A stretch of DNA of 64,000 nt, taken from Dehalococcoidia bacterium. GTDB lineage: Bacteria > Chloroflexota > Dehalococcoidia > Tepidiformales > Tepidiformaceae. The notes beneath the pieces were generated by a model, which had not been told where the DNA came from, made no database searches, and was given only the letters and a program-made list of their open reading frames with translations. Position 1 is the stretch's first letter; every line of letters starts with the position of its first letter. The position numbers were made by a program, and so were the translations under genes. The DNA is taken from NCBI GenBank assembly GCA_046328215.1, contig JAXLXA010000002.1:18799-82798 (forward strand), in the 5' to 3' direction. Shown here in pieces: positions 1 through 64,000 of this stretch.

Positions 1-158
1 GGATAGCTACGACCACTGCCGGTACTGTCCCTATGACCTGGTCTGTCCCTCGAACCAGCGGTCAGAGGCGTGGATGTACGACAGGAAGGACGCCGGGCTG
101 GCAGCCTTCGTGGCGCTCTCGGAGATTTCCACGGAGGCGGAACGTGACGACAGTTGAG

Positions 159-3100
159 ATGACCGACGAGGCCGCGCGGCGGATCATCGTCGAACAGACC
201 GAAGAGACGATTTTCGTCGAGGCCGGCGCGGGCACGGGCAAAACGACGGAGCTGGTCGGGCGCATCCTCGCGCTCATCCGGTCCGGTGTGCCGGTCTCGC
301 GCATCGCGGCGATCACCTTCACCGAGAAAGCGGCGTCGGAGCTCGCCGAACGCGTCCGCAAGCGAATCGAAGCGTCCGAGGCGGCGGCGAAGACCGAGGA
401 GCAGCGGGCCGTGTTCACCACCGCGCTCAAGGAGCTGGACCAGGCCGCCATCCAGACACTGCACAGCTTCGCGAGGCGGCTGCTCAGCCTCTATCCGCTC
501 GAAGCCGGCCTTCCGCCTCGAGTCGCCCTGCGCGACGACGTCGAGGCGTCACTGGCGTTCGACGACCGCTGGGCCCGATTCCGGGACCGGTTGCTGGACG
601 ACCCGGAGACCGAGCGCGTGCTGCTTCGTGGCCTGACGACCGGCCTGCGCCTGCGCGACCTCGAAGCGGTGGCGGAGAGCTTCAACCAGAACTGGGACCG
701 CCTGGAGGACATTGCTCTTCCGGCGGCGGCCGAACCGGCGCTGAACCCCGAGCGCGTGCTCGACCCGTTGCGCGAGCTGGCCGCGATGCGCCGCCCGGGC
801 GTCGATGATTCGTTGACGAAGCGCCTTGATTCGGTGGAACCGTGGCTCGCCGGCCTGGATGGCCTTTCGAAAGCACTGCGCGCCAGCAACGGGGACAAAC
901 GCGATGCGTTGGAGCTGGACCTGGTCCGCATCCTGGCCAAGATGCCACAGCTGGCGGGGACCACGAGCCACGGCGGCAACGTGGGCAACAGCAGGTACTG
1001 GTCGGACATCGCGGGGGCGCGCCAGTTGCTCATGGAAGCCGAAGAGGCTCGTGGGGCGATGCTCGACGGCACGCGAAGCTGGGTGCTTTGCGAACTGCTT
1101 CCGCGCCTCTCCCGATTCGTGCTCGAAGGGGCCCAGGAGCGGCGGCGCAACGGTGAACTCGAATTCCACGACCTCCTCGTGCTCGCGCGGGACCTCCTGC
1201 GCACGCGGCCCGACGTCCGCCGGGCGCTGCACGAGCGGTTCCCTCGCATCCTCATCGACGAGTTCCAGGACACCGACCCGTTGCAGGTTGAGCTGGCGGC
1301 GTTGCTCGCCCACTCCGGCGAACAGGGGCCTGTGAGTTGGGACCAGGCCGCCACCGAAGCCGGGCGACTGTTCTTCGTCGGGGACCCGAAGCAGTCGATC
1401 TACCGCTTCCGGCGCGCGGACATCGAGCTGTTCAAGCGGGCGCGAGGCGCTTTCGCGGCGAGGCATGTGCCGCTCAGCAAGAACTTCCGCTGCCGCCCCG
1501 GAATCATCGATTGGGTGAACCTGGTGTGCGCGCGGCTGTTCAATGGCTTCGGGCAGTTTCCGGACGGGCGCCAGGCTGACTGGATTCCCCTCCAACCGGG
1601 GAGAGACACCGTGAAGCCCCCGGTGGTCCACGTCATGGGTGGGCCGGCGGAAGATGAGGTGCTGATGCCGGAGGTCCGGCGGCGCGAGGCCGAGGCGATC
1701 GCAGCCGCCGTCCTCGCCGCTCGCAAGGACAACTGGCTCGGGCAGAACGAGCGAGGAAAGACCACGCGCTACGCCGACATCGCCATCCTCCTGCCCACGC
1801 GCACGAATTCTCCGGCGATCGAGCGGGCGCTGGCGGCGGCGGGAGTGCCGGTGCGCATCGAAAGCCGCTCACTGCTCTTCGCGGCCCAGGAGATCCGGGA
1901 CCTCACCAACATCCTGGCCGCCATCGACGACCCGACGGACGACGTAGCGGTGCTGGCGGCGTTGCGGTCGCCGGCGTTTGCGATGCAGGACGGTGACCTG
2001 CTGGAGCATGTCAAAGCCGGCGGACGCTGGGATTACACGCGTGAGTCGCCCGATGCCTCGCCGGAGTGCGTGCGCGACGCGATGGCCTCGCTCCTCGGGT
2101 TCCACGAGGCACGCTGGCTGCTGAGCATTGGGGCGCTGGTCGAGCGAGTGATCGCGGAGCGGCGGATGCTCGAACTGGCTATTTCCACGTCGCGGCCGCG
2201 GGAAGCCTGGCGCCGGCTCCGCTTCGTTTCGGAACAGGCGCGGGCGCTCGGCGATTCGGGGACCGTCACGTCGCTGCGGCAGTTCGTGCACTGGCTGCGC
2301 ACCCAGGCGAGCGAGCGCGTGCTCATCGCCGAGGCGGTCGCCAACGAGCCAGACGACGATGCGGTGCGCATCCTCACGGTGCACGCTTCCAAGGGCCTCG
2401 AGTTCCCAATCGTGATCCTGGCGGGTCTCGGCATCGAACCGCGGCAGATTCGCCCGAGCATCGCATGGGCGCACGATGCCAGCGGCCGTGAGACCGCGGG
2501 CGTCCACATCGGCCGCTATGGCACGTACTTCGACACACCGGGCTACCAGGGACTCTGGCAGAACGAGAAGGTGCACGAAGCCCTCGAGCGTGACCGCCTG
2601 TTCTACGTTGCCGCCACGCGCGCGAAGGAACGCCTGGTGGTCAGCCTGTTCCACAAGCCGGTCAAGGAGCGGGCCGGCAACGACCATCTCTCGCGGCATG
2701 CCAGGCGGGCCTGCTCCACGGCCGAGTGCCTGTCGGCCATCCAGAACGAAGCCGGCAACTGGCCGGTGCTCCAGATCGGGATGGCGCTGGGCCCCGGACA
2801 GGCGGCTACGAGCACTCTTGAAGACACTGCCGAAGAGCGAGAAACGTGGCTGAAGGCGCGCGAGGAGCGGGTAGCGCGGCTCCGACAGGCGCCGGTGCGG
2901 GCAGTGACGACGCTCGTCCACGGCGACACGGAAGACGACAAGCCCGAACCGGAAATCGAGGAGCAGCCGTGGCGGAAGGGCCGGGCCGGCACGTCGATCG
3001 GCCGCGCGGTGCACGCCGTGATGCAGACAATCGACCTGTCGACCGGCGAACACCTCCGGGAGACCGCGGAATCGCAGGCGCTGGCGGAAGGGATCGCGAA

Positions 3101-3497
3101 TCAGGCGGCGCACGTTGCGCGCCTGGCAGAGAGCGCCCGGACGTCGCCATCCATCGTGGCCGCCGTGGCAACCGGCCGGTACTGGCGCGAGTTGTACGTG
3201 GGTGTGCCCATCGCCGGGACGCTCGTCGAGGGGTTCATCGACCTGCTCTACGAGTCGCCGGACGGCCTCGTTGTCGTCGACTACAAGACGGATTCGGTGC
3301 GGGACGAGGCCGCGATCGACGCTGCGATGGAGCGGTACCGGCTGCAGGGCGCGGCGTACGCGCTCGCGCTGGAGCGGGCGCTGGGCAGGCCCGTTGCGCG
3401 CGCGGTGTTCGTTTTCACCGAACCGCGGGCCGAACGAGAAGGCACCGACTTGCCGGGCGCGAAGGCAGAGATAGAAGCGCTGCTGGCGAAGGCGTAG
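159..3497 (+). CDS. ATP-dependent helicase-nuclease, UvrD/AddA-like (N-terminal SF1 helicase, C-terminal PD-(D/E)XK nuclease)
   Basis: Walker A AGAGTGKTTELVGRI near the N-terminus. UvrD motif II DEFQDTDPLQ. GDPKQSIYRFRRAD. C-terminal nuclease-like VEGFIDLLYESPDGLVVVDYKTD. Start taken at MTDEAARR within ORF 33..3497. Confidence 0.8.
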   Translation: MTDEAARRIIVEQTEETIFVEAGAGTGKTTELVGRILALIRSGVPVSRIAAITFTEKAASELAERVRKRIEASEAAAKTEEQRAVFTTALKELDQAAIQTLHSFARRLLSLYPLEAGLPPRVALRDDVEASLAFDDRWARFRDRLLDDPETERVLLRGLTTGLRLRDLEAVAESFNQNWDRLEDIALPAAAEPALNPERVLDPLRELAAMRRPGVDDSLTKRLDSVEPWLAGLDGLSKALRASNGDKRDALELDLVRILAKMPQLAGTTSHGGNVGNSRYWSDIAGARQLLMEAEEARGAMLDGTRSWVLCELLPRLSRFVLEGAQERRRNGELEFHDLLVLARDLLRTRPDVRRALHERFPRILIDEFQDTDPLQVELAALLAHSGEQGPVSWDQAATEAGRLFFVGDPKQSIYRFRRADIELFKRARGAFAARHVPLSKNFRCRPGIIDWVNLVCARLFNGFGQFPDGRQADWIPLQPGRDTVKPPVVHVMGGPAEDEVLMPEVRRREAEAIAAAVLAARKDNWLGQNERGKTTRYADIAILLPTRTNSPAIERALAAAGVPVRIESRSLLFAAQEIRDLTNILAAIDDPTDDVAVLAALRSPAFAMQDGDLLEHVKAGGRWDYTRESPDASPECVRDAMASLLGFHEARWLLSIGALVERVIAERRMLELAISTSRPREAWRRLRFVSEQARALGDSGTVTSLRQFVHWLRTQASERVLIAEAVANEPDDDAVRILTVHASKGLEFPIVILAGLGIEPRQIRPSIAWAHDASGRETAGVHIGRYGTYFDTPGYQGLWQNEKVHEALERDRLFYVAATRAKERLVVSLFHKPVKERAGNDHLSRHARRACSTAECLSAIQNEAGNWPVLQIGMALGPGQAATSTLEDTAEERETWLKAREERVARLRQAPVRAVTTLVHGDTEDDKPEPEIEEQPWRKGRAGTSIGRAVHAVMQTIDLSTGEHLRETAESQALAEGIANQAAHVARLAESARTSPSIVAAVATGRYWRELYVGVPIAGTLVEGFIDLLYESPDGLVVVDYKTDSVRDEAAIDAAMERYRLQGAAYALALERALGRPVARAVFVFTEPRAEREGTDLPGAKAEIEALLAKA

Positions 3498-4862
<1,365 letters not shown>

Positions 4863-4889
4863 GCCGCGAGTCTAGTACGAAGCTCATGA

Positions 4890-5255
4890 ATCCGCCGAAC
4901 CGACTCAGCCCTCAGTACGCGTCCACGGATCAGGGTGTCGGAGTGGACGGAACCGCGACCCTTGCCGGAGCGGCTCACGGCTTAGTGAGAGAGCCGCGCG
5001 GTAGCCACCCACCATCCGGGCTCACGAACTCGCTCGCTGACTCGTGACCTGGTGGCCTGGTCACGATCCGCTCCCGATGGGTCGCGGTTCAACGACGGGT
5101 GGCGGTTGGATGCGGCCTGCCCTGCTCAGTCCTCAGTCCTTTGCACTTTTCACCTTGTCCCGTAGTGGCTGGCGCGTGGCTGTGTCGCTAAGCCACGATC
5201 CGCTTACTGTCGTGCACGGTTCGACTTGGCGTGGCGCCCTACTCAGTCCTCAGTA
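4890..5255. repeat. Left part of repeat array 1: a diverged unit plus one ~135 bp unit carrying (CTCAGTC)n, and a solo IS630-like terminal repeat at ~4905-4940
   Basis: tcagccctcagtacgcgtccacggatcagggtgtcgga at ~4905-4940 matches the left TIR of the IS at 5256. Unit 5130-5253 matches the units at 6480-6905. Confidence 0.7.
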
Positions 5256-5267
5256 CGCGTCCACGGA

Positions 5268-5750
5268 TTAGGGTGTCGGAATGGGGAAACGGTTGGATTG
5301 AGGGGGTGCCATGACGCGGGTGAGTGAGGCAGAGGTCCAGTTGAAGGGGTGAGCGCGTGCGTTCCAGCGAGCGATGTACTGCAGGATCGCAGCCGCGAGT
5401 TCATCGCAGCTCGGGTAGTTTGCCAGGCGCAGGAGCTTGCGTTGGATGATCCCGAACCATTGCTCGACCTGGTTTAGCCAGGAGCAGTGGACCGGCGGGA
5501 AGTGGAAGGCAAAACGTGGATGTTCGGCGAGCCAGGCCTCGGCGGCCGTGCCTTTATGGACACGAAGGTTGTCGAGGACGACGTGGATCGTCCGGATCGC
5601 CTGCAGGGTGTAAGCATCGAGCCACTCCAGGAACGAGAGAAACTCGGTCGCCCGCTTCCGTGCGGCCGTCATTCCGACAACGTTCCCGCTGCGAGTGTCG
5701 AAGGCCGCGAAGAGGTTGAGTGCACCGCTGCGTTCGTACTCGTGCTCTAC
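5268..5750 (-). pseudogene. IS630-family transposase, C-terminal DDE part (orfB). The frame continues upstream without ATG (…VEHEYERSGALNLFAAFD…), so a frameshift is needed to join orfA.
   Basis: Motifs HVVLDNLRVHK and SWLNQVEQWF (second D and E of DDE). The out-of-frame upstream peptide EHEYERSGALNLFAAFDTRSGNVVG is typical of IS630 transposases. Confidence 0.7.
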
Positions 5751-6397
5751 CTGGACTGTCTTGCCGCAACGGGCGGGCCGCGTGGCTGCAACCGCTTCCT
5801 CGGCTGTAGGCTCGTCTTTTCGTCGAGGCAGATCACTGTCTCATCAGGGCTCAGCCGCCGGGTGTACAAGTCGATGATTGAGCTCACCTGCTGCGCGAAG
5901 GCGAGGTCGCGGGGGACCCGGCGCGAAAGCCACGCGTGCCAGCGCCAGGGTCGGAGTTGATGATGGCGCAGGACCCGGCGGACCGTCTCGGCGGAGATGC
6001 CTTCGACGATCCCTTCGTCTACCAGTTGCCGAGCGATCTCGGTGCAATCCCACTGGCCGAGCGGCACCCCGCGCTCCTCCGGCAACTCGCACGCCATCTT
6101 CACGATGTGGACGGCTACCTTAGGGGAAAAGATCGGCTTTCGGCCGCGGCCAGTCCGGTCGTTGAGGCCCGCTAATCTCTCCCTCTCGTAGCGTCGCCCC
6201 CACTTCCGTACGATGCGGACGCCCAGCCCACAATCTTCGGCAGTCTCCCGCTCCGACACCTTCGCATCCAGAAGCAAGATAGCCCGCGCTCGTCTCCAGT
6301 GACCCACCGGGAGCGTGGTCATCCGGCAGCGGCGTTCCAATTCCGCTCGTTCCTCATCGGTGAGTGCGATCTGAAAGCTGAGCTTGCGGCCTCGCAT
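5747..6397 (-). CDS. IS630-family transposase, N-terminal HTH part (orfA) ending at the ...CLDEKTSLQ motif
   Basis: Typical IS630 N-terminus (helix-turn-helix, ...VICLDEKTSLQ first catalytic Asp region). The reading frame then shifts. Confidence 0.75.
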   Translation of the reverse strand: MRGRKLSFQIALTDEERAELERRCRMTTLPVGHWRRARAILLLDAKVSERETAEDCGLGVRIVRKWGRRYERERLAGLNDRTGRGRKPIFSPKVAVHIVKMACELPEERGVPLGQWDCTEIARQLVDEGIVEGISAETVRRVLRHHQLRPWRWHAWLSRRVPRDLAFAQQVSSIIDLYTRRLSPDETVICLDEKTSLQPRKRLQPRGPPVAARQSR

Positions 6398-6479
6398 GCA
6401 ATCCCTCGTCCTGCCACCACCTTAAGTATCCCTATCGATCACTTACTCAGCAATTCAGACACCCTAATCCGTGGCGGCG

Positions 6480-6905
6480 TACTCAGTCCTCAGTCCTCAG
6501 TCCTCAGTCCTCAGTCCTTTGCACTTTCACCTTGTCCGGTGATGGCTACCGCGTGGCTGTGTCGCTAAGCCACGATCCGCTTACTGTCGTGCACGGTTCG
6601 ACTTGGCGTGGCGCCCTACTCAGTCCTCAGTCCTCAGTCCTCAGTCCTCAGTCCTCAGTCCTTCGCACTTTCGACCTGGTGATGGCTACCGCGTGGCTGT
6701 GTCGCTAAGCCGTGATCCGCTTACTGTCGTGCGCGGTTCGACTTGGCGTGGCGCCCCACTCAGTCCTCAGTCCTTTGCACTTTTCACCTTGTCCCGTGGT
6801 GGCTGGCGCGTGGCTGTGTCGCTAAGCCACGATCCGCTTACTGTCGTGCGCGGTTCGACTTGGTGTGGCGCCCCACTCAGTCCTCAGTCCTTTGCACTTT
6901 CGACT
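6480..6905. repeat. Repeat array 1, right part: ~3.5 tandem units of ~140 bp with variable (CTCAGTC)n tracts (n=4, 5, 2, 2)
   Basis: Repeated ...tttgcactttcaccttgtcc.ggtgatggct.gcgcgtggctgtgtcgctaagccacgatccgcttactgtcgtgc.cggttcgacttggcgtggcgcc..actcagtcctcag... Internal hairpin cgtggct-N9-agccacg. Confidence 0.85.
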
Positions 6906-6909
6906 CCAC

Positions 6910-7959
6910 TCAGTCGTCTGCGTCTTCCGGCTGCGGCGCGCTTGATCCGACCACCGTGGTCCGCGCTGGAATCTCCTTGGCGATGCCGCGTAGCGTGTCC
7001 ACCACCTTATTGTCGACAGCGTCGCGGGCGGCGCGGATGGCACTGAAGATAGCGCGGGCGTTGGAGCGGCCATGGCCGATGATGACGATGCCGTCGACTC
7101 CGACGAGCTGGGCGCCGCCGTATTCGGCGTAGTCCAGGCGCCGTCGCACTTTTCGCAGTTCGGACATGAGGATCAGGCCGGCGGCGCGGTTCCAGGGAGT
7201 CAGTTCCACCGCCTTGCGGATCTCGCCCAGCAGCAGTTCGGCCATGCCCTCCGCGGTCTTGAGGACGACGTTTCCGGTGAAGCCGTCCATGACGGCGACG
7301 TCGCAGACCCCCTTGGTCAGGTCCTTGCCCTCGACGTTGCCCATGAAGTTGAGACGGCTCGCGCGGAGGGCTTCGTTGACTTCGATCGTGAGCTGGTTGC
7401 CCTTTGTGTCTTCTTCGCCGATGGAGAGGAGGCCGACCTTCGGGCTTTGGACCTTGAACATGCGCTCCATGTAGGCGGCGCCCATGTAGGCGAACTGCAG
7501 CAGGTGAATCGGCCGGCAGTCGGCGTTCGCGCCAACGTCGAGGAGCATCGTCAGGCGGCCCTCGCCGGTCGGGAAGATGGTGGCCAGGGCCGGGCGGCCG
7601 ATGCCCTTGATGCGGCCGAGCGTGAGCAGGGCCGCCGCCATCGTCGCGCCGGTGTTGCCGGCGGTGATGAAGGCGTCCGCCTTCCCTTCTTTGACCATGC
7701 GCAGGCCAACGTTGATCGAACTGTTCGGCTTGTTTTTCGCTGCTTCGGCCGGGTGTTCGTCCATCGCGATGACGTCCGGGGCGTCGACGATCTTGAAGTT
7801 GCTGGCCCTGGCGCCTTCCATTTCCGCTTCGATGGCCGCGCGCCGGCCGACGAGGATGAGCTCGACGCCGAGCCCGCCGGCCGCCATGAGCGCGCCCGCG
7901 ACGATCTCGCCGGGCGCGTTGTCCCCGCCCATCGCATCGACCACGATTCGAGCGGTCAT
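6910..7959 (-). CDS. plsX: phosphate acyltransferase PlsX
   Basis: MTARIVVDAMGGDNAPGEIVAGAL..., GNTGATMAAAL and GFTGNVVLKTAEG motifs. Confidence 0.9.
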   Translation of the reverse strand: MTARIVVDAMGGDNAPGEIVAGALMAAGGLGVELILVGRRAAIEAEMEGARASNFKIVDAPDVIAMDEHPAEAAKNKPNSSINVGLRMVKEGKADAFITAGNTGATMAAALLTLGRIKGIGRPALATIFPTGEGRLTMLLDVGANADCRPIHLLQFAYMGAAYMERMFKVQSPKVGLLSIGEEDTKGNQLTIEVNEALRASRLNFMGNVEGKDLTKGVCDVAVMDGFTGNVVLKTAEGMAELLLGEIRKAVELTPWNRAAGLILMSELRKVRRRLDYAEYGGAQLVGVDGIVIIGHGRSNARAIFSAIRAARDAVDNKVVDTLRGIAKEIPARTTVVGSSAPQPEDADD

Positions 7960-8723
7960 CCTTCCCTCCTGCGCGCAATCGCGATCATCCGCTCGCTGTC
8001 GTTGGTCAGCGGGCCGAGGTCATAGTCCCCGTAGATGTCCGAGAGAACCAGCCCGGCCGCATCCAGCAGGTACTCGAGTTCGAAACGGTAGACGTAGCGA
8101 AGCTGGTGCTCGCTCACGCGCCGGCGGACAAGGCCATCTTCGGCGTGGGTTTCGTAGCTGATTCGGAGGTACCGCGTCTGGGTGGCCAGGTCGTCTTCGT
8201 GGAGGTGGAAGCAGTCGAAATGCTGGCCTTCGGCCGTTTCGCCTGAGAACACGAGGCGCTGGACGCCGTTCGCCTCGGGGTCGAGCGACGACGCGGGGCC
8301 GGGGAGGTCGATAGCGACGAGCCCATTGAACACGAGTGCGTCGGCGAGGCGGACCAGCGTGGCGCGCTGTTCTTCGCCGTCTTCGCAGTAGAGGAAGACG
8401 TCGAGCGGCAGGAGGATCAGCCCGTAATGCTCGCGCTCGAGGGTGAGGTCGAGCACGCGGCCCTCGATGAACGAGACATCGATGGCGTCGTCTTCTGCCT
8501 TCTGGCGGGCGATCGCCAGCATCGATGGCGAAGGGTCGACGCCGGTAACCGCGTAGCCCTGGCGGGCCAATTCGACGGCGATGCGGCCCGTGCCGCAGCC
8601 CACTTCGAGCACCGGCCGGTCAGTGCGCCCGGCGAAGGAAGCCCAGAGCCCGGTGTCTTCGCGGAAGTCGCCGTGGATGGCGTCGTAGAACGCCGCGTCA
8701 ACGGCGTAAGGGTCGGTGGACAT
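7956..8723 (-). CDS. class I SAM-dependent methyltransferase
   Basis: Motif I VLEVGCGTGRIAVELARQGYAVTGVD. 255 aa. Confidence 0.8.
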   Translation of the reverse strand: MSTDPYAVDAAFYDAIHGDFREDTGLWASFAGRTDRPVLEVGCGTGRIAVELARQGYAVTGVDPSPSMLAIARQKAEDDAIDVSFIEGRVLDLTLEREHYGLILLPLDVFLYCEDGEEQRATLVRLADALVFNGLVAIDLPGPASSLDPEANGVQRLVFSGETAEGQHFDCFHLHEDDLATQTRYLRISYETHAEDGLVRRRVSEHQLRYVYRFELEYLLDAAGLVLSDIYGDYDLGPLTNDSERMIAIARRREG

Positions 8724-8947
8724 TGGGCTGGATGCTAGGGCACCGGCTGTGGAACGCGCTACACGCGCCGATTACTCGGATGTGAGGCAAATGCTTTTCG
8801 GTATGGCACTCATTGTGGCGTATTTCGTGCTGCCGGGTTGCACGGGGATGAACTGACGCCCGCTTAGTTAAGGTCGGGCTAATAATTTCTGTCACAGACC
8901 AGATCTCTGCTACGCTCGATGACACACTCATCCCGGCCGGAGTCTGA

Positions 8948-10597
8948 ATGGCGCAGCGAGTCATCGAATCACGCCCAATCGGCGAGTTCCTCACCAACCG
9001 TCAGAAGCTCGTCGTCATGGGCTCCCTGATGATCGCGATGTTCATCAGCGCGCTCGACCAGTCCATTGTCGCCACGGCCACACCGCATATCCTCGCGGAC
9101 CTCGGCGGTTTCAAGCTCATCTCGTGGGTGTTCACCATCTACCTGCTGGCCTCCACGGTCACGGTGCCGCTGGTTGGCAAGCTGTCGGACATGTTCGGGC
9201 GGAAGCCGTTCCTCATCTCCGGCATCCTCGTCTTCGTGGCGGCGTCGGCGGCCTGTGGCGCGGCGCCGAACATGCTCGCGCTGATCATCGCCCGGGCGGT
9301 GCAGGGTATCGGCGGCGGCATCCTCTTTGGCTCAGTGTTCGCGACGCTCGGTGACCTGTTCACGCCGCTCGAGCGCGCCCGCTTCATGGGCTACTTCATC
9401 GGCGCGTTCACGCTCGCTTCGCTCGTCGGGCCGACGGCCGGCGGCTTCCTCACGGACGGTCCTGGCTGGCGCTGGTGCTTCTATATCAACCTTCCGGTCG
9501 GCGCGATCGCGACGGTGGCGGTCTGGAAGAACCTGCCGTTCACGATGAAGGGCGGCAACATCCGCGACATCGACTTCCTCGGGTCGGCGCTGCTTTCGGC
9601 GGCGACGATCTGCATCCTGCTCGGCCTTGTCTGGTCGCACACGGAGTTCGGCTGGGGCTCGCCCGAAACGGTCGGCCTGTTCGCGGCTGGGCTGGTCCTG
9701 ACGGTCGCCTTCCTGTTCCAGGAGTCGCGGCACCCGCAGGCGATTTTCCCGCTGCACATCTTCAAGAACCGCACATTCGTGATGGCGAACCTGCTGGTCG
9801 TGATCCAGGGCGGCGGCATGTTCGGCGCCATCACCTACCTGCCGACCTTCGTCCAGATCGCCCTCGGGCGCTCCGCCACGGACTCCGGCCTCGTCTCTAC
9901 CCCGCAGTCCATCGGCTTGCTGATGACGAGCTTCATCGGCGGCCAGCTCGTGTCACGCACCGGGAAGTTCAAGCTCCAGGTCATCGCCGGCTCGGCGGTC
10001 AGCCTGGCGGCCACGATGCTCATGCAAACGCTCCACGTCGGCACTCCCGCGTGGCACATCAGCGTGTTCATGTTCATCTTCGGCCTCGGTGGTGGCCTCG
10101 TCGGCCCGACGATTTCGGTCATCGTCCAGAGCTCGGTGCCGCAGTCGCTCATGGGCGTGGCCACCAGCAGCCGGCAGTTCTTCATGCAGATCGGCCAGGT
10201 CATGGGCGTGGCCATCTTCGGCCTGGTGTTCACGACGACCTACGGCTCCGCGTTCACTTCCAACATCTCGGCTGACACCGCGGCGACGCTTCGCCAGGCG
10301 AACGCCACTGAGCAATTCCACGACCCAACACTCGCCCTGGACGAACGAGGTCTGGCCAAGGTGAGGGCGGAGCTGGCGTCCCAACCTGACGGCGCGGCGG
10401 CCCTGACCGATGCGACGAACGCCCAGAAGGACGCGGTCTCCACGGCCACGACGCGGCTGTTCCTGGGATCGACCCTGGCCGGCATCCTCGTGCTCGTGGT
10501 GGCTGTCGCGATGCACGAAATCCCGCTGCGCCGGTCGTTCTCGCAGGAGCCGGGGCAGGAGCACGCCGTCCCCGTCATGGAACCGGAGATGGTCTGA
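8948..10597 (+). CDS. MFS transporter, DHA2 (14-TMS drug:H+ antiporter) family
   Basis: MFS signature GKLSDMFGRKPFLISGILVF near the N-terminus. Many hydrophobic segments. 549 aa. A ~220 nt leader lies upstream. Confidence 0.85.
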   Translation: MAQRVIESRPIGEFLTNRQKLVVMGSLMIAMFISALDQSIVATATPHILADLGGFKLISWVFTIYLLASTVTVPLVGKLSDMFGRKPFLISGILVFVAASAACGAAPNMLALIIARAVQGIGGGILFGSVFATLGDLFTPLERARFMGYFIGAFTLASLVGPTAGGFLTDGPGWRWCFYINLPVGAIATVAVWKNLPFTMKGGNIRDIDFLGSALLSAATICILLGLVWSHTEFGWGSPETVGLFAAGLVLTVAFLFQESRHPQAIFPLHIFKNRTFVMANLLVVIQGGGMFGAITYLPTFVQIALGRSATDSGLVSTPQSIGLLMTSFIGGQLVSRTGKFKLQVIAGSAVSLAATMLMQTLHVGTPAWHISVFMFIFGLGGGLVGPTISVIVQSSVPQSLMGVATSSRQFFMQIGQVMGVAIFGLVFTTTYGSAFTSNISADTAATLRQANATEQFHDPTLALDERGLAKVRAELASQPDGAAALTDATNAQKDAVSTATTRLFLGSTLAGILVLVVAVAMHEIPLRRSFSQEPGQEHAVPVMEPEMV

Positions 10598-10892
10598 CCT
10601 CTTCCGTTGCCACCCAGTAACGGCCCCCGTCCGGCGTCCGCCCGAGCAGGTGTTCTTCGATGAGCGTGCGCCGCAGCAGCGGCGCATCGCGGAACGGCGC
10701 CCACTCGTCGAGGACGGCGTTCACTTCGGGCTCCGTGTACTGCCTGCCGCGCTCGAATTTCGCGATCAGGTAGTGGACAGCGGCACGCTGCAGGCGCCGC
10801 TTCGTGGGCCAGGCGAGCAGCCTGCCCTGCCCGTCGAGCCAGCTCGTCAGTTCGCGGACTGCCTCGGCCGGCGACATGGTCTCCGCGCTCAC
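10575..10892 (-). CDS. DUF2087-like domain protein
   Basis: 105 aa. Motif LDEWAPFRDAPLLRRTLIEEHLL resembles DUF2087 family proteins. Overlaps the MFS gene 3' end by 23 nt. Confidence 0.45.
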   Translation of the reverse strand: MSAETMSPAEAVRELTSWLDGQGRLLAWPTKRRLQRAAVHYLIAKFERGRQYTEPEVNAVLDEWAPFRDAPLLRRTLIEEHLLGRTPDGGRYWVATEEVRPSPVP

Positions 10893-11263
10893 GCGGGCGC
10901 CTGGCGCGACTGATCGTTTAGCGGCACGAGGTAGGACTCGACGCGTGCGATGAGCGCGCCCTCGAAAGTGAAGACGTCGCAGAAAGCGAACCGGTGCGTT
11001 GCGCCGTCGATGGTGGTCGCGGCGCCTTCGCCGATCGCGACGACCGCGCTGCCCTCCTCGATCAGCCGGTCCAGCGACAGCGCGGGGCGCCCGGTGAACC
11101 CGGGATTCTCAATCTCACCGTCGAAGTCCGCCTTGCCGCGCAGGTGGCGGAAGCCCGGGAGGTTCCAGGCGACGTCCTCGGTCAGGCACGAGAGGATCAC
11201 GGCATGGTCTCCCCGCCGGAAGCCTTCGAAATACCGCTCCACGGTTTGCTTTCGATCGCTCAT
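10889..11263 (-). CDS. SnoaL-like / nuclear transport factor 2 family protein
   Basis: MSDRKQTVERYFEGFRRGDHAVILSCLTEDVAW... typical ketosteroid-isomerase-like fold start. 124 aa. Confidence 0.6.
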   Translation of the reverse strand: MSDRKQTVERYFEGFRRGDHAVILSCLTEDVAWNLPGFRHLRGKADFDGEIENPGFTGRPALSLDRLIEEGSAVVAIGEGAATTIDGATHRFAFCDVFTFEGALIARVESYLVPLNDQSRQAPA

Positions 11264-12045
11264 TGGCGCTGACGTTCCTGTGTGAGCAGCCTCGCGAGCA
11301 TGAGGAACTCGCGGTCGGCATGCGTGACGTGCGCTGGGACCATCGATTCGGCCAGGGCGTTGCAGGTCGATTTCGTGAGCGCGAGGGAAACGGGCTCCTT
11401 TTCGAGCAGCTTCTTCGCCATCGCTCGGGCGGCCGGCAGCAGCTCGCCGTCGGGCACGCGGTGGTTGATGAAGCCCCAGCGAAGCGCATCCTCGCTGCTG
11501 AACCGGTCACAGGTCATGACGAGCTCTTTGGTGCGGGCCGGGCCGAGCTCGCGCATCAACCGCGGCAGCGCGTTCCACGTGAGCGGGATGTCGAGGTCAA
11601 CCTCGGGGATGGAGAACCAGGCGGATTCGGCGGCGATGCGGATGTCCAGGCAGGAGAGGAAGACCACGGCGCCGCCCACGGCCAGACCGTTCACAGCGCC
11701 GATGGTGACCTGGTCGAGCCCCTCGAGCGCCGACGCGCTGCGGTTCCCGGCGCTCGAACGGATGCGTTCGAGGAGGGGCGAGGGCGTGGCATTGGCGGTT
11801 GAGAGCGGTGTCGCAGGTTCGTTCGCAGGGGTCCTCCGGCCGAGGTCCGCGCCCGCGGAGAACGCGCGCCCCTCACCGGTGACGATGATCACGCGTGCGT
11901 CTGCGTCGTCGGCCAGTTCGCCGCAGGTCGCCTGCAACTCGGCGTGCATGCGGAAGTTGATGGCGTTCAGCTTGTCGGGCCGGTTGAGGGTGATGGTGAC
12001 GAGCCCCGGCAGCTCGGCATCGCGCTCGATGCGCAGGGTTTCCAT
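11260..12045 (-). CDS. enoyl-CoA hydratase/isomerase family protein
   Basis: GEGRAFSAGADLG oxyanion-hole motif. Crotonase fold. Start at METLRIERDA. Confidence 0.8.
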   Translation of the reverse strand: METLRIERDAELPGLVTITLNRPDKLNAINFRMHAELQATCGELADDADARVIIVTGEGRAFSAGADLGRRTPANEPATPLSTANATPSPLLERIRSSAGNRSASALEGLDQVTIGAVNGLAVGGAVVFLSCLDIRIAAESAWFSIPEVDLDIPLTWNALPRLMRELGPARTKELVMTCDRFSSEDALRWGFINHRVPDGELLPAARAMAKKLLEKEPVSLALTKSTCNALAESMVPAHVTHADREFLMLARLLTQERQRQ

Positions 12046-12269
12046 TGGGCGCCTCCCGGGCGGAATCGTGCGGAAGCGGGGGCCAGGTCGCAAGGGGCCG
12101 CGGGCGCCGGTCTCATCCGGGCTGGCGGGCACAAAGACCGGTGGCGAGGACGGACGATCGCGTGGCCTGGTGGTCCGGGGCATCCTACTTTGGGCGGAAA
12201 TCTCGCAAACTTCTTCCTGTTTGGGGAATTTTTTCTCGCGCGTTGGATTCAGAGGGGTATTGTTTTCGC

Positions 12270-12911
12270 ATGACCATGTCGAGTGGCGGCAGTCTCGAAT
12301 TCTTGAGCGCCACCCGCCAGGCGCTCCTCGTCGCAATCAAGAACCAGGGCGAAGCAACGACGGATCAGCTCGCAAAGGAAACATTCCTTTCGGCGGGGGC
12401 CGTGCGGCAGCACCTGCTCGCGCTGGAGGCGCAGGGCCTGGTGACCTACATCCGCCTGCGCGAAGGCCCCGGCCGCCCGCGCCACGTCTTCCGCCTGACC
12501 AGCCACGGAGAAGACCTCTTCCCTCAGGGCTACGCCTTGATGGCGAACGAAATCTTGCGGGCGCTTACGGCCGAAGACGGTTCGATGCTGCAGCGCGTTT
12601 TTGACCGCATCGTCGAGGCCCAGGTGCAGCTGGCAAACGAGCAGGTCCACGGCCAGAGCCGCTCCGAGCGAATCGTGGAACTGGCGCAGTTTATCGAGCA
12701 GTTCGGGTACTTCCCCCGGCTCGACATGGCGGATGACGGCAGCGCGACGCTGACGCTCCGGCACTGCCCGCTCTTCAACATCGCCTCCGAACACCCCGGG
12801 GTCTGCGAAGTCGAGTGCCAGGCGATGCGCAAGGTGCTGGGCACGGAATCGATCACGCGGGTCTCGCATCGGCTCGCCGGCGATTCGGTTTGCGCCTACT
12901 CCATCGACTGA
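12270..12911 (+). CDS. winged-helix transcriptional regulator with C-terminal Cys cluster
   Basis: N-terminal wHTH-like LAKETFLSAGAVRQHLLALEAQGLVTY. C-terminal CPLF...CEVEC motif. Start at MTMSSGG. Confidence 0.55.
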   Translation: MTMSSGGSLEFLSATRQALLVAIKNQGEATTDQLAKETFLSAGAVRQHLLALEAQGLVTYIRLREGPGRPRHVFRLTSHGEDLFPQGYALMANEILRALTAEDGSMLQRVFDRIVEAQVQLANEQVHGQSRSERIVELAQFIEQFGYFPRLDMADDGSATLTLRHCPLFNIASEHPGVCEVECQAMRKVLGTESITRVSHRLAGDSVCAYSID

Positions 12912-13027
12912 TCCGCTTTGCCGCCGGTGAGTCCCGGCCGGTTGGTCCTGCTTTCGTGTCCTAAAGGACCTCTGAACGCGCCCGTCCCCCGACATAGTTT
13001 CCGGATAGCCGCTATCGAGGGATCAGA

Positions 13028-14266
13028 GTGAAGTTTCACTGGTTCAATCTCATGCCCTACCCGTACCTGCCGGACGACTTCCGGCAAACGCACCGGAGCG
13101 TTTGGGTGGATGTCGATTCCCGCCTGTACGACCCGGTGAAGGGCCACACCGTCTACAACGACTACCTGGATCTGCTGGAGTTTGCCGCCGAACAGGGCTT
13201 CGACGGCATCGGCGTGAACGAGCATCACGCGAACGCCTACGGCCTGATGCCGTCGCCGGCGCTGATGGCCGCCACGCTCGCCCGCCGCACGCGCGATGTC
13301 AGCATCATCCTCCTGGGCCAATCGATCGCCCTGTACAACCCGCCCACGCGCGTTGCCGAAGAGATGGCGATGCTCGACGTCATCTCCGGTGGCCGGCTGA
13401 TTGCCGGCTTCCCCGTCGGGACTTCGATGGATACGAACTACGCGTTCGGCGCCAACCCGGCCACCCTGCGCGAGCGTTACCAGGAGAACCACGACCTCAT
13501 CATCCGCGCCTGGACGGACCCGGATGTCTTCCCGTGGAACGGGAAGTTCAACCGCCTCCGCTACGTGAACATCTGGCCGCGGCCGATCCAGAAGCCGCAC
13601 CCCCCGATCTGGATCCCGGGCGGTGGGTCGGTAGAGACCTGGGACTTCTGCGCGGAGAACAACTACAACTACAGCTACCTCAGCTTCAGCGGGTTCAAGC
13701 GCGGCGCCCAGCTCATGAACGGCTTCCACGACCGCGTGGTTGAGATGGGCAAGGAGTTCAACCCCTACCAGGCCTCGTTCGCGCAGCAGATCATCGTGGC
13801 CGACTCGGAGCAGGAGGCCGAAGAGAGCTACTTCGAACACGCCCGCTACTTCTTCGAGCGTTGCCTTCACGTCTATCCCGGGTTCGCGGACGCGCCGGGG
13901 TACCGCACAGAAGCGACCATCCGGGCCGGCCTCAAGGCGCAGGTCGCCGGGGTCAGCTCCGGTGGCGCGGTCGGCAAGTCGTTCCGGCAGTGCGTGGACG
14001 AAGGCTTCCTCATCGCGGGGAACCCCGACCAGGTGACCGAGCAGATGGAGCACATGATCAAGTCGCTCAACGTGGGCCACGTGTTCTGCCTGATGCACAT
14101 CGGCGACATGCCGAAGGCGAAGTGCGAGAAGAGCACCACGCTGTTCGCGCAGCAGGTCATGCCACGGCTGCGCCACCTGTGGGCGGAGTACGAAGACCAC
14201 TGGTCGCCGAAGCCGCTCTCGGAGCTGGCGGAGCCGCGGCCGATTCGCCAGCCGGCGCTGGCCTGA
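13028..14266 (+). CDS. LLM-class flavin-dependent oxidoreductase (luciferase-like monooxygenase)
   Basis: MKFHWFNLMPYPYLPDDF... LLM/TIM-barrel family hallmarks. 412 aa. Confidence 0.8.
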   Translation: MKFHWFNLMPYPYLPDDFRQTHRSVWVDVDSRLYDPVKGHTVYNDYLDLLEFAAEQGFDGIGVNEHHANAYGLMPSPALMAATLARRTRDVSIILLGQSIALYNPPTRVAEEMAMLDVISGGRLIAGFPVGTSMDTNYAFGANPATLRERYQENHDLIIRAWTDPDVFPWNGKFNRLRYVNIWPRPIQKPHPPIWIPGGGSVETWDFCAENNYNYSYLSFSGFKRGAQLMNGFHDRVVEMGKEFNPYQASFAQQIIVADSEQEAEESYFEHARYFFERCLHVYPGFADAPGYRTEATIRAGLKAQVAGVSSGGAVGKSFRQCVDEGFLIAGNPDQVTEQMEHMIKSLNVGHVFCLMHIGDMPKAKCEKSTTLFAQQVMPRLRHLWAEYEDHWSPKPLSELAEPRPIRQPALA

Positions 14267-14280
14267 GAGGAACAGCGACC

Positions 14281-15060
14281 ATGCAACAGCTCACCGCCGT
14301 CATCCGTCCCGATACCGCACCCGTCCACTACTTCCGCGGAGGGGCGGGCGAGCCACTCCTCTACCTGCACCACCTCGCTGGCATGCAGGGCTGGGAGCCG
14401 GCCCTCTCCGAGCTTTCGACGAAATTCGATGTCATCGCGCCGTACCACCCGGGCTTCGGCCCGTCGGAAGGGCTCGACGAAGTCGACAACGGCCTGGACC
14501 TGGTCCTGCACTACATCGACTTCCTGGACTATCTCGGCTTGGAGTCGGTGCGCGTGCTCGGACACAGCTTCGGCGCCTGGATCGCCGCTGAGTTGGCGGC
14601 CCTCTACCCCGATCGTGTTTCGCGTCTCGTGCTGGCGAACCCTGTGGGCATCTGGCAGGAAGACATCGGCGGCGAAGATGTGTTCGCCCAGAACCCGACG
14701 AAGCCAACCGAAGTGCTGTTCGCCGAACCGCAACTGCGCGAGAACCTGATCCTTCGTGACGGGACGGTCGACCCGCTGGAGACGTACGTCCAGGAGCAGA
14801 AGGACCTGAAGGCCGCTGCGAAGTTCCTCTGGCCCATCCCGGACACCGGCGTCGCCCGGCGCCTGGGACGAATCACCGCCCCGACGCTCGTCGTGGGCTC
14901 CACCGCGGACAAATTCATCCCGCCTGCGTACGCCGGGGTGTGGAAGCGGCACATCGCGAACTCAGACATCAAGACCATCGTGAATGCGGGTCACCTGGTC
15001 AACCTTGAGCAGCCCAGCCGCTTCGCGACGGTGGCTGGGAGCTGGCTGATCCAACCCTAG
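14281..15060 (+). CDS. alpha/beta hydrolase
   Basis: Nucleophile elbow GHSFGAW. HPGFGPSEG. Start at MQQLTAVIRP. Confidence 0.8.
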   Translation: MQQLTAVIRPDTAPVHYFRGGAGEPLLYLHHLAGMQGWEPALSELSTKFDVIAPYHPGFGPSEGLDEVDNGLDLVLHYIDFLDYLGLESVRVLGHSFGAWIAAELAALYPDRVSRLVLANPVGIWQEDIGGEDVFAQNPTKPTEVLFAEPQLRENLILRDGTVDPLETYVQEQKDLKAAAKFLWPIPDTGVARRLGRITAPTLVVGSTADKFIPPAYAGVWKRHIANSDIKTIVNAGHLVNLEQPSRFATVAGSWLIQP

Positions 15061-15155
15061 CGGCGGGCATGGCGGCCGCGTGGGACATGGGGCGCAGGCA
15101 ACTGCGCCCCATCGCTTGTTCGCCGTTTTCACGCGGCTTCAACTACGCTTGGCGC

Positions 15156-16238
15156 ATGCCACCATCCGGGCCGATGCAGCGAGCAATCGAGGCGGCGCGA
15201 TCAGCGCGCGGGCGCACCAGCCCAAACCCCTGGGTGGGCGCGGCGGTGGTCCGCGATGGGCACATCCTCTCCGTGGGCGCCACCTCGCCGCCGGGAGGGC
15301 CTCACGCCGAGGCCGCCGCGCTGTCAAATGTCGATGCGCGCGGAGCAACGCTCTACACCACGCTCGAGCCCTGCATGCCGTTCGAAGGCAAGCGCACGCG
15401 GCCCTGCACCCAGGCGATCCTCGATGCCGGGGTGGCGAAAGTGGTCGTCGGAATCGAGGACCCGCACTCGCCTGTCGCGGGGCAGGGTGTCGCGCTGCTC
15501 CGCGCGCAGGGCATCGGCGTCGAAGTCGGGGACGGCGCGGAGGAGATCGCCGAACTGCTGCGGCCCTACCTGCACTTCCGGCAGACCGGCCGGCCGTACG
15601 TCATCGCCAAGTTCGCGGTGAGCCTCGATGGCAAAGCTGGCGCGCCCGCCGCCGGGGTCCGTTGGCTGACCAGCCCGCCGGCCCTTGCACGCGCGCACCT
15701 TGACCGCGCCTGGGTCGACGCCATTGCCGTGGGCAGCGGTACCGTGCTGGCCGATGACCCGGCGCTCACCGCGCGGCAGGATGGGACGCTTGCGGAGCAT
15801 CAGCCGCTGCGAATCATCCTGGACGGGCGTGGACGAATTCCGGCCGCGGCACGTGCGCTTGGGCCCGGAGCAATCGTGGCCAGCGCAAGCCGCGACCCCA
15901 ACTGGACCTCCGCCATCGCCGCCACCGGCGCGACGGTGCTTGCCATCGAGGAGACGGATGGCGGGCTCAACCTCGATCAACTGCTGGGTGCCCTGGGCCA
16001 GCGGTCCGTGATGTCGCTCATCGTCGAGGGAGGCCCCGCGTTGCTGGCGTCGGTGTTTGCGCAGCAGTTCGTAGCCGAAGTGCACGCGTATGTGGCCCCG
16101 CTGGTCCTCGGGCCCGATGCGCTGCCGCTGTTTTCCGGATCTGTCGGGTTCGCGCCCGAGCGGCTTCACGACGTGCGGATCGAAGTGCTTTCCCCGGACG
16201 TGCTGATCCGCGGCTACACTGGCCCCTGGACATCCTGA
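15156..16238 (+). CDS. ribD: bifunctional riboflavin biosynthesis protein RibD (deaminase/reductase)
   Basis: CMP/dCMP deaminase zinc motif HAEAAAL...TLEPCMPF. C-terminal RibD reductase domain (KFAVSLDGK). Confidence 0.85.
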   Translation: MPPSGPMQRAIEAARSARGRTSPNPWVGAAVVRDGHILSVGATSPPGGPHAEAAALSNVDARGATLYTTLEPCMPFEGKRTRPCTQAILDAGVAKVVVGIEDPHSPVAGQGVALLRAQGIGVEVGDGAEEIAELLRPYLHFRQTGRPYVIAKFAVSLDGKAGAPAAGVRWLTSPPALARAHLDRAWVDAIAVGSGTVLADDPALTARQDGTLAEHQPLRIILDGRGRIPAAARALGPGAIVASASRDPNWTSAIAATGATVLAIEETDGGLNLDQLLGALGQRSVMSLIVEGGPALLASVFAQQFVAEVHAYVAPLVLGPDALPLFSGSVGFAPERLHDVRIEVLSPDVLIRGYTGPWTS

Positions 16239-16256
16239 CGCACAGGGGGCGAACCG

Positions 16257-16703
16257 ATGGCTCAGAACTGGATCGTGGTTGGCGGACCCGAGATTTTTGG
16301 CAAGACGCGCGAGATGGGATTCACGCGGCACGGCTTCAAGAGCACGCGCCGGGTGATGGCGAGCAAGATCCAGCCGGGTGACCTGCTCGCTTTCTATGTG
16401 ACCGGCCGGAAGCAGTTCGCCGCCATCGCGAGGGTCACGTCCCCCGTGGTCGAAGAGCAGACGCGCATCTGGAATAACGAGAAGAAGCCAAACGAGCTCT
16501 ACCCCTACCGGGCGGGCATCGAGAAGGTCATCGCGCCCGATGAAGACCACTGGCTGGACGCGGAGCCTTACCACGAGCGGTTCACATGGACGCAGAAGTG
16601 GCCGCGGGCGAACTGGACGCTTGCCTACCAGGGCAACCTCCACCTGATCCCGCAGGAAGATATGGACCTGTTGATGAAGGACATGAAGGCCGCGGCCGGG
16701 TGA
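16257..16703 (+). CDS. EVE (PUA-like) domain protein
   Basis: MAQNWIVVGGPEIF... resembles the EVE-domain start M.YW..K..P. 148 aa. Confidence 0.6.
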   Translation: MAQNWIVVGGPEIFGKTREMGFTRHGFKSTRRVMASKIQPGDLLAFYVTGRKQFAAIARVTSPVVEEQTRIWNNEKKPNELYPYRAGIEKVIAPDEDHWLDAEPYHERFTWTQKWPRANWTLAYQGNLHLIPQEDMDLLMKDMKAAAG

Positions 16704-16804
16704 ATTGCGGATTGTTGACTTCGGATTGTGGATTGGGAGAGCGAGTCGGGGTCGGCGGCCGCCCAGTCTGGAATCCACAATCCGCAATCCGAAATCCCGC
16801 AATT
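16703..16804. terminator. long imperfect inverted repeat (~32 bp arms built from CGGATTG-like heptads, GC-rich 36 nt loop). Probable bidirectional terminator or protein-binding site.
   Basis: gaattgcggattgttgacttcggattgtggatt ... aatccacaatccgcaatccgaaatcccgcaatt. Confidence 0.5.
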
Positions 16805-16891
16805 GATTTGTAACCGCTCGCACACGAGTAGATTGTCCCTTTGTAAATTCTTGTCGTAACATCCGCGCCCAGACTGGGGGAGGGCGTTGGG

Positions 16892-17098
16892 ATGATTCAG
16901 TTTCCTAAGTGCCGGAAATGCGATTTCGGTGACCTTGTGCCATTTAGCGACTTCGGGAGCCAGGGCGCCCCGATCCACTACAAGGCGTGGGTCTGCACGA
17001 ACCCCGATTGCGGTGACAACATCAAGATCCGCAACGGCGAGCTCTACATCGACGAGCCCATCAATGACGGGCAAGTGCATTACAGCCGGAGCCGGTAA
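16892..17098 (+). CDS. small zinc-ribbon protein (CxxC...CxxC)
   Basis: 68 aa with CRKC...CTNPDC. AT-rich promoter-like region upstream. Confidence 0.5.
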   Translation: MIQFPKCRKCDFGDLVPFSDFGSQGAPIHYKAWVCTNPDCGDNIKIRNGELYIDEPINDGQVHYSRSR

Positions 17099-17163
17099 GC
17101 TACCGCGCTGAGGGCGCAAGGCCAGCCTTTCGCCCACCTCGATTGTGATAGACTGCACGAGCA

Positions 17164-17823
17164 ATGCCGCAGGCGAACAAGATTTACGAACCGCTCCCGC
17201 TCCTCGACCTGAACGTTGAGGAAGAAGTCCAGCAGAACATCCTCGTCACGAGCGTTGACCAGGTCCTCAACTGGGCGCGGCGTTCGTCGTTGTGGCCGTG
17301 CATGTTCGGCCTTGCCTGCTGCGCCATGGAGATGATCGCGACCGCCACGCCGCGGTACGACATCGCCCGCTTCGGCGCCGAGATCTTCCGCGCTTCCCCG
17401 CGCCAGGCCGACCTCTTGCTCGTCCCCGGGACGGTGACCTGGAAAATGGCCCCGGCCGTCCGCCGGATCTGGCTGCAGATGCCGGAACCGAAGTGGGCGC
17501 TCGCCATGGGCGGCTGCGCGATCATGGGCGGGCCGTTCGCCTACGCGTACAGCGTCACTCCCGGCGTGAACACTCTCGTGCCGGTCGATGTGTACGTCCC
17601 CGGCTGCCCGCCGCGGCCGGAATCGCTCCTCACCGGGCTGATGTTGCTGCAGGACAAGATCAAGCGCGACACCATCGGCAAGGGCTGGGTACGGCGCGAT
17701 GTTGAGCCGCAGTTCCAGCGCTACCTCCCCGAGGGCGACCCGATCCGCAAGGAACTCGAAACGCTCTGGCCGCCGTACATCGACTACGGCAAGCCGCTCA
17801 CGGGCGACATCTTCGCGAAGTAA
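17164..17823 (+). CDS. NADH-quinone oxidoreductase subunit B-like [4Fe-4S] protein, standalone with ~40 aa C-terminal extension
   Basis: NuoB/hydrogenase small-subunit cysteine motifs CCAMEM...GGC...CPP. No nuoA/C/D neighbours. Confidence 0.8.
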
Positions 17824-17880
17824 CACAAATTCCCAGGACGGCTGCCGGCGCCCGTTCGGCGCGTCCGCACGGAGGTACCG

Positions 17881-18088
17881 CATGGCTGCACAATGGAGTG
17901 ACGTCGAAGACCTGGTGAAGCACCTGTTCGAGCAGGGCCTCCAGCCGGACCGCCAGGAGCTCGTGGACCTCGCCTTCGCCGAGAATGCGAACGACGACGT
18001 GATCGACGCGCTCGACTCGCTCAACGGGAAGCCGGTGCCGTCGCTCGACAGCCTGAAGCAGCAGCTCGAGGCGAACGGGCAGATTTAG
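17881..18088 (+). CDS. small acidic hypothetical protein (69 aa). Its 3' end is duplicated at 19866-19899.
   Basis: MAAQWSDVEDLVKHLFEQGL...QQLEANGQI*. The terminal ~40 nt recur at the IS110 tandem junction. Confidence 0.5.
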
Positions 18089-18099
18089 TACTCAGTTGG

Positions 18100-19865
18100 G
18101 GACGTTGGCGGCGGGCCTGCCCTCACCCCCCCGGCCCCCTCTCCCGACTCCTGCGTCGCGGGCGAGGGGGAGTTCAGGTCGCGTGTTTGCCGGACGAACG
18201 ATCGCCGACTTTCACGAGTTTGTACTGGTCCCTCTCCCCCTTCGCGGCGGGCCTGCCCTCACCCCCCGGCTCCTTCCATGAGAAGGCCGGTTGGGGTCAA
18301 GCCACGTAGACGTGTGGCGTTGGTTGGTGCCCTGCCGGTTCGCCTCGCTTCCATCCGCACTCGTTGAGGAGCATTCGTTGGCTTGCTCCGGTGCATGCTG
18401 AGGTCCGTTTTAGGGTCAGGTGCTGCAATCTCTCCTGCGGGATACCTTCGCTCCCAGGGGGCCGCCGCAGTCACCCGGACGCGGCTTTGGGCTTGGTCGT
18501 CTGGGTCCGCGCTTTGGCCTGGTGCTTCTAGGCAGCCATTGGCGCGCTGCTTTCCGAGCGGAGCGGTTCGTACACTTCCCCGCTGACCCGAGGTGGTGCA
18601 GGAGGACGGCGAGTTTTCTGGCGACGGCGATGATAGCCCGCTTCTTCTGGTTCTGCCTCCTCTTGCCGTCAGTCGCTCGCCGAATCGGCAGGTCGCAGTC
18701 AGTCCCGCGCATGACCCGGTGGCGCATTCGACGAGGAGTGGTGCGCAGGTAGCGGTCTCCCGCGTGGGTGATGCCGAGCTTGGGGGTTTTGTTCACCCGA
18801 TGCCTGTTGCCGTGGTGCGAGCCCAAGGTAGGCGCTCGCCTGGCGGCTTTTCTTGAACCGTCCTTTCTCTTCGAGGGTGAGGATGTAGGTCACCGCCGTC
18901 AGTGCTCCCACTCCATGGACCTGTCGCAAGACACCGCTCTCGGGGTACTCCTTTTCGGCCAGCCGGTTCACTTCTCCGTCGTACGCTTTGATGAGCAGGG
19001 TGCTGGCGCACCAGTTCGAGCAGGGGCCCGAGGCTTGCCTGGAGCCTCTCCGGGATGCGCTCCCACATCCTCATTGCGAAAGGCGTCCGCGTCGCACTGG
19101 GGGAGCCGTCCGCCATGTGCCTTCACGGTGCCGCGGATGTGGTTCACCAGGGCTGTCCTCGCCGCCACCACGTGCGCCCGGGCGAGGATCAGGGCCCGCC
19201 CCTCCTGCCTTCTGGCCGCGGTGCGTGATCGGCGCCAGCAACGCTGCATCTACCTGCGCCAGCCGCGCCAGGGTCTCGGCATCTGTCCTGTCCGTTTTGC
19301 GCTGGGAGCGGGTGATCAGTGGATCCGGCGCGGGTTCGCGACGATGACGATGCTCATCTCCTTGAGGAGGACGGCCACCCCAGGGCGAGCGGTCCCTACT
19401 TCCAGGGCGACCACTGTCCGCTCTCTTTCCGAGCAGCTTCCTGAGCGCCGGCGCTGTCGTTGCCACTTTGCCTTCGGCTTCGACTGCTCCATCCCGGTCG
19501 AGCACCACGTAGGTGCTCTCCTTGTCCTTGAGGTCGAGTCCCATCGTCCGCAGCTCCGTTGTATCGTTCTTCATGGCCGGTCTGTCTCCTTTTTGCAGCA
19601 CCTTAGGTGACTGCGTGACGGCCGGCCTTCATCCCATCTCTCCCGACTCCTATCGTCGCGGCGAGGGGGTTCAGGTCGCGTATTTGCCGCGGACGAACGA
19701 TCGCCGGCTTTCACGAGTACTGGTCCACCTCACCCTTCGTTTGACGGCTGCTCTCGCGCGGCGAGGGCACTCCCATACCAGGGCGCGCGCGGCGGCGGAA
19801 CGAGAGACTGCCGAGCTGAACCGAGCGTTGTTACGCCGGCGGGGCGGCCGCCTGCATCTCGGCCT
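18100..19865 (-). mobile_element. IS110-family element, copy 1 of a tandem duplication (transposase pseudogenised)
   Basis: Minus-strand ORF fragments MKNDTTELRTMGLDLKDKESTYVVLDRDGAVEAEGKV (IS110 N-terminus), ...TAVTYILTLEEKG..., GSHHGNRHRVNKTPKLGITHAGDRYLRTT (C-terminus). Flanked by ~100 bp direct repeats. Confidence 0.8.
18416..19601 (-). pseudogene. IS110-family transposase, multiply frameshifted (copy 1)
   Basis: Three or more ORF fragments in different frames cover one ~350-400 aa transposase. Confidence 0.7.
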
Positions 19866-19907
19866 GAAGCAGCAGCTCGAGGCGAACGGCCAGATTTAGT
19901 ACTCAGT

Positions 19908-21662
19908 TGAGGAAGTTGGCGGTGAATCGCGGCGGGCCTGCCCTCACCCCCGGCCCCCTCTCCCGACTCCTATCGTCGCGGGCGAGGGGGAGTTCAGGTC
20001 GCGTGTTTGCGCGGACGAACGATCGCCGACTTGGAGGAGTTTGTACTGGTCCCCCTCCCCTTCGCGGGGGCCTGCCCTCACCCCCCGGCTCCTTCCATGA
20101 GAAGGCCGGTTGGGTCAAGCCACGCGGTGGATGTGTGCGCTGGTTGGTGCCCTGCCGGTTCGCCTCGCTTCCATCCGCACTCGTTGAGGAGCATTCGTTG
20201 GCTTGCTCCGGTGCATGCTGAGGTCCGTTTTAGGTCGGGTGCTGCAATCTCTCCTGGCGGGATACCTTCGCCCCCAGGGGCCGCCGCAGTCACCCGGACG
20301 CGGCTTGGGCTTGGTCGTCTGGGTCCGCGCTTTGGCCTGGTGCTTCTAGGCAGCCATTGGCGCGCTGCTTTCCGAGCGGAGCGGGTTCGTACACTTCCCT
20401 GCTGACCCAGAGGTGGTGCAGGAGGACGGCGAGTTTTCTGGCGACGGCGATGATAGCCCGCTTTTTCCGGTTCTGCCTCCTCTTGCCGTCAGTCGCTCGC
20501 CGAATCGGCGCAGGTCGCAGTCAGTCCCGCGCATGACCCGGTGGGCGCATTCGACGAGGAGGGTGCGCAGGTAGCGGTCTCCCGCGTGGGTGATGCCGGG
20601 GGTTTTGTTCACCTGATGCCTGTTGCCGTGGTGCGAGCCCAAGGTGGCGCCTGCCTGGCGGCTTTTCTTGAACTGTCCTTTCTCTTCGAGGGTGAGGATG
20701 TAGGTCACCGCCGTCAGTGCTCCCACTCCATGGACCTGTCGCAGACACCGCTCTCGGGGTACTCCTTTTCGGCCAGCCGGTTCACTTCTCCGTCGTACGC
20801 TTTGATGAGCAGGGTGTGCTGGCGCACCAGTTCGAGCAGGGCCCGAGGCTTGCCTGGAGCCTCTCCGGGATGCGCTCCCACATCCTCATTGCGAAGGCGT
20901 CCGCGTCGCACTGGGGGAGCCGTCCGCCATGTGCCTTCACGGTGCCGCGGATGTGGTTCACCAGGGCTGTCCTCGCCGCCAACACCACGTGCGCCCGGGC
21001 GAGATCAGCCCGCCCCTCCTGGGCTCTCTGGCCGCGGTGCGTGATCGGCGCCAGCAACGCTGCATCTACCCGCGCCAGCCGCGCCAGGGTCCCCGGCATC
21101 TGTCCTGTCCGTTTTGCGCTGGGAGCGGTGATCAGTGGATCTGGCGCGGGTTCGCGACGATGACGTGATGCTTCATCTCCTTGAGGAGGACGCTGACCCA
21201 GGGCGAGTGTGTCCCTACTTCCAGGGCGACCACTGTCCGCTCCCTCTTTCCGAGCAGCTTCCTGAGCGCCGGCGCTGTCGTTGCCACCTTACCTTCGGCT
21301 TCGACTACTCCATCCCGGTCGAGCACCACGTAGGTGCTCTCCTTGTCTCCGAGGTCGAGTCCCATCGTCCGCAGCTCCGTTGTATCGTTCTTCATGGCCG
21401 GTCTGCTCTCCTTTTTGCAGCACCTTAGGTGACTGCGTGACGGCCGGCCTTCTCATCCCATCTCTCCCGACTCCTATCGTCGCGGGCGAGGGGGAGTTCA
21501 GGTCGCGTGTTTGCCGCGGACGAACGATCGCCGACTTTCACGGGTTTGGGCTCGTCTCCCTCCCCCTTTGTTTGACGGCCGCTCTCGCGCGGCGAGGGCA
21601 CTCCCACACCAGGGCGTCGCGCAGTTGCGGAACCTGGAGACTGCCGAGCTGAATCGAGCGTT
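19908..21662 (-). mobile_element. IS110-family element, copy 2 of the tandem duplication (transposase pseudogenised)
   Basis: ORF fragments 21132..21395, 20782..21099, 20346..20726 (minus strand) together cover an IS110 transposase. About 95% identical to copy 1 with indels. Confidence 0.8.
20346..21395 (-). pseudogene. IS110-family transposase, frameshifted (copy 2)
   Basis: MKNDTTELRTMGLDLGDKESTYVVLDRDGVVEAEGKVATTAPALRKLLGKRERTVVALEVGTHSPW... continues in other frames. Confidence 0.7.
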
Positions 21663-21663
21663 G

Positions 21664-22491
21664 TTACGCCGGCGGCGCGGCTGCCTGCATCTCCGCCATG
21701 CGCTGGGAGAACAGCTTGCCCGTGGTGATGCCGCCCTCGACAGGCAGACAGATCCCGGTGACGAAGCTGGAGGCGTCGCTGGCGAGCCAGAGCGCCGCTT
21801 CGGCGATATCACGGACGCTACCTGAGCGCGGGATGGGCTGCGCTTTGACGAAGCCCATCTGGAGCATGGGGATGAGCGACTCCGCGGCCTCCTGTTCCAT
21901 CCCGCCGGCGCGCCCGAAGATCGCTGTCGGGATAGCTCCTGGAGCGATCGCGTTGATGCGCACGTTCTCTTCGCCAATCTCATTGGCGAGCACCTTCGTC
22001 ACATGGATCACCGCCGCCTTCGCCGCCGAGTAGAGCGTCCCGCCGTAGCCGACGCCCAGTCCGGCGACGCTGGCTGTGTTGATGATGCTGCCGGACTTCT
22101 GCTCCTTCATCACCGCCGCGGCGTGCTTGACGCCGAAAAGGACGCCGCCCAGGAGCAGGTCGACCACTTCGTGATAGAGCTGAGGCGTGAGGTCCGTGAT
22201 CAGGCGCTCGGGATGGCCGCGCCCGGCGTTGTTGAACATGCAGTCCAGCCGGCCGAACTTCTCGACCGCGTGGTGCACGGCGGCGCCGACCTGGGCCTCG
22301 TCGGTGACGTCGGTGTGGACGAAGCTCGTGGTCGGGCCGAGCTCTTCGACCATCTTCTCGCAGCGCGCATCCTGCACGTCCGCGAGGACAACCTTCGCGC
22401 CCTCGCTGGCGAACAGTCGCGCGGATTCCGCGCCAATCCCGCTGGCAGCGCCGGTGATCACCGCCACTTTGCCTTCAAGTCGTCCCGCCAT
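21664..22491 (-). CDS. SDR-family oxidoreductase
   Basis: TGAASGIGAE Rossmann motif. YSAAK catalytic motif. 275 aa. Confidence 0.85.
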   Translation of the reverse strand: MAGRLEGKVAVITGAASGIGAESARLFASEGAKVVLADVQDARCEKMVEELGPTTSFVHTDVTDEAQVGAAVHHAVEKFGRLDCMFNNAGRGHPERLITDLTPQLYHEVVDLLLGGVLFGVKHAAAVMKEQKSGSIINTASVAGLGVGYGGTLYSAAKAAVIHVTKVLANEIGEENVRINAIAPGAIPTAIFGRAGGMEQEAAESLIPMLQMGFVKAQPIPRSGSVRDIAEAALWLASDASSFVTGICLPVEGGITTGKLFSQRMAEMQAAAPPA

Positions 22492-22547
22492 TGATTCGTG
22501 CCTCCATTGCGTGATTCAAAGCCGCGTCCCGGCGGCTCAGATCCGGG

Positions 22548-23168
22548 TTACTTGCGCGCCGCGCGCAGGAACAGGTCGGTGAGCTCGCGGGTGTACGCGG
22601 CCACATCCGTGCCGGGGCTCATCGTCAGCTGACCCGCGAACCCGTCGATCGCGGAGCGAAGCGTGACCGCCATGACTCGCGTGTCGAACGCCCGAAACTC
22701 GCCCGTCTGCTGGCCCCACTCGAACATGGCGGCCGTCCCCGCGATCAGGGGCTCAGTGTCTTCAACCTTGTAGTGCGGCTCGCCGTCTGGTTTGCGGAAG
22801 TTCGCGATGATGTCGCCGATTGCGCGGGTGGCCACGCGGTTCTGGTCGATGTACGCGATGTTCGTGGCGATGTACTTCGAGAGCAGTTCGGTGGCGGTTT
22901 TCGCGTCCTTGAGCGTGGCCATCATCTGCTCGTGGCCGGTCAGGTAGAACGAATCCACAACGGCGCGGACAAGGTCGTCTTTGCTGGGAAAGTAGTAGCC
23001 GATGACGCCCTTGGAGATGCGAGCGCGCTCGGCGATCCGCGCGAGGGAAGCATTGGCGAAGCCCAGCTCCGCGATGGTTTCGAGGGCCGCCGCGATGAGT
23101 TGCGCCTTGCGGGCCGCTTCGATGAACGTGGGCGCGTCTCGGACGGTTGGGCTAACTTTCGTACGCAC
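22548..23168 (-). CDS. TetR/AcrR-family transcriptional regulator
   Basis: N-terminal HTH AALETIAELGFANASLARIAERARISKGVIGYYFPSKDDL. Confidence 0.85.
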   Translation of the reverse strand: MRTKVSPTVRDAPTFIEAARKAQLIAAALETIAELGFANASLARIAERARISKGVIGYYFPSKDDLVRAVVDSFYLTGHEQMMATLKDAKTATELLSKYIATNIAYIDQNRVATRAIGDIIANFRKPDGEPHYKVEDTEPLIAGTAAMFEWGQQTGEFRAFDTRVMAVTLRSAIDGFAGQLTMSPGTDVAAYTRELTDLFLRAARK

Positions 23169-23222
23169 GTACGAAAAATAGACCAGACGGACGAAGATCG
23201 CAAGCCCTCGGCCGGTCCGGGA

Positions 23223-23726
23223 CTAGATGGACGGCCAGCCCAGCACTTCGGCGAGGAGCGGCTTGTACCGCTCGCCCAGCGCCCGCCAGGCGTCGCGTTC
23301 CGAAAGCGCCGGCAACGGCTTCCCATCGAGGTACAGGTCGAGGTCATCCCACCAGGCGTGCCAACCCGCCACGAGCCCCTCTTCCCCCGGCCCCCGGTCC
23401 GCGAGCCCGGTCTGAAGGAAGCTGTGGGTGCAACCGCCTGCAGAGGGCCGAATCGTCCACTCGACGATCGAAGTATTCCACGCGTACCGCAGCAACCGGT
23501 TCGGTTCGACCGCGACGATGATGCCATCGAGAGCGCCGCTGTTGGTCTTGGCGAAGTCAACGAAGTACTCGCCCCCAACCCTGAGGTCGATCCTCGCGGG
23601 GTATTGCATCCAGGCCGTCACCTCCGCCGGGTCAGTGATCGCGCGCCAGAGGCGTTCAGCTGAATGCTTGGAGTTCCGGTCGTAACGGACGGAGTAACAG
23701 CGGGTGATCGTGCCGAGGTCGCTCAC
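23223..23726 (-). CDS. SRPBCC (AHSA1/activator of Hsp90 ATPase homolog) domain protein
   Basis: LWRAITDPAEVTAWM.. motif. Probable GTG start overlapping the arsR stop (GTGA). Confidence 0.65.
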   Translation of the reverse strand: MSDLGTITRCYSVRYDRNSKHSAERLWRAITDPAEVTAWMQYPARIDLRVGGEYFVDFAKTNSGALDGIIVAVEPNRLLRYAWNTSIVEWTIRPSAGGCTHSFLQTGLADRGPGEEGLVAGWHAWWDDLDLYLDGKPLPALSERDAWRALGERYKPLLAEVLGWPSI

Positions 23727-24025
23727 GGGTTTGCCTCCATGTGGGACTCGAGGTCGTCGAGTTTTGATGACCAGAACTTGCGGTAGCGTTGGAGCCACGT
23801 ATCTAGCTCGTGGAGCGGGCGAGGGTTCAGCCGGTAAATCCGTGCCTGGCCTTCGGCCGTCGATGTCACGAGCCCGGTCTCCCGAAGGACCTTGAGATGA
23901 TGGGAGATCGCCGGCTGGGTGAGGTTGAACATGCTGACGACCTCGTTGACGCTCCGCGGACGGACGGCAAGCGACTCCACGATTCGCACACGGACCGGGT
24001 CAGCGAGAGCCTGCAATGCATTCAC
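23723..24025 (-). CDS. ArsR/SmtB-family transcriptional regulator
   Basis: LADPVRVRIVESLAVRPRSVNEVVSMFNLTQPAISHHLKVLRETGLV. Confidence 0.85.
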   Translation of the reverse strand: MNALQALADPVRVRIVESLAVRPRSVNEVVSMFNLTQPAISHHLKVLRETGLVTSTAEGQARIYRLNPRPLHELDTWLQRYRKFWSSKLDDLESHMEANP

Positions 24026-24120
24026 AGACGTTTATATAAACAACAATCAATGTGACGTCAACGACCAGGCATTGGAGAGTTTGTGGTTGAATCCCACTCA
24101 CCCGAGCCTCGGAGCCCGAA

Positions 24121-25305
24121 ATGACGCCCTACGAACGCATCGACCATGCCATTGACGAAGCCAGCGCCGCGCTGCGCAATCTCAGCCTCGAAATCCACTC
24201 GCACCCGGAACTGAACTTCGAGGAGCACCATGCCCACCAGGTGCTCACGGACTACCTGGACGGCGAAGGATTCGAAGTGGTGCGCGGGGCGTACACCATG
24301 CCCACCGCATTCAAGGCGGTGGCCGGCAACGGCGGGCCAACGGTCGCGGTCATCTCGGAGTACGACGCGCTGCCCGGCATCGGCCACGCTTGCGGGCACA
24401 ACCTGATCGCGATCGCCGGCGTGGGCGCGGGCGTGGGTCTCAGGGCGGGCCTCGAAGGCGTCGCGGGCACGGTGGTTATCCTCGGCAGCCCGGCCGAAGA
24501 AGGCGGGGCCGGCAAGCAGATCCTGATCGAACAGGGCGCGTTCGCCGGCATTGATGCAGCTCTGATGGCACACCCGGCCCCTGCCGACAGCGCGACCCCG
24601 AAGGTCCAGGCGCTGCAGGCGCTCAAGGTGGAGTACTTCGGCCGGAACGCCCATGCGGCGGCGATGCCCTGGAACGGCGTCAACGCCCTCGACGCCCTCG
24701 TGTCCGGCTACAACGCGGTTTCGATGCTTCGCCAGCGGATCAAGCCGACTGACCGGGTGCACGGCATCTTCACAGACGCGGGCCTGAAGCCGAACATCAT
24801 CCCGGACTACACGGCAGCCGATTACTACGTCCGTTCGGCGACGATGGCCGAGCTTTCCGAGCTGAAGGCGAAGGTGCAGGCCGCGCTCGAATCGGGCGGC
24901 GCGGCAACGGGCTGCCGGGTTGAGCTGACGTGGGTGGGTCGCGCGTACACCGACCTGGTTTCGAACGACCCGCTGGCTACCCGCTACTGCGCGCACATGG
25001 AGGAGCTCGGCCTGCCCGTGGGGAAGATCCCGTGGTTCGGCGCCAGCACGGACATGGGGAACGTGAGCTACGTGGTGCCGACCATCCACCCGATGTTCGG
25101 CATCCCGAGCGACCCGATGAACGCGAACCACACCGCGCCGTTTACCGAGGCCGCCGCGACGGAAGAGGCGCACGAGCGCACCATCCGCGTGGCCAAGGCA
25201 ATGGCCCGCGCGGCCTATGACGCGATCACCCAGCCGGAGTTGCTCGCCTCGATGAAGCGAGACTTCGTTGCGAACGTGCCGGCGCCGGGCGACCCGCTGA
25301 GGTAG
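24121..25305 (+). CDS. M20D-family amidohydrolase (aminoacylase/hippurate hydrolase-like)
   Basis: HACGHN metal-binding motif. 394 aa. Divergent from the arsR operon, with an AT-rich intergenic region containing TGACGTCA. Confidence 0.8.
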   Translation: MTPYERIDHAIDEASAALRNLSLEIHSHPELNFEEHHAHQVLTDYLDGEGFEVVRGAYTMPTAFKAVAGNGGPTVAVISEYDALPGIGHACGHNLIAIAGVGAGVGLRAGLEGVAGTVVILGSPAEEGGAGKQILIEQGAFAGIDAALMAHPAPADSATPKVQALQALKVEYFGRNAHAAAMPWNGVNALDALVSGYNAVSMLRQRIKPTDRVHGIFTDAGLKPNIIPDYTAADYYVRSATMAELSELKAKVQAALESGGAATGCRVELTWVGRAYTDLVSNDPLATRYCAHMEELGLPVGKIPWFGASTDMGNVSYVVPTIHPMFGIPSDPMNANHTAPFTEAAATEEAHERTIRVAKAMARAAYDAITQPELLASMKRDFVANVPAPGDPLR

Positions 25306-25351
25306 CCTTCGGGTAGGGAAAATCGGGCACTGCGCGAGGTAGAGTGCTCGC

Positions 25352-26860
25352 ATGACGACTCGGCCAACCGGGCGACAGCGCGGGCGCCCGCCTTACCCAC
25401 TGCTCACTCCAGCCGAAGAGCGGGTCCTCCAGTTCATCCGCAAGGGCCACACAAACGGCGAAATCGCTGAGCGCCTGGGCGTCAGCCTCGACGCCGTGAA
25501 GTACCACGTCTCGAACATGCTCGGGAAGTTGGAGCTCCGCAGCCGGGAAGAGCTCGCGGGCTGGCGCCCCCAGCGCAACCCGCTGGCGCGGCTCTGGGGT
25601 GCGATCCCGCTGGCGGTGAAGCTCGGCGCGGGCGGCGCCGTGGCAACGGCGGTGGCTGGCGGCGCGGTGCTTGCCGCGCTCAGCCCCGCCGCGGAGGCGC
25701 CGCTCTACGAGGGCGTTGTGACGGTGGGCTACGACGGCCAGCCCGCCAACGGCAGTTCGGAGATGCTCCAAATCTCGGGCGACGGGAGGTACGTCGTCTA
25801 CGCGTCCTGGGCGAGTAACCTCGTGCCCGACGACCAGGACACGCAGATGGACGTGTTTCGGTTCGACCGTGAGACGAACAAGACTGAGCTGGTGAGCATC
25901 GATGAAACAAGTGCTGACGGTGGCGCGGGCTGGCCGCAGGTGTCCAATGACGGCAGGTTCGTCGCCTACAGCTCCGCGGGAAGCGAGGGCCGCCCCCGGG
26001 CTGTCGTACGAGATATGAGCACCGGCGCCGCGTCTTTCATCGCGGATGACTTCACCGGCGCGCCGGCGCTCTCGGGAGATGGGCGGTTCCTTTCGACAAT
26101 GCGAAACGACGAACCGGGGGTGATGTTCCCGAAAGGCACGCTCCTGATTTACGACGTTTATCAGGGTTCGGTGGCCTGGTCAGTGCCGGTCGACAGGGAG
26201 GTAGACCCGCTGTTTATCGGGCAAGAGTTCAGGCTCTCCATGGACGGGCGCTGGCTCGCGTTCCTGGCCGGGGAAGTCCCGGGAGCCACGTGCGAGCGGC
26301 GAGTGACCTCGATACAGATCAATGGGATCACGAGAGATGTCCCGTTGCGGCGGCCTTTTGTGCACGATCTTGTGACAGGAGAGACGTGGTGTACGCCGAT
26401 CGGAGACGCCGCCGACATTGCATCCCAGCCCGGGCCGCTCGGCATGTCTGGTAACACGCTCGTGTACGGAATCAGCCGGTGGGAACCGGACAGCCGGATA
26501 GTTATCGACAGCCAACTTGCGTTGTACGACATGGGATCTCGCCACGTCCACTATCTGACCAGGGCGGGAGAGCCGTTCTTCGGCACCGACATCGCTCCCG
26601 GGGCTGCCAATAACGGACGGATCCTGGCGATTCTGAACAATCCCGCGCAATCCCAGCGAGGCCAGGTCAATGGCATCCTGTGGATGGGCGCCGGCAGCGA
26701 ACGCGAGGTGGTTGAACGACCGGCGCGGTTTGAGGACTGGGGATTGTCACACTCTGAGCCCGTCCTCTCGGAGGACGGCCGCTCCCTGGCCTTCGCCGTG
26801 CGCGGTCAGGACCGCACGAGTGGCTCGCAAGTCCAGGACATCTACGTTGTGAGCCGCTGA
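25352..26860 (+). CDS. membrane-anchored LuxR/GerE-type HTH regulator with extracytoplasmic TolB/PD40-like beta-propeller domain
   Basis: N-terminal LTPAEERVLQFIRKGHTNGEIAERLGVSLDAVKYHVSNMLGKL. One TM helix (AIPLAVKLGAGGAVATAVAGGAVLAAL). PD40-like repeats (GDGRYVVYASWASNLVPDD..., SNDGRFVAYSS). Confidence 0.8.
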   Translation: MTTRPTGRQRGRPPYPLLTPAEERVLQFIRKGHTNGEIAERLGVSLDAVKYHVSNMLGKLELRSREELAGWRPQRNPLARLWGAIPLAVKLGAGGAVATAVAGGAVLAALSPAAEAPLYEGVVTVGYDGQPANGSSEMLQISGDGRYVVYASWASNLVPDDQDTQMDVFRFDRETNKTELVSIDETSADGGAGWPQVSNDGRFVAYSSAGSEGRPRAVVRDMSTGAASFIADDFTGAPALSGDGRFLSTMRNDEPGVMFPKGTLLIYDVYQGSVAWSVPVDREVDPLFIGQEFRLSMDGRWLAFLAGEVPGATCERRVTSIQINGITRDVPLRRPFVHDLVTGETWCTPIGDAADIASQPGPLGMSGNTLVYGISRWEPDSRIVIDSQLALYDMGSRHVHYLTRAGEPFFGTDIAPGAANNGRILAILNNPAQSQRGQVNGILWMGAGSEREVVERPARFEDWGLSHSEPVLSEDGRSLAFAVRGQDRTSGSQVQDIYVVSR

Positions 26861-26880
26861 CCGGGGCGCGCCCGCCAGGC

Positions 26881-27432
26881 TCAGCGCCGGTGTTCGTTGG
26901 CGTATTGCTCGCGCAGCCCGTTGAGCTTCGCCCAGGTCTCGCGGGGAACGAGGTCATTGATCGCTTTCGCCACTCGCTCCCAGTCGTCGGCCTGTCTCTC
27001 CACAACGGGAGACTCGACGCGGACCGTCCGGCCGCCGGCGACCGCCTGGAGCGAATCGACAGCGCCGCCAGCGGACCCGTCGTCTCGCGATCGCCAATCC
27101 GTGGTGAACAGCCCGCGTTTCACCAGTGACTGGTAGACGCCGTCGAGCTCGGCGGGCGTCAGCGAGAAGGATTCTCTCCATTCGGGCGGTGCGTTGAACG
27201 AGTAGTCGGGCACCAGGACGATTTCGCCGTGGCCCTCGTGGTCCAGGGTGATGGTGTATTCGTAGTGGCCCGGCGGCGGCAGACTTCCCTCCTGCCAGGT
27301 GTACGTCAGCGCGAAGTCGGCCGGGAGCGAAGCGGGCGGTTCTGGTTGGCCGTCGTCGCGTGAGCAGGCGGAGAGCCCGGCGAACGCAAGCAAGGCGCCG
27401 ACCGCGAGCGCAAGTGCGAACCGCAACGACAT
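26881..27432 (-). CDS. hypothetical lipoprotein
   Basis: Signal peptide with lipobox MSLRFALALAVGALLAFAGLSAC. Start at the internal Met of ORF 26881..27594. Confidence 0.55.
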   Translation of the reverse strand: MSLRFALALAVGALLAFAGLSACSRDDGQPEPPASLPADFALTYTWQEGSLPPPGHYEYTITLDHEGHGEIVLVPDYSFNAPPEWRESFSLTPAELDGVYQSLVKRGLFTTDWRSRDDGSAGGAVDSLQAVAGGRTVRVESPVVERQADDWERVAKAINDLVPRETWAKLNGLREQYANEHRR

Positions 27433-27627
27433 GGTCGTGCCTCCACGCAGGCCTGAGCCTGCAAGCGTCCTTTTGCCCCCGCCGGGAGCATACGCCTGTT
27501 GGGAAGGGGGTAGCGCTGTGGATCGCTGCGTGGAGAAGGCGACTGGCGGCCGTGTGGCCTGGACTTGCCCGCTCCCTGCCCGGTCGCGGCTCATGGGAGG
27601 CCTGTGAGCGAACCCCGACGCGCGACG

Positions 27628-28746
27628 CTAGACTCCGAGCCGGCGGTCGTTCTCGGCCCAGGCGACGTCGTTTAGCGCCATCAACCCGCCCGAGACCAGC
27701 GAGTGTCCGCCGAGGAGGACCGGGATCGGGGCTTCCGCCGCTGCCCTGGTGAAACGGCGAAGGAACGGGTCTTCGATGGCTTCCCAGGCGAGCAGGTCGC
27801 TCTGGAAGCGGTCTTCGCGGGAGGGTTCGACGCCGAGGTGGGCTTCGATGACGCGGGTGTCGATGACGGCCCCGTCGCCAAGCTCGGACATGCGCTGGAA
27901 GAAGCGCTCGACGCCGACTTCCTCGATCAGAAAGCCAAGCACGCTGCGGGCGCGGTAGCCCGGAGGGGCGGTGGCGAGGCCTCGCTCCTCGGCGAAGAGG
28001 CGCACGCGGCAGGCCGTTTCGCGCTCCAGGTACTGCCATGCCTGGCTGCCGCCGACCCGGCCCGCGACGACCACCTGCCTCGTGCGGTCGCAGAGCAGCG
28101 GCATGAACATACGGTAGCGCGCTGCCGCGCTGGCCGCCGGGCGCGCGGCCTCCGCCAGCTCTGGCGGCAGCCCCTCCGAGAGCGAGAGGACGGCGAGGTC
28201 GCTCGGCGTGTCCAGGTCGAACTGGGTGGCGGTGGTGCGGGGAAGGATGACCGAGGCGAGCCCCGCGTCGTCGCGGAGCTTGCGTGGCAACAGGTTGTCG
28301 CGTGCGAAGTCGCCGCAGCGCTCGATGGCGTCGCCGGGCGTCCATGCCGTGAGGTCCGCCGAGAAGAAGTTGTTGGTGACGAAGCGCGGCTCGCGGGACT
28401 CGAGCTGTTCGACTACGAGGCGGAACTCGTCAACGCCGAGGAGCGGGACGGAGCCAGAGCCCATGGTCGCGGGCTTCTGCAGGCCGTAGCGCGCGACGAT
28501 GCCGCGAAGGCGCGCGGCGAACTCGAACGGCTCACCGGGGCGGTCGGCGTCGATGAGGAGGCCGGAGAACGTGGGGGCGAACGTCTCGGGCGCATCGGTG
28601 GCGACGATGACCGCTTCGAAGCCGGCGGCGAGCGCCGAGCGGGCGGTGTTGCGGGCGGCGGCGATTCGCGCGGTTGCCAGCATCGTTTCGGCCGGGCCAT
28701 CGCCGGTGCCGCCGTGGACGATGACGAGGACCGGGCGTTCGAACAC
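27628..28746 (-). CDS. hypothetical protein (N-terminal nucleotidyltransferase-like region?)
   Basis: 372 aa. N-terminus MFERPVLVIVHGGTGDG. No confident family assignment. Confidence 0.5.
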   Translation of the reverse strand: MFERPVLVIVHGGTGDGPAETMLATARIAAARNTARSALAAGFEAVIVATDAPETFAPTFSGLLIDADRPGEPFEFAARLRGIVARYGLQKPATMGSGSVPLLGVDEFRLVVEQLESREPRFVTNNFFSADLTAWTPGDAIERCGDFARDNLLPRKLRDDAGLASVILPRTTATQFDLDTPSDLAVLSLSEGLPPELAEAARPAASAAARYRMFMPLLCDRTRQVVVAGRVGGSQAWQYLERETACRVRLFAEERGLATAPPGYRARSVLGFLIEEVGVERFFQRMSELGDGAVIDTRVIEAHLGVEPSREDRFQSDLLAWEAIEDPFLRRFTRAAAEAPIPVLLGGHSLVSGGLMALNDVAWAENDRRLGV

Positions 28747-28817
28747 GAGTTCAGGTTAGCCGGGCGCGGCGCTGGGCGCATGGCACCGCGGGCGGATGCG
28801 CTCTCTATACTATCCGC

Positions 28818-29459
28818 GTGGTCCAGGCAGACTATCCGGGTTCTATCGCGGGCGAGGAGCTTGAGCTGCGCCCGTGGGCGGATGACCTCGCGGTGCAGAT
28901 GGCCAACTGGAGCGTACGCGGGTTCCCGTTTCATGCGTTCGACCTCGGCCACCTGAAGGACCCGCTGAAACGCGCGAGCGCAGTAGCCGGGTGCCGGGAG
29001 GATGGGCCGCATCGCCATTTCGTCGCGGTGGAAGACGGCATGGCGGTGGGGCGCGTGTCGGTGAACCTGCGGGACCCCGCGGGCTGCTACCTGTGGTCGG
29101 TCCACGTGCCGCCGGAACACGAAGGGCGCGGCGTCTGCCGGCGGATGCTGGCGGCGCTGATGGTCTACCTCGAACGCACGAACCCGCGTCCGAGCTTCAT
29201 CCTGACGACGAACAGCTTCGCGGAGCACGCGCACCGGGCGTACCGGGCGCTGGGCTTCGAGATTGCCGAGACGCGCTGGCACTTCGACCGGGAGATTGCA
29301 GAGGCGCTGTGGCGGGTAAGCCCGCGGGAGCGGGAGCCGCTGGCCCGCCACATCCGCTTCCAGAACGGCCGCTGGCAGGTTCGGAGTTTCGTGATGCGGC
29401 GGGAGCCGGGCGTGCCGATGATCACGCGGGTGGAGGCGCCGCGGGCGGTGGGGGCGTGA
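28818..29459 (+). CDS. GNAT-family N-acetyltransferase
   Basis: HEGRGVCRRMLAALMVYL...RAYRALGFE, an acetyl-CoA binding-like core. Confidence 0.6.
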   Translation: MVQADYPGSIAGEELELRPWADDLAVQMANWSVRGFPFHAFDLGHLKDPLKRASAVAGCREDGPHRHFVAVEDGMAVGRVSVNLRDPAGCYLWSVHVPPEHEGRGVCRRMLAALMVYLERTNPRPSFILTTNSFAEHAHRAYRALGFEIAETRWHFDREIAEALWRVSPREREPLARHIRFQNGRWQVRSFVMRREPGVPMITRVEAPRAVGA

Positions 29460-29499
29460 TGGGGCGATTGTGGATTGGCGGGGTGGGCTGGCTTCTGGA

Positions 29500-30062
29500 G
29501 TTCGAGTGAGTTCGGCCACCCGCTTACTGCCGTGCGCGGTTCGGACTGAGGACTGAGTCGCCAGAGGTCATCGAATCGTGTGGGTCGGGCGTCGCAGCCG
29601 CTCCCTTGCAGTCGCGGCTACGGCCTGGCGGTGGTGTGGGTTCGGCCACCCGCTTACTGCCGTGCGCGGTTCGGATGGGGCGTGCGAGGGCGCGGTCAAT
29701 GGACCGTGTGGGTTGGGCGTCGCAGCCGCTCCCTTGCGTTCGCGGCTACGGTTTGGTGGTGGTGTGAGTTCGGCCACCCGCTTACTGCCGTGCGCGGTTC
29801 GGATGGTGGGCGCGGTCAACGGACCGTGTGGGTTGGGCATCGCAGCGCCCCTTGCGGTCGCGGCTACGGTTTGGGTCGGTGGTGTGAGTTCGGCCACCGC
29901 TTACTGCCGTGCGCGGTTCGGATGGTGGGCGAGGTCAACGGACCGTGTGGGTTGGGCATCGCAGCGCTCCCTTGCGGTCGCGGCTACGGTTTGGTGGTGG
30001 TGTGAGTTCGGCCACCCGCTTACTGCCGTGCGCGGTTCAGATGGGGGCGTGCGAGGGCGACG
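29500..30062. repeat. Repeat array 2: ~4.5 tandem units of ~128 bp containing the core ccgcttactgccgtgcgcggttcgg. The first unit also carries gactgaggactgag (reverse-complement heptamers).
   Basis: Units gagttcggccacccgcttactgccgtgcgcggttcggatggtgggcg.ggtcaacggaccgtgtgggttgggc.tcgcagc.ctcccttgcggtcgcggctacggtttggtggtggtgt. The last unit supplies the PP2C stop codon. Confidence 0.85.
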
Positions 30063-30793
30063 GTGATGTTGTCCGGCCCACCTGCTTCGTTGGCCAGTTC
30101 GATCAGCCGGCGCGTCGCTTCTCCAGGCTCGTACGCGCCAAGCACGCCGGCGATCGCGGCATCGGCGACCGGTCCGAACAGTCCGTCGCTGCAGGCGAGG
30201 AGCGTCTCGCTTTCGGCGAGCGTGAACGGGCCGCGGATGTCGGGGTCCACAGCGAGTTCGAAGCCGATGGTGCGCGTCACGACATTTCGATAGGGGTGGA
30301 GCCGAGTTTCCGCGGGGTCGAGCAGGCCCTGTTCGACCTGGTCCTGGACCCACGAGTGGTCGCGGCTGAGCTGGCGGAGGCCGTCCGGGCCGTGGAAGTA
30401 GAGCCGGCTGTCGCCGATGTTGAGCCACCAGTATTCGAGCCCGTGGAAGAGGGAGAGGACGAGGGTGGTGGCGGCGCCAACGGCGTTGAGCGTGCGTGCT
30501 TCGGCGCGGACCTGCCAGTTGATGCGGCGAACAGCTTCGCGGAGGGCGGCGTCGGGCGCCATGACGGTGAGCAGCGGGCCGAGTTCGACCGCCAGCAGTT
30601 CGAGCGTGCGCGAACTGGCCCAGTCGCCGCGGGCGTGACCGCCGAGGCCGTCCGCGACGGCGAGCAGCGTCCAGCCATCGGCGCCGGAGAGACCGCCCGC
30701 GAAGTAGGCGTCTTCGTTGCGGCGGCGGTTTCGGCCGATGTCGGAGCGCGCGGAAAGCTCAAGGCGCACGGTGCTTATAGGGTATTCAAACAT
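30020..30793 (-). CDS. PP2C-family Ser/Thr protein phosphatase
   Basis: RSDIGRNRRRNEDA...LAVADGLGGHARG...DGLFG...GGPDNITV motifs. The C-terminal codons and stop are encoded by a repeat unit. Confidence 0.85.
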   Translation of the reverse strand: MFEYPISTVRLELSARSDIGRNRRRNEDAYFAGGLSGADGWTLLAVADGLGGHARGDWASSRTLELLAVELGPLLTVMAPDAALREAVRRINWQVRAEARTLNAVGAATTLVLSLFHGLEYWWLNIGDSRLYFHGPDGLRQLSRDHSWVQDQVEQGLLDPAETRLHPYRNVVTRTIGFELAVDPDIRGPFTLAESETLLACSDGLFGPVADAAIAGVLGAYEPGEATRRLIELANEAGGPDNITVALARPHLNRARQ

Positions 30794-30973
30794 GTATAGG
30801 TAAAGGCTATCGCGGTGGTATCCGTTATGGGTTGAATGATCTAGCAGTGGCGGATGGACCGGCGTAGCGTATTGGGGTGACCGGTAGGAGAGCACAAAGA
30901 TAGCTGCTCAGGGTGCTCAACCGGCCTCAGGGCGAGACGGCTGGATGCCGTCAGAAGGACAATCGCAAACCCA

Positions 30974-33028
30974 ATGTTGATCCTAGTGTTGTCGTTAGCG
31001 GCGGCGTTCCTCGTTGTCGCGCTCATCCTGATTGTCGCCGGGAACATGCTGGTGAACATCGGTGGTGACGAAGTCGGCGTTCTCGAACGGCGTTACCTGG
31101 GTAAGGGCCTCCCCGAAGGCCACGTCATCGCCATGCGCGGGGAGATCGGCATCCAGGCGCGCGTGCTCCCTCCGGGCCTGCACCTGCTGCCGCCGTTCCT
31201 GTACGCGGTGAAAAAGGACCGCATGATCCTCATCGCGGAGGACGAGCTGGCCCTGATCGAGGCGATCGACGGCCGCCCGCTCGACCCCGGACGCATCTTC
31301 GCGCGCCACGTGGAGAGCCACGACAGCTTCCAGGACGGCGAAGCGTTCCTGAGCCGGGGCGGCCAGAAAGGCCCGCAGATCGACGTGCTGCCGCCGGGCA
31401 AGTACCGGATCAACACGTACCTCTTCCGGATCAAGTTGGTGAAGGCGGTGCGCATCCCGGCCGGCGCGGTGGGCGTGGTGATCGCGAACGACGGCGAGCC
31501 GATGGCGCCCGGCCGCCTGCTCGCGCGGCATACGGCGGGGCACACCGCTTTCCAGGGTGGCGAAGCGTTCCTCGAGAACGGCGGCCAGCGCGGCCCCCAG
31601 ATCGAGGTCATCCTTCCCGGCCAGTACCGCATCAACACGGACCTGTTCTCGGTGAAGGTGGAACCCGCCGCGATCGTGAAGGCGAACCAGGTTGGGCTCG
31701 TGACCGCCCGCGACGGCGAGCCGCTGCCCGAAGGCGAGCTCGTCGCGCGCAGCGTCAGTGGGCACAACGACTTCCAGGACTCGTCCGCGTTCCTCGCGGG
31801 CGGCGGCCAGCGCGGCCCGCAGTTCGACTTGCTCAAGCCGGGCACGTACTACATCAACCCGCTGATGTTCGAAGTCTCGCTCGACAACGTTGCGATCATC
31901 GAACGCGGCGAAGTCGCCGTGCTCGTCTCCAACGTGGGCGCTGAGCCGGAGACGATGACGCCCGAAGAGCGGCTGGCCAGTGGCCAGGAAGTGTATGTCG
32001 TGCCGGCCGGCTTCCGCGGTATCCAGCGTGAAGTGGCCGGCCCGGGTGTCTATTACCTGAACCGCTGGGCCTACATCGCCTACATCGTGCCGACTACGAA
32101 CCTGACCATCGACTGGGCCGTGGACACAGGGCTCGAATCGGAGAATTCGTCGACGGCAGGCACGATCAGCAGGGCGCAGCTGTTCAACCCGCTTTCGGTC
32201 ATCAGCCGTGACGGCTTCGAGATGAGCGTGTCGGTGAAGGTGGTCATCCGCGTCCGCCCGGACCAGGCCCCGCTGATGGTGGCGAAGATCGGCTCGATCG
32301 AGAACCTCATCGACCACGTGATCCACCCGATGATCGACTCCTCGTTCCGCAACCAGGCTTCGTCTTCGGCGGCGATGAACTTCATGCAGGACCGCGCAGA
32401 CGAACAGGCGAAGGCGGAAAGCCGCGCGCGAGAAGAGCTGGAGAAGTACCACGTCGAGTGCGTTTCGGTGCTGATTTCGCAAATCGTGCTGCCGCAGGAG
32501 CTGATGAGTATCCAGACCCGGCGGGTGATTGCGGCGCAGCAGCAGGAGATGTTCGTCGAGCAGCAGAAGGCCGAGCAGGAGCGCATCGGCACGGAAAACA
32601 CGCGCGCGCAGGCTGACCAGCAGATCAACCTCGTGACGGCGCAGATTGGCGTCCAGGTGGCGGAGCAAACGCGCCAGAAGACCGTCATCGAGGCGGAGGG
32701 CCGTGCCCGCGCGGTCGAACTCGAAGGCGCCGCCGAGGGCTCGAAGATCCTCGCGGTCGGTTCGGCGACGGCGGAGGCGTACGAGAAGCAGGTGGCGGCC
32801 GTTGGCCAGGGGAACCTGGCGGGCATCGAAGTCACCAAGACCATCGCTTCTGCCGGGCTCAAGATCACGCCGGACATCCTGGTGGCCGGCGGCGACGGCG
32901 AGAACGGCGCCGGCGGAGGCAATGTCTTCTCGGCGTTCATCGCGCAGCTGCTGGCTTCGAACGTGGTGAACCGGACGAACGGCGCGACCCCGAACGGGAA
33001 CGGTTCGAACCCGCCCGCGCAGCAGTAA
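30974..33028 (+). CDS. flotillin-like SPFH/band-7 membrane protein with four N-terminal ~35 aa repeats
   Basis: N-terminal TM. Repeated H.(S/A)FQ(D/G)GEAFL..GGQ(K/R)GPQ..(V/L)LPG.YRINT four times. Coiled-coil EA-rich flotillin tail. Confidence 0.8.
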   Translation: MLILVLSLAAAFLVVALILIVAGNMLVNIGGDEVGVLERRYLGKGLPEGHVIAMRGEIGIQARVLPPGLHLLPPFLYAVKKDRMILIAEDELALIEAIDGRPLDPGRIFARHVESHDSFQDGEAFLSRGGQKGPQIDVLPPGKYRINTYLFRIKLVKAVRIPAGAVGVVIANDGEPMAPGRLLARHTAGHTAFQGGEAFLENGGQRGPQIEVILPGQYRINTDLFSVKVEPAAIVKANQVGLVTARDGEPLPEGELVARSVSGHNDFQDSSAFLAGGGQRGPQFDLLKPGTYYINPLMFEVSLDNVAIIERGEVAVLVSNVGAEPETMTPEERLASGQEVYVVPAGFRGIQREVAGPGVYYLNRWAYIAYIVPTTNLTIDWAVDTGLESENSSTAGTISRAQLFNPLSVISRDGFEMSVSVKVVIRVRPDQAPLMVAKIGSIENLIDHVIHPMIDSSFRNQASSSAAMNFMQDRADEQAKAESRAREELEKYHVECVSVLISQIVLPQELMSIQTRRVIAAQQQEMFVEQQKAEQERIGTENTRAQADQQINLVTAQIGVQVAEQTRQKTVIEAEGRARAVELEGAAEGSKILAVGSATAEAYEKQVAAVGQGNLAGIEVTKTIASAGLKITPDILVAGGDGENGAGGGNVFSAFIAQLLASNVVNRTNGATPNGNGSNPPAQQ

Positions 33029-33135
33029 GCGAGCCGCTATCCGGCGACTCCTGACATAACCCTGTCAGGACGCATGGTTTACGGTGGTAGTTGGGCCGCA
33101 AGCGAGGCTCGACTGAAGCACGAAAGGAAGCAGAC

Positions 33136-33849
33136 ATGCAACTCGACGGAAACCTCATCGTCAACCTGAACAGCGAACATCCAGAGGCGCTGGTCGCGTT
33201 CTACCGGGAGGTCATTGGTCTGAAGCCGAACGCGATGATGGGCGAATCAGCCTTCATGGCCGCGAACACAGCAGTGGTGTTCGACGGGCACAGCGAACTC
33301 AACGGCGGCACGAAGGAGCCTGCGCGGACGATGCTCAACTTCTCCACGGATGACGTGGCGAAGGAGAAGGCGCGGCTCGAGTCGCTCGGTGTGCGATTCC
33401 TGGGGCCGCCTTCGAACGAACCGATATCGTTCGCGACGTTCGTGGACCCGGACGGGAACTACGGCCAGATCTTCTCGATGGAGGGCGCGCCGGCGGGCGT
33501 GGAGATGTTCGCGCTGATGCGCGAGAGCGAGGACCCGGAGCGGCTGCGGACCTTCCTGCGGGACATCGTTGGGCTTTCGGACGACCACCCGGAGATTGGC
33601 AACCCGTTCATCGCGGGCGAGACCTCGATCTACGTGGGCGAGCACAGCGAGGTGAAGGGCCAGGCAAAGGAGCCGGCCCGCGTGCTGCTGAACTTCCCGG
33701 TGGCGGACCTCGCGGCCGAGCAGAAGCGGCTCGAAGGGCTCGGCGTGAAGTTCATCCGGACGGCGGGGAAGGAAGCGTGGGGCGGCGTCATCAGCACGTT
33801 CGTGGACCCGGACGGGAGCTACTGGCAACTGATGGAGTTCAAGGGGTAG
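33136..33849 (+). CDS. VOC-family (glyoxalase/bleomycin-resistance-like) protein, two tandem VOC domains
   Basis: Repeated ...NLNSEHPEALVAFYREVIGL... / ...FVDPDGNYGQIF / FVDPDGSYWQLMEF. Confidence 0.65.
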   Translation: MQLDGNLIVNLNSEHPEALVAFYREVIGLKPNAMMGESAFMAANTAVVFDGHSELNGGTKEPARTMLNFSTDDVAKEKARLESLGVRFLGPPSNEPISFATFVDPDGNYGQIFSMEGAPAGVEMFALMRESEDPERLRTFLRDIVGLSDDHPEIGNPFIAGETSIYVGEHSEVKGQAKEPARVLLNFPVADLAAEQKRLEGLGVKFIRTAGKEAWGGVISTFVDPDGSYWQLMEFKG

Positions 33850-33906
33850 GAGCGTTCTCAACGCCGGGTAGGGAAACCCCAACCCGGCGCCGGGTAGACT
33901 GGGCGC

Positions 33907-35616
33907 ATGCCATACAAGCCCACGGGACGGCCGCCGGGCAGGCCGCGCCACCCGGAGCCGCTCACGCCAGCCGAACAGCGGGTCCTCCGCTACCTCCGCC
34001 AGGGCAGGACGAATGCCGAGATCGCGGACGCACTCGATGTCTCGCCCGACGCGGTGAAGTACCACGTCTCGAACATGCTGGGGAAGCTCGAACTCGAGAG
34101 CCGCGAGCAACTTGCCGCCTGGCGCGAGCCGTCGCCGGTTCTGCGCGCGTGGGCGGCGATGGGCGGGCTCGGGTGGAAGCTCGCCGGCGGCGCGGCCGCA
34201 CTGGTTGTGGCGACCGGCGTGGGCGTCGGGGGCTGGCTCCTCCTGCGCGGAGACGGTTCTGGGACCGAACCCGCCGACTTGAGCGCCCTGGCAACCGGCG
34301 TCCTGAGCATCGGCATCGACGGCCAGCCGGCGAATGGTCCGTCGCTCAGCCCGTCGATCTCCGATGACGGCCGCTTTGTCGCGTTCGAATCCGAAGCCAC
34401 GAACCTCGTGAAGGACGATACGAATGGCGTCAGTGACATCTTCGTCGTTGACCGGGCCGACCGTTCCATCCGGCGCGTCTCGCTCGCGCCCGGCGGGAAG
34501 GAGGCGAACGGCGCCTCGCACCGCCCGGCGATTTCGGGTGACGGCAAGTGGGTCGCGTTCGACTCCGAGGCCAGCAACCTCGTGAAGGACGACGTGAACG
34601 GGGAGCTGGACCGGGTGCTGGCTCATGTTTCCGAAGGCTTCTTGGAGTCGTTCGGTGACAACTCGGACGGACGGGACGCGTTCGTCGCCCAGCGCGCGAC
34701 GTGGGCCGGCAGTGATGTTTTCGTCGTGGAGTTGAAGACAAAGAAGGTGGACATCGTCTCGCTCACTACTTCCGGAGAGCGCGGCGACCTCGGTTCGTTC
34801 TGGCCGACAATTTCACGAGATGGCCGATATGTGGCGTTCGAGTCATCGGCGCCGAACCTCGTGGGAGAGGTACGCGCGCGCTTGGCACCGCCCGCGATAC
34901 TCCGTGTCTCCGGCTTCAGTACCGATGTTTTCGTCCGAGACCGAGACCGCCGGACGACGACGAGGATCTCGATTGGAAACGACGGGACCAAGCCCTTCAT
35001 GAGCAGCGTTGGGCCGGTCATTACGCCGGACGGCCGATTCCTTTCGTTCGTCTCAGGCGAGCCGGCGCTGGCCGGTCCGCGTCAGAGGCAGATCCTGAGC
35101 GGATACGTCTGGAGCAGGGACACTGGGAAGCTGCGCGTCATTCCAGACCCGGAGTTTCCCAGCGGGATGGACTCCGTGTTCGTGGTGGAGTTTTCGCGAA
35201 TAGCGCTCTCCGCCGACGGTACGACTCTGGCGTATCAGGCGACCTTCGGTCTTTCCAACACGGCCCGGGAGCAGACTGAACTCAGGGGGTGTTTCGCCCA
35301 GGTCGCGGGGGAGAACGCCTCGCGCGTGGTGGACTCGACAGCCCCAGAGTGCACCGTATCGGCTGGCGCGAACGCTCCAGCTTTGCTTGACCGGGAAGTG
35401 GTATACCCGACCGCGAGCGGCGGCGGGGTCAGGACTTATGCTTTGGACACCAGGCAGACGGCGGTGACAAGCCTTCCCACCGGATTCGATGCGCTCTTTC
35501 AGCCGGCCGCCGCGAGCGGTCAGACCGGGAAATGGATTGTGGGCACTTCGGCGTTCGGTGCGTGGTTGGATGCCGATGGGCAACTGCGAGTGCAGGTGGT
35601 TGTGTTGGCAAGGTAA
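33907..35616 (+). CDS. membrane-anchored LuxR/GerE-type HTH regulator with extracytoplasmic TolB/PD40-like beta-propeller domain (paralog of 25352..26860)
   Basis: LTPAEQRVLRYLRQGRTNAEIADALDVSPDAVKYHVSNMLGKL. TM helix. PD40-like DDGRFVAFESEATNLVKDDTNGVSDIFVVDR, GDGKWVAFDSEASNLV. Confidence 0.8.
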   Translation: MPYKPTGRPPGRPRHPEPLTPAEQRVLRYLRQGRTNAEIADALDVSPDAVKYHVSNMLGKLELESREQLAAWREPSPVLRAWAAMGGLGWKLAGGAAALVVATGVGVGGWLLLRGDGSGTEPADLSALATGVLSIGIDGQPANGPSLSPSISDDGRFVAFESEATNLVKDDTNGVSDIFVVDRADRSIRRVSLAPGGKEANGASHRPAISGDGKWVAFDSEASNLVKDDVNGELDRVLAHVSEGFLESFGDNSDGRDAFVAQRATWAGSDVFVVELKTKKVDIVSLTTSGERGDLGSFWPTISRDGRYVAFESSAPNLVGEVRARLAPPAILRVSGFSTDVFVRDRDRRTTTRISIGNDGTKPFMSSVGPVITPDGRFLSFVSGEPALAGPRQRQILSGYVWSRDTGKLRVIPDPEFPSGMDSVFVVEFSRIALSADGTTLAYQATFGLSNTAREQTELRGCFAQVAGENASRVVDSTAPECTVSAGANAPALLDREVVYPTASGGGVRTYALDTRQTAVTSLPTGFDALFQPAAASGQTGKWIVGTSAFGAWLDADGQLRVQVVVLAR

Positions 35617-35893
35617 CAGACATCCTTGACGCTGTGGCACGTGAGTCCGCGCTCCCCATCAGTCGCAGCCCAGACGAAGGGCCACTAACAAACGCGACAC
35701 TGTTTGTCGCGCATGACCGCTATCCATAAGACGTGGACTCCGTGTACAGGAACTATCAAGGATCGGCGGACGCGACGATAACGGATGGAGCAGCTATCCT
35801 GATTCGTCTACGGTGCCCCCGGGATCGCACCGGGCGGGCACACTCACCCCGCCGATTGTCCCGCCGGGGCTATCCCTATCTGGAGTCCAGGTC

Positions 35894-36487
35894 ATGAAAG
35901 TCGTCTTTTTTGAAGACGTAGAAGGCACCGCGCAGGTCGGCGAAGTGAAGGACGTGAAGAACGGCTTCGCTCGGAACTTCCTGCTCCCGCGCGGCATCGC
36001 CGGTTCCACCTCGCGTGACAACCTGCAGCGGGCGAACTCGCTCGCTCAGAAGGAAGCGCGCCGCCAGGAGAAGCTCGACGCGGAAGCGCGCGGCGTCTCC
36101 GGCAAGCTCGATGGCTACACCATCACCATCGAGGCACGCGTCGGCGAGACCGGCCACCTGTTCGGTTCGGTCACGAACCGTGACATCGCCGAGCAACTGA
36201 CCGCGAAAACCGGCGTCGACGTCGACTCAAAGATCGTCCTCCTCCCGGAGCCGATCCGCGAGATTGGCGAGCGCAAGGTGAGCATCAAGTTCACCCGCAA
36301 CGTCATCGCCGAAGTCACGGTCGAAGTTGTGCCGGACGAGGCTTCGAAGCCGGTGGTCGAGAAGCTCCTCGCCGAGCGCGCGGCCCAGGCTGAACTCGAA
36401 GCCAAGCAGCTCGCCGCGGCCGCGAAGGCTCGCGAAGAGGCCGCCGCCGCCGAAGCCGCTGCCGCCGAAGCAACCGAAGAAGAGTAA
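35894..36487 (+). CDS. rplI: 50S ribosomal protein L9
   Basis: MKVVFFEDVEGTAQVGEVKDVKNGFARNFLLPRG. Ala/Glu-rich C-terminal tail. Confidence 0.9.
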   Translation: MKVVFFEDVEGTAQVGEVKDVKNGFARNFLLPRGIAGSTSRDNLQRANSLAQKEARRQEKLDAEARGVSGKLDGYTITIEARVGETGHLFGSVTNRDIAEQLTAKTGVDVDSKIVLLPEPIREIGERKVSIKFTRNVIAEVTVEVVPDEASKPVVEKLLAERAAQAELEAKQLAAAAKAREEAAAAEAAAAEATEEE

Positions 36488-36567
36488 CCAGGGAAAGGAG
36501 GATCCAGGGACCGAGCTCTCGAATACCCCGCGCTTCAGCGCTTCGTGCCCGGTTTCCTCCTTAGCCC

Positions 36568-37962
36568 ATGACCCTCGCGCAACTCGAACGTCTTCCCCCG
36601 CATGACATCGAGGCAGAGGAGGCTGTCATTGCCTCCCTCATGGTCGATTCCCAGGCCATGCTCGCTGTCCAGGGCATCGTCAAAGCCGGCGACTTCTTCC
36701 GCGAGAAGAACGGCTGGGTGTACGACGCCTGCGTAGCCCTCTGGAACCGCGACGAAGTGGTCAACCAGATCACCGTGGCGCACGAGCTCGCTTCGCGTGA
36801 CCAACTGCAAGAGGTGGGCGGCCAGACCTTCCTCGCCGACGTCATCCGCCGGCTCCCCACCTCCATCGGTGCCGAGTTCTACGCCCGCATCGTTAAGCGC
36901 GACGCGATGTACCGCGGGCTGATCCACGCGGCCACCGGCATCCTGCAGATGGCGTACGAAGCGCCCGCCGATATCGACGGCGTGTTTTCGAAGTCAGAGA
37001 ACCTGCTCCAGAAGCTGCGCGGCGGCGAAAACTTCCGCGACTTCGTCCACATCCGCCAACTGCTCGATGCCTACCTGGACCAGGACCCGGACGAGATCGA
37101 GCGGATCGAGCTCTCGGCCATCCGCACCGGGTTCAGCGACCTGGATACGCTCCTCACCGGTTTGAAGCGCTCCGACCTGGTCATCATCGGCGCCCGCCCG
37201 AGCGTTGGTAAGTCGAGCTTCGCGCTTGGCATCGCGCGCAACGCAGCCATCGAGCAGCGCGCGAGTGTCGCCTTCTTCTCGCTCGAAATGTCGTCCGAAC
37301 AACTGGCAATCCGCCTGCTCTCGGCCGAGTCGGGCGTGGACAGCTCTCGCCTCCGCCTCGGCCAGAACACGGAAATCGAGGAAAGGCGGGTTGTCGCGGC
37401 CGCCGCCCGGCTTTCGGAAGCGAACATCTGGTTCGACGATTCGCCGATGCTGACGGCGGCCGAACTCCGGGCGAAGGCGAGGCGGCTCGCCGGTGAATCG
37501 AAGCAGCTCGACCTCATCGTCATCGACTACCTCCAGCTCATGCAGGGAGAAAGCCAGACGGGCCGCGAGAACCGCGTGCAGGAGATCAGCTACATCTCGC
37601 GGACGCTGAAGGGCCTCGCCCGCGAGCTGGACGTGCCGATCGTGGCGCTGGCGCAGCTGTCCCGCGCCATCGAGAACCGCCACCCACGCACGCCGATGCT
37701 CTCGGACTTGCGCGATTCGGGCTCCATCGAGCAGGACGCCGACATCGTCATGTTCCTCAGCCGCGAAGAGCTGTACGTGACACCCGAGCAGTGGGCGCAG
37801 CAGCACCCGGACCTGCCCGAGAGCGCCTACCCGAAGGGCGTCGCGCAGGTGAGCGTGGCGAAGCACCGCAACGGCCCGACGGGCAGCGTGGAGCTCCGTT
37901 TCCGCGAGCGCCTGGCCAAGTTCGAAGACTGGGTCCTGCGAACCGATGACCTCCCTGACTAG
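36568..37962 (+). CDS. dnaB: replicative DNA helicase DnaB
   Basis: N-terminal PHDIEAEEAVIASLM. Walker A GARPSVGKSSFALGIA. Walker B DLIVIDYLQLM. 464 aa. Directly downstream of rplI. Confidence 0.9.
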   Translation: MTLAQLERLPPHDIEAEEAVIASLMVDSQAMLAVQGIVKAGDFFREKNGWVYDACVALWNRDEVVNQITVAHELASRDQLQEVGGQTFLADVIRRLPTSIGAEFYARIVKRDAMYRGLIHAATGILQMAYEAPADIDGVFSKSENLLQKLRGGENFRDFVHIRQLLDAYLDQDPDEIERIELSAIRTGFSDLDTLLTGLKRSDLVIIGARPSVGKSSFALGIARNAAIEQRASVAFFSLEMSSEQLAIRLLSAESGVDSSRLRLGQNTEIEERRVVAAAARLSEANIWFDDSPMLTAAELRAKARRLAGESKQLDLIVIDYLQLMQGESQTGRENRVQEISYISRTLKGLARELDVPIVALAQLSRAIENRHPRTPMLSDLRDSGSIEQDADIVMFLSREELYVTPEQWAQQHPDLPESAYPKGVAQVSVAKHRNGPTGSVELRFRERLAKFEDWVLRTDDLPD

Positions 37963-37973
37963 AGAGTCGTGAC

Positions 37974-38720
37974 ATGCGAACCGGCCTAGAGGAACTGGAT
38001 AGCATTCTGTGCGATCTCACTGCCGGCCATTTGGCGTGGTTGGCGGGTCCGTATCGCGCAGGGAAGTCATCGTTGCTCCTCACAGTTGCGCGGGATGTCG
38101 CTTTGCGTCAGGGATTGAAAACCCTCGTTGTATCCGGCGATGACTCCATCCGAACCATCACGGATTGGCTGCTTGCAGCAGAGTCCGGCGTACCGAGAGA
38201 TAGAGTCTCTCAGGCCGTGTTGTCCGAACTCGAAGAAAGAAGGGTCGTTGCCGCAGCTGCACGCCTCGAGAAAGCGGCGCTCCAACTTGAGGACGCTAGG
38301 CGGCTCCCCAGAGAATGGCTCACCCTTCGGCTACAATACCTCGCCGAAGGGTTCGAGCCGGACGTGATCTTGATCGACGGCCTCGAAGGCATTATCCCGC
38401 AGGATTCTCGCGACATCACAGCTCTTGACCTGAAGCAGCTCGCCCGCCGCCTAGAGTTGGTGGTTATGGTTGCGACCGAGAGCACGCTCGACGCAATCGA
38501 ACATGCCGATGTCGTGCTCAGGTTGGACCGCGAGACGCTACACGTTGACCTCGACAGGTGGCTTCTCCAGCATCCGGATCTTCCCGAGAGCGCGTTCCCG
38601 CAAAATGTCCTCGACCTCGAAGTCATCAAGAACCGGATGGGGCCGCGCGGTAGCCTGTCTCTGCGCATTCGAGAGCGGGTCGGTCGTGTCGAGGAATGGG
38701 TCATGCGATCTAATGGATGA
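37974..38720 (+). CDS. DnaB C-terminal (RecA-like) domain paralog lacking the N-terminal domain. Likely ATPase-dead.
   Basis: Aligns to the DnaB C-terminal domain: EERRVVAAAARL is identical; LQHPDLPESAFP matches QQHPDLPESAYP. Walker A-like GPYRAGKSS. Catalytic SLEMS Glu replaced (VSGDDS). Confidence 0.75.
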   Translation: MRTGLEELDSILCDLTAGHLAWLAGPYRAGKSSLLLTVARDVALRQGLKTLVVSGDDSIRTITDWLLAAESGVPRDRVSQAVLSELEERRVVAAAARLEKAALQLEDARRLPREWLTLRLQYLAEGFEPDVILIDGLEGIIPQDSRDITALDLKQLARRLELVVMVATESTLDAIEHADVVLRLDRETLHVDLDRWLLQHPDLPESAFPQNVLDLEVIKNRMGPRGSLSLRIRERVGRVEEWVMRSNG

Positions 38721-39414
38721 GTTCAAGGGCTTCCCCGGCATCGGCAAGGGGACGGTGCTGCCGAACCTGTTCTTCGCGGCCGTGCTGCCGGAGATGCGGA
38801 CGCCCGGGGCTTTGCTGGCGTTCCTCTGGGTCTCGCGGCTGCTGCAGGAGAAACGTGGCAGCGAGCGCTTCGTGAACGCGGCCGAGGTCTGGGAGCAGCC
38901 CGCGGCGCGGGAGAACTTCGAAGCGCTGGCCGGGGGCAAGAAGGGCCTGAAGGCCGGGCTGGCGGAGTGCGTCGAGCTTCGCGCGCTTCTGGCGGTTGGC
39001 CTGCGGCGGGCCGGCGGCGAGGATGTGCTCTACTTCAGCAACGACCCGGCTTCGCGGCGCACCGTTGCGCGGGCGAGGGCGGGAGAAATCACGCTCCGGC
39101 CCGACAGCATCGTCGTGCCCATCGAGCCGCGAGAACGGCGGCCCGGCATCTTCCGCCTCTACGAGGAGAATATCGGCACCATCACTCCCATCGTGGGCGA
39201 GCGGTTGATGGAGGCGCAGGACCGGTACCCGCTGGAGTGGATCGAAGACGCCTTCCGGGAAGCGGCGGAACTGAACGCGCGTAACTGGCGCTACATCGAA
39301 ACTATCCTCAGGAATTGGGCCGAGGAGGGCCGTCCTCATGAAACGCCTGGGCGAGATTCTCTCGAAGACCGTAAGCGAAAGTACCTCGGAGGCGCGCTCA
39401 GGCCGGGAAGTTGA
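38713..39414 (+). CDS. DnaD-like replication initiation/helicase-loading protein (DDBH2 domain)
   Basis: C-terminal YEENIGTITPIVGERLMEAQDRYPLEWIEDAFREAAELNARNWRYIETILRNWAEEG, a DnaD/DnaB(Bsu) DDBH2 signature. Start at MDEFKGFPG. Confidence 0.7.
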   Translation: MDEFKGFPGIGKGTVLPNLFFAAVLPEMRTPGALLAFLWVSRLLQEKRGSERFVNAAEVWEQPAARENFEALAGGKKGLKAGLAECVELRALLAVGLRRAGGEDVLYFSNDPASRRTVARARAGEITLRPDSIVVPIEPRERRPGIFRLYEENIGTITPIVGERLMEAQDRYPLEWIEDAFREAAELNARNWRYIETILRNWAEEGRPHETPGRDSLEDRKRKYLGGALRPGS

Positions 39415-40729
39415 ACCCCCGCAGGAAGCTGTCTGCCCGATCTGCAAGGGTGCGGGGTTTGTCCGCCGGTCCCTGCCCGTGGATCACCCACGGTTCGGTA
39501 AGGCGGAGCCCTGCGAGTGCGTCCTGAACGAGGACGACCACGTCCGGCGCACGCGCCTCGAGCGGATGAGCAACCTCGGCGCGCTCACTCGTTTCACATT
39601 CGAAAACATGGTGCCGACAGGCCGGAACGATGACACCGGCTGGTTCGAGCGGGCGTACGACGCGGCCCGTGAATACGCGGCGAACCCGGCCGGCTGGCTG
39701 GTGTTCACCGGAACGTCCGGCAGCGGGAAAACGCACCTCGCCGCCGCCATCGCCAACCAGCGCATCAACGCCGGCGAACCCGCGCTCTTCATGGTCGTGC
39801 CAGACCTGCTGGACCACCTGCGCGCGAGCTACGAGCCGGACGAAGACGACATGGGCTTCGAGCAGCTTTTCGACCAGGTGCGGAACACGCCGCTGCTCAT
39901 CCTCGATGACGTCGACACCGGTTCGGGGAGCCCCTGGGCGCGGGAGAAGCTGTTCCAGATCGTGAACCACCGCTTCAACGCCAGCCTGCCGACCGTGTTC
40001 ACCACCACAACGCGCCCGCAGCAACTCGATGAGCGGCTCGCGACGCGGCTGCTCGACGAGGGGCTTTCGCGCGTGATGGTGCTCGATGCCGAAGCGCGCG
40101 GCGGCTACAGCCAGGTGGGTGGGATGACCCGCGACCGCATCAACGAGCTGCAGTTCCGCAACTTTGACCTGCGCGTGCCGGGACTCCACGCCGAAGAGCG
40201 CGAATCCCTCGAATCGGCGTTCCGGGCAGCGATGGCCTTCGGTGACGACCCGCGCGGCTGGTTCGTGCTCCAGGGCGCGAATGGCTGCGGCAAGACGCAC
40301 CTTGCGGCCGCAATCGCGAACAAGGCGCTTGGCAGCGGCATGGGCGTGTTCTTGGCCGTGGTGCCGGACTTGCTGGACTACCTGCGGGCCTCGTTCGCGC
40401 CCGGAAACGAATCACCCTATGACGAGACCTTCGACCGCATCCGCAACGTTGACCTGCTGGTGCTGGATGACCTGGGCGCCCAGAAGGCCTCGGAATGGGC
40501 GCAGGAGAAGCTGTACCAGGTGGTGAACTACCGCCACGTCGCCGGGTTGCCGACGGTCGTCACCACGGACCAGTCGCTGGACAAGTTGCAGCAGGCGCAC
40601 CCGCGCATCGTCTCGCGCATCGCGGACCCGCACGCCGGGACGTTCGTGACCATCCTCGCGCCGCACTACCGGCTTGGCCGCCAGCCAGAAGCACCGGCCG
40701 CGCGGCCGGGCGGGCGGGGGCGGCGGTAG
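39338..40729 (+). CDS. DnaI/DnaC-like helicase loader with N-terminal zinc finger and two tandem IstB-like AAA+ modules
   Basis: CPICKGAGFV...CEC. AAA+ module 1 GTSGSGKTHLAAAIANQ...LLILDDVD. Module 2 GANGCGKTHLAAAIANK...LLVLDDLG. Overlaps the upstream DnaD-like gene by 77 nt. Confidence 0.8.
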   Translation: MKRLGEILSKTVSESTSEARSGREVEPPQEAVCPICKGAGFVRRSLPVDHPRFGKAEPCECVLNEDDHVRRTRLERMSNLGALTRFTFENMVPTGRNDDTGWFERAYDAAREYAANPAGWLVFTGTSGSGKTHLAAAIANQRINAGEPALFMVVPDLLDHLRASYEPDEDDMGFEQLFDQVRNTPLLILDDVDTGSGSPWAREKLFQIVNHRFNASLPTVFTTTTRPQQLDERLATRLLDEGLSRVMVLDAEARGGYSQVGGMTRDRINELQFRNFDLRVPGLHAEERESLESAFRAAMAFGDDPRGWFVLQGANGCGKTHLAAAIANKALGSGMGVFLAVVPDLLDYLRASFAPGNESPYDETFDRIRNVDLLVLDDLGAQKASEWAQEKLYQVVNYRHVAGLPTVVTTDQSLDKLQQAHPRIVSRIADPHAGTFVTILAPHYRLGRQPEAPAARPGGRGRR

Positions 40730-40763
40730 TGCCCCCTACCCGGCGACTTCGTAGGATTGCCCC

Positions 40764-41432
40764 ATGACCATGGCCCGCGCGGTCACCTTCCTCGTGCTCT
40801 CCGGGCTGATCATGGTCCTGGGCATCGTGCTGATCATTGTCCGGGTGAACGAGGGCCTCCTGGACAGCTCTATTAGCGACCGGGACAGCGGGGCGCGCGT
40901 GGGTGACAACGCCGCCACTCCTACCGGCGGCCAGGGTGGCCTTTCGCCGGGCCAGGCTGGCGCAACCGCCACGGCGGCTATTCGCACCGTCACGGCGCTT
41001 GCGGGCGGGCGCACGCCCAACACGAACGCGCCGACACCTTCGGGCCGGGACATCACCCAGGTGGCTATCGGAGCGACGACCGAAGTCAACGGCTCCCGCT
41101 ACACCGTCCACCAGGTGGCGGACCCGGAAGCGCCCGGGCTGTTCACCACGACCACGGGAAATCGGCGCGTGGCGCTGGAAGTCACGCAGCAAGCCGTCGC
41201 GAACGACGTGGCCTATAGCTTTGCGAACTTCCGGCTGCGGGACGCGAACGGCCAGGAGCACACCTGGGCGATCACGAACACCAGCCCGCGGTTCGAATCA
41301 GGCACGTTGAAGGCCGGCGAATCGAGGCGCGGCTGGATCAGCTTCCAGGTGCCCACCGGCGTGGGCATCGACGCGTTGATCCTGCTCACGCCGGGCCAGG
41401 CCGGGGGCACGGCCATCGTGACGCTGAAGTAG
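40764..41432 (+). CDS. membrane-anchored DUF4352-like protein
   Basis: N-terminal TM AVTFLVLSGLIMVLGIVLIIV. Gly/Thr-rich linker. C-terminal beta-sandwich-like region. Confidence 0.5.
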   Translation: MTMARAVTFLVLSGLIMVLGIVLIIVRVNEGLLDSSISDRDSGARVGDNAATPTGGQGGLSPGQAGATATAAIRTVTALAGGRTPNTNAPTPSGRDITQVAIGATTEVNGSRYTVHQVADPEAPGLFTTTTGNRRVALEVTQQAVANDVAYSFANFRLRDANGQEHTWAITNTSPRFESGTLKAGESRRGWISFQVPTGVGIDALILLTPGQAGGTAIVTLK

Positions 41433-41448
41433 GGCCCTCACCCCCGTC

Positions 41449-41830
41449 CCCTCTCCCGCGCTGCGGGCGAGGGGAGCTAAGCGCGTGGCGAGAACAGTGT
41501 GCCGGACGGGACTAGTCGATGCGGATGGCTGAGCGGTGGAAGCGGCGATGATGTCCGGGTCCGGGATGATGGATACCCGCGCGTTCTCCTTGCCCGCGTA
41601 CTCGAACGCCGAGAGCACGTGGCGGATGCTCTCCATGCACGCCCCGTCCCCTCTCCCGCGCTGCGGGCGAGGGGAGCTAAGCGCCTGGAGAGAACAGTGT
41701 GCCGGACGGGACTAGTCGATGCGGATGGCTGAGCGGTGGAACCGGCCGATGATGTCCGGGTCGGGGATGATGGATACCCGCGCGTTCTCCTTGCCCGCGT
41801 ACTCGAACGCCGAAAGCACGTGGCGGATGC
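41449..41830. repeat. tandem duplication of ~190 bp comprising the ppk2 3' end plus a downstream GC palindrome (cccctctcccgcgctgcgggcgagggg)
   Basis: 41449-41640 is nearly identical to 41640-41830. The second copy is the functional ppk2 C-terminus. Confidence 0.85.
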
Positions 41831-42764
41831 TCTCCAGGCGCGCGGCCCGCTTGTCGTTCGCCTTCACGATGATCCATGGGCTGAAGCTGGTGTGCGTCAG
41901 GCTGAACATCCGCTCCTTGTGGCGCGTGTAGTCGTCCCACAGCTCCTGGCCGCGCTCGTCGATCGGGCTCAGCTTCCACTGCTTGAGCGGGTTGTTGCGG
42001 CGGGAGTCGAAGCGGGCAGCCTGGACCTCTTTCGAGATGGAGAACCAGAACTTCACGATGTCCACGCCGTCTTCCACGAGCATATGCTCGAACTCGGGGG
42101 TCTGGCGCATGAAGCGGTCGTACTGTTCAGGCGTGCAGAAGCCCATGACGGGCTCGACGACGGCGCGGTTGTACCAGGAGCGGTCGAAGAAGACGATTTC
42201 GCCGCGATTGGGGAGCTGGCGCATGTAGCGCTGGAAGTACCACTGGCCGGTCTCGTCGTCCGTTGGTTTCGGGAGCGCGACCACGCGCATGGCGCGCGGG
42301 TTGAGGTGCTCGGTGAAGCGCCGGATCGTGCCGCCCTTGCCGGCGGCGTCGCGCCCTTCGAACAGGATCGCCAACCGGCGGCCGCTTTCCTGCACCCAGC
42401 GCTGCAACTTCACGAGCTCGATTTGCAGGCTCTCCAGCTCGTACTCGTACTGCATCGCCTTCTTCACGCGGCCGACGCTGACATTCTTCGTGCGCAACAG
42501 CTGGATGAACTCGCGCGAGGTGTGCAGGTCGCTCAGCTCTTCCTGCAGGACCACCTGGTCCGGGAGGGAGACCCACTTTGTCGAATGGATGGCGTCGGCC
42601 ATGGCAGCGAGCGTTTCGTCGCTGACGGAGCCGTCTTCGGGGAGCACCGCGCGCAGCACGCTGAGCAACTCCTGCTTCAGGGACGGGGGTGTGCCCGTGC
42701 CATTGAGGCCGGCCCCGTTCAGGCCTGGCTCGTGTTTCGTGTCCTTCGGCGCCAGTTGCGTCAT
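41712..42764 (-). CDS. ppk2: polyphosphate kinase 2
   Basis: ILFEGRDAAGKGGTIRRF (Walker A), FDRSWYNR, lid motifs. Start at MTQLAPKD. Confidence 0.85.
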   Translation of the reverse strand: MTQLAPKDTKHEPGLNGAGLNGTGTPPSLKQELLSVLRAVLPEDGSVSDETLAAMADAIHSTKWVSLPDQVVLQEELSDLHTSREFIQLLRTKNVSVGRVKKAMQYEYELESLQIELVKLQRWVQESGRRLAILFEGRDAAGKGGTIRRFTEHLNPRAMRVVALPKPTDDETGQWYFQRYMRQLPNRGEIVFFDRSWYNRAVVEPVMGFCTPEQYDRFMRQTPEFEHMLVEDGVDIVKFWFSISKEVQAARFDSRRNNPLKQWKLSPIDERGQELWDDYTRHKERMFSLTHTSFSPWIIVKANDKRAARLESIRHVLSAFEYAGKENARVSIIPDPDIIGRFHRSAIRID

Positions 42765-42914
42765 GGTTGCTCTCCAACAAACGAATCGGCCGGCCCATTG
42801 CGGTACCGACACCAATAGATGACGGCAAGAACTGCGCTAGCGGTAGGATCGTTCGGGCTTTCAGCCTGACCCGGTGGTGCCTATGCGCGATCGGCTCGGT
42901 GCCTGGGCGCCCTC

Positions 42915-43883
42915 CTACCCCGAAGCCAGCCGCCGCTCCAGGTCCTCGAGCGCCGCTTCCACCGCGGGCGTCCGCGGCGCCAGTTCGAGGGCGTTCTTCG
43001 CCGCCGTCAGCCGCTTGCGCGACATTTCGCCGGGCAGCGACTCAAGCAGTGCGGCGATCAACTCTTCGCGGCGGCTGGCCACGATCGACGAGGCGATGAA
43101 CTCGTACAGCTCGCCGCGCGTGGGCGAGTTGAGGAGCCGGAGGACGATGCTCTTCAGCCTGGGGTCCGGCGGCAGCTCGATGATGGCGTCGCACACCGCC
43201 ATCAACACGCCGTCGTCTTCGGAGCCGGCGAGGCCCGCGAGGATGGGGCGCAAGACATCGAGGTCGATACCCGACAGGCCCTTGAGGGCGGCGGCGGTGA
43301 CCTCCGGCGTGGGGGCGGCGCCGCTGAGGACGTAGAGCAGCAGCGCGTTCGACTCGCCCGTCGCGGCGAGCACGTTGACGGCAGTGAGGGCTGGTTCGCC
43401 GGTCATGGCGCTCGAAGCCGTCAGTGCGTCCTGTTCGTCGCGGCCGAGGACGAGCACGGCTTCCGTGGCGGCGCGGGGCGGGTCGAGCACGGCGAGAAGG
43501 GCCAGGCCCGCCGCGCGGATCATTTCGCCGTTGCCCTGGAACGTGCGCTCCGAGGTTGTGCGCGCGCGCATCGCGAGCTCGATGTCGCTGGTGCTGCGCA
43601 GTTCCCAGAGGACCTTCAGCACTTCAACGCGGACGTCGCCGCCGGGGTCTTTCTTCGGCCCGTCGGTATCGAAATGACTGTAGAGCTCGCGAAGGACCGG
43701 GTGGTCTGCGCTGCGGACGCCTTCGCCGATCGATTCGAGGGCCAGCTTGACGATTTCGGGGTTCGCCTCATCTGCGAGGACTTCGATCGCGAAGTCATGC
43801 AGGGCGTTGGGGTCAGCGCGCAGGGCGCGCAGGCGGTCCACGCGGCGGCGGGCCAGCGGGCCAGTGGACGAGGCTCGTTTCAC
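42915..43883 (-). CDS. HEAT-repeat protein
   Basis: Repetitive Ala/Leu-rich helical repeats. 322 aa. Confidence 0.6.
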   Translation of the reverse strand: MKRASSTGPLARRRVDRLRALRADPNALHDFAIEVLADEANPEIVKLALESIGEGVRSADHPVLRELYSHFDTDGPKKDPGGDVRVEVLKVLWELRSTSDIELAMRARTTSERTFQGNGEMIRAAGLALLAVLDPPRAATEAVLVLGRDEQDALTASSAMTGEPALTAVNVLAATGESNALLLYVLSGAAPTPEVTAAALKGLSGIDLDVLRPILAGLAGSEDDGVLMAVCDAIIELPPDPRLKSIVLRLLNSPTRGELYEFIASSIVASRREELIAALLESLPGEMSRKRLTAAKNALELAPRTPAVEAALEDLERRLASG

Positions 43884-43917
43884 GAGGCCACTCTACCGCG
43901 CCAAACGACGAGCCGTG

Positions 43918-44706
43918 ATGCGATTGCCTTGCGGGTCGCTCCCGCGCAACGATGCGACGGTGACCCACTTCTTGCGCGATTCCCACGGACGCCCGGTGGA
44001 CCTCGAAATCGAAGTGCACACCGCGCGTTCGCCGCAGGAATTGCCCCCGTGCCCGTGGCAATTCCCGGATCCGAGGGGAACCGACGAGCGTGGGTTCATC
44101 GGCTTCGGGGCGGACTTCGCGCCGGCGACGATTGTCGCGGCATACCGCGGCGGCATCTTCCCGTGGCCACACAGCGAGGCCGAGTTCGCCTGGTTTTCGC
44201 CCGATCCCAGAGCGGTGATCCCGCTGCAGGGGCTACGCATCTCGCAACGCCTCGGCCGGACGTTGCGGAGCGGGCGCTTCCGCTACACCGTGGACGCCGC
44301 GTTCGGGCGGGTGATGCGCTCCTGCGCGGCGGGGCGCCCCGAAGGCACCTGGATCACGGACGCGCTGGTCGAGGGGTACTGCCAGCTGCACGCGCTTGGC
44401 TGGGCGCACAGCGTCGAAGTTTGGAGCGCGAACGGGCGGTTGGCCGGCGGGCTGTACGGCGTGGCGGTGGGTAGCATGTTCGGCGCCGAATCGATGTTCC
44501 ACCGCCAAACGGACGCCTCGAAGGCGGCGATGGCGGCACTCGTCCAGCACGCGGCCAGCATCGGCGTGGAGCTCCTGGACGTCCAGGTCCTGACCGAGCA
44601 CACCGAACGCATGGGCGCGGTCGAGATACCGCGTGCCGAGTACCTGAGGAGGCTGGAGGAGGCGGCTGGCAGGCGTGTGGATTGGACGGATGGAGTCAGC
44701 GGGTGA
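43918..44706 (+). CDS. aat: leucyl/phenylalanyl-tRNA--protein transferase
   Basis: YRGGIFPWP...WFSPDPRAV...GGLYGVAVGSMFGAESMFH motifs. The last codons lie in repeat array 3. Confidence 0.85.
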   Translation: MRLPCGSLPRNDATVTHFLRDSHGRPVDLEIEVHTARSPQELPPCPWQFPDPRGTDERGFIGFGADFAPATIVAAYRGGIFPWPHSEAEFAWFSPDPRAVIPLQGLRISQRLGRTLRSGRFRYTVDAAFGRVMRSCAAGRPEGTWITDALVEGYCQLHALGWAHSVEVWSANGRLAGGLYGVAVGSMFGAESMFHRQTDASKAAMAALVQHAASIGVELLDVQVLTEHTERMGAVEIPRAEYLRRLEEAAGRRVDWTDGVSG

Positions 44707-45070
44707 GGGGAGGGAGCGTGGTGGGCTCGCGCGCGGCGACCCGTGCTGGTGTAGGAGCGCAGCGCTTACTGCGTGCGCGCCTCGGATTTGCAGGCGGAAG
44801 GGCGTGTGGATTGGATGGGTGGAGGCAGCGGGTGAGGGGAGGGAGCGTGATGGCTCGCGCGGGGCGACCCGTGCTGGTTTAGGAGCGCAGCGCTTACTGC
44901 GTGCGCGCCTCGGATTTGCAGACGGAAGGGCGGGTGGGGTGGAGGGTGGGAGTCAGCGGGTGAGGGCAGGGAGCGTGGTGGCTCGCGCGCGGCGACCCGT
45001 GCTGGTTTGCGAGCGCAGCGCTTACTGCGTGCGCGCCTCGGATTTGCAGATCGCGAGGATCGAGGCCGGT
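44690..45070. repeat. Repeat array 3: three tandem ~126 bp units with the core cgcttactgcgtgcgcgcctcggatttgcag
   Basis: gcgggtgagggg.gggagcgtg.tgg.ctcgcgcg.ggcgacccgtgctggt.t.ggagcgcagcgcttactgcgtgcgcgcctcggatttgcag..gg repeated three times. Confidence 0.85.
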
Positions 45071-45149
45071 GGCCCTGGCGATTCCAGCTGAGCATCTGGG
45101 TTCCAGTGAGTTCGATTCATCGACCGCGAAGACATAGTCCGTCCGGCCG

Positions 45150-45359
45150 TCACGCAGCACGAAAGACGCTAGCGATGATCCACTCTTCCACCGGTTCGCC
45201 GTGTTCCAGACGGTCAGCGATTACGCGGAGTGCGAGGGCCTGCGCCGACTGAACCGCTTCGTCCCGGCCTTTGCCGTACGCAAGTACCCCGGGCAGATCG
45301 ACGACTTCGGCAATCCAGCGGCCGTCGTCCTCAAGTTCGGCTTCAATGATGAGCTTCAT
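45150..45359 (-). CDS. HicB-like (UPF0150) small protein, orphan
   Basis: MKLIIEAELEDDGRWIAEVVDLPGVLAYGKGRDEAVQSAQALAL fits the UPF0150/HicB N-terminal domain. No HicA-like neighbour. Confidence 0.65.
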   Translation of the reverse strand: MKLIIEAELEDDGRWIAEVVDLPGVLAYGKGRDEAVQSAQALALRVIADRLEHGEPVEEWIIASVFRAA

Positions 45360-45386
45360 CGACTGGCAGTATACAACCGGCGGCTG

Positions 45387-45845
45387 CTACTCGATTTCGA
45401 CGATCATCTCGATTTCGACGGTGATGTTGCGCGGTAGTGCGGCCATGCCGACGGCTGACCGCGCGTGCCGCCCGCGTTCGCCGAAGATGTCGACCAGGAG
45501 ATCGCTTGCGCCGTTGATGACTTCCGGCTGACGGGTGAAGTCCGGCGCGCAGTTCACCATCCCAAGCAGCTTCACGATGCGCTTCACCCGGTCCAGTGAC
45601 CCGATTTCGAGGCGAAGGTTCGCCAGCAGCGAAAGCATGGTCAGCCGGGCGGCTTCGTAACCGTCTTCGAGCGTCGCGTCCACGCCGACCTTGCCGGTCA
45701 TGATCGAACCGTCCGGACGGTACGGGCCGGTGCCGGATAGAAAGACAAGGTTGGCGGTGGTGACGGCGCTGACGTAGTTCGCTTGTGGCGGCCGCGGGTT
45801 TTCCAGTGTGATTCCGAGTTCCTTCAGGCGATCGTCGATGGTCAT
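45387..45845 (-). CDS. RidA/YjgF-family reactive-intermediate deaminase
   Basis: MTIDDRLKELGITLENPRPPQANYVSAVTTANLVFLSGTGPY...AALPRNITVEIEMIVEIE. Confidence 0.85.
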   Translation of the reverse strand: MTIDDRLKELGITLENPRPPQANYVSAVTTANLVFLSGTGPYRPDGSIMTGKVGVDATLEDGYEAARLTMLSLLANLRLEIGSLDRVKRIVKLLGMVNCAPDFTRQPEVINGASDLLVDIFGERGRHARSAVGMAALPRNITVEIEMIVEIE

Positions 45846-46063
45846 GCGGTTTCCTCCCTGGCGCTGTGCGAATCGTATCGGCTTTCGCCCTCGGCCATTG
45901 CGCGCCCCTGCTCCCGCGGTGATCCCACTATCCAGCAGCGGGAGTTCCCGCATTCGTACGTGAAGCATCCGAATTCTCGGTTCGCTCTCAGACTTCTGCC
46001 CTATTCCGGAAGAAGCGAGACGACCGTCCGCCATCACAGATTCAGGGAGGAAGAACCTCAAAG

Positions 46064-46600
46064 ATGCAGATCAACGCAACGCAGGGGAACGGAAGCGCAC
46101 ACGCCGCCGGCATGCGGCGCAACGGGCCCCCTCCAATGTCGGAGGAACAACGCGAGAAGTTCCTCGACGCCGCATCCAGCGCCCTCGGCATGTCGTCCGA
46201 TGACTTGAAGGCGGAACTCGACTCCGGCAAGCGGCTGGACGAAATCGCCAAAGACAAGGGCGTCTCGGAGGACGACCTGCGGGCTGCCCTCGACAAGGCG
46301 CTCGGCAGGCCGGAACGCGGCGGCCAGCACGGCCCTCGGATGGACGGACAATCAGCGCAAATGGTGCAGGAGGTGTTGAGCTCAGTCGCTGACAAGCTCG
46401 GTGTCTCGGGCGAAGCGCTCTCCGGTGTGAAGTCCGGGGCTGACCTCCGGGATCTGGCGAGCAAGGCCGGGATTTCGGAGGAGCAATTGGCCGGCATTCT
46501 CGAAGACGCCTTCTCGACGTTGATGCCCTACGGCCCGAACGGCACGCAGGACGGCGGCAACTGGGGCGCCATGGCGTCGCAGGTCGACAAGGTGGCCTGA
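46064..46600 (+). CDS. hypothetical protein with two internal ~40 aa repeats
   Basis: LGMSSDDLKAELDSGKRLDEIAKDKGVSEDDLRAALDKAL resembles LGVSGEALSGVKSGADLRDLASKAGISEEQLAGILEDAF. Confidence 0.45.
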   Translation: MQINATQGNGSAHAAGMRRNGPPPMSEEQREKFLDAASSALGMSSDDLKAELDSGKRLDEIAKDKGVSEDDLRAALDKALGRPERGGQHGPRMDGQSAQMVQEVLSSVADKLGVSGEALSGVKSGADLRDLASKAGISEEQLAGILEDAFSTLMPYGPNGTQDGGNWGAMASQVDKVA

Positions 46601-46725
46601 CGCCGTGAGCGGGGCCGGGCGCGCCAACCATGGCCGCCCGGTCCCGTCTCTTCGGCACCAGCGACCGATCCCACTCTCTCACGGCCGGAGCACACTGGCG
46701 CCAGACCACCTCAAGGAGGTCCACC

Positions 46726-47280
46726 GTGACCAGGGTTCTCGTCGTCTATGGGACCGGAGAGGGGCATACCGCCCACGTCGCCCAGGCCCTTGCCGCCAGG
46801 CTTCGCGACCGCGGAGCGTCGACGTATATCGCTGACCTGGAGGAAGAATCCCCCGATGTTTCGGGCTTCGACGGCGTGGCCGTCGGCGGCTCGGTGCACG
46901 CCGGGAAGTTCCAGTCCGAAGTCCGGGAGTACGTGAAGGAGCACGCCGATTGGCTAAACGGCTCTCCGGCATGGTTCTTCGGCGTCAGCCTTTCGCAGGC
47001 GGGAAGGCGTGCGCCGATCGACCCGGAGAACGCGAAGAAGCAGATCGACGGGCTCTTCGAGGAGACGGGCTGGACACCACGGGGCGTCCTCAGCGTGGGC
47101 GGGGCGTTGAAGTACCGGGAGTACAACTTCTTCAAGCGCTCGCTGATGAAGCACGTCGCGGCCAACGCCGGCGAGGATACCGATACCACCCGCGACTGGG
47201 ACTACACGAACTGGCAGCAGGTTGACGCGTTCGCGGACCAGATCTGGGAGGCAGTCGCGCCGGTGGCCGCGGGGCATTGA
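46726..47280 (+). CDS. flavodoxin-like protein (HemG-type protoporphyrinogen oxidase-like)
   Basis: VLVVYGTGEGHTAHVAQAL flavodoxin start. GTG start with AGGAGG 7 nt upstream. Confidence 0.6.
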   Translation: MTRVLVVYGTGEGHTAHVAQALAARLRDRGASTYIADLEEESPDVSGFDGVAVGGSVHAGKFQSEVREYVKEHADWLNGSPAWFFGVSLSQAGRRAPIDPENAKKQIDGLFEETGWTPRGVLSVGGALKYREYNFFKRSLMKHVAANAGEDTDTTRDWDYTNWQQVDAFADQIWEAVAPVAAGH

Positions 47281-47337
47281 TGCGATAGCCGGCGAATCTT
47301 GGACTGGGGCGGCGGGCCATCCTACGATGCCGCCACT

Positions 47338-48426
47338 ATGGCAACGTTTCGCATTCTGCTCACCCCCGGCGACGGCATCGGGCCGGAAGTCCTCGAAGAG
47401 TCGTTGAAGGTGCTCTCCCGCGTGGAGAAGCGCTTCAACCATGAGTTCCAGTACGAGGAAGAAGTCATCGGCGGCGCGTCGATCGACAAGCACGGCGTGG
47501 CTCTGCGGCCAGAGGTCATCGCGAAGGCGAAGGCGTCGGCGGCAGTGCTGTTCGGCGCCGTCGGCGGCCCGAAATGGGATAACCCGAAGGCCACGGTGCG
47601 CCCGGAAGATGCCATCCTCGGGATGCGGAAGCAGCTCGGGCTGTTTGCCAACCTCCGGCCGGTGAAGATCCACCCGGAAATGATCGGCGAGAGCACGCTG
47701 AAGCCAGACGTGCTGGACGGCGTGGACATGGTGGTCATCCGCGAATTGACCGGGGGCCTCTACTTCGGGCGGCCGCAGAAGCGATGGGAGAACACGCGCG
47801 GCCGCCAGGGCGTCGATACCCTCCGTTACAGCGAAAAGGAAGTCGAACGCGTCTGCCACGTTGCCTTCCAGCTGGCCCGGCAGCGGAAGAAGAAAGTCAC
47901 TAGCGTCGATAAGGCGAACGTGTTGCGGACCGGGCAGCTCTGGCGCGAAATCGCCACGGAAGTGGGTAAGCAGTACCCGGACGTGACACTCGAGCACATC
48001 CTCGTCGATGCCTGTGCGATGTACCTGGTACGGCGGCCGGCGAGCTTCGACGTCATCGTGACGGAGAACATGTTCGGCGACATCCTCACCGACGAGGCGG
48101 CGATGCTGGCGGGCTCGATGGGCATGATGCCGTCAGCGAGCCTCGGAAAGCGGAACAAGGACGGCACCGGGATCGGGCTGTACGAGCCGATCCACGGGAG
48201 TGCCCCGGACATAACGGGACAGAAGAAAGCGAACCCGCTGGCCATGATCCTGAGCGCCGCGATGATGTTGCGCCTCTCGCTCGGCCTGGAAGCCGAGGCC
48301 GCCGCGATCGAGGAAGCCGTCGACGCCGTCATCAAGGCCGGCTATCGCACGCCGGACATCGCGGGCAAGGGCGCCAGGCTCGTCGACACGGTGAAGATGG
48401 GGAGCCTGGTGGCGGAACGAGTGTAG
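47338..48426 (+). CDS. leuB: 3-isopropylmalate dehydrogenase
   Basis: MATFRILLTPGDGIGPEV..., NLRP and GSAPDI motifs. Confidence 0.9.
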   Translation: MATFRILLTPGDGIGPEVLEESLKVLSRVEKRFNHEFQYEEEVIGGASIDKHGVALRPEVIAKAKASAAVLFGAVGGPKWDNPKATVRPEDAILGMRKQLGLFANLRPVKIHPEMIGESTLKPDVLDGVDMVVIRELTGGLYFGRPQKRWENTRGRQGVDTLRYSEKEVERVCHVAFQLARQRKKKVTSVDKANVLRTGQLWREIATEVGKQYPDVTLEHILVDACAMYLVRRPASFDVIVTENMFGDILTDEAAMLAGSMGMMPSASLGKRNKDGTGIGLYEPIHGSAPDITGQKKANPLAMILSAAMMLRLSLGLEAEAAAIEEAVDAVIKAGYRTPDIAGKGARLVDTVKMGSLVAERV

Positions 48427-48451
48427 TGGTGACGGTTCGGGACTTGCTCCG

Positions 48452-48667
48452 ATGACTGAATACACCGTCATTCTCGAACGAGGCGACCGAAACTGGGGCG
48501 CGTACGTGCCTGACTTGCCGGGCTGCATCGCCACCGGCAAGACCCGGGAAGAGACAGAGAGGCTCATCCGGGAGGCGATCGAACTGCACATCTCGCTTCT
48601 GCGCGAAGACGGCGACCCTGTCCCGCCACCCGCGAGCGAAGCAATCCGCCTCGCAGTCAGCGCCTGA
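48452..48667 (+). CDS. HicB-like (UPF0150) small protein, orphan
   Basis: MTEYTVILERGDRNWGAYVPDLPGCIATGKTREETERLIREAIELHISLL. No HicA partner. Confidence 0.65.
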   Translation: MTEYTVILERGDRNWGAYVPDLPGCIATGKTREETERLIREAIELHISLLREDGDPVPPPASEAIRLAVSA

Positions 48668-48679
48668 TCCGGACCTCGC

Positions 48680-49069
48680 TCACTCGACGGTGATCGTCCC
48701 GGTCATCTCCACTTCGTGGACGTCGCAGCGGAAGAGGTACTTGCCGGCGGTAGCCGGTACGTCCCACTCGAGGGATGTCTCCTTGCCACCGTTGACGATT
48801 TCCGTCATCCAGGGGCTCTCGCGGTAAATCCCGCGCTCCGATGCGATATGGAGGTTGTGCGGGAGGATGCCCACGTTCGGCAGGTCAAAGGTCACTTTCG
48901 TCCCGGCCTTCACGGTCACTTCGTTCGGCTTGAAGTAGTTGTCGAACATCTTGAGCGTGATGTGGCCGGGCTTGTCGCCGCCGTCTGATCCGCCGTCCGA
49001 ATCCGAACCGCAGGCGACGGCAAGCAGCGGCAAGGCGAGGAGGGCGAACATGAGGAACAGGCGATTCAT
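48680..49069 (-). CDS. cupredoxin-like (type-1 blue copper) lipoprotein, probable electron donor to NirK
   Basis: Signal/lipobox LLAVACGS. C-terminal FRCDVHEVEMTGTITVE with Cys/His/Met Cu ligands. Confidence 0.7.
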   Translation of the reverse strand: MNRLFLMFALLALPLLAVACGSDSDGGSDGGDKPGHITLKMFDNYFKPNEVTVKAGTKVTFDLPNVGILPHNLHIASERGIYRESPWMTEIVNGGKETSLEWDVPATAGKYLFRCDVHEVEMTGTITVE

Positions 49070-49246
49070 GGCGTGCTTCCTTCGCGTTTGCATGGACGCC
49101 CGTCCATTGCAGCACGGATATCCGCGCCAGGAGACGGTCGAACGGGCAACCCTGAACGGCTTTTCGGGAAAAGTGGTGCAGCGAGTGTCACGCATATGCG
49201 GAAGCCGGGCCGCGCGGCCCGGCTTCCCCCAATCCTCGTCCGAGGG

Positions 49247-50620
49247 TTACTGCACCGTGATGGTGCCCGTCATCTCTGTCGGGTGAATATCGCAGCGGAA
49301 CTTGTAGGTCCCCGTCTGCGACGGCACTTTCCACTCGATCATCCCGCTCTTGCCCGCGTTGATGATCTCCGGGTTGGTGACCACGCCGGGCTGCGCGTCG
49401 TAGTTCCCGTCGAGCGTGGCGATGCGCATGTTGTGCGGGACCTTGCCCACGTTCACCGCATCGAACATCACCGAGTCTCCCGCCTTGACGGCGATCGCCT
49501 TCGGGTCGAAGGAGTTGTCCTTCATCGTGACCTTGATGGTGCCCGTCGAGACTGCCGGCGGGGTCGCCGGGGCGGACATGTCGTGGCCGCTCGCGGCCGC
49601 GGCGGCTGCCGCGCCGCCCGGGACGTTGAATATGTCAGGGTTGGCGTCACCTGTGACCGTCAGGGTGCCGGCGGCGCCCTTTGCAACACGCCCGAGGGCA
49701 TGGTCAACGAGCTTGTAGTCGCCGGGGACAGTCACTTTGAACTCGACGATGGTCGCGCCGCCCGGGGGGACGCTGATGGTCTGGACGCCCTTCACGGGCG
49801 CCGATTCGAGGGTGCCCCAGGCCCACGCCTTGTCGAAGATCTCGCCGATGACGTGGAAACTGGAGGTCAGGTTCGGGCCGCCGTCGACGAAATAGATTCG
49901 GACGGTGTCGCCAACCTTGGCCTTGAGTGCCTTGTCGGCGATCAGGCCCTTGGTGTGGCCGTTGAACACGACGTACGTGGGCTGCTCGGCGAGCAGCTTG
50001 TTCATGTCCAGCTCTTGCAGGCCCGTCGCGCCGGTCTCGCCGTTCGTGTACAGGTCGCTCTGGCCGACGTAGAACTCGTGGTCCACCGTCGGAAGGCCCT
50101 CACGCGGTTCGATCAGGATGCCGCCGTACATGCCGTTCGCGATGTGGTCGGCGACGAGGCCGGCGGCGCAGTGGTACGTGAAGAGGCCGGCCGCCTCCGC
50201 CTTGAACGAAAAGGACTTCGTCTCACCGGGCGCCACAGTGGATGCTCCGGCGCCGCCGCCCGGCCCGTTGACGGCGTGCAGGTCGATGTTGTGGGTGACG
50301 GTGCTGGAGCCGTTGTTCGTGAGGAAGACCTCGACGGTATCGCCCTGGTGGGCCCGGATCATCGGCCCGGGAACGGTGCCGTTGAACGTCCAGGTCTTGT
50401 AGGTGACGCCCGGGGCGATCTCTTGTTCGACTTCCTTCGCCTCCAGGTGGACGACGACGTGGGACTCGGTGCGCGGCAGCGCCGCCGGCACGTTGGGCGG
50501 AGCGAGGAGTTTCGCCTCGACGGTTGGCATGGCGGGGTCTGAACAGGCAACGCTCAGGATGGCCCCGAGGGCGACGAGGGCGAACACGAGGCTCGTCCTC
50601 ACGGCAGTGCGAAGTGGCAT
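49247..50620 (-). CDS. nirK: copper-containing nitrite reductase NirK with C-terminal cupredoxin-domain fusion
   Basis: HNIDLHAVNGPGG, HCA, GMYGGILIEP motifs of multicopper NirK. Extra C-terminal ~100 aa cupredoxin (FRCDIHPTEMTGTITVQ). Second Met has RBS aaagggag. Confidence 0.85.
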   Translation of the reverse strand: MPLRTAVRTSLVFALVALGAILSVACSDPAMPTVEAKLLAPPNVPAALPRTESHVVVHLEAKEVEQEIAPGVTYKTWTFNGTVPGPMIRAHQGDTVEVFLTNNGSSTVTHNIDLHAVNGPGGGAGASTVAPGETKSFSFKAEAAGLFTYHCAAGLVADHIANGMYGGILIEPREGLPTVDHEFYVGQSDLYTNGETGATGLQELDMNKLLAEQPTYVVFNGHTKGLIADKALKAKVGDTVRIYFVDGGPNLTSSFHVIGEIFDKAWAWGTLESAPVKGVQTISVPPGGATIVEFKVTVPGDYKLVDHALGRVAKGAAGTLTVTGDANPDIFNVPGGAAAAAAASGHDMSAPATPPAVSTGTIKVTMKDNSFDPKAIAVKAGDSVMFDAVNVGKVPHNMRIATLDGNYDAQPGVVTNPEIINAGKSGMIEWKVPSQTGTYKFRCDIHPTEMTGTITVQ

Positions 50621-50679
50621 GGCTGCACTCCCTTTCTGGATCTGGCTCACATCAAACCTGCACCAGCATCCTTAAAGCC

Positions 50680-50693
50680 GTGACCTTAGTCAC
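50680..50693. promoter_or_regulatory. FNR/DNR/NnrR-like palindromic box GTGAC-CTTA-GTCAC upstream of nirK
   Basis: Perfect 5-4-5 inverted repeat ~60 bp upstream of the nirK start, in the nirK/citrate-synthase divergent intergenic region. A direct repeat gggttcgccc x2 lies nearby. Confidence 0.5.
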
Positions 50694-50836
50694 GCCTAAT
50701 GCTTCGATGCGGGTTCGCCCGTAAATGATAGGGTTCGCCCCACGATCCACGCCTGACATGGCCATCCCGGTAACGCGATTTGGACGGGAGTGGTAAGATA
50801 CGCGGGCTGTATACAATCTCGCAGGAGCCACAACCC

Positions 50837-51970
50837 GTGTCCGAGACCATTGCCCGAGGCCTTGAAGGCGTCAACGTAACCGCGACCAAGCTCTGCCGCA
50901 TTGACGGCATCAAAGGCGAGCTCATCTATTCCGGCTACGACATCTTCGACCTGGCCGAGCACTCCACCTTCGAAGAGGTCGCCTTCCTTCTCTGGAACCT
51001 TCGCCTCCCCGACGCGAACGAACTGGCGACGCTCAAGTCCACGCTCCTCTCCGAGCGCAATCTTTCGGACCTCAATCAGCGGATCCTGGCCGAAATCGTT
51101 GGCCAGATCCGGCCGATGCGTGCCCTCGAAATGGCCGTCATCATCGCCGGCGCGCTGGACCCCGCCTCGAGCGACCTCACGAATGCCCAGCTCAAGAAGA
51201 CGGCGGCGCGCCTGACCGCCATCATGCCGACGGTGCTCGCGACCTTCCATCGCCTGCGCCAGGGCCTCCAGCCGGTGGCCCCGCGGGATGACCTGGGCCA
51301 CTCCGCCAACTTCCTCTGGATGCTCAACGGCAAGGAGCCGAACGCGCTGGAACAGCGCGTCTTCGATGTCGCGATGATCCTGCATGCCGAGCACGAGATG
51401 AACGCCTCGACGTTTTCCGCGCTGGTCACCGCCTCCACGTTGAGCGACATGTACAGCGCGATTGCATCGGCCATCGGGACGCTCAAGGGGCCGCTCCATG
51501 GTGGCGCCAACGAGGCCGTGTACAAGCTGGTCGAGGCCATCGGCACGGAGCAGAACATCGCTTCCCACGTCGAGGCGCTGCTGGCCCGCGGCGAACGGGT
51601 CATGGGTATCGGCCACCGCGTCTACAAGACCACGGACCCGCGCGCCATCATCCTTGAGAAGCTCGGCTACGAACTCGCCGAGACCTCGCCGGACCGGAAG
51701 TACTTCGACCTCAGCCTGAAACTGCGCGACTACCTGGCCCGCAAACTCGAAGGCAAGCCGCTCTACCCGAACGTCGACTTCTTCAGCGCCTCGGTCTACA
51801 AGATGCTGGGCATCCCGAGTGACCTGTACACGCCGATCTTCGCGATGTCACGCATCACCGGCTGGACCGCCCACCTGCTGGAGCAGTACGCGGACAACCG
51901 CCTCGTGCGCCCGAACGCGCTCTACGAAGGCGCCAGCAACCGGCAGTACATGCCAGTCGACAAGCGCTAA
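50837..51970 (+). CDS. citrate synthase (citrate/2-methylcitrate synthase family)
   Basis: GY..F, HRVYK..DPR, catalytic His/Asp motifs. GTG start after aggagcc. Confidence 0.85.
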   Translation: MSETIARGLEGVNVTATKLCRIDGIKGELIYSGYDIFDLAEHSTFEEVAFLLWNLRLPDANELATLKSTLLSERNLSDLNQRILAEIVGQIRPMRALEMAVIIAGALDPASSDLTNAQLKKTAARLTAIMPTVLATFHRLRQGLQPVAPRDDLGHSANFLWMLNGKEPNALEQRVFDVAMILHAEHEMNASTFSALVTASTLSDMYSAIASAIGTLKGPLHGGANEAVYKLVEAIGTEQNIASHVEALLARGERVMGIGHRVYKTTDPRAIILEKLGYELAETSPDRKYFDLSLKLRDYLARKLEGKPLYPNVDFFSASVYKMLGIPSDLYTPIFAMSRITGWTAHLLEQYADNRLVRPNALYEGASNRQYMPVDKR

Positions 51971-52091
51971 GCGCGCGGTTCACCTTCCTCAACCACCAGG
52001 GCCGGCTTTGTCCGGCCCCTGGTGTTCTGGAGGGGTAGGGACATCGCCTGGACCGCTGCCTATGGTGTCTCCCAGCGACACCAGCGAGGGC

Positions 52092-52832
52092 GTCATGGAC
52101 CACCAGGGACTCGACAACGCAGAACAGTGCCTCACTCCGCGGGAGCGCGACGTGGTCGCCCTCGCGCGGCGCGGTTATACGAACAGCGAGATAGCCGGAC
52201 AGCTCGGCATCACCCGCAACGCCGTGCGGTACCACCTCAAAGAGATCCATTCGAAGCTTGGCACCGGCGGCGAGCGAAACCGCCTGGAGCACGGGTGGCG
52301 GCGCGCTCTTGCGCTGCTCGCGCTGCCGCTGGGCAAAACGGCCTCCACAATGACCATCGCCGCCGTGGCGACCGCGCTCGTGGGCGGCGCGTACGCGGCC
52401 TACCGCATTGTGCCGCGAGAGGACGCGATCGCCGCGCCCGCACGATTCGAGGGGACCGTCATCGTGGATGGCACTCCTCAGCCGTCCATCATCGTCGAGC
52501 TGTCGCCGGGAGACGGCAGCATCGTCTCGGCTGCTTCGACGCAAAGCCCGGACCAGCTGAATCCCTCGGGAGTCTGCGTCCGCGTGCGGTTCGTTGGGAC
52601 GCCCGAGACGGGCCGCTGGTTCAGGCTATTCGTGGACGGCACGGATGTCACGGCTCAATCCGTCTGGAAGGTCCCCCATACGTCCCAAACGGAGACAGGC
52701 ACCCTCTGTTACGCCCCGGAAGCGGGCCTCCCGGTGGGCAGGCGCACGGCCGAGCTCCGCGTCCAGGATCCGAACATCCCGGGTGGCGTCGCCCGTGAGA
52801 CCGCCCGATGGAGCTTCACCGTCGCGCCGTGA
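52092..52832 (+). CDS. membrane-anchored LuxR/GerE-type HTH regulator with extracytoplasmic domain (paralog 3)
   Basis: LTPRERDVVALARRGYTNSEIAGQLGITRNAVRYHLKEIHSKL. TM ALALLALPLGKTASTMTIAAVATALVGGAYAAY. Alternative start at 52059. Confidence 0.7.
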   Translation, partial: VMDHQGLDNAEQCLTPRERDVVALARRGYTNSEIAGQLGITRNAVRYHLKEIHSKLGTGGERNRLEHGWRRALALLALPLGKTASTMTIAAVATALVGGAYAAYRIVPREDAIAAPARFEGTVIVDGTPQPSIIVELSPGDGSIVSAASTQSPDQLNPSGVCVRVRFVGTPETGRWFRLFVDGTDVTAQSVWKVPHTSQTETGTLCYAPEAGLPVGRRTAELRVQDPNIPGGVARETARWSFTVAP

Positions 52833-52956
52833 TGCGCCTTAGAACACGCTGCGGTGGTCGTCCTCTTCGGCGCGTCGCTTCTGGGTTAGGCCTTCGTCGG
52901 AAATGCCTTTACCTGGGAGTAGGGTGTTTGCTGTCAAGGCACGTTAGTGTGCGTGA

Positions 52957-53862
52957 ATGGAACCTGTCCGCCTCACGCCTCGGCAGCATGAGGTGCTCGA
53001 ACTGTTGGCGAAGCGAAGAAGCAACCAGGAAATTGCCGACAAACTGGGTATCTCGCTTGACGGCGCCAAGTGGCACGTGCGTGAGGTGCTGCAGATCTAC
53101 GGGGTGGGTAGCCGCGAGGAAGCGGCTGAGCGCTTCCGCATTGAGCACGGCCTCCCGCGGCGGCTCTGGCGGATGACCTGGAGCGCGGTCAACGTGGCAC
53201 TCGTGCTGGGGGCCGCGGTGCTGGCGCTGGTCGTCGCCGCCGTCCTCATCGGCGTGAACCTCCGCGGCGACGAGGAGCAGCCGGCTGCGAACGTTTCCCC
53301 GGCAGCCTCGGCAACATCTGCCACGGTCCCGACATCGACCACGACCCCGGGAGCCACGGTGTCCGCGCCCTCGCGAGCAACCGGCCAGGCCTTCCTCGAT
53401 TCGGTGACGTCCCGGCTTGAATCCGGCGTGCCGATCGGACGGACCGACCTGGCAGGGCAAAATCTGCCCTGCCTGAACAAGTCGTTCCTGGGTGACACCA
53501 ACCCGGGCTGCCCGAGCGGTGCGGCGGACGGCACCCTGGTGCTCTCGATCATCACGTTCGCCTGCGAGATCGAATGGATCGCGCTGACGCCTGATCTGCG
53601 ACTGACCACCATCGCAGGAGACCGTCTGGCACTCGATTCCGTGCTGCTCGGCGGCGCAGTCTACACGCGGCCGCCAGCGGTGAACGCCACACCCGACTAC
53701 TGGATGCTGTTCAAGAGCGTGGGCGCGAACTTGCCTGCGGGCTTCGCCGTCGCGGTGAAGGACGGCAAAGTCGTCTCGTGGGGCCGTAGCTGTGGGGATT
53801 TCGAATCGCTGGAGGACCGCTTAGGCGCGGGCGCGGCGGGAACCCTGCCGTTCTCGCCCTAA
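52957..53862 (+). CDS. membrane-anchored LuxR/GerE-type HTH regulator with extracytoplasmic domain (paralog 4)
   Basis: LTPRQHEVLELLAKRRSNQEIADKLGISLDGAKWHVREVL. TM AVNVALVLGAAVLALVVAAVLIGV. Thr/Ser-rich linker. Confidence 0.75.
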   Translation: MEPVRLTPRQHEVLELLAKRRSNQEIADKLGISLDGAKWHVREVLQIYGVGSREEAAERFRIEHGLPRRLWRMTWSAVNVALVLGAAVLALVVAAVLIGVNLRGDEEQPAANVSPAASATSATVPTSTTTPGATVSAPSRATGQAFLDSVTSRLESGVPIGRTDLAGQNLPCLNKSFLGDTNPGCPSGAADGTLVLSIITFACEIEWIALTPDLRLTTIAGDRLALDSVLLGGAVYTRPPAVNATPDYWMLFKSVGANLPAGFAVAVKDGKVVSWGRSCGDFESLEDRLGAGAAGTLPFSP

Positions 53863-54569
53863 AACACGCTGCGGTGGTCGTCCTCTTCGGCGCGTCGCTT
53901 CTGGGTTAGGCCTTCGTCGCCTTCGAGCTTTGCTTCTTCGGCGCGGATGGCTTCCTCTTCCTCGCGGCGTTCGCGCTCCTCCGCGTTTTCCGCGACGAGT
54001 GCGCCGCTCACGTCGACTTCGAAGGCGGCGTCAATCGGTTCGCCGATGACCGCATAGCGCGTGCCGCCGATGAAGGTGAGCGGGCTGTGTTCGCGGTCCT
54101 TGAGCAGCCACTGCTGGGCATACGCTTCGTCGTCCGCCTGCACCTTCACCACGTTCCCGACGAAGAGCGAGTGGTCTCCAAGGCGGATGACGTCTTGCAA
54201 AGTGCACTCGATCCAGGCGAGGCAGCCTTCGATCAGCGGCGCATCGATCGAGAGCGGGCTGAAGAGGCTGAGCCCCGACGACTCCAGCTTGTTGTTGTTC
54301 AGGCCCGACTGCGAGCCGAGGAACGCGGTCTGCTTCACGAGCGATGGCCCGGGGATGTTGATCGCGAAGCCGTCGCTGAAGCGGATGAGGTCGGCGGTGT
54401 GGCGGTTGGGATGGACCACGATGCCGACCGTTGGCGGCTGCATGGAGACCGGCGCGCACCAGGCGATGGGGGCGGCATTCGAGATGCCCCGCCACGAGGT
54501 GGTGACGATCGCGACGGGGCCCGGATTCAGCATCCGGCGGGCATCGGTGGGGTCGCAGAGTCGGCGCAT
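53859..54569 (-). CDS. flavin reductase-like domain protein with acidic coiled C-terminal tail
   Basis: LNPGPVAIVTTSWRGISNAAPIAW... flavin_reduct fold. C-terminal EERERREEEEAIRAEEAKLEGDE. Confidence 0.7.
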   Translation of the reverse strand: MRRLCDPTDARRMLNPGPVAIVTTSWRGISNAAPIAWCAPVSMQPPTVGIVVHPNRHTADLIRFSDGFAINIPGPSLVKQTAFLGSQSGLNNNKLESSGLSLFSPLSIDAPLIEGCLAWIECTLQDVIRLGDHSLFVGNVVKVQADDEAYAQQWLLKDREHSPLTFIGGTRYAVIGEPIDAAFEVDVSGALVAENAEERERREEEEAIRAEEAKLEGDEGLTQKRRAEEDDHRSVF

Positions 54570-54635
54570 GTTCGGCGAAACAACCAGAAGGCCGGGGAGT
54601 CCCGGCCTTCGTGTAGATGTGCTGAGTGTAGCAGC

Positions 54636-55019
54636 CTAGTGGCGGCCGTTGCCGTTCGCGGACATCCGGCGCCAGCGCAGGAAGTTCCAGTAGGCCAGCA
54701 GTTCCGGCAGATCCTCCGGGTGCTTTTCGAGCTCGCCAATCAGTTCGGCGATGTCGCTGTCCTTGACGTAGAGCATGTCGCCGTCGTCGCCGAGGAAGTA
54801 GTGCAGCGGGCGATTGAGGATGCGGGCGACGCTGAGGAGCATATCGATGCCCACGGAACGCTGTCCGGCCTCATACAGGCTGATCGCGCTCTGGGTGGTG
54901 TTGAGAGACTGGGCGAGCTGGCCCTGGCTCATTCCTGCGTCGCGGCGCGCAGTTCGGATGCGGTTTCCGAGGCTCGCCGAGACAGGCGCCTTTCCGCTTT
55001 CGGACGTGGCTTTCATCAT
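54636..55019 (-). CDS. XRE-family HTH transcriptional regulator
   Basis: LGNRIRTARRDAGMSQGQLAQSLNTTQSAISLYEAGQRSVGIDMLLSVARIL. Confidence 0.8.
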   Translation of the reverse strand: MMKATSESGKAPVSASLGNRIRTARRDAGMSQGQLAQSLNTTQSAISLYEAGQRSVGIDMLLSVARILNRPLHYFLGDDGDMLYVKDSDIAELIGELEKHPEDLPELLAYWNFLRWRRMSANGNGRH

Positions 55020-55172
55020 GTTGGCTTTTTGACTCCGAGGTCGGTCTGTACGTCTACCCGGTATTCCGCCTACGGGGTTTGGCAATGCCAACTCAAGGTA
55101 CGGACGCCCAGCGTTCGGGTCAATGCAGCCCTCCCTTCGTTGATGATTTCGCAATATAGGATTTACCCGGGG

Positions 55173-56222
55173 TCAGTACCCAAGGTCCGGTCGGGCGAGA
55201 TTGAGGAGCTTTTCGCCCTTGATGTACCGCTTCAGGTTCTCGACGAACAATGCCGCCGCCGTGCCGTCCCGCCGATCCGAACTGCCGGACGTGTGCGGCG
55301 TGATGAGCACGTTTGGCAGGTCCCAGAGGGCGCTTTCCGGATTGAGCGGCTCAGGCGTGGTGACGTCGAGCGCCGCGCCCGCCAGCCTGCCCTCGCGGAG
55401 CGCCGCGATCAGGGCGTCCTGGTCTATGACCGGGCCGCGAGCGATGTTCAGGATGTGCGCGGTTGGCTTCATCGCCCGCAGCGCCGCGTCGTCGATCAGC
55501 CCGGTTGTCTCGTCAGTCAGCGGTACGCAGAGCACGACGAAATCCGACTGCGCCAGCAAGTCGTGCAGGCGCGAATAGGGGATGAGCTCGTCGCAGTCCG
55601 GGTCGCTGCCTTCGACGGTGCGGCGGGAGGCGACGACGCGCATGCCAAGCGCCCGTGCCCGCACCGCCGTCGCGCGGCCAATGGCCCCGAGGCCGACAAT
55701 CCCGCAGGTCTTGCCTTCGATGGCCGTCGCGCCACGGATGCGGAGCCATTCGTGCCGGCCCTGGTGCTGGACGTAGCCGGGGAACCGCTTGGCAAGGGCG
55801 AACATGGCGCCGATGCACCATTCCGCGATCGGCGCCGCCGCGAGGCCTGAGCCGTTCGTCACCATGAAGCCGCGCTGCAAGACGCCCTGGCGGTGGAGCC
55901 GTTCCAGTCCCGCGTTCATCACCTGCAGCCAGCGGAGGTTGGGCGCCGCGTCGAAGTACTCCGTGGTCAGGCGGTTGGAACCGGCGATGACTTCCGCGCT
56001 CCGGAGGCCCGCGAGCACGGTGGCTTTCGCCTCGCCCTCGGGCATGGCGGCTCCGAAGTGCTCCGCAAGGTTGATGAGCTCGATGCGCGGGTCAACGGCG
56101 CGGATGGCATCGAGTCCCGCCTCATCGAAGCGTACGGTCAGGGCGATGGTGAGCGGCTGCGGCAACTGCGGCCTCCGGAGAGAAGTGCGGCAATCGTAGC
56201 CAGCCGCGCGCGTGTAGGGCAT
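55173..56222 (-). CDS. D-isomer-specific 2-hydroxyacid dehydrogenase family protein
   Basis: NAD-binding GIVGLGAIGRATA. Catalytic ARG...PHTSG region. Start at the internal Met MPYTRAAGYD. Upstream ORF portion likely spurious. Confidence 0.75.
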   Translation of the reverse strand: MPYTRAAGYDCRTSLRRPQLPQPLTIALTVRFDEAGLDAIRAVDPRIELINLAEHFGAAMPEGEAKATVLAGLRSAEVIAGSNRLTTEYFDAAPNLRWLQVMNAGLERLHRQGVLQRGFMVTNGSGLAAAPIAEWCIGAMFALAKRFPGYVQHQGRHEWLRIRGATAIEGKTCGIVGLGAIGRATAVRARALGMRVVASRRTVEGSDPDCDELIPYSRLHDLLAQSDFVVLCVPLTDETTGLIDDAALRAMKPTAHILNIARGPVIDQDALIAALREGRLAGAALDVTTPEPLNPESALWDLPNVLITPHTSGSSDRRDGTAAALFVENLKRYIKGEKLLNLARPDLGY

Positions 56223-56249
56223 AAACCGGTGCGTGCCTATACTGGCCCC

Positions 56250-56726
56250 ATGGCGGAACAACACGACCTCGAACTGCCGTCCTCGGACGAGGAGGCCACG
56301 CGCAGCCTCGGCGAGCGGCTCGGCCGACAGTTGAAGCGCGGCGATGTGGTCCTTCTCAGCGGCGAGCTTGGCGCCGGCAAGACCTGCCTGACGCAGGGCA
56401 TCGGCCGGGGGCTCGCCTGCGGCGGCCAGGTGAACAGCCCTTCCTTCGTGCTGATGAACGAGTATCCGGGCCGCGAAACGCTCTACCACGTCGATCTCTA
56501 CCGGATCGAAGACGTTGAGGACCTCGACGAACTGGGCCTCTGGGACTACGCGGAGAAGGGCGTGCTCGTCATCGAGTGGCCGGAGCGCGGCGCCGAGATC
56601 CTGCCCGGGGATGGGCTCGTCGTTGAACTCCGTCCCGGCGCCCTGGGCCCGCGCAGCCGCACGCTGCGATTCATCCCGCGCGGCCCCCGCGGCGAAGAGC
56701 TCGTGGCTTCGCTCGGCGCGGCGTGA
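56250..56726 (+). CDS. tsaE: tRNA threonylcarbamoyladenosine biosynthesis protein TsaE
   Basis: P-loop LSGELGAGKTCLTQGI. SPSFVLMNEY. Confidence 0.85.
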   Translation: MAEQHDLELPSSDEEATRSLGERLGRQLKRGDVVLLSGELGAGKTCLTQGIGRGLACGGQVNSPSFVLMNEYPGRETLYHVDLYRIEDVEDLDELGLWDYAEKGVLVIEWPERGAEILPGDGLVVELRPGALGPRSRTLRFIPRGPRGEELVASLGAA

Positions 56727-57325
56727 GCACGATCCTCTGCATCGACACGGCATCGGACGCGTTCGCCCTGGCTGTGGACCGCGACGGCGCTGTGAATTCG
56801 GTTGAAATCCCCGGCGGTCACGACCACTCACGCCTCCTCCTCCCCTCCATCCGCGACTTCCTTGGCGAAGATCGGCCTGACGGGATCCTGGTGGTCATCG
56901 GCCCCGGCGCGTACGCGGGGATTCGCGTGGGCATCGCCACGGCGGAGGGGCTCTCGATAGCGTTGGGCGTGCCCGTGTATTCCATCGGAACGCTTGAGGC
57001 GGCGGCACTGGCCGCGGGCCTTCAACGCGCCACGGTCATCCATCCGGCGGGGCGAGGGCAGTTCGCGCTGCAGGAGTTTCGCGGCGGCCAGTCTGTCGCC
57101 GGGCCTGTGCTCGGCGGGCCGGAAGCGCTCGCCGGTCAGAAGCTGGCCGGCGAAGGCGCGGGCGAACTCGGCGGGCGCGACGTTGGCCCCCGCGAACGCT
57201 GCGAAGCCGCGCTGCGCGACCGCGCGCCGAAAATTCGCGCCGGCACGCTGGAACCCGGCGCCGAAGCGTTTTACCTTCGCGAGCCCAGCATCACGCTTTC
57301 CCGCCGCCAGCAAGCGGCATCCTGA
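56723..57325 (+). CDS. tsaB: tRNA threonylcarbamoyladenosine biosynthesis protein TsaB
   Basis: MSTILCIDTASD...VVIGPGAYAGIRVGIATAEGLS. Confidence 0.85.
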   Translation: MSTILCIDTASDAFALAVDRDGAVNSVEIPGGHDHSRLLLPSIRDFLGEDRPDGILVVIGPGAYAGIRVGIATAEGLSIALGVPVYSIGTLEAAALAAGLQRATVIHPAGRGQFALQEFRGGQSVAGPVLGGPEALAGQKLAGEGAGELGGRDVGPRERCEAALRDRAPKIRAGTLEPGAEAFYLREPSITLSRRQQAAS

Positions 57326-57345
57326 ATCACCCTGGAGTTACCCAC

Positions 57346-57801
57346 ATGGCAGTCGAACGAACCCTGTTCCTCGTGAAGCCCGACGCTGTCCAGCGCGGCC
57401 TGGCCGGCGAGATTATCAAGCGGCTGGAGAGCCGTGGCCTGAAAATCGTTGGCCTGAAGCTCATGCAGGTCTCCCGCGCAACGGCGGAGAAGCACTACGG
57501 CGAGCACAAGGGCAAGCCGTTCTTCGAAGGGCTTGTCTCGTTCATCACGAGCTCGCCGATCGTTGCGGTCGTGTTCGAAGGGACGAACGCCATCGAAATC
57601 GTGCGGGCTACGAACGGCGCCACGAACCCGCTGAAAGCGGCGCCGGGTACCGTACGCGCGGACTTCGGGCTGGAGATGGGCCGCAACCTGGTGCACGCCA
57701 GCGACAGCCCCCAGAGCGCTGCCCGCGAGATCAAGATCTTCTTCAAGCCGGCCGAGATCATCGACTGGAAGCGCGACACCGACGCCTGGATCTACGAGTA
57801 A
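57346..57801 (+). CDS. ndk: nucleoside diphosphate kinase
   Basis: ERTLFLVKPDAVQRGL...NLVHASDS. 151 aa. Confidence 0.92.
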   Translation: MAVERTLFLVKPDAVQRGLAGEIIKRLESRGLKIVGLKLMQVSRATAEKHYGEHKGKPFFEGLVSFITSSPIVAVVFEGTNAIEIVRATNGATNPLKAAPGTVRADFGLEMGRNLVHASDSPQSAAREIKIFFKPAEIIDWKRDTDAWIYE

Positions 57802-57873
57802 GACGAAGGAGACCCCGGGCGCGCCACTCCGCACGTTGCGTGACACGCCTTTACAATCCGGCGCGAACGGAGG

Positions 57874-58689
57874 TTGGATTCAATGGCAGGAAGACTCGAC
57901 GGCAAGGTCGCGATGCTGACGGGCGGGGCGAGCGGCATCGGCCGCTCGTGCGCGCTGCGCTTCGCGAGCGAGGGCGCGAGCGTGGTCATCGGTGACCTGG
58001 ACGAGAAACGGGGCGCGGAGACCGTGGCCGAAATCGTCGCCGCGGGTGGCCAGGCTGCGTTTCGCCGGACGGACACCAGCGTCGAGGCGGACTGCGAGGA
58101 TCTGGCCGAGGAGTGCGTCCGCCGTTTCGGCCGCCTGGACGTGTTGGTGGCCGCGGCCGGCATTTCGCACGCGCTCTACGTCAGTGGCGCCGAGCCTACC
58201 GAGGCGCGCGCCGACCGCGCCGCCACTGGCGTGATGACGACGCCGACCGAGTACTGGGAAAAAGTCCTGAACGTGAACCTGACGGGCGTGATGATGACCG
58301 ACCGCGCGGCGGCGCGGCGGATGATGCGGACAGGCGGCGGCTCGATCGTCAATATCGCCAGCGGCGCGGCCAAGATCCCGATCGCGGGTCAGGCGGATTA
58401 CTGCGTTTCGAAAGCCGGCGTTTGGATGCTGACGAAGGTCTTCGCGCTGGAAATCGCGCGCGAGAACATCCGCGTCAACGCCATCGGGCCAGGGATCATC
58501 GATACGCCGATGACGGCCGGCTTGCGCGCAAACGAAGAATTCAGCCGGCGGCTCGCGCAAAGCATCCCGTTGAAACGATTAGGCCAGCCCGAGGACATCG
58601 CGAACGCCGCGCTCTTCCTGGCCAGCGATGAAAGCAGCTACTTCACCGGCGAAATCCTCTTCCCGGTCGGCGGGACGTTCACCGGCTGA
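57874..58689 (+). CDS. SDR-family oxidoreductase (FabG-like)
   Basis: TGGASGIGRS. YCVSK catalytic motif. Confidence 0.85.
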   Translation: MDSMAGRLDGKVAMLTGGASGIGRSCALRFASEGASVVIGDLDEKRGAETVAEIVAAGGQAAFRRTDTSVEADCEDLAEECVRRFGRLDVLVAAAGISHALYVSGAEPTEARADRAATGVMTTPTEYWEKVLNVNLTGVMMTDRAAARRMMRTGGGSIVNIASGAAKIPIAGQADYCVSKAGVWMLTKVFALEIARENIRVNAIGPGIIDTPMTAGLRANEEFSRRLAQSIPLKRLGQPEDIANAALFLASDESSYFTGEILFPVGGTFTG

Positions 58690-58691
58690 CG

Positions 58692-59882
58692 TTACTTCGC
58701 TGAAAGCTGCCCTTCGATCAGGCGCAGGCCGAACTCCACGCCAATGAGCAGCGCGTCTTCGTCGATCACGAAGGCGGGGTCGTGGTGGCGCCCGGCGATG
58801 CCCTTCGCCTCGTTTCGCGCGCCGAGCCAGAAGTAGCAGCCGGGCCGCTGTTCGAGGAACACGCCCATGTCCTCGGCGCCCATGCTCGGGGCAGCGAGGA
58901 TCTTGTTCGCCCCGAAATAGCCCACCCCCTGTTCGCGCACGAAGGCGGCGATAGCCGGGTCGTTGACCAGCGGTGGGCAGCTCGTCTGGTGGTCGAATTC
59001 GAAGGTGGCGCCGAACGCGGCGCAGACGCCCGCGACGATCTCCTCCGTGCGTCGCAGGAGCGTCTCGCGCACCGGGTCGGTGTAGCTGCGGATGGTCCCC
59101 GCGAGCGTGGCGGACTCGGCGATGACGTTTCCGCGGAACCCGCCGGTCACCTTGCCGACCGTGAGGACGGCCGCATCCGACGGCGCGACTGAGCGGCTTA
59201 CCACCGTCTGGAGGGCAGTAATGACGTGCGCGGCAACCACGACGGCGTCGATAGATTGATGCGGCGCGGCGGCGTGACCGCCCCGGCCTTCGATTGTGAT
59301 CCGGAACGCGGTTGGCGCCGCAAAAAATGGCCCGGGCGCCACGTTGATCCCGCCGAGCGGGACATCGGCGCTGATATGAAGGCCGAGTACGACGTCGACC
59401 TTCGGAGCGTCGAGGACGCCGTCGGCGATGCATGCCTGCGCGCCGCCCGCGGCTTCCTCGGCCGGCTGGAACACGAAGCGGACCGAGCCGGCGAACTTTT
59501 CCTTGCGGGCGGCCAGCGCTTCAGCAAGGCCAAGGCCGATCGCCATGTGCGTGTCATGGCCGCAGGCGTGCATGACGTCCGGGGTCTTCGAAGCGAACGG
59601 CAGGGCGCTCTTCTCCGGCACCGGGAGGGCATCCATGTCGGCTCGCCAGAGGATGCAGCGGCCCTTCTTGCCGCCCTCGACCAGCCCGGTGGCCCCGGTC
59701 TTGGCGATGGGGCGGACGTCGCTGAGCCCCAGTTCGCGCAGCCGCTCCAGGATCACGCGCTGTGTTCGCTGTTCCTGCCAGGAGAGCTCCGGGTGTTCGT
59801 GGAAGTCCCGCCGCGTCGCGACGATGCGCTCATGGAGCGCTTCAACTTCGGAGCGGATGGGCAGGCGGCCAACGTTTGCCAT
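58692..59882 (-). CDS. M20D-family amidohydrolase (second copy in window)
   Basis: HACGHDTHM motif. 396 aa. Confidence 0.8.
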   Translation of the reverse strand: MANVGRLPIRSEVEALHERIVATRRDFHEHPELSWQEQRTQRVILERLRELGLSDVRPIAKTGATGLVEGGKKGRCILWRADMDALPVPEKSALPFASKTPDVMHACGHDTHMAIGLGLAEALAARKEKFAGSVRFVFQPAEEAAGGAQACIADGVLDAPKVDVVLGLHISADVPLGGINVAPGPFFAAPTAFRITIEGRGGHAAAPHQSIDAVVVAAHVITALQTVVSRSVAPSDAAVLTVGKVTGGFRGNVIAESATLAGTIRSYTDPVRETLLRRTEEIVAGVCAAFGATFEFDHQTSCPPLVNDPAIAAFVREQGVGYFGANKILAAPSMGAEDMGVFLEQRPGCYFWLGARNEAKGIAGRHHDPAFVIDEDALLIGVEFGLRLIEGQLSAK

Positions 59883-59916
59883 TGTCGAATGCTAGCAGAG
59901 CGCGCGGTTCGGCCGT

Positions 59917-60843
59917 TTAGTCGCTGGCTGCGGTCGCAAGCCCTCGCGGTAGTCGGGCGCGCACCCAACCGATCCCGATTCCCTGCACGAGCGCCACGCC
60001 GGCGAGGATGAAGCCAAGCGCCGCCACGAGGTTCCAGCCGATGGCCTCGTCCAGCACCAGCCATCCCAGTACCACGCCAATCGGCGGCGCCATGTAGGTC
60101 ACCACGGAGGCGCGGACCGGACCGGCCTTTTGGATGAGGTGCATGTAGGCCACGACGGCCAGCCCCGAGCCGAGCCCACCGAGCGCCGCGGCGCTGGCGA
60201 AGACCTTCGGCGCAAAATCCGCGTCGCTGTAAGCGCCGGAGAGCAGCGCGAGCGGCATCAGGATGGCGGCGGCGGTTGCCACCTGGACGGTGGCAAGCGG
60301 GATCGGCGGCACTTCGCTCACCCAGCGGCGAATCGAAACCGCCGAAATGGCGTAGCAGAGCGTGGCGACCAGGATCAGGCCGATCCCTCCGGCCTCCCCG
60401 CCGCTGAGGTCAGCCAGGTCGTTGCCCATCAGGACGACGACACCGAAGAACCCGGCCAGCAGTCCGGCGATTCGCCGCGCGTCGAGGCGGTCGGCGCGGA
60501 GGAACGCCGTGGCGACGATTGCTGACCAGAGGGGAGCGGAGGCGTTCGCTACCGCGGCAGCGCCGCTCGGGACGTGCTGCTCCGCCACGCCGAAGAGCGT
60601 CCAGGGGACGGCGAAGTTGAGCACACCTAACCCCAACATCAATGCCCAGGCGCGCCGTGGCTGGCGGAAGCCCGCGCGCGCGACATAAGCGAAGGGGGCG
60701 AGCGTGGCCGCGCCAAGCAACGTCCGTGCGGCGGACATGCCCATGGGCCCCACGCCAGCATCCACGATGACCTTGATGAAGAGGAACGAGCAGCCCCAGA
60801 CAGCGGCGAGGGCACAGAGAAGGCCGAACTGGCGCGATGTCAT
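59917..60843 (-). CDS. DMT-superfamily (EamA-like) transporter
   Basis: Ten predicted TM segments. Two EamA-like halves. Start at MTSRQFGLL. Confidence 0.75.
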   Translation of the reverse strand: MTSRQFGLLCALAAVWGCSFLFIKVIVDAGVGPMGMSAARTLLGAATLAPFAYVARAGFRQPRRAWALMLGLGVLNFAVPWTLFGVAEQHVPSGAAAVANASAPLWSAIVATAFLRADRLDARRIAGLLAGFFGVVVLMGNDLADLSGGEAGGIGLILVATLCYAISAVSIRRWVSEVPPIPLATVQVATAAAILMPLALLSGAYSDADFAPKVFASAAALGGLGSGLAVVAYMHLIQKAGPVRASVVTYMAPPIGVVLGWLVLDEAIGWNLVAALGFILAGVALVQGIGIGWVRARLPRGLATAASD

Positions 60844-60908
60844 CTGGCTGGTGAACGCTCCTTCGCAGCCAGCGTAACGGATGTCCGCCACCCGCTGTGG
60901 AGCCAATC

Positions 60909-61532
60909 TCATTCCGCGAGGTACTGGAGTTGGTAGGTGCGCTCGAAGAGCGGCCACCAGTCGGCCTCGCCGAGCGGCTCGCCGTTGAAGCCGGGGCATT
61001 CGCTGTGCCCCAACAACAGCGGCAGCGGACCGTACAGCTTCCCCTTCATCGCGGCCTCGAACGCCGCGGCCACCCGCTTCGAAGGGTTCGTCCGCGCGCG
61101 TTCCGCGCCGGCATCCCAGAAGACGACGAAGTGGGGATAGAGGCGACAGGCGTTCGGACGTCCCTCGTAGGCGCCGCAGCCAAGTTCTGGCGTGAGCATC
61201 TTGCAGTGCCCCTCGGCCCTCGCCAGCAGGTAGGGCTGCGCCATCGGCAGCGTCACCGGCGTGCGGTCTTCGTCCAGCTCGAGGAAGTCAACCGGCTCCA
61301 ATGATTCGAACCGGCGCATGCGGGCAACGTCCGCCTCGCTCAGGCTGACGCTGTAGGCGTGACAGCAGTACGCGGTGCACACCGCTGGCTGGCAAATGAA
61401 CGCCGGAGAGCCGGGCACGACGAGCTGGTACGCCTGGAACCGCGGCGCCACCGACTCCCAGGCCTCGCGCATCGCATCGAAAAGTGCCGCGGACACAGCG
61501 CCATCGTAGGCGTTCGCGCCGATAGCGGGCAT
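60909..61532 (-). CDS. YkgJ-family Cys-cluster (putative zinc/iron-chelating) protein
   Basis: CQPAVCTAYCCHAY cysteine cluster typical of UPF0153/YkgJ. Confidence 0.6.
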   Translation of the reverse strand: MPAIGANAYDGAVSAALFDAMREAWESVAPRFQAYQLVVPGSPAFICQPAVCTAYCCHAYSVSLSEADVARMRRFESLEPVDFLELDEDRTPVTLPMAQPYLLARAEGHCKMLTPELGCGAYEGRPNACRLYPHFVVFWDAGAERARTNPSKRVAAAFEAAMKGKLYGPLPLLLGHSECPGFNGEPLGEADWWPLFERTYQLQYLAE

Positions 61533-61628
61533 TGACAGTTCTTTGTCGTCGTGGTTGGAATCCTGATTGAACGAGCCATAGGCCTACCGTATCCTCCTGC
61601 TTCGCTGGAGGGGCGGCGCAGGGGTTGA

Positions 61629-62477
61629 ATGAGTAACGAAGCCAATCTCGAAACGATGTCGCTGGACGAGCGCGCCCGGCTCAAGAAGCAGATGAGCGAT
61701 CAGGCAGTGAAGCTCGCCGTCAGCAGCCGCTGGCTCGAAGCGGCGAACCTGAATCGCGAGTATTTGCGCACTTTCGGCGAAGAAGCGGACGCCTTTAACC
61801 GGCTCGGCAAGGCGCTGAGCGAACTCGGTCAGATCAGCGAAGCCCGTGACAGCTACAGCAAGAGCATCGAGCTGGAGCCGACGAACACCATCGCGCGGCG
61901 CAACCTTGAGCGGCTGGCGGGCATGTCGGACACGAACGCGGCCGCCGCGGCTCCGAGCCAACTCGACACCCGCCTCTTCGTCGAGGAAACCGGCACGGCC
62001 ACGGTCGCCAACATCCAGGCGACCGACGAGAAGGTCAGTGCGTTGCTCGACGCCGGCGACCTGGTGGAACTGCAGGTCCAGGGCAACGCCGTGAACGTGC
62101 TCACCGTCAAAGGCGAATACGTCGGCATGGTCGAACCGCGCATCGGCCTTCGCCTCTCCAAGATGATGACGGCGGGCAACCAGTACACAGCCGCGATGGT
62201 CACCACCGACAAAGACATGAAGGTCATGCTTCGCGAGACGTTCAAGCACCCGTCGATGATCGACAAGGTGAGTTTCCCGCAGGGCCGCTCCAATGATGTC
62301 CGGGCCTACACACGGAAGGGCTTGCTCCGCCGCGAAGAGGACGAGGACTTCGCCGAGTTCGGCGACGACGAGGTGGTGGAGGACGAGAGCGACGACGGAT
62401 GGAGCGAGACCGACTCCGAGCTGGACTCGGGCACGCCCGACATCGACGTCGAACAGGACGACGAAAGCTTCGACTAA
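61629..62477 (+). CDS. TPR-repeat protein with acidic C-terminus
   Basis: TPR-like LGKALSELGQISEARDSYSKSIELEPTNTIARRNLERL. C-terminal Asp/Glu-rich tail. Confidence 0.55.
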   Translation: MSNEANLETMSLDERARLKKQMSDQAVKLAVSSRWLEAANLNREYLRTFGEEADAFNRLGKALSELGQISEARDSYSKSIELEPTNTIARRNLERLAGMSDTNAAAAAPSQLDTRLFVEETGTATVANIQATDEKVSALLDAGDLVELQVQGNAVNVLTVKGEYVGMVEPRIGLRLSKMMTAGNQYTAAMVTTDKDMKVMLRETFKHPSMIDKVSFPQGRSNDVRAYTRKGLLRREEDEDFAEFGDDEVVEDESDDGWSETDSELDSGTPDIDVEQDDESFD

Positions 62478-62542
62478 GGCGCTCCGGCTCGAACCCCTGA
62501 ACGGTCGCGCCACGTAGAATCCGCCGCACACGGAGGATTCGA

Positions 62543-63007
62543 ATGGCGATCACGAAACAAGAACTTGTCGACGGCATCCGGTTCGCGGGACGGCGGGCGG
62601 CCGCGGCCGGCGCGAATGCGAAGGACTGGGACTACCAGCTCGGGCACGCCTGGACCACCCGGGCAGCGTTCAGCCATCTGGCGGCCACGGCCGGCGGCTG
62701 CGAAGGCCTCTACCCGCTGCTTGACGCGGGCGTGCTCTCGGGCCTCGGCGCGGACCGCATCGCCCAGGGCAACGCGGCGGCCATCGATACCATGGCCGGC
62801 AAATCGAAGGACGAGCTTCTCGAAGCGATCCTCGCGGGGCACGAGGCCTCGGCGGCCTTCGTCCAGACGCTCGACGAAGCGGATCTGAACAAAGTGGTGA
62901 AGCTCGGTGGGTACGAGATGGAGAAAGCCGAGATCGTCGCCCAGATCTGGATCCACCACGCCATCGCGCACGCCTATGAGGCGAGCGCGCGCTGGCCCAT
63001 CACGTAG
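62543..63007 (+). CDS. DinB/YfiT-like four-helix-bundle family protein
   Basis: 154 aa. Conserved His pattern (HLAA...HEASAAF...HHAIAH). Confidence 0.45.
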   Translation: MAITKQELVDGIRFAGRRAAAAGANAKDWDYQLGHAWTTRAAFSHLAATAGGCEGLYPLLDAGVLSGLGADRIAQGNAAAIDTMAGKSKDELLEAILAGHEASAAFVQTLDEADLNKVVKLGGYEMEKAEIVAQIWIHHAIAHAYEASARWPIT

Positions 63008-63123
63008 CGTCGAGTCCCGTACGAACGGGCACTCTCCTGCGGTCGAAAGGACTCGTGAGGCGCCGTGCCTTTCGGCGTACACTACTGCCCAATTGCCCCC
63101 ACAACACAACCCTGAGGATACGC

Positions 63124-64000
63124 ATGCAGATCTCCCCTATCCCAACCCTTGATCCCGAAATCAACGAGAACCGCGAAGCGACCGCGAACATCGTCAACCG
63201 TTACATCATCCCGAACGAAAACCGCCTGGGTGACTACCGCAGCCCGGACAGCCAGCAGTTGCGCCGCGAAATTCAAGACACGGTGAAGAAGGCCAACCTC
63301 TGGGCGCCCCACCTGCCGAAGGAATACGGCGGCATGGGCATCGGGTTCATGAAGCACGCCTACATGAACGAGATCCTCGCCTGGAGCCCGTTCTCCAACC
63401 CCCTCTTCGGCGTCGTCGCGCCGGACTCCGGCAACCAGACCATCCTCATCAAGTACGGGACTGACGAGCAGAAGAAGAAGTGGCTCGATCCGCTCATCGC
63501 CGGTGACATCCGCTCCTGCTTCTCGATGACCGAACCGGACGCGCCGGGTTCGAACCCCTACGCCATCCAGACCCGCGCTGTCCGCGACGGCGACGACTGG
63601 GTCATCAACGGGCGCAAGTGGTTCACGTCCGGCGCTGTTGGCGCGGCCTTCGCGATCGTCATGTGCCGCACGGAAGAGGTCGATGGTTCTGGCGGTGTGC
63701 GCGAGAAGATGACCCAGATCATCGTCCCGACTGACACGCCCGGTTTCAACATCGTTCGCCGCATCCCTGTCTGGGGGCACGACTCGAACCACTGCGAAAT
63801 CGAATACAACAACGTCCGCGTCCCGGTGACCAACCAGCTCGGCCGCACAGGCACGGGCCATCAGGCCGCCCAGGACCGCCTCGGGGCCGGCCGCGTCTTC
63901 CACTGCATGAACAGCGTCGGCCAGATGTGGCGCGCCTTCGACCTCATGGTGAAGCGCTCCATCGACCGCGAGGTGCACGGTGGCAAACTCGAGACCAAGC
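63124..64000 (+). CDS. acyl-CoA dehydrogenase (partial, runs off window end)
   Basis: MQISPIPTLDPEINE...CFSMTEPDAPGSNP...GRKWFTSGA. Typical ACAD N-terminal and middle domains. No stop before 64000. Confidence 0.8.
   Translation, partial: MQISPIPTLDPEINENREATANIVNRYIIPNENRLGDYRSPDSQQLRREIQDTVKKANLWAPHLPKEYGGMGIGFMKHAYMNEILAWSPFSNPLFGVVAPDSGNQTILIKYGTDEQKKKWLDPLIAGDIRSCFSMTEPDAPGSNPYAIQTRAVRDGDDWVINGRKWFTSGAVGAAFAIVMCRTEEVDGSGGVREKMTQIIVPTDTPGFNIVRRIPVWGHDSNHCEIEYNNVRVPVTNQLGRTGTGHQAAQDRLGAGRVFHCMNSVGQMWRAFDLMVKRSIDREVHGGKLETK

Follow-up and report, generated by a model that had tools for sequence, protein, structure and literature searches.

IS200/IS605 elements and their gene-less derivatives, the PATEs, carry subterminal hairpins that are recognised by an HUH-Y1 enzyme on single-stranded DNA. 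REPINs, a term of Bertels and Rainey, are REP doublets that form hairpins. In E. coli and Pseudomonas, the TnpA-REP enzyme cuts and rejoins single-stranded DNA beside the REP hairpin (PMC8266576), and the TIRYTs, which include a distinct group in Acidobacteria, are tyrosine transposase genes with long terminal inverted repeats that are not GTAG REPs (Di Nocera et al. 2013, PMC3733652). The closest described systems are the class 3 TnpA-Y1 REPtrons, with ~600 copies reported in Solibacter usitatus (Quentin et al. 2018, BMC Genomics 19:475, PMC6006769). Class 3 enzymes have diverged from IS200/IS605 TnpA and TnpA-REP, to which they are related.

The 64-kb stretch of Dehalococcoidia DNA analysed here (the window) contains three tandem arrays, which are very probably clusters of REP-type hairpins of the class 3 HUH-Y1 family (TnpA-Y1, annotated RayT) that have expanded in place through tandem duplication. 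Selfish repeats of this kind are already known, and it is the arrangement that is unusual; no new system is involved. The likeness to class 3 includes the hairpin architecture (4-bp lower stem, 2x2 internal loop, 2-bp upper stem, ~4-nt loop) with a similar foot, a nearly identical sequence for one of the two hairpin types (B-type), a high copy number with many dispersed intergenic copies, and hairpins flanking a gene for an HUH-Y1 protein of ~165-180 aa with N/THxH and YV...Q motifs. The other type (A-type, with an AC/GT upper stem and a GC/AA internal loop) is, however, missing from the table of PMC6006769, and Chloroflexota is not among the class 3 host phyla given there. Furthermore, the published copies are gene-flanking and dispersed, whereas here they form head-to-tail arrays with periods of 70-140 nt.

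With the E. coli and Pseudomonas REP/BIME sequences and their TnpA-REP (RAYT groups 2 and 3), the repeats have in common that they are short imperfect palindromes with a guide-like 5' foot, intergenic and mostly at gene 3' ends, accompanied by a single-copy HUH-Y1 gene. In contrast to the GTAG foot of those REPs, in general form GT(A/G)G, the foot here is CnGA or TCGA, no GTAG is found beside any copy, and the hairpin is shorter and weaker. BIMEs are alternating inverted pairs and species-specific, whereas the repeats described here are mostly direct (all 17 window copies are on the + strand) and their sequence is conserved across phyla. IS200/IS605 elements and PATEs have their two end hairpins on one strand and move as a whole, in contrast to the inverted copies that flank the gene here and to arrays that grow in place.

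Layout of the three arrays

The initial annotation had reported three arrays with a common core, and both parts of this description hold: Tandem Repeats Finder calls all three (Table 1), and a core of 22-25 nt is present in each. The core CGCTTACTGNCGTGCNCG occurs 9 times in the window against a chance expectation of 0.1, and 12 A-type cores, all on the + strand, are obtained once the one-base-shorter form in array 3 is counted. A pattern scan shows a second, related core, the B-type CCGCTCCC....GGTCGCGG, once in array 1 and four times in array 2, where it alternates with the A-type. None of the 17 REP copies is part of an inverted doublet. A B-like match at site 35650, with 3 mismatches, is taken to be a chance match or a decayed copy, because its stem is unpaired. 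The B-type hairpin, the insertion in array 1 and the link to an HUH-Y1 (RayT-like) transposase had not appeared in the initial annotation.

Table 1. Coordinates of repeat units, REP copies and insertion sequences in the window.
Feature	Position	Strand	Remarks
Solo left end of IS630-family element	4900..4946	+	preceded by CTCAGCCCTCAGTA; left edge of array 1, not a repeat unit
Array 1, overall	~4990-6905		split by insertion
Array 1 unit, B-type REP	4990..5124	+	CCGCTCCCGATGGGTCGCGGTTCAA at 5068-5092; pattern scan; matches class 3 REPs, PMC6006769 Table S1
Array 1 unit, A-type REP	5125..5253	+	REP 5200-5224; separated from remaining units by IS
IS630-family insertion	5254..6481	-	frameshifted transposase, ORFs 5747-6397 and 5268-5672; Pfam HTH_32/HTH_29 and DDE_3
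Array 1, three units of 117-140 bp	6482..6905	+	A-type REPs 6577-6601, 6717-6741, 6834-6858; Tandem Repeats Finder on 6482-6901: periods 140 and 117, 89-92% matches
Array 2, 4.4 units of 119-130 bp	29506..30046	+	A-type and B-like REPs alternating; pattern scan; Tandem Repeats Finder: period 119, 4.4 copies, 88% matches
Array 2 A-type REPs	29520-29545, 29650-29675, 29778-29803, 29897-29922, 30016-30041	+	pattern scan
Array 2 B-like REP starts	29599, 29727, 29846, 29965	+	pattern scan
Array 3, three 128-bp units	44672..45050	+	A-type REPs 44762-44786, 44890-44914, 45018-45042; Tandem Repeats Finder: period 128, 3.0 copies, 92% matches

Array 1 had been described as one array spanning 4890-6905, but it is not continuous. 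A solo IS end is followed by two units, an IS630-family insertion and three further units. The solo end is 91% identical to 5238-5284, the intact IS junction, and its site is occupied by ~560 bp of different DNA in same-species contigs (L001, L003, L155). The insertion has inverted repeats at 5256-5282 and 6453-6479 with TA on either side; its junction is confirmed in two contigs (L009, L004), and it is missing from L001 and L003, which keep the array, including the B-type unit. Each of the three last units consists of (CTCAGTC)n, with n = 2-6, followed by a spacer, a 7-bp arm hairpin and the A-type REP; the arm hairpin, CGTGGCT-N9-AGCCACG, is real, as annotated. The plsX stop codon (6910-6912, - strand) is separated from the end of the array by 4 nt. 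An origin of the heptamer from the plsX stop region was considered and rejected, since the 33-nt module CCCACTCAGTCCTCAGTCCTTTGCACTTTCAAC is found again at at least 9 further loci.

Arrays 2 and 3 reach into coding sequence. The last A-type REP of array 2 provides the PP2C gene (30020-30895, - strand), which ends ...N R A R Q TAA, with its final 7 codons and its TAA stop; for the stop codon this had been proposed. Each unit of array 3 repeats the final ~35 nt of aat and adds a spacer and an A-type REP with the covarying stem GCGC...GCGC. The first unit overlaps the last 11 codons of aat. This overlap had been noted, but the array does not supply the gene end: the Aat tail (...VDW...) is conserved among relatives, so the aat sequence in units 2 and 3 was copied from the native gene, and array 3 has therefore grown by local duplication.

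The hairpin, its distribution and its probable enzyme

Read on the - strand, the core has a 5' foot, (C/T)CGA and one further base; this is followed by a stem of 4 bp (CCGC/GCGG), a 2x2 internal loop, an upper stem of 2 bp (AC/GT in the A-type, CC/GG in the published B-type), and a loop of 3-4 nt. The cores of arrays 1 and 2 fold as ((((..((....))..)))), the same shape as class 3 REPs; in array 3 the loop is 3 nt long and the stem reads GCGC/GCGC. The foot varies: the 8 A-type copies of arrays 2 and 3 have CCGA, the 4 A-type copies of array 1 have TCGA, and the B unit has TTGA. All end in GA, but not all are strictly CnGA. Reverse-complemented, the B-type core corresponds to class 3 REPs in Table S1 of PMC6006769, e.g. 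CCGAGCCGCGACCGTCAGGGAGCG.

Pairing was assessed by using one helix as anchor and leaving the other free. The upper stems pair in 305 of 322 cases, in four Watson-Crick forms (AC/GT, CC/GG, GC/GC, CT/AG), of which only the non-A types provide independent evidence of pairing, because the pattern of the A-type genome scan specifies the upper stem on both sides; moreover, the copies in any one genome share descent. The lower stems pair in 315 of 389 cases, among them the GCGC/GCGC of array 3 and CCCC/GGGG. By these comparisons, both helices keep pairing via compensatory changes. The hairpin is weak (-5 to -7 kcal/mol), with z-scores that are not significant.

The repeat had been thought to be a genome-specific family. 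However, CCGCTTACTG(N)CGTGCGCGG(C/T)TC recurs with hardly a base changed in MAGs from at least 6 phyla (Planctomycetota, Acidobacteriota, Lentisphaerae, Myxococcota, Chloroflexota, Armatimonadota). In the Dehalococcoidia population, 58 metagenome loci contain 196 copies (141 A-type and 55 B-type), with 46 of this set coming from the metagenome that holds this strain; the loci were picked by motif, and their copy density is not a genome-wide estimate. Adjacent copies are arranged head to tail in 93 of 112 pairs, with a modal spacing of 67-86 nt. The same population also contains ~160-nt inverted doublets, with starts 117-118 nt apart, that combine an array-2-type with an array-3-type end and look like REPINs or internally deleted REPtrons, but direct arrays dominate, and the window has no such doublet. 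No recurrent neighbour gene was seen among 116 loci, a full-text literature search for the core sequence returned unrelated primers only, and the GC skew signal was too weak to serve as a guide to the lagging-strand template.

Only a scan for the HUH...Y motif revealed the transposase. HUH-Y1 genes with flanking hairpins are found at 8 loci, which represent 6 distinct REPtrons (L047, L127-129, L130, L131, L132/133, L150); a seventh candidate, L143, has an exact REP upstream and a looser match downstream. In the REPtron of a Chloroflexota MAG (L127-129), a B-type copy lies over the first ~13 annotated codons, and A-type copies are situated at the 3' end of the gene and downstream. The enzyme family has 673 homologues, most with a Pfam Y1_Tnp match and many named RayT by JGI, and the HUH histidines and the tyrosine motif Y....Q are invariant in an alignment of 21 sequences. 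A profile search of solved structures gave a single, non-significant match, to IS200 transposase (E = 0.66).

A tblastn search of the 64-kb window with the transposase gave no match, so the linkage of the enzyme to this genome is one that we infer. The REPtron L150 comes from metagenome WBZP01, in which this strain is also present (L149 and L200, at 99.9%), and its right arm and REP share 50 of 53 aligned positions with array 2. That L150 belongs to the same genome is thus suggested by near-identical arms and by presence in a single metagenome, not by physical linkage; a comparison of its neighbouring proteins, intended to place it in the same MAG, gave no placement either way. L150 has inverted arms of ~65 nt with the hairpin at their ends and in this respect resembles the TIRYTs.

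Growth of the arrays and alternative explanations

A comparison of copy number, which the initial annotation had recommended among strains, reveals wide differences among relatives. After aat there is no REP in L208, a single unit with one REP in L206, and three units in the window. At the PP2C site a relative (L167) has 2 A-type REPs versus 9 REPs in the window, and after plsX the 5-7 units are represented in L134 by a 69-bp spacer with one degenerate REP. The hairpins in the window are non-autonomous, the enzyme gene probably lying elsewhere in the genome. By homology, the substrate of the enzyme would be the folded hairpin on single-stranded DNA, beside which it would cut and rejoin, and it probably acts on the window copies. 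Each array very probably started from one or two REPs at a gene 3' end and grew by repeated tandem duplication of a segment of 117-140 bp that includes the REP, the ~40-nt arm and adjoining host DNA. The duplications may result from enzyme-mediated strand transfer between REPs that lie next to each other, or else direct copies may slip or recombine unequally. For the host, the consequences are most likely neutral to mildly disruptive, with gene 3' ends being rewritten, as in the case of the PP2C stop codon.

In E. coli, IHF, gyrase and Pol I attach to BIMEs, and the arrays might likewise be protein-binding or chromosome-organising sites recruited by the host, the tandem copies being kept for function and not resulting from neutral expansion. 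The arrays are located at gene 3' ends or between convergent genes, all copies in the window have one orientation, array 3 has an equal copy number in four assemblies, and the core is conserved across phyla, all of which would suit such a role. Against this stand the copy-number differences among close relatives together with empty sites in sister lineages, and spacers that differ array by array; no candidate binding protein was found, and the flanking transposase, by recognising the core, accounts for its conservation. Recruitment by the host is unlikely.

It is still less probable that the units are tandem copies of a structured small RNA, the initial annotation having raised a structured RNA, or of an RNA element that acts in cis (3'-UTR stabiliser or terminator). 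There is a hairpin in every unit, arrays 2 and 3 lie directly downstream of, and in the same sense as, + strand genes, and E. coli REPs are known to stabilise upstream mRNA (summarised in PMC3733652). However, array 1 is antisense to both neighbour genes, and the units of different arrays are unrelated except for the hairpin and arm. Whole units fold no better than shuffled sequence (z = -0.03 to -1.9), and no promoter-like or intrinsic-terminator-like sites were found in 4800-7000. At neither gathering nor E <= 1 thresholds do the window arrays match an Rfam family, and 8 loci from other phyla gave only spurious matches of miRNA models to long inverted pairs, with a sub-threshold Acido-Lenti-1 elsewhere in L047. 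A scan for tRNA and tmRNA found none.

The units had also been called MITE/REP-like; the REP part of this description stands, but there is hardly any likelihood that they are MITEs or fragments moved by a DDE transposase such as that of the IS630-family element. Such an element and a second solo end do occur inside array 1. Nevertheless, the units abut directly, without terminal inverted repeats or TA target-site duplications, and have no sequence in common with the IS ends. The sole long inverted repeat in 4880-6520 is that of the IS, same-species contigs keep the array without it, and arrays 2 and 3 have no IS.

An assembly artefact through repeat collapse or expansion can practically be dismissed, as can a degenerate CRISPR array, even though many short-read contigs break at the arrays: independent assemblies reproduce arrays and junctions (L009 matches window 8293-6279, including three array-1 units and the IS junction, at 99.85%; L149 matches the start of array 2 at 99.86%; L198-L201 span array 3 gap-free at 99.9%), cas genes were not seen adjoining the arrays, and whole units of 117-140 bp repeat at 88-92% identity (slightly below the >90% first reported) in place of short repeats with unique spacers. 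The arrays are thus real, and the initial annotation was right to set CRISPR aside.

Significance of class 3 REP clusters

Class 3 REPs grown by local tandem duplication remain the preferred explanation. A more far-reaching proposal, possible but doubtful, is that class 3 enzymes spread their hairpins chiefly by one-ended cut-and-rejoin between neighbours instead of REPIN-style transposition, building head-to-tail arrays in place; that these arrays capture host gene ends as fast-changing 3'-end modules (stop codons, C-terminal tails); and that the A-type and B-type are two ends for one enzyme. If true, the latter would account for the near-invariance of both types across at least 6 phyla.

These results name a repeat that is widespread in poorly studied phyla and assign it a partner enzyme. 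The repeat fragments metagenome assemblies and gives rise to spurious ORFs and ORF extensions, such as the peptides SRDRKGA and TVREG in annotated proteins. The class 3 HUH-Y1 system, which is barely characterised, is extended by a second type of hairpin, by a further host phylum and by an organisation in direct arrays. Finally, the relatives provide a natural series of 0, 1 and 3 copies for studying the growth of REP clusters and the rewriting of gene 3' ends.

Array layout and associated elements

The three intergenic arrays are a genuine repeat family of a known kind, namely small DNA hairpins (REPs) tied to an HUH-Y1 enzyme. Within arrays, repeats match at 88-92% (Tandem Repeats Finder, window), and the core CGCTTACTGNCGTGCNCG occurs 9 times in the window against 0.1 expected. 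Array 3 has a core one base shorter; with these copies the count is 12, and every one lies on the + strand. The shared core described in the initial annotation is thus real, but its single array at 4890-6905 is not, as an IS630-family element interrupts the units and a solo IS end lies at the left edge. The sequence directly contradicts a CRISPR, which bears out the initial annotation, and equally the MITE-like nature that it had proposed. The window has a G+C content of 66%, and its proteins are annotated in NCBI to a MAG of a Dehalococcoidia bacterium.

Coordinates of the arrays, their neighbours and associated features (window positions unless contigs are named)
Feature	Position	Details
IS630-family element, solo end	4900-4946	
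Two array-1 units	4990-5253	
IS630-family element, frameshifted	5254-6481	HTH_32 and DDE_3 domains; TA on both sides
IS630-family inverted repeats	5256-5282 and 6453-6479	
Three array-1 units	6482-6905	
Array 1, part	6482-6901	periods 140 and 117 (Tandem Repeats Finder)
Array-1 neighbours		plsX (stop at 6910) and FAD oxidase gene, both - strand
Array 2	29506-30046	period 119, 4.4 copies (Tandem Repeats Finder)
Array-2 neighbours		GNAT gene (+), PP2C gene (-)
Array 3	44672-45050	period 128, 3.0 copies (Tandem Repeats Finder)
Array-3 neighbours		aat (+), RidA-like gene (-)
~33-nt module CCCACTCAGTCCTCAGTCCTTTGCACTTTCAAC	5125-5156, 6482-6530, 6619-6675, 6759-6790, 6876-6905	
~33-nt module CCCACTCAGTCCTCAGTCCTTTGCACTTTCAAC, elsewhere	L152, L168, L176, L179, L187, L192	

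An assembly artefact was ruled out by the sequence and by independent assemblies that reproduce the arrays. Contig L009 matches window 8293-6279 at 99.85%, spanning three array-1 units and the IS junction, and L004 has one more unit. L149 matches 23929-29812 at 99.86%, and L198-L201 cover array 3 gap-free at 99.9%. Contig ends at arrays are frequent among short-read assemblies, as expected of repeats.

The frameshifted IS630-family element divides array 1. The solo left end at the left edge of the array is 91% identical over 47 nt to the left end of the element, and CTCAG.CCTCAGTA precedes both. Contigs of the same species (L001, L003, L155) have neither element nor solo end and carry ~560 bp instead, with two small ORFs of 62 and 54 aa; comparison of these sequences suggests that the window strain underwent a deletion associated with the IS. 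Elsewhere in the population the ~33-nt module occurs at no fewer than 9 loci, as a rule close to REPs. Two array-1 units have its (CTCAGTC)2 part expanded, to 5 copies in one and 6 in the other, and a reverse-complement copy of the module at 29546-29559 abuts the first array-2 REP.

Hairpin types and the HUH-Y1 transposase

The core is not genome-specific, as had been thought from the window, but is found in at least six phyla. A scan of one genome per species (596 Gb) for CGCTTACTGN{0,1}CGTGCNCG returned at least 116 loci, most of the matches listed being, by record title, from Planctomycetota, Acidobacteriota (Bryobacterales), Lentisphaerae, Myxococcota, Chloroflexota and Armatimonadota. By estimate, a few hundred matches are expected by chance. 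Nevertheless, among the matches listed G(C/T)TC continues 80-89% and C precedes ~75%, which defines a conserved unit of 22-23 nt, CCGCTTACTG(A)CGTGCGCGGCTC, with conservation stopping at its ends. It is found singly, in inverted pairs separated by 10-25 nt, and in short direct arrays. Among the matches listed, a second motif, CCGCTCCCTGACGGTCGCGGCTC, is often close by, and no recurrent gene family adjoins the core.

Class 3 HUH-Y1 proteins occur in Planctomycetes, Acidobacteria and some Proteobacteria, and their genes have atypical flanking hairpins with a 5' foot CnGA; Solibacter usitatus has ~600 copies (Quentin et al. 2018, PMC6006769). Table S1 of that paper includes CCGAGCCGCGACCGTAAGGGAGCGGA, CAGAGCCGCGACCGTCAGGGAGCG and similar hairpins, with the fold ((((..((....))..)))), which are the reverse complement of the second motif and are named B-type here. 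On the - strand the window core reads TCGA-A-CCGC-GC-AC-GACA-GT-AA-GCGG and has the same fold. This A-type hairpin differs from the published B-type in its upper stem (AC/GT versus CC/GG) and internal loop, and is absent from Table S1. Of the 17 hairpin copies in the window, 12 are A-type and 5 B-type; a single B-type copy lies in array 1, and the other four alternate with A-type in array 2 (A-to-B 78 nt, B-to-A 52 nt). A weak B-type-like match with 3 mismatches and an unpaired stem (35650-35671, intergenic after ORF 33907-35616) is either a decayed copy or chance.

Pairing was tested with one helix as anchor and the other left free. The upper stem was Watson-Crick in 305 of 322 copies (AC/GT 238, CC/GG 54, GC/GC 10, CT/AG 3), although genome-scan A-type copies were chosen by a pattern fixing the AC and GT halves. 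The lower stem was paired in 315 of 389, with forms including CCGC/GCGG (289), GCGC/GCGC (17; the array-3 form), ACCC/GGGT (4) and CCCC/GGGG (3). For either stem, copies from one genome are related by descent. All abundant stem forms pair, non-pairing combinations being rare singletons; judged from these sequences, pairing is maintained in both stems. Hairpins fold weakly (-5 to -7 kcal/mol), with energies that do not differ significantly from those of shuffled sequences, and whole units show no excess structure (z = -0.03 to -1.9). That the units are structured RNA, as the initial annotation allowed, is unlikely: folding is not unusual, the repeats match no Rfam family, no promoter-like or terminator-like site was found in 4800-7000, array 1 is antisense to both neighbour genes, and units are unrelated beyond arm and hairpin.

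The tie of the REP hairpins to an enzyme is seen in L047 (Lentisphaerae MAG), where a motif scan detected a 182-aa protein (THFH ... YVIHEQ) whose gene has A-type copies on both sides. Its match to Pfam Y1_Tnp (E = 6e-4) is below the curated cut-off. Most of its 673 homologues have a precomputed Y1_Tnp match, and many are named 'REP element-mobilizing transposase RayT' by JGI. In an alignment of 21 sequences, both HUH histidines and a tryptophan are invariant, as are the tyrosine motif Y....Q and an HGST motif. Flanking hairpins were seen in all transposase gene contexts examined (L127-133). At L132/133 and L131, B-type copies in inverted orientation sit 5-25 nt away from the start and stop of the gene; L130 carries the CCCC/GGGG variant immediately before the start and again across the 3' end of the transposase gene. 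In L127-129 (Phototrophicaceae, Chloroflexota MAG) the opening ~13 codons, as annotated, are overlapped by a B-type copy; of two A-type copies, one overlaps the stop codon and the other lies ~30 nt further downstream. With both types around transposase genes, A-type and B-type are therefore one system.

Hairpin repeats also create spurious ORF extensions. Transposase gene calls P0005, P0021, P0070 and P0093 (alignment A1) have N- or C-terminal extensions that are translated flanking hairpins, and hairpin-derived peptides in such calls include NPSRDRKG, SRDRQGA and TVREGVL; many small 'hypothetical proteins' probably arise likewise. A sub-threshold Rfam Acido-Lenti-1 match in L047 (1937-1982; 27 bits, cut-off 37), ~4 kb from the REPtron (transposase gene with flanking REPs), is unrelated to the REP hairpin itself.

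Organization in the population

Of the 58 loci given by a metagenome scan with CCGCTTACTGYCGTGCGCGGTTCG, 46 belong to assembly WBZP01, which also holds the window strain (L149, L200 at 99.9%). Copies at these 58 loci number 141 for A-type and 55 for B-type. Neighbouring copies no more than 300 nt apart are mostly head-to-tail (93 of 112 pairs; 14 divergent, 5 convergent), and the spacing of direct pairs clusters at 67-86 nt. Spacer sequence is particular to each array, and arm and hairpin are common to all. Where divergent pairs have a constant spacing of 117-118 nt, they make up palindromic elements of ~160 nt (e.g., L142 1751-1900, L162 5982-6130, L180 2332-2480), whose ends are array-2-type and array-3-type hairpins and which look like internally deleted REPtrons (REPIN-like or PATE-like). 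B-type palindromic elements have the arm GGCTACCGCG(C/T)GGCTGT.TCGCTAAGCC..GAT, also seen in array 1. The internal hairpin noted earlier in array 1 is thus present as part of this arm, with a compensatory change (CGTGGCT/AGCCACG versus CGCGGCT/AGCCGTG).

No transposase homologue was found in the 64-kb window, and two of the 58 metagenome loci encode the enzyme. One, L150, has a ~165-aa gene (NHVH ... YVLNQQ) with three hairpins upstream, of which the closest stops 13 nt short of the first aligned codon, and one downstream, 46 nt past the stop codon. Of 53 positions aligned between array 2 and the right arm plus hairpin of L150, GGTGTGAGTCTGGCCAC-CCGCTTACTGCCGTGCGCGGTTCGGAT, 50 are identical. 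This match and the shared assembly WBZP01 make L150 a candidate REPtron of the window organism. Compared with class 3 as described in its paper (PMC6006769), the hairpin variant, host phylum and direct-array organization are unreported there.

Growth of the arrays

Downstream of aat, no REP is present in a distant relative (L208). In a close relative whose Aat is 97% identical (L206), one A-type REP lies 60 nt beyond the stop, and in the window three 128-bp units follow the gene. Since relatives share the Aat tail ...VDW..., units 2 and 3 are copies of the native gene end plus REP; on this comparison, array 3 arose by local tandem duplication. The PP2C site of a relative with ~90% identity (L167) carries a pair of A-type REPs, spaced 72 nt, and lacks B-type copies, versus 5 A-type and 4 B-type in the window; in both, the PP2C end ...NRARQ-TAA lies within a REP. 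In sister species (L134, L137-139; nucleotide identity 79-85%), plsX is followed by a 69-bp spacer that holds a single degenerate REP-like sequence, and same-species contigs have 5-7 units in varying A-type/B-type mixes.

The plsX 3' end may, like that of PP2C, be element-derived. In L134 (5040-5065) it reads GAG GAC TGA, on the other strand TCAGTCCTC, matching the CTCAGTC module, and the degenerate REP follows directly. In the window (6905-6915) it reads GAC GAC TGA, TCAGTCGTC, and the likeness to the module is partial.

Recruitment of the arrays by the host as protein-binding sites is unlikely in view of the empty and short sites in relatives. The duplication in these arrays may have come about through enzyme-driven strand transfer from one REP to its neighbour, or through slippage or unequal recombination between direct copies.

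What the first reader, a model, noticed from the sequence alone, without database searches (positions are those of the whole stretch)
18058..21690. Tandem duplication of an IS110-family insertion together with the tails of both flanking genes; both copies pseudogenised
A ~1.81 kb unit is repeated twice head-to-tail. Each copy contains an IS110-type transposase broken into three or more frames, and the copies differ by indels.

The junction at 19835-19900 joins the last 10 codons plus stop of the downstream SDR gene (ttacgccggcgg…ctgcatctc, reverse-complement MAEMQAAAPPA*) to the last codons of the upstream small gene (…cagcagctcgaggcgaacggccagatttag = QQLEANGQI*). This creates a chimeric ORF (19513-19899). 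The duplicated segment therefore included both gene ends, which indicates a segmental tandem duplication rather than two transposition events.

Each IS copy is also flanked by ~100 bp same-orientation repeats containing the motif tctcccgact…cgcgggcgagggggag.
Basis: seen in the sequence. Interest (0 to 1): 0.55.

Follow-up and report, generated by a model that had tools for sequence, protein, structure and literature searches.

The report
Two IS1111 copies in old duplication
Two copies of an ordinary, recently active, RNA-guided IS1111-type insertion sequence sit in a small tandem duplication that is older than they are, and their "broken" transposase genes are most likely uncorrected sequencing errors.

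Summary
The head-to-tail repeat is in the sequence: 18054-19864 and 19865-21697, joined at SDR-tail|small-gene-tail with GCC microhomology. Each copy holds an IS110-family element.

1. A related strain (L013) has the same junction and no IS in either copy. It carries a native 138-bp tandem repeat instead. The flank paralogs differ by about 10%, the IS copies by 1.5% or less. So the gene-tail duplication is older than the IS.

2. The "~100-bp flanking direct repeats" are units of that 138-bp REP-like array. The IS interrupts one unit at CGGCCCC-CT-CTCCCG.

3. The element is IS1111-type: 13-bp subterminal inverted repeats, a 253-nt 3' non-coding region with guide-like matches to both target strands, and at least six other insertion loci.

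4. Twelve independent short-read copies are all 1377 nt with no indels. The window copies carry 13 and 19 indel events, mostly at homopolymers. Almost all lie more than about 500 nt from unique DNA, inside an otherwise clean contig of a Dehalococcoidia MAG. "Pseudogenised" is therefore probably an unpolished-repeat artefact.

Verdict: an ordinary new member of a known kind, of low interest.

The parts
17882..18088 (+). Small gene (68 aa, weak DUF2795 match). Its last 35 nt (18054-18088) are the source of the duplicated tail.
   Evidence: ORF and Pfam results. The same 68-aa gene is called in many independent contigs.
18054..19864 (.). Tandem unit 1 (1811 nt). Order: small-gene tail, leader, one intact 138-bp unit, a unit interrupted by IS copy 1, spacer, pseudo-tail of the SDR gene.
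18108..18245 (+). Intact 138-bp REP-like repeat unit (GGCGGGCCTGCCCTCACCCC...CCCCTCTCCCGAC-loop-GTCGCGGGCGAGGGGG...). It contains an unoccupied IS target, CCCCTCTCCCG, at 18136-18146.
   Evidence: Matches the unit consensus from L013 (TRF period 138, 3.0 copies, 94%). Also. L014 confirms the sequence.
18246..18274 (+). Left part of the interrupted 138-bp unit. It ends in the CT core (18273-18274).
   Evidence: The junction is identical in the independent contig L014.
18275..19637 (-). IS copy 1 (1363 nt; intact copies are 1377 nt). On the minus strand the transposase remnant is 18528-19574 and the 3' non-coding region is 18275-18527. sTIR at 18278-18290; the opposite sTIR, damaged by a 2-nt gap, lies within 19622-19632.
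18430..18464 (-). Putative target-guide segments of a seekRNA/bridge-type RNA. CTCTCC(T)G at 18430-18437 is the reverse complement of CGGGAGAG. AGGGGGCCG at 18456-18464 is the reverse complement of CGGCCCCCT. A donor-junction match, CTTCCAT, lies at 18348-18354.
   Evidence: Exact matches to both strands of the target around the core. The block is conserved in relatives at 88% and 63% identity, with one guide/flank co-variation.
19638..19739 (+). Right part of the interrupted 138-bp unit. It starts with the CT core (19638-19639).
19831..19899 (.). Duplication junction: SDR pseudo-tail (19831-19864) joined to small-gene pseudo-tail (19865-19899), with GCC microhomology at 19862-19864.
   Evidence: (D14, D15). 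The same junction is present in the IS-free contig L013 at 2145-2215.
19865..21697 (.). Tandem unit 2 (1833 nt). Order: small-gene pseudo-tail, leader, one intact 138-bp unit (about 19929-20065), a unit interrupted by IS copy 2, spacer, real SDR tail.
20094..21461 (-). IS copy 2 (1368 nt). Transposase remnant 20346-21395. 3' non-coding region 20094-20345. sTIRs at 20097-20109 and 21444-21456. CT cores at 20092-20093 and 21462-21463.
   Evidence: Positions 21152-21461 are identical to L018 apart from one extra C at 21406, and L003 (which reaches to 21164) also lacks that C.
21664..22491 (-). Intact short-chain dehydrogenase gene (275 aa, MFN8615504.1). Its last 34 nt are the source of the other duplicated tail.

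Best explanation
**Proposed history**
1. *Shown.* The DNA between the small gene and the SDR gene is an array of a 138-bp REP-like repeat.
2. *Shown for the junction; its age is inferred.* Long ago a 0.3-0.5-kb piece of this region, together with the last 35 nt of the small gene and the last 34 nt of the SDR gene, was duplicated head-to-tail. The mechanism was illegitimate recombination at a 3-nt GCC microhomology.
3. *Order inferred.* Later a multi-copy, recently active IS1111-type insertion sequence came to occupy the same position in both paralogous copies. The element is 1377 bp, or 1379 bp if one AG/CT core is counted. It encodes a 352-aa DEDD transposase and has 13-bp subterminal inverted repeats.

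**How the IS chooses its site**
It inserts in one orientation at CGGCCCC-CT-CTCCCG, inside the stem of the REP-like hairpin. The site is most likely chosen by a seekRNA/bridge-type RNA from the 253-nt region downstream of the transposase gene. That region carries CGGCCCCCU and CGGGAGAG, which match the two strands on either side of the CT core, and AUGGAAG, which matches the joined IS ends. The anatomy is shown. The RNA itself and its function are inferred from the family.

**How the second copy arose**
It was either a second targeted insertion or gene conversion between the tandem paralogs. I lean slightly to conversion or a local copy, for two reasons:
- the two copies share a C>T seen in none of 12 other copies;
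- their immediate flanks are alike.

**The frameshifts**
The many frameshifts are most likely consensus errors left in the interior of a repeat that short reads could not polish, within a long-read or hybrid MAG assembly. They are probably not biological decay.
For: **The junction is older than the IS**
- L013, a related strain (97.7% identity in the left genes), has SDR'-tail|small-gene-tail with the same derived leader variant (GTTGAGGAAG). It has 1 + 3 uninterrupted 138-bp units and no IS.
- Spacer plus tail paralogs differ by 8.8-10.1% substitutions in the window and 10.7% in L013.
- Each IS copy has only 10-14 isolated private substitutions in about 1370 nt.

**Targeted, multi-copy IS**
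- Twelve independent copies at six or more different loci are all flanked by ...GGGAG-AG|IS|AG-G(G/A)G... within REP-like hairpins. All are 1377 nt, and 11 of the 12 lie within 0-3 differences of the consensus.
- Anatomy and guide matches.
- The guide block is conserved, with one co-varying guide/flank position (C/C against T/T), in a 63%-identical relative.
- The family features match Siddiquee et al. 2024 (PMC11187229).
- The same MAG encodes intact copies, MFN8615973.1 and MFN8616498.1.

**Artefact reading of the frameshifts**
- There are 0 indel columns among the 12 short-read copies, against 13 and 19 indel events in the window copies.
- Only 1 of 32 events lies within 500 nt of unique DNA (binomial P = 0.008).
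- Nine of 15 single-base deletions fall in runs of 3 or more, although only 16% of reference bases do.
- At both outer-margin positions that could be checked, 18311 and the extra C at 21406, the independent contigs L014, L003 and L018 carry the intact consensus.
- Unique parts of the window match Illumina contigs at 99.5-100% with no gaps, and all other genes are intact.
- Both frameshifts shared by the two copies are homopolymer contractions (TT>T, GGG>GG).
- The pseudo-ORFs are not on record in any assembly.
- The window lies on a 374,652-nt MAG contig, so long reads were probably involved.
Against: - No independent contig spans the interior (18590-21130). Neither the two-IS structure nor any interior indel could be checked directly.
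- I do not know the sequencing platform. The "unpolished repeat" model rests on the pattern of differences alone.
- The spatial test is only moderately significant (P = 0.008-0.04, depending on the margin chosen).
- Some differences are 3-5-nt indels or garbled clusters (19350-19391, 20597, 20980). These are not classic homopolymer errors.
- L013 comes from a short-read graph with 138-bp repeats. In principle such a graph could bypass an IS.
- The left flanks of the two units are only 3.6% diverged, so the age contrast rests mainly on the right flank.
- The predicted fold of the 3' non-coding region is no more stable than shuffled sequence (z = -0.24). No Rfam family matched.
Confidence: 0.6

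Rival explanations
1. One IS inserted between the two genes. A 1.8-kb segment containing the IS and both gene tails then duplicated in tandem, and both transposase genes have since decayed into real pseudogenes.
For: - The two units are collinear over their whole length.
- Both IS copies sit at the identical position in the second 138-bp unit, with the same unusual flank GGCTC-CT.
- They share a private C>T and two 1-nt deletions. Taken at face value, this means their common ancestor was already defective and could not have transposed on its own.
Against: - The IS-free contig L013 carries the same junction. This model then needs two precise losses. For the IS1111-type element ISEc11, the regenerated empty target was not detected under conditions in which the IS circle formed (PMC11187229).
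- The right-flank paralogs are about 10% diverged, while the IS copies differ by 1.5% or less in substitutions.
- The indel-to-substitution ratio, about 1:1 or higher, looks far too high for natural decay to me (from memory, not tested). The 12 natural copies have no indels at all.
- The indels avoid the outer margins.
Confidence: 0.1
2. The order of events is as in the best explanation: an old small duplication, with the IS arriving later. But the frameshifts are real, so both copies are true, unusually indel-rich pseudogenes. This could result from slippage or error-prone repair between tandem paralogs, with an already defective copy spread by gene conversion or mobilised in trans by the intact copies elsewhere in the genome.
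For: - Two frameshifts are shared by both copies.
- Some changes are multi-base or clustered and do not look like simple homopolymer errors.
- Another copy in the same MAG (P0002, MFN8619019.1) also has garbled segments.
- The sequencing platform is unknown.
Against: The spatial, homopolymer and ratio arguments in the best explanation apply here too. At both testable margin positions, independent contigs disagree with the window. P0002 is equally well explained by poor polishing of a multi-copy repeat.
Confidence: 0.15
3. The two-IS tandem structure is itself a mis-assembly. The real genome would then have one IS between the genes, or the contig mixes strains with and without the IS or the junction.
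For: - Every independent contig is compatible with a simpler locus. L014 joins the small-gene side to the IS, and L003 and L006 join the IS to the SDR side. None crosses the junction in an IS-bearing strain.
- Short-read contigs through this IS are demonstrably chimeric elsewhere: L018 against L020, and L019 against L024.
- The samples contain several strains.
Against: - The junction sequence is real biology, because L013 has it independently.
- The interior carries two different IS sequences and junction-specific variants. A graph traversal could not invent these, so at least one long molecule must have read IS-flank-junction-flank-IS.
- Contigs L001 and L010, from one sample, end exactly where the paralogous tails would create branches. 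This is weak evidence.
Confidence: 0.1

Closest known systems
IS1111-group insertion sequences with a seekRNA, for example ISPa11, which targets REP sequences in Pseudomonas aeruginosa, and ISEc11 (Siddiquee et al. 2024, PMC11187229)
   Same: - DEDD transposase (PF01548 + PF02371).
- 13-bp subterminal inverted repeats, with 7 nt beyond the repeat on the left (counting the AG) and 3 nt on the right.
- The long non-coding region lies downstream of tnp.
[quoted passage not shown]
- Insertion is orientation-specific, into a REP-like palindrome, with no real target duplication.
   Different: - The host is an uncultured Dehalococcoidia MAG, and the target is part of a 138-bp tandem repeat.
- No RNA, circle or transposition data exist for this element.
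- The transposase was not compared with ISfinder entries, which are not available here, so its name and novelty as an IS are unassigned.
ISPpu9 of Pseudomonas putida KT2440 (IS110 family, inserted into REP sequences; PMC12288879, abstract seen)
   Same: A multi-copy IS of the same superfamily, sitting in repetitive extragenic palindromes, with an RNA gene downstream of the transposase gene.
   Different: I read only the abstract. Modular circles were not tested here. In the present element the RNA-coding region is always inside the 1377-bp unit (12 of 12 copies).
IS621/IS110-type bridge-RNA recombinases (recalled from memory: Durrant et al. 2024 and Hiraizumi et al. 2024, not read here)
   Same: The logic is the same: two guide pairs, one for the target and one for the donor, each straddling a 2-nt core. 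Here the core is CT.
   Different: As I recall it, in IS621 the RNA is encoded upstream of the recombinase gene and there are no subterminal repeats. Here it lies downstream and sTIRs are present. No Rfam model matched.
Residual indel errors in repeats of long-read or hybrid assemblies polished with short reads (general knowledge, not tested against this sample's reads)
   Same: - Indel-dominated, homopolymer-biased differences.
- The differences are limited to the part of a repeat that lies further than about one insert length from unique sequence.
- The unique flanks are perfect.
   Different: The platform and pipeline of this MAG are unknown to me. A few of the differences are multi-base.

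Membership tests
IS110 family in the broad ISfinder sense (DEDD transposases) | An N-terminal DEDD/RuvC-like domain (PF01548) plus a C-terminal Transposase_20 domain (PF02371) in one protein of about 350 aa | tested here: met
   Fragments of both copies hit both Pfam families. The reconstructed protein is 97% identical to P0001 and to the 352-aa P0122, both of which carry both domains. The catalytic residues were not inspected one by one.
IS110 family in the broad ISfinder sense (DEDD transposases) | Site- and orientation-specific insertion without a classical target-site duplication | tested here: met
   Twelve copies at six or more loci all lie at ...GGGAG-AG|IS|AG-G..., with only the 2-nt core present on both sides. 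The uninterrupted target is seen in L013 and in window units.
IS1111 group | Subterminal inverted repeats (sTIR), with about 7 nt beyond the repeat on the left and 3 nt on the right | tested here: met
   ATGAGAAGGCCGG and CCGGCCTTCTCAT (13 bp, perfect). AGATGGG lies outside the left repeat and GGA outside the right. The criterion comes from PMC11187229.
IS1111 group | The longer non-coding region lies downstream of tnp | tested here: met
   65 nt upstream against 253 nt downstream in the intact copy.
IS1111 group | An RNA derived from the non-coding region (seekRNA) carries short sequences matching both strands of the target | tested here: met
   - CGGCCCCCT (positions 64-72) and CGGGAGAG (91-98) match opposite strands on either side of the core. 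ATGGAAG (174-180) matches the circle junction.
- The block is conserved in relatives, with one co-varying position.
- This is sequence evidence only. The single-sequence fold is not distinctive (z = -0.24).
IS1111 group | The seekRNA is expressed, binds the transposase and is required for circle formation and insertion | not testable with these tools
   Needs RNA-seq or RIP and a transposition assay.
   SDR tail joined to small-gene tail at 19862-19865, with GCC microhomology.
   L013 has the junction without any IS. The right-flank paralogs are about 10% diverged, against 1.5% or less for the IS copies.
Transposase pseudogene | Frameshifts or stops relative to intact family members | tested here: met
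   13 and 19 indel events against the 1377-nt consensus.
Transposase pseudogene | The lesions are real, that is, reproduced in independent sequence data | tested here: inconclusive
   - No independent contig covers the interior.
- At both margin positions that could be checked, independent contigs disagree with the window.
- The spatial, homopolymer and ratio patterns point to error.
- The pseudo-ORFs are absent from the collection.
REP-type dispersed palindromic elements (as the IS target) | A short imperfect palindrome, intergenic, in many dispersed copies | tested here: met
   The hairpin CCCCCTCTCCCG-loop-CGGGCGAGGGGG occurs with different loops at six or more loci downstream of different genes. 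The window holds six copies, four of them unoccupied. Genome-wide copy number was not measured.

The most novel reading that the evidence does not exclude
Tail-capturing tandem duplications may be a recurrent product of this genome's REP-like hairpins. Two of the two REP loci in the window, 18.05-21.7 kb and 41.44-41.84 kb, carry such a duplication. Each new copy creates a fresh cognate target, which the RNA-guided IS1111 element then colonises. On this reading, the hairpin-driven duplication and the IS would together build expanding repeat and IS arrays at synteny breakpoints. A still more exotic reading is that the dense indels are real and mark a localised indel-prone process acting on tandem IS copies. 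I cannot exclude it, but I rate it at 0.1 or less.
Probability: 0.15. Interest if true: 0.4.

Novelty: new member of a known kind. Interest (0 to 1): 0.15.

Why it matters
The main value is as a caution. A striking "duplicated and doubly pseudogenised IS" turns out to combine three ordinary things:
- an old microhomology-mediated duplication of an intergenic repeat;
- a well-understood class of site-specific, RNA-guided IS (IS1111 type) that targets a REP-like hairpin;
- probable uncorrected consensus errors inside a repeat.

For annotation, the two transposases should not be counted as decayed without read-level support.

There are two modest positives. The locus gives a clean natural target and guide set for a previously uncharacterised IS1111-type element from uncultured Dehalococcoidia, with 12 near-identical copies, a defined core and defined guide segments. 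It also gives an example of such an element occupying paralogous targets.

Tried and rejected
- **TRF on the region.** It found nothing because the period exceeds 500. The repeat finder and MAFFT were used instead.
- **Rfam scan of 17-23 kb at E<=1.** Only two chance-level hits (mir-150, AS-traG), so no curated bridge or seek RNA family was matched.
- **Exact look-ups of two pseudo-ORFs and of P0002 and P0124.** None is on record, so the MAG's own contigs could not be fetched.
- **Genome-contig scan with the intact transposase.** It returned one 2984-nt contig (L018). Comparison with L020 suggests it is probably a chimeric join through the IS.
- **Metagenome-contig scan with a conserved 30-mer.** It returned one contig (L019), also apparently chimeric.
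- **Single-sequence fold of the 3' non-coding region.** It is no more stable than shuffles, so I make no structural claim beyond the guide matches.
- **Orthology of the flank paralogs between the window and L013.** It is not clean: window copy 2 is closer to L013 copy A than to copy B. The units have recombined, and I did not build a finer history.
- **IS-mediated origin of the junction.** Rejected, because the junction (CTCGGCC|TGAAGC) has no similarity to the IS ends or target and occurs without the IS.
- **The chimeric ORF 19513-19899 as a gene.** Rejected. It runs antisense to the transposase start and through repeat DNA, and nothing supports it beyond being open.
- **Synteny in relatives.** In more distant relatives the SDR gene is followed by ThuA, so they give no empty-site allele.

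Full report
**1. The observation**

The repeat is real in the sequence. The repeat finder returns 20 collinear direct-repeat blocks spaced 1811-1833 nt apart across 18051-21697. A global alignment of the two units gives 96% mean column identity with many short gaps. TRF is silent only because its maximum period is 500.

The last 34 nt of the SDR gene (real copy 21664-21697, pseudo-copy 19831-19864) abut the last 35 nt of the small gene (real copy 18054-18088, pseudo-copy 19865-19899). Three bases, GCC, are common to both parents at the crossover. The units are therefore 18054-19864 and 19865-21697.

In both units the minus-strand ORF fragments hit PF01548 (DEDD_Tnp_IS110) and PF02371 (Transposase_20) and are split over several frames. 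ORF 19513-19899 exists only as a mechanical ORF that runs antisense to the transposase start.

**2. What the flanking repeats are**

Exact-protein look-ups of the neighbouring genes brought in 16 short contigs from other assemblies. Most of them break at the edges of this region.

One contig, L013 (WBZP01037758.1), is decisive. It comes from a related strain, 97.7% identical in the left-hand genes. It runs from the small gene to the SDR gene without any IS. It still contains the same SDR-tail|small-gene-tail junction, including the derived leader variant GTTGAGGAAG after the pseudo-tail. Where the IS would be it has a 138-bp tandem repeat: one unit in the first copy and 3.0 units at 94% identity in the second (TRF score 745).

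In the window each IS splits one such unit. The layout is ...CACCCCCCGGCTC-CT | IS | CT-CTCCCGACTCC..., and one intact unit lies to the left. They are not something the IS made.

**3. What the element is**

A reconstructed transposase found intact relatives at up to 97% identity (P0001). Thirteen loci with the intact element were retrieved (L017-L029), and twelve of them contain the complete IS. All twelve are exactly 1377 nt, with 22 variable columns and no indel columns. Eleven lie within 0-3 differences of the consensus. They sit next to at least six different sets of genes, so this is a multi-copy, recently active IS.

Its anatomy, in transposase-sense orientation, is as follows:
- left end ATGGG, then the inverted repeat ATGAGAAGGCCGG;
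- 65 nt of 5' non-coding sequence;
- a 352-aa ORF;
- a 253-nt 3' non-coding region;
- CCGGCCTTCTCAT, then GGA at the right end;
- the dinucleotide AG (CT on the window's + strand) on both sides.

Counting one AG with the element gives 7 nt outside the left repeat and 3 nt outside the right. Together with subterminal repeats and a downstream non-coding region, this is what Siddiquee et al. give as the signature of the IS1111 group, as distinct from IS110 proper (PMC11187229).

Every insertion lies in the stem of a REP-like hairpin, CCCCCTCTCCCG-loop-CGGGCGAGGGGG followed by CCGGGGGGTGAGGGC, and always at GGGAG-AG^GGGG. The window has four unoccupied exact sites at 18136, 19955, 41448 and 41648.

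The 3' non-coding region contains three guide-like segments:
- CGGCCCCCT at positions 64-72;
- CGGGAGAG at positions 91-98, which with the first matches opposite strands of the target on either side of the core;
- ATGGAAG at positions 174-180, which matches the joined IS ends.

The block is conserved in relatives at 88% and 63% protein identity. In the 63% relative the guide reads GTGGGAGAG and its flank reads GTGGGAG-AG, where the present element has GCGGGAGAG and CGGGAG-AG. That is one co-varying position.

I infer an RNA-guided (seekRNA/bridge-type) choice of target. I did not show the RNA. The single-sequence fold is unremarkable (z = -0.24) and no Rfam model matched.

**4. Order of events**

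If the IS had been inside the unit when the junction formed, the IS copies should be as diverged as the flank paralogs, and no junction-bearing allele should lack the IS. Neither holds.
- L013 has the junction and no IS.
- The right-flank paralogs differ by 10.1% substitutions in the window (8.8% for spacer plus tail alone) and by 10.7% in L013.
- Each IS copy has only about 10-14 isolated private substitutions in about 1370 nt, and part of those are probably errors.
- The reverse route, two precise losses in the L013 lineage, is unattractive. For the IS1111-type element ISEc11, the regenerated empty target was not detected under conditions in which the IS circle formed (PMC11187229).

The small duplication (0.3-0.5 kb without the IS) is therefore older, and the IS came later.

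Two routes could have put it in both copies: two targeted insertions, or one insertion followed by gene conversion between the tandem paralogs. Two observations favour sister copies and fit conversion or a local hop:
- the two copies share a C>T (18436/20255) found in none of the 12 other copies;
- their immediate flanks are alike and resemble the last unit of L013's copy B (about 30 nt to the left and about 85 nt to the right, with GCCGCGG and TTTCACG), whereas the distal flanks differ.

I cannot separate these two routes.

**5. Are the pseudogenes real?**

Against the 1377-nt consensus, copy 1 has 13 indel events and copy 2 has 19. Three changes are common to both copies: the C>T mentioned above, a -T at 18653/20473 and a -G at 19320/21136. 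Several observations argue that most of these are consensus errors.
- **Ratio.** The 12 natural copies have 22 variable sites and no indels. Here indels are as frequent as substitutions or more so.
- **Spatial pattern.** Copy 1 has no indel in its first 314 nt (18275-18588). Copy 2 has only one in its last 325 nt (21137-21461). Only 1 of 32 events lies within 500 nt of unique DNA (binomial P = 0.008; P = 0.014-0.04 for wider margins).
- **Testable positions.** That one event (the extra C at 21406) and the checkable margin substitution (18311) are both contradicted by the independent contigs L003, L018 and L014, which carry the intact consensus.
- **Sequence context.** Nine of 15 single-base deletions are in runs of 3 or more, against 16% of reference bases. 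Both shared deletions are homopolymer contractions, as a systematic error would be.
- **The rest of the window is clean.** Unique parts match short-read contigs at 99.5-100% without gaps, and the other genes are intact.
- **Likely long-read origin.** The window's proteins are MFN8615496.1, MFN8615499.1 and MFN8615504.1, on a 374,652-nt contig of a Dehalococcoidia MAG. That MAG also encodes intact copies of this transposase (MFN8615973.1, MFN8616498.1) and one garbled copy (MFN8619019.1). That these belong to the same genome is inferred from the neighbouring accession numbers. A contig of this length suggests long reads were involved.

From general knowledge, short-read polishing skips multi-mapping reads. 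It therefore leaves exactly this picture: clean margins about one insert length wide and a dirty repeat interior.

Against this reading:
- I do not know the platform.
- No independent contig covers the interior.
- Some lesions are multi-base or clustered (19350-19391, 20597, 20980).
- The spatial test is only moderately strong.

I put the artefact reading at about 0.75-0.8.

**6. Is the two-copy structure real?**

No independent contig crosses the junction in an IS-bearing strain. Short-read contigs through this IS are chimeric elsewhere: L018 against L020, and L019 against L024 and L026, each share one flank but not the other. Still, the junction exists independently in L013. The interior also contains two different IS sequences plus junction-specific variants. 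That requires at least one long molecule reading IS-flank-junction-flank-IS. I accept the structure with about 0.85-0.9 confidence.

**7. Comparison with known systems, and verdict**

The element works like, and meets the tested defining features of, an IS1111-group insertion sequence. Its habit of targeting REP-like palindromes is known from ISPa11 (PMC11187229) and, within the same superfamily, from ISPpu9 (PMC12288879, abstract only). The duplication is an ordinary microhomology junction.

Novelty: a new member of a known kind. Interest: low (0.15).

The only mildly unusual point is that a second REP locus in the window (41442-41843) also carries a tail-capturing tandem duplication. This hints at a recurrent hairpin-associated duplication process that creates new IS targets. 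I did not test it.

Noticed in passing
window 41442-41843: A second tail-capturing tandem duplication (period 200/201 nt, 96-97% identity). Each copy holds a REP-like hairpin (CCCCTCTCCCGCGCTGCGGGCGAGGGG, an unoccupied target of the same IS) plus about 130 nt of the 3' end of the minus-strand gene 41712-42836. Both REP loci of this type in the window carry such a duplication.
   Followed up: partly
window 5119-5254 and 6496-6888; 29496-30052; 44595-45107: Several other intergenic tandem arrays have units of 117-140 nt. One contains runs of the heptamer CAGTCCT. Their sequences are unrelated to the 138-bp unit, so this genome seems rich in repeats of this size class.
   Followed up: no
window 18268-18274 and 20087-20093; L019, L028 against L018, L020, L021, L023: The target flank next to the IS 3' end reads AG-GAGCC at some insertion sites (both window copies, L014, L019, L028). 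At others, and in uninterrupted units, it reads AG-GGGG(C/T)C. The first form is one base shorter and carries one substitution. This is unexplained: it could be a target variant, a footprint or hitch-hiking flank.
   Followed up: partly
L018/L025 against L020; L019 against L024/L026: Short-read contigs share one flank of the IS but not the other. They are therefore chimeric joins through the 1.4-kb repeat. L018 is binned in a 'Phycisphaerales' MAG although it carries the Dehalococcoidia SDR gene. Contigs that traverse this IS should not be trusted for linkage.
   Followed up: partly
P0002 (MFN8619019.1, 25,672-nt contig, apparently of the same MAG): Another copy of the transposase has two locally garbled stretches (around aa 245-262 and the C-terminus) that look like compensated frameshifts. 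This fits imperfect polishing of multi-copy repeats in this assembly. Its DNA could not be fetched.
   Followed up: partly
L033-L038 (relatives with an SDR protein at 90% identity or more): In these strains the SDR gene is followed by a convergent ThuA gene rather than by the small-gene/NuoB-family block. The repeat- and IS-filled spacer in the window therefore lies at a synteny breakpoint.
   Followed up: no
window 16704-16797 (and L013 586-617): Upstream of the 68-aa ORF 16892-17098 there are short inverted repeats built from GGATTG/AATCCGC heptamer-like motifs. TRF finds AATCCGC x4.4 in L013. Their function is unknown.
   Followed up: no
window 17164-17823 and 17882-18088: A stand-alone NuoB-family gene (PF01058) is not embedded in a nuo operon. 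It is followed by a conserved 68-aa gene with a sub-threshold DUF2795 match. The pair is conserved in many metagenome contigs.
   Followed up: no

What the first reader, a model, noticed from the sequence alone, without database searches (positions are those of the whole stretch)
25352..26860. Paralogous family of membrane-anchored LuxR/GerE-HTH one-component regulators with periplasmic sensor domains (four copies in 64 kb)
Four genes share the same topology: 25352-26860, 33907-35616, 52092-52832 and 52957-53862. Each has a ~60 aa N-terminal LuxR/GerE helix-turn-helix (LTP.E..VL…VS.D.VKYHVSNMLGKL), a single TM helix and a large extracytoplasmic domain.

Two of them carry TolB/PD40-like beta-propeller repeats. 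Canonical LuxR HTHs are C-terminal output domains. Here the HTH is N-terminal and tethered to the membrane, analogous to ToxR/CadC but with a GerE fold. This suggests a lineage-specific expanded class of transmembrane transcription factors that sense the cell envelope.
Basis: partly seen in the sequence, partly recalled or inferred. Interest (0 to 1): 0.7.

Follow-up and report, generated by a model that had tools for sequence, protein, structure and literature searches.

The report
Membrane-anchored LuxR-type regulators, shared promoter box
Four genes in this Chloroflexota window encode gene regulators with the DNA-binding head at the start of the protein, one probable membrane anchor and an outside sensor domain, and each sits behind the same conserved promoter box, which suggests they control their own expression.

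Summary
All four ORFs carry an N-terminal GerE/LuxR HTH above Pfam's cut-off, then one hydrophobic segment at about aa 75-115, then a C-terminal domain. In A and B that domain is a PD40 beta-propeller, modelled as seven blades in A. In C and D it is a small unassigned domain. The interpretation, an N-in/C-out membrane-tethered one-component regulator, is supported indirectly. The flanking charges follow the positive-inside rule. Relatives with the same N-terminal module carry domains that only work outside the cell (S26 signal peptidase, sortase, LysM). No dedicated topology predictor or experiment was available.

The kind is not new. A 2023 census lists GerE as the third commonest DNA-binding domain of transmembrane regulators. 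No characterised example of this N-terminal, single-pass form was found.

New here: family genes sit behind a box, CGGGTAGGG(A/T)AA(A/T)TC, at fixed spacing from a TAnnnT -10. In most, the ATG follows 5-8 nt later, implying leaderless mRNA (C has a leader). Strong PWM matches in 506 kb of window plus genome loci lie at family genes. The box also precedes soluble GerE-VOC relatives in Proteobacteria. One box base varies with one recognition-helix residue. Best reading: autoregulation. Targets, signal and mechanism remain untested.

The parts
25310..25324 (+). Promoter box of A, CGGGTAGGGAAAATC. It lies at about -42 to -28 if transcription starts at the ATG.
   Evidence: PWM score 26.2, the maximum. 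It sits in the 46-nt gap after the M20 peptidase gene.
25340..25345 (+). -10-like hexamer TAGAGT of A, 6 nt before ATG 25352. This implies a leaderless mRNA.
   Evidence: Spacing and TAnnnT are conserved in 125 aligned promoters. No transcript data.
25352..26860 (+). Gene A. Basic GRP arm at aa 6-16 (TGRQRGRPPYP), GerE HTH at aa 18-69, hydrophobic segment at about aa 84-113, seven-bladed PD40 propeller at aa 120-502.
   Evidence: Pfam. Hydropathy. AF2 model with pLDDT 81 and 28 strands. Foldseek matches to S9 peptidase, TolB and tricorn propellers, E down to 3e-12. 100% identical to an NCBI 'Dehalococcoidia bacterium' MAG protein.
33865..33879 (+). Promoter box of B, CGGGTAGGGAAACCC.
   Evidence: PWM 20.3. 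The identical box precedes the closest relatives of B in L005 and L007.
33895..33900 (+). -10-like hexamer TAGACT of B, 6 nt before ATG 33907.
33907..35616 (+). Gene B. GRP arm (GRPPGRPRHP), GerE HTH at aa 18-71, hydrophobic segment at about aa 83-113, PD40-repeat domain.
   Evidence: Pfam GerE 57.5 bits and PD40 45.1 bits. Hydropathy 1.87. Closest relatives L005 (77%), L004 (61%) and L007 (53%).
52032..52046 (+). Promoter box of C, variant GGGGTAGGGACATCG.
   Evidence: The same variant, GGGGTAGGGACAGG, precedes a C homologue in L062-L064.
52061..52066 (+). -10-like hexamer TATGGT of C, followed by a 28-nt leader with a GAGGG ribosome-binding site.
   Evidence: L062 has TAGGGT, a 29-nt leader and GGAGGGG.
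52092..52832 (+). Gene C (probable start ATG 52095). No GRP arm, GerE HTH at aa 13-59, hydrophobic segment at about aa 75-107, C-terminal domain of about 140 aa with 2 Cys and no Pfam match.
   Evidence: Pfam: GerE 42.8 bits. Sigma70_r4_2 (29.4 bits) and Sigma70_r4 (27.2 bits) also pass their cut-offs. Hydropathy 1.55, the weakest of the four. Small Dehalococcoidia/Tepidiformaceae family.
52916..52930 (+). Promoter box of D, degenerate variant GGAGTAGGGTGTTTG.
   Evidence: D homologue L059 has GGAGAAGGGTGAAG at the same position.
52945..52950 (+). -10-like hexamer TAGTGT of D, 6 nt before ATG 52957.
52957..53862 (+). Gene D. No GRP arm, GerE HTH at aa 6-57, transmembrane helix at aa 71-101, Ser/Thr/Pro-rich linker at aa 102-131, alpha/beta domain at aa 145-290 with 4 invariant Cys.
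   Evidence: Pfam. Hydropathy 3.11. AF2 model with pLDDT 78.6. The HTH superposes on LiaR, VraR, NarL and GerE at about 1.5 A rmsd, and no PDB match to the C-domain appeared among the 50 listed hits. Invariant C172, C185, C203 and C279.

Best explanation
A, B, C and D are single-pass membrane proteins with the N-terminus inside the cell.

Architecture, in order:
- In A and B, a basic AT-hook-like arm with a GRP core (RGRPP in A, GRPPGRP in B).
- A four-helix GerE/LuxR HTH.
- A tether of only about 6-15 residues, then one transmembrane helix.
- An outside domain: a PD40 beta-propeller in A and B, and small Cys-containing domains in C and D.

They belong to a family built on one N-terminal module that carries interchangeable sensor domains.

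Each gene has a promoter made of a 15-bp asymmetric box at about -42 to -28, CGGGTAGGG(A/T)AA(A/T)TC or a subfamily variant. A TAnnnT -10 follows at fixed spacing. In A, B and D the ATG comes 6 nt after the -10, which implies leaderless mRNA.

I propose that the family's own HTH binds the GTAGGG part of the box in the major groove. The GRP arm would bind the adjacent A/T tract in the minor groove. This gives auto-regulation, and cross-regulation between A and B, whose recognition helices are identical. The outside domain would set the activity.

Shown by computation: the domains, the box, its tight link to family genes, and the co-variation.

Inferred: topology, DNA binding, leaderless transcription, and the sign of regulation. 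I lean towards activation because no -35-like hexamer is present.

Unknown: the signal, and whether the protein acts while tethered or after cleavage.
For: Domains
- GerE is above its cut-off in all four proteins, and PD40 in A and B.
- The AF2 models give confident HTH and C-terminal domains.
- Foldseek matches the A propeller to S9 peptidase, TolB and tricorn propellers. It matches the D HTH to LiaR, VraR, NarL and GerE.

Topology
- There is one hydrophobic segment, with a basic N-flank and an acidic C-flank.
- Of 50 representative clusters with the module, 49 have their strongest hydrophobic segment at aa 80-121, with KD about 1.6-3.3, mostly 2-3.3. The exception, P0244, carries the module at aa 154-259.
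- Fused C-terminal domains include sortase, LysM, LRR and BNR.
- S26 signal peptidases with intact catalytic motifs (P0138, P0141) and a GerMN/Gmad2 protein (P0150) also occur.
- Four Cys are invariant in the D domain.

Promoter box
- It is present upstream of 53 family genes from the window and genome loci.
- A PWM scan of 506 kb on both strands gave 59 hits of at least 14 bits. All but one (L054, position 2954, downstream gene not examined) lie at a family gene start, including extra copies in L009 and L055.
- A relaxed composite pattern hits the 64-kb window exactly four times, at A, B, C and D. Shuffles give a mean of 0.4.
- A metagenome scan with the DNA pattern alone gave 120 sites. Of these, 95 have the family HTH within 330 nt downstream, and 6 of the other 25 run off the contig within 90 nt.
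- The box is kept from Chloroflexota to Alpha-, Beta- and Gammaproteobacteria, while the DNA around it is not conserved.

Co-variation

| Recognition helix | GTAGGG | GTAGTG |
|---|---|---|
| H-V-S-N | 27 | 2 |
| H-V-x-E | 2 | 10 |

- Fisher p = 3e-6, not corrected for shared ancestry.
- The C and D subfamilies keep their own box variants in other contigs.

GRP arm
- A GRP core flanked by basic residues and prolines fits the published AT-hook definition (PMC11354804).
- The six genes seen without the arm (C, D, L056, L057, L059, L062) lack the (A/T)AA(A/T) tract.
Against: - No experiment and no dedicated topology predictor was available.
- The hydrophobic segments of A, B and C are Ala/Gly-rich and marginal (KD 1.55-1.87). 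AF2 gives pLDDT below 50 for A residues 75-113.
- LuxR-type HTHs usually bind inverted repeats as dimers. Here there is one asymmetric site and no second copy. That would need monomer binding or a dimer with one specific half-site.
- The co-variation may reflect one or a few ancestral events, and there are 4 exceptions in 41.
- The link between arm and A/T tract rests on six genes in four subfamilies. It disappears under a simple 'at least 3 of 4 A/T' criterion.
- The tether is so short that promoter DNA would have to lie against the membrane.
- No target other than the family's own genes was found.
Confidence: 0.6

Rival explanations
1. Same proteins and same box, but the active form is a soluble fragment. 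A signal at the outside domain triggers cleavage, and an intramembrane (site-2) protease then releases the arm-plus-HTH fragment to bind the box. This would resemble anti-sigma RIP pathways and the cleavage-dependent activation reported for CadC.
For: The tether between HTH and membrane is only about 6-15 residues, which is awkward for binding DNA while tethered. The membrane segments of A, B and C are rich in Gly, Ala and Pro. From my own knowledge, such helix-destabilising residues favour site-2 protease substrates. Soluble relatives with the same HTH and box exist, so the module can work without a membrane.
Against: No protease gene was looked for in the window, and none is conserved next to family genes in the loci compared. 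No cleavage motif was identified. ToxR-type regulators show that tethered action is possible.
Confidence: 0.25
2. The box is read by a different factor, such as a dedicated alternative sigma factor or another regulator. The family genes would then be members of that regulon, not self-regulating.
For: The box is a single asymmetric element at fixed distance from the -10, like a -35 element. It overlaps the -35 position.
Against: The box follows the gene across phyla, where the only shared component identified is the gene's own product. One base of the box co-varies with one residue of the family's recognition helix. All but one of the 59 strong PWM matches in 506 kb lie at a family gene. Most such sites in metagenomes also precede family genes. 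A separate regulon would be expected to include other genes.
Confidence: 0.12
3. The hydrophobic stretch of A, B and C is a flexible Ala/Gly linker and not a membrane helix. These three would then be soluble cytoplasmic regulators with a cytoplasmic propeller or small domain.
For: KD maxima are only 1.55-1.87. AF2 confidence is low in that stretch of A.
Against: The stretch is uncharged over about 20 residues and sits where relatives have clear membrane helices (KD 2-3.3). The flanks obey the positive-inside rule. The same module carries sortase, S26 signal peptidase and LysM domains. PD40 domains related to the A propeller also occur fused to signal peptidase I.
Confidence: 0.08
4. The N-terminal domain is a protein-binding mimic of sigma region 4, with an anti-sigma-like or RNA-polymerase-binding role, and does not bind DNA.
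For: Sigma70_r4 and r4_2 models also match. They pass their cut-offs in C and in L057. They match at E of 1e-4 or better in 21 of 51 family members. The anchor-plus-variable-sensor layout resembles anti-sigma factors.
Against: GerE scores higher than the sigma models in every case. The HTH is closest to DNA-bound LiaR and NarL structures, with up to 48% identity. The box co-variation points to DNA recognition.
Confidence: 0.05

Closest known systems
ToxR / CadC / TcpP-type single-pass transmembrane transcription regulators
   Same: N-terminal cytoplasmic DNA-binding domain, one membrane helix, and a C-terminal outside sensor in a single polypeptide.
   Different: Those use an OmpR-type winged helix (Trans_reg_C), which is absent here. 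As I recall, they also have longer linkers of about 50-60 residues. Here the fold is GerE and the tether is about 6-15 residues.
Catalogued GerE-type and PD40-bearing transmembrane regulators (Demey et al. 2023, PMC10269533)
   Same: GerE is the third commonest DNA-binding domain among 50,302 transmembrane regulators (4,943, 9.8%). PD40 occurs in 321. Single-pass entries such as 'GerE,2CSK_N' and 'Trans_reg_C,PD40,PD40' are listed.
   Different: That work is a census only, with no function, operator or topology data. 'GerE PD40' was not found in the stored, truncated supplement. Chloroflexota are mentioned there only for hybrid forms.
Coriobacteriia 10-12-TM LuxR regulators (DadR, HcdR, CadR of Eggerthella lenta; PMC9734109)
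   Same: Membrane-embedded regulators with a LuxR-type HTH, strongly expanded in one lineage (83 in one strain).
   Different: Those are polytopic, with 10-12 N-terminal helices and the HTH at the C-terminus. The orientation here is the opposite, with a single helix and a globular outside domain.
NarL / LiaR / VraR / GerE DNA-binding domains
   Same: Same four-helix fold. The D HTH superposes at about 1.5 A rmsd with up to 48% identity. NarL is the top NCBIfam match to A, covering the HTH only.
   Different: Those are C-terminal output domains of response regulators, or stand-alone in GerE. From my own knowledge they bind paired sites as dimers. No receiver domain is present here.
Soluble N-terminal GerE + VOC/glyoxalase proteins of about 205-220 aa (Sphingomonadales, Caulobacterales and many soil metagenome contigs)
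   Same: Same GRP arm, same HTH, same promoter box and same ATG spacing. These are the nearest relatives of the N-terminal module.
   Different: They have no membrane segment, and a cytoplasmic VOC domain takes the place of the anchor and outside sensor. I found no functional study of them.
Anti-sigma factors with variable outside sensors (for example RsgI of Clostridium thermocellum; from my own knowledge)
   Same: Paralogous sets with a conserved N-terminal cytoplasmic domain, one membrane helix and swapped sensor domains.
   Different: Those bind a sigma factor and not DNA. No anti-sigma domain was detected here.

Membership tests
LuxR/GerE HTH superfamily (Pfam PF00196) | Sequence match to the GerE model above the gathering score | tested here: met
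   48.2, 57.5, 42.8 and 36.3 bits against a 23.5-bit cut-off.
LuxR/GerE HTH superfamily (Pfam PF00196) | Four-helix fold like GerE and NarL | tested here: met
   AF2 helices at 20-30, 35-42, 46-59 and 65-70 in A. The D HTH matches LiaR, VraR, NarL and GerE at 1.5-2.4 A rmsd.
Transmembrane transcription regulator (definition of Demey et al. 2023: DNA-binding domain plus at least one transmembrane region) | DNA-binding domain present | tested here: met
Transmembrane transcription regulator (definition of Demey et al. 2023: DNA-binding domain plus at least one transmembrane region) | At least one transmembrane region | tested here: inconclusive
   Clear for D (KD 3.11, AF2 helix 71-101). Marginal for A, B and C (KD 1.55-1.87), where support comes from homologous positions in relatives. 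No TMHMM-type predictor was available.
ToxR/CadC family | OmpR-type winged-helix domain (Trans_reg_C) | tested here: not met
   No Trans_reg_C match at E of 0.1 or better in any of the four.
Quorum-sensing LuxR receptors | N-terminal autoinducer-binding domain with a C-terminal HTH | tested here: not met
   No autoinducer-binding domain was found, and the HTH is N-terminal. SdiA and similar NCBIfam models match only the HTH, far below their cut-offs.
NarL-type response regulators | Receiver domain | tested here: not met
   No Response_reg match. NarL matches only at model positions 156-212, with 38.7 bits against a 250-bit cut-off.
TolB | Full-length match to the TolB equivalog (TIGR02800) | tested here: not met
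   22 and 18 bits against a 343-bit cut-off. Only the PD40 propeller fold is shared.
ECF sigma factors | Region 2 plus region 4, with a match to TIGR02937 above its cut-off | tested here: not met
   No region 2 match. TIGR02937 scores 13-28 bits against 42.9, covering region 4 only.
Family proposed here (GRP arm + N-terminal GerE HTH + own promoter box) | Box G(G/A/T)G(T/A)AG(G/T)G at 20-22 nt from a TAnnnT -10, directly upstream of the gene | tested here: met
   All four genes, and nothing else in the window.
Family proposed here (GRP arm + N-terminal GerE HTH + own promoter box) | N-terminal basic arm with a GRP core | tested here: inconclusive
   Present in A and B, absent in C and D.
Family proposed here (GRP arm + N-terminal GerE HTH + own promoter box) | The protein binds its own box | not testable with these tools
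   Only the co-variation bears on this.

The most novel reading that the evidence does not exclude
The arm-plus-HTH module is a monomeric reader of the -35 region, working much like a detached sigma region 4. It would recognise one asymmetric 15-bp box at fixed geometry from a -10 and switch on a leaderless copy of its own gene. Because the HTH is the first part of the protein to leave the ribosome, and the mRNA has no leader, it could act in cis on its own promoter while being made. The module would then be a cross-phylum signalling chassis, taking either a cytoplasmic VOC domain or a membrane helix plus an outside propeller, enzyme or wall-binding domain. The sortase and signal-peptidase fusions would report secretion or wall status.
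Probability: 0.2. Interest if true: 0.8.

Novelty: new variant of a known kind. Interest (0 to 1): 0.6.

Why it matters
Membrane-tethered one-component regulators are common in genome censuses, but only a few have been studied, mostly of the ToxR/CadC type. This family gives a second DNA-binding fold in the same topology, with an unusually short tether.

It also comes with a predicted operator that can be tested at once. The test objects are a 15-bp box, one helix residue (N or E) paired with one base (G or T), and an arm paired with an A/T tract.

The family offers natural controls. Soluble VOC forms use the same head and box. Membrane forms carry propellers, wall-binding domains or even secretion enzymes.

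For Chloroflexota of the Tepidiformaceae and Dehalococcoidia, where little is known about regulation, it marks a probable route for sensing outside conditions. For annotation, the box and the leaderless start help fix start codons, as for gene C here.

Tried and rejected
- **Conserved partner or target genes.** The neighbours are unrelated housekeeping genes: M20 peptidase, GNAT, PP2C, SPFH, VOC, ribosomal protein L9, citrate synthase and flavin reductase. Synteny with relatives shows conserved slots, upstream of the L9 gene and a 464-aa gene, and between citrate synthase and flavin reductase. No functional partner emerges.
- **Second half-site.** Among 125 aligned promoters there are only 3 stray extra copies and no conserved upstream sequence. 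The usual LuxR palindrome model does not fit.
- **Other genes with the box in the window.** None. GGGTAGGG at 13055 (-) and 40734 (-) lacks the A/T tract, the -10 and a start codon.
- **Fold of D's C-terminal domain.** The 50 listed PDB hits are all HTH matches.
- **Literature.** No paper combines GerE, PD40 and transmembrane. I found no characterised N-terminal LuxR single-pass regulator. The box sequence returns only unrelated hits. The actinobacterial LuxR census does not discuss membrane forms.
- **'GerE PD40' in the Demey supplement.** Not found, but the files are truncated.
- **Rfam.** No RNA family in the window.
- **VOC link.** The VOC gene before B resembles the VOC domain of the soluble relatives only generically (28% identity, E 4e-6). 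This is not enough to claim a functional link.
- **Genome-wide copy number.** It could not be obtained.
Full report
**1. The observation**

Pfam GerE matches the N-terminus of each above the 23.5-bit cut-off: 48.2, 57.5, 42.8 and 36.3 bits. PD40 passes its cut-off in A and B. NCBIfam models of NarL, EpsA, CsgD and similar proteins match only their HTH ends, far below their own cut-offs. No receiver, autoinducer-binding or Trans_reg_C domain is present.

An HMM built from the four N-termini finds exactly these four ORFs in the six-frame translation of the window. Over their full length they are 29-39% identical to A. Over the first 100-115 residues they are 37-58% identical.

**2. Anatomy**

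Each protein has one hydrophobic segment right after the HTH. Kyte-Doolittle 19-residue maxima are A 1.71, B 1.87, C 1.55 and D 3.11. There are 3-4 Lys/Arg on the N-side and acidic residues on the C-side.

The AF2 model of A (pLDDT 81) has three parts:
- a confident HTH at aa 20-70;
- a low-confidence stretch at aa 75-113;
- a confident all-beta domain at aa 120-502, with 28 strands, that is, seven four-stranded blades.

Foldseek matches that domain to the propellers of S9 peptidases, DPP-IV, TolB and tricorn, with E down to 3e-12.

The model of D (pLDDT 78.6) has an HTH at aa 8-64, a continuous helix at aa 71-101, a disordered Ser/Thr/Pro-rich linker and an alpha/beta domain at aa 145-290. 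Its HTH superposes on LiaR, VraR, NarL and GerE at about 1.5 A rmsd. The 50 listed PDB hits are all HTH matches, so the C-domain stays unassigned. That domain has four invariant cysteines.

**3. Organism and relatives**

A is 100% identical to an NCBI protein named 'LuxR C-terminal-related transcriptional regulator [Dehalococcoidia bacterium]' from a 374,652-bp MAG contig.

The 464-aa protein encoded after B is 92-94% identical to its counterparts in loci L001, L003, L004 and L007. L003 is from Candidatus Amarobacter glycogenicus, family Tepidiformaceae. The source is therefore probably a Tepidiformaceae-like Chloroflexota.

Full-length GerE+PD40 relatives of A occur in metagenomes at 35-84% identity. 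C and D each have a small family of full-length homologues, about 13-15 each.

**4. One N-terminal module, many C-terminal domains**

A scan of one genome per species with the peptide pattern [PLS]D[AG]VK[YF]HVS gave 58 loci.

Membrane-anchored members:
- They come from Chloroflexota-labelled MAGs or one MAG labelled only 'uncultured bacterium'.
- The HTH motif sits at about aa 42 and a hydrophobic segment at about aa 80-100, with KD up to 3.3.
- The C-terminal parts range from about 100 to 1,150 aa.
- These parts are PD40 propellers, RCC1-type propellers, or have no Pfam match.

Soluble members:
- Proteobacterial members are about 208 aa long.
- They have no hydrophobic segment.
- They carry a VOC/glyoxalase domain.

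A profile of the four N-termini was searched against 1.84 billion representative proteins. Among the best 150 hits, about 66 match the whole module (HTH, linker and hydrophobic segment) in one stretch, nearly all at the N-terminus.

I examined 50 of these:
- In 49, the strongest hydrophobic segment lies at aa 80-121, with KD mostly 2-3.3. The exception is P0244, where the module sits at aa 154-259.
- Their C-terminal domains include PD40 (11 of the 51 scanned, A included), RCC1_2 (4), LRR (2), DPPIV_N (2), sortase (1), LysM (1) and BNR/sortilin (1).

Other relatives carry an S26 signal peptidase with intact SM.PT, KR..G.PGD and GDNR..S.DSR motifs (P0138, P0141), or GerMN/Gmad2 domains (P0150).

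From my own knowledge, these domains work outside the cytoplasmic membrane. Together with the charge pattern, this supports an N-in/C-out topology. It does not replace a topology experiment, and the segments of A, B and C are marginal.

**5. Context**

The neighbours of the four genes are unrelated housekeeping genes. The positions are conserved. An A-like or B-like gene lies upstream of the ribosomal protein L9 gene and the 464-aa gene in relatives. The C/D slot lies between citrate synthase and flavin reductase. Adjacent or tandem family genes occur in L009 and L055.

**6.

The 200 nt upstream of family genes show a striking element. Its parts, in order, are:
- CGGGTAGGG(A/T)AA(A/T)(T/C)C;
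- 14-15 unconserved bases;
- a TAnnnT hexamer;
- usually 5-8 bases;
- then the ATG.

Coordinates in the window:

| Gene | Box | -10 hexamer | Start codon |
|---|---|---|---|
| A | 25310-25324 | TAGAGT, 25340-25345 | ATG 25352 |
| B | 33865-33879 | TAGACT, 33895-33900 | ATG 33907 |
| C | 52032-52046 (GGGGTAGGGACATCG) | TATGGT, 52061-52066 | ATG 52095, after a 28-nt leader with GAGGG |
| D | 52916-52930 (GGAGTAGGGTGTTTG) | TAGTGT, 52945-52950 | ATG 52957 |

A relaxed composite pattern hits the window four times, at these four genes only. Shuffles give a mean of 0.4 and a maximum of 3.

The box is tightly linked to family genes:
- A PWM scan over 506 kb (window plus 58 genome loci, both strands) gave 59 hits of at least 14 bits. 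All but one lie at a family gene start. The exception is L054 position 2954, which I did not follow up.
Of these, 95 have the family HTH within 330 nt downstream. Six of the other 25 run off the contig within 90 nt.
- Most of those metagenome genes are the soluble forms of about 205-220 aa.
- Across 125 aligned promoters, only the box and the TA...T positions are conserved. There is no second copy, direct or inverted.
- The C and D subfamilies keep their own box variants in other contigs. This also fixes C's start at ATG 52095 and not at the database start 52062, which falls inside the -10.

**7. What the box means**

The box travels with the gene from Chloroflexota to Alpha-, Beta- and Gammaproteobacteria, while the surrounding DNA is free to change. 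The only shared component I can identify is the gene's own product. Self-recognition is therefore the simplest reading.

One base co-varies with one recognition-helix residue. In loci chosen by the protein pattern, not by DNA, the counts are:

| Recognition helix | GTAGGG | GTAGTG |
|---|---|---|
| H-V-S-N | 27 | 2 |
| H-V-x-E | 2 | 10 |

Fisher p is 3e-6. This is not corrected for shared ancestry, so the number of independent events may be small.

By my alignment to NarL, from memory of the NarL-DNA structure, that residue lies next to a base-contacting lysine.

Most members carry a basic arm with a GRP core before the HTH. A has RQRGRPPYP and B has GRPPGRPRHP. This fits the published AT-hook definition of a GRP core flanked by basic residues and prolines, binding the minor groove of A/T-rich DNA (PMC11354804). 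The box has an A/T tract right after GTAGGG.

The six genes seen without the arm (C, D, L056, L057, L059, L062) lack the (A/T)AA(A/T) tract. This is suggestive only, and a cruder criterion does not separate them.

From my own knowledge, Hin recombinase offers a structural precedent. It combines an N-terminal GRPR minor-groove arm with an HTH.

The box covers about -42 to -28, and no -35-like hexamer is evident. I therefore lean towards activation, but repression is equally possible from sequence alone.

The distance between the -10 and the ATG implies leaderless mRNA in A, B, D and most relatives. No transcript data were available.

**8. Mechanism, committed**

The four proteins are N-in, single-pass, membrane-tethered GerE-type one-component regulators. 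They bind the box in their own promoters, and A and B bind each other's boxes. Their activity is set by an outside domain.

Open points are the signal, the wider regulon, and whether the protein acts while tethered or after proteolytic release. The tether of only 6-15 residues and the Gly/Ala-rich helices keep the release model alive.

My confidence is about 0.85 in the architecture, about 0.65 in autoregulation, and 0.6 for the statement as a whole.

**9. Comparison with what is known**

- In topology the proteins work like ToxR and CadC, but they fail that family's defining feature, the winged helix.
- Transmembrane regulators with GerE domains are catalogued: 4,943 of 50,302, the third commonest. 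PD40 occurs in 321, for example as Trans_reg_C,PD40,PD40 (PMC10269533).
- The only studied membrane LuxR regulators I found are DadR, HcdR and CadR of Eggerthella. They have 10-12 N-terminal helices and a C-terminal HTH (PMC9734109).
- I found no functional study of an N-terminal, single-pass GerE regulator, of the GerE-VOC relatives, or of the box.

I rate this a new variant of a known kind. The architecture alone would be a new member. The shared box, the arm and the leaderless layout add something not described before.

**10. Limits**

All evidence is computational. There is no dedicated topology predictor, no expression data and no whole-genome copy count. The co-variation is not corrected for phylogeny. 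The metagenome scan was truncated at 120 sites and forced the GGG form of the box. C's outside domain was not modelled.

Noticed in passing
window 29506-30046: A 119-bp unit is repeated 4.4 times in tandem (88% matches) between the GNAT gene and the PP2C phosphatase gene. It creates repeated peptide ORFs on both strands. The array is continuous and has no spacers, so it is not CRISPR-like. No Rfam match.
   Followed up: partly
window 33091-33849; also L004 and L007 (and L005, 2.7 kb away): A two-domain VOC/glyoxalase gene lies directly upstream of B, and the pairing is kept in relatives. The soluble relatives of the family fuse the same HTH to a VOC domain. The sequence similarity between the two VOCs is only generic (28% identity, E 4e-6).
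   Followed up: partly
P0138, P0141; one sortase and one LysM member of alignment A4: Some proteins have the same N-terminal HTH and membrane anchor fused to a complete S26 signal peptidase, a sortase or a LysM domain. In other words, secretion or wall enzymes carry a DNA-binding head.
   Followed up: partly
P0180-P0190; L051 and L055: Some very long predicted proteins (up to 7,703 aa) have 8-24 tandem GerE-like stretches. Some Chloroflexota proteins have two tandem HTHs at the N-terminus.
   Followed up: no
window 52062 versus 52095: The database form of C (P0153, 256 aa, 98% identical) would start at ATG 52062. That codon lies inside the predicted -10 hexamer TATGGT. The conserved leader and ribosome-binding site in L062 point to ATG 52095 instead.
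   Followed up: yes
L018, L019, L025, L030, L033, L035, L040: Short family ORFs (102-166 aa) turn into Arg-rich, low-complexity sequence right after the HTH. They may be frameshifted membrane forms in MAG assemblies and not genuinely short proteins.
   Followed up: no
window 13055-13062 (-) and 40734-40741 (-): There are two further GGGTAGGG octamers (5 in the window against 0.84 expected). They lack the A/T tract, a -10 and a start codon, so they are probably not family promoters.
   Followed up: yes
L054 2954-2968 (+): A PWM hit of 19.7 bits (GGGGTAGTGAAAATA) lies about 1 kb upstream of the family gene in an Asticcacaulis locus, with no TAnnnT at the usual spacing. It is the only strong box match not tied to a family gene start. 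The gene downstream was not examined.
   Followed up: no
L005 1924-3843 (-): A 640-aa ORF on the opposite strand, next to the closest relative of B, has a GerE-like HTH at its C-terminus (aa 569-622). This is the canonical orientation, sitting beside the N-terminal form.
   Followed up: no
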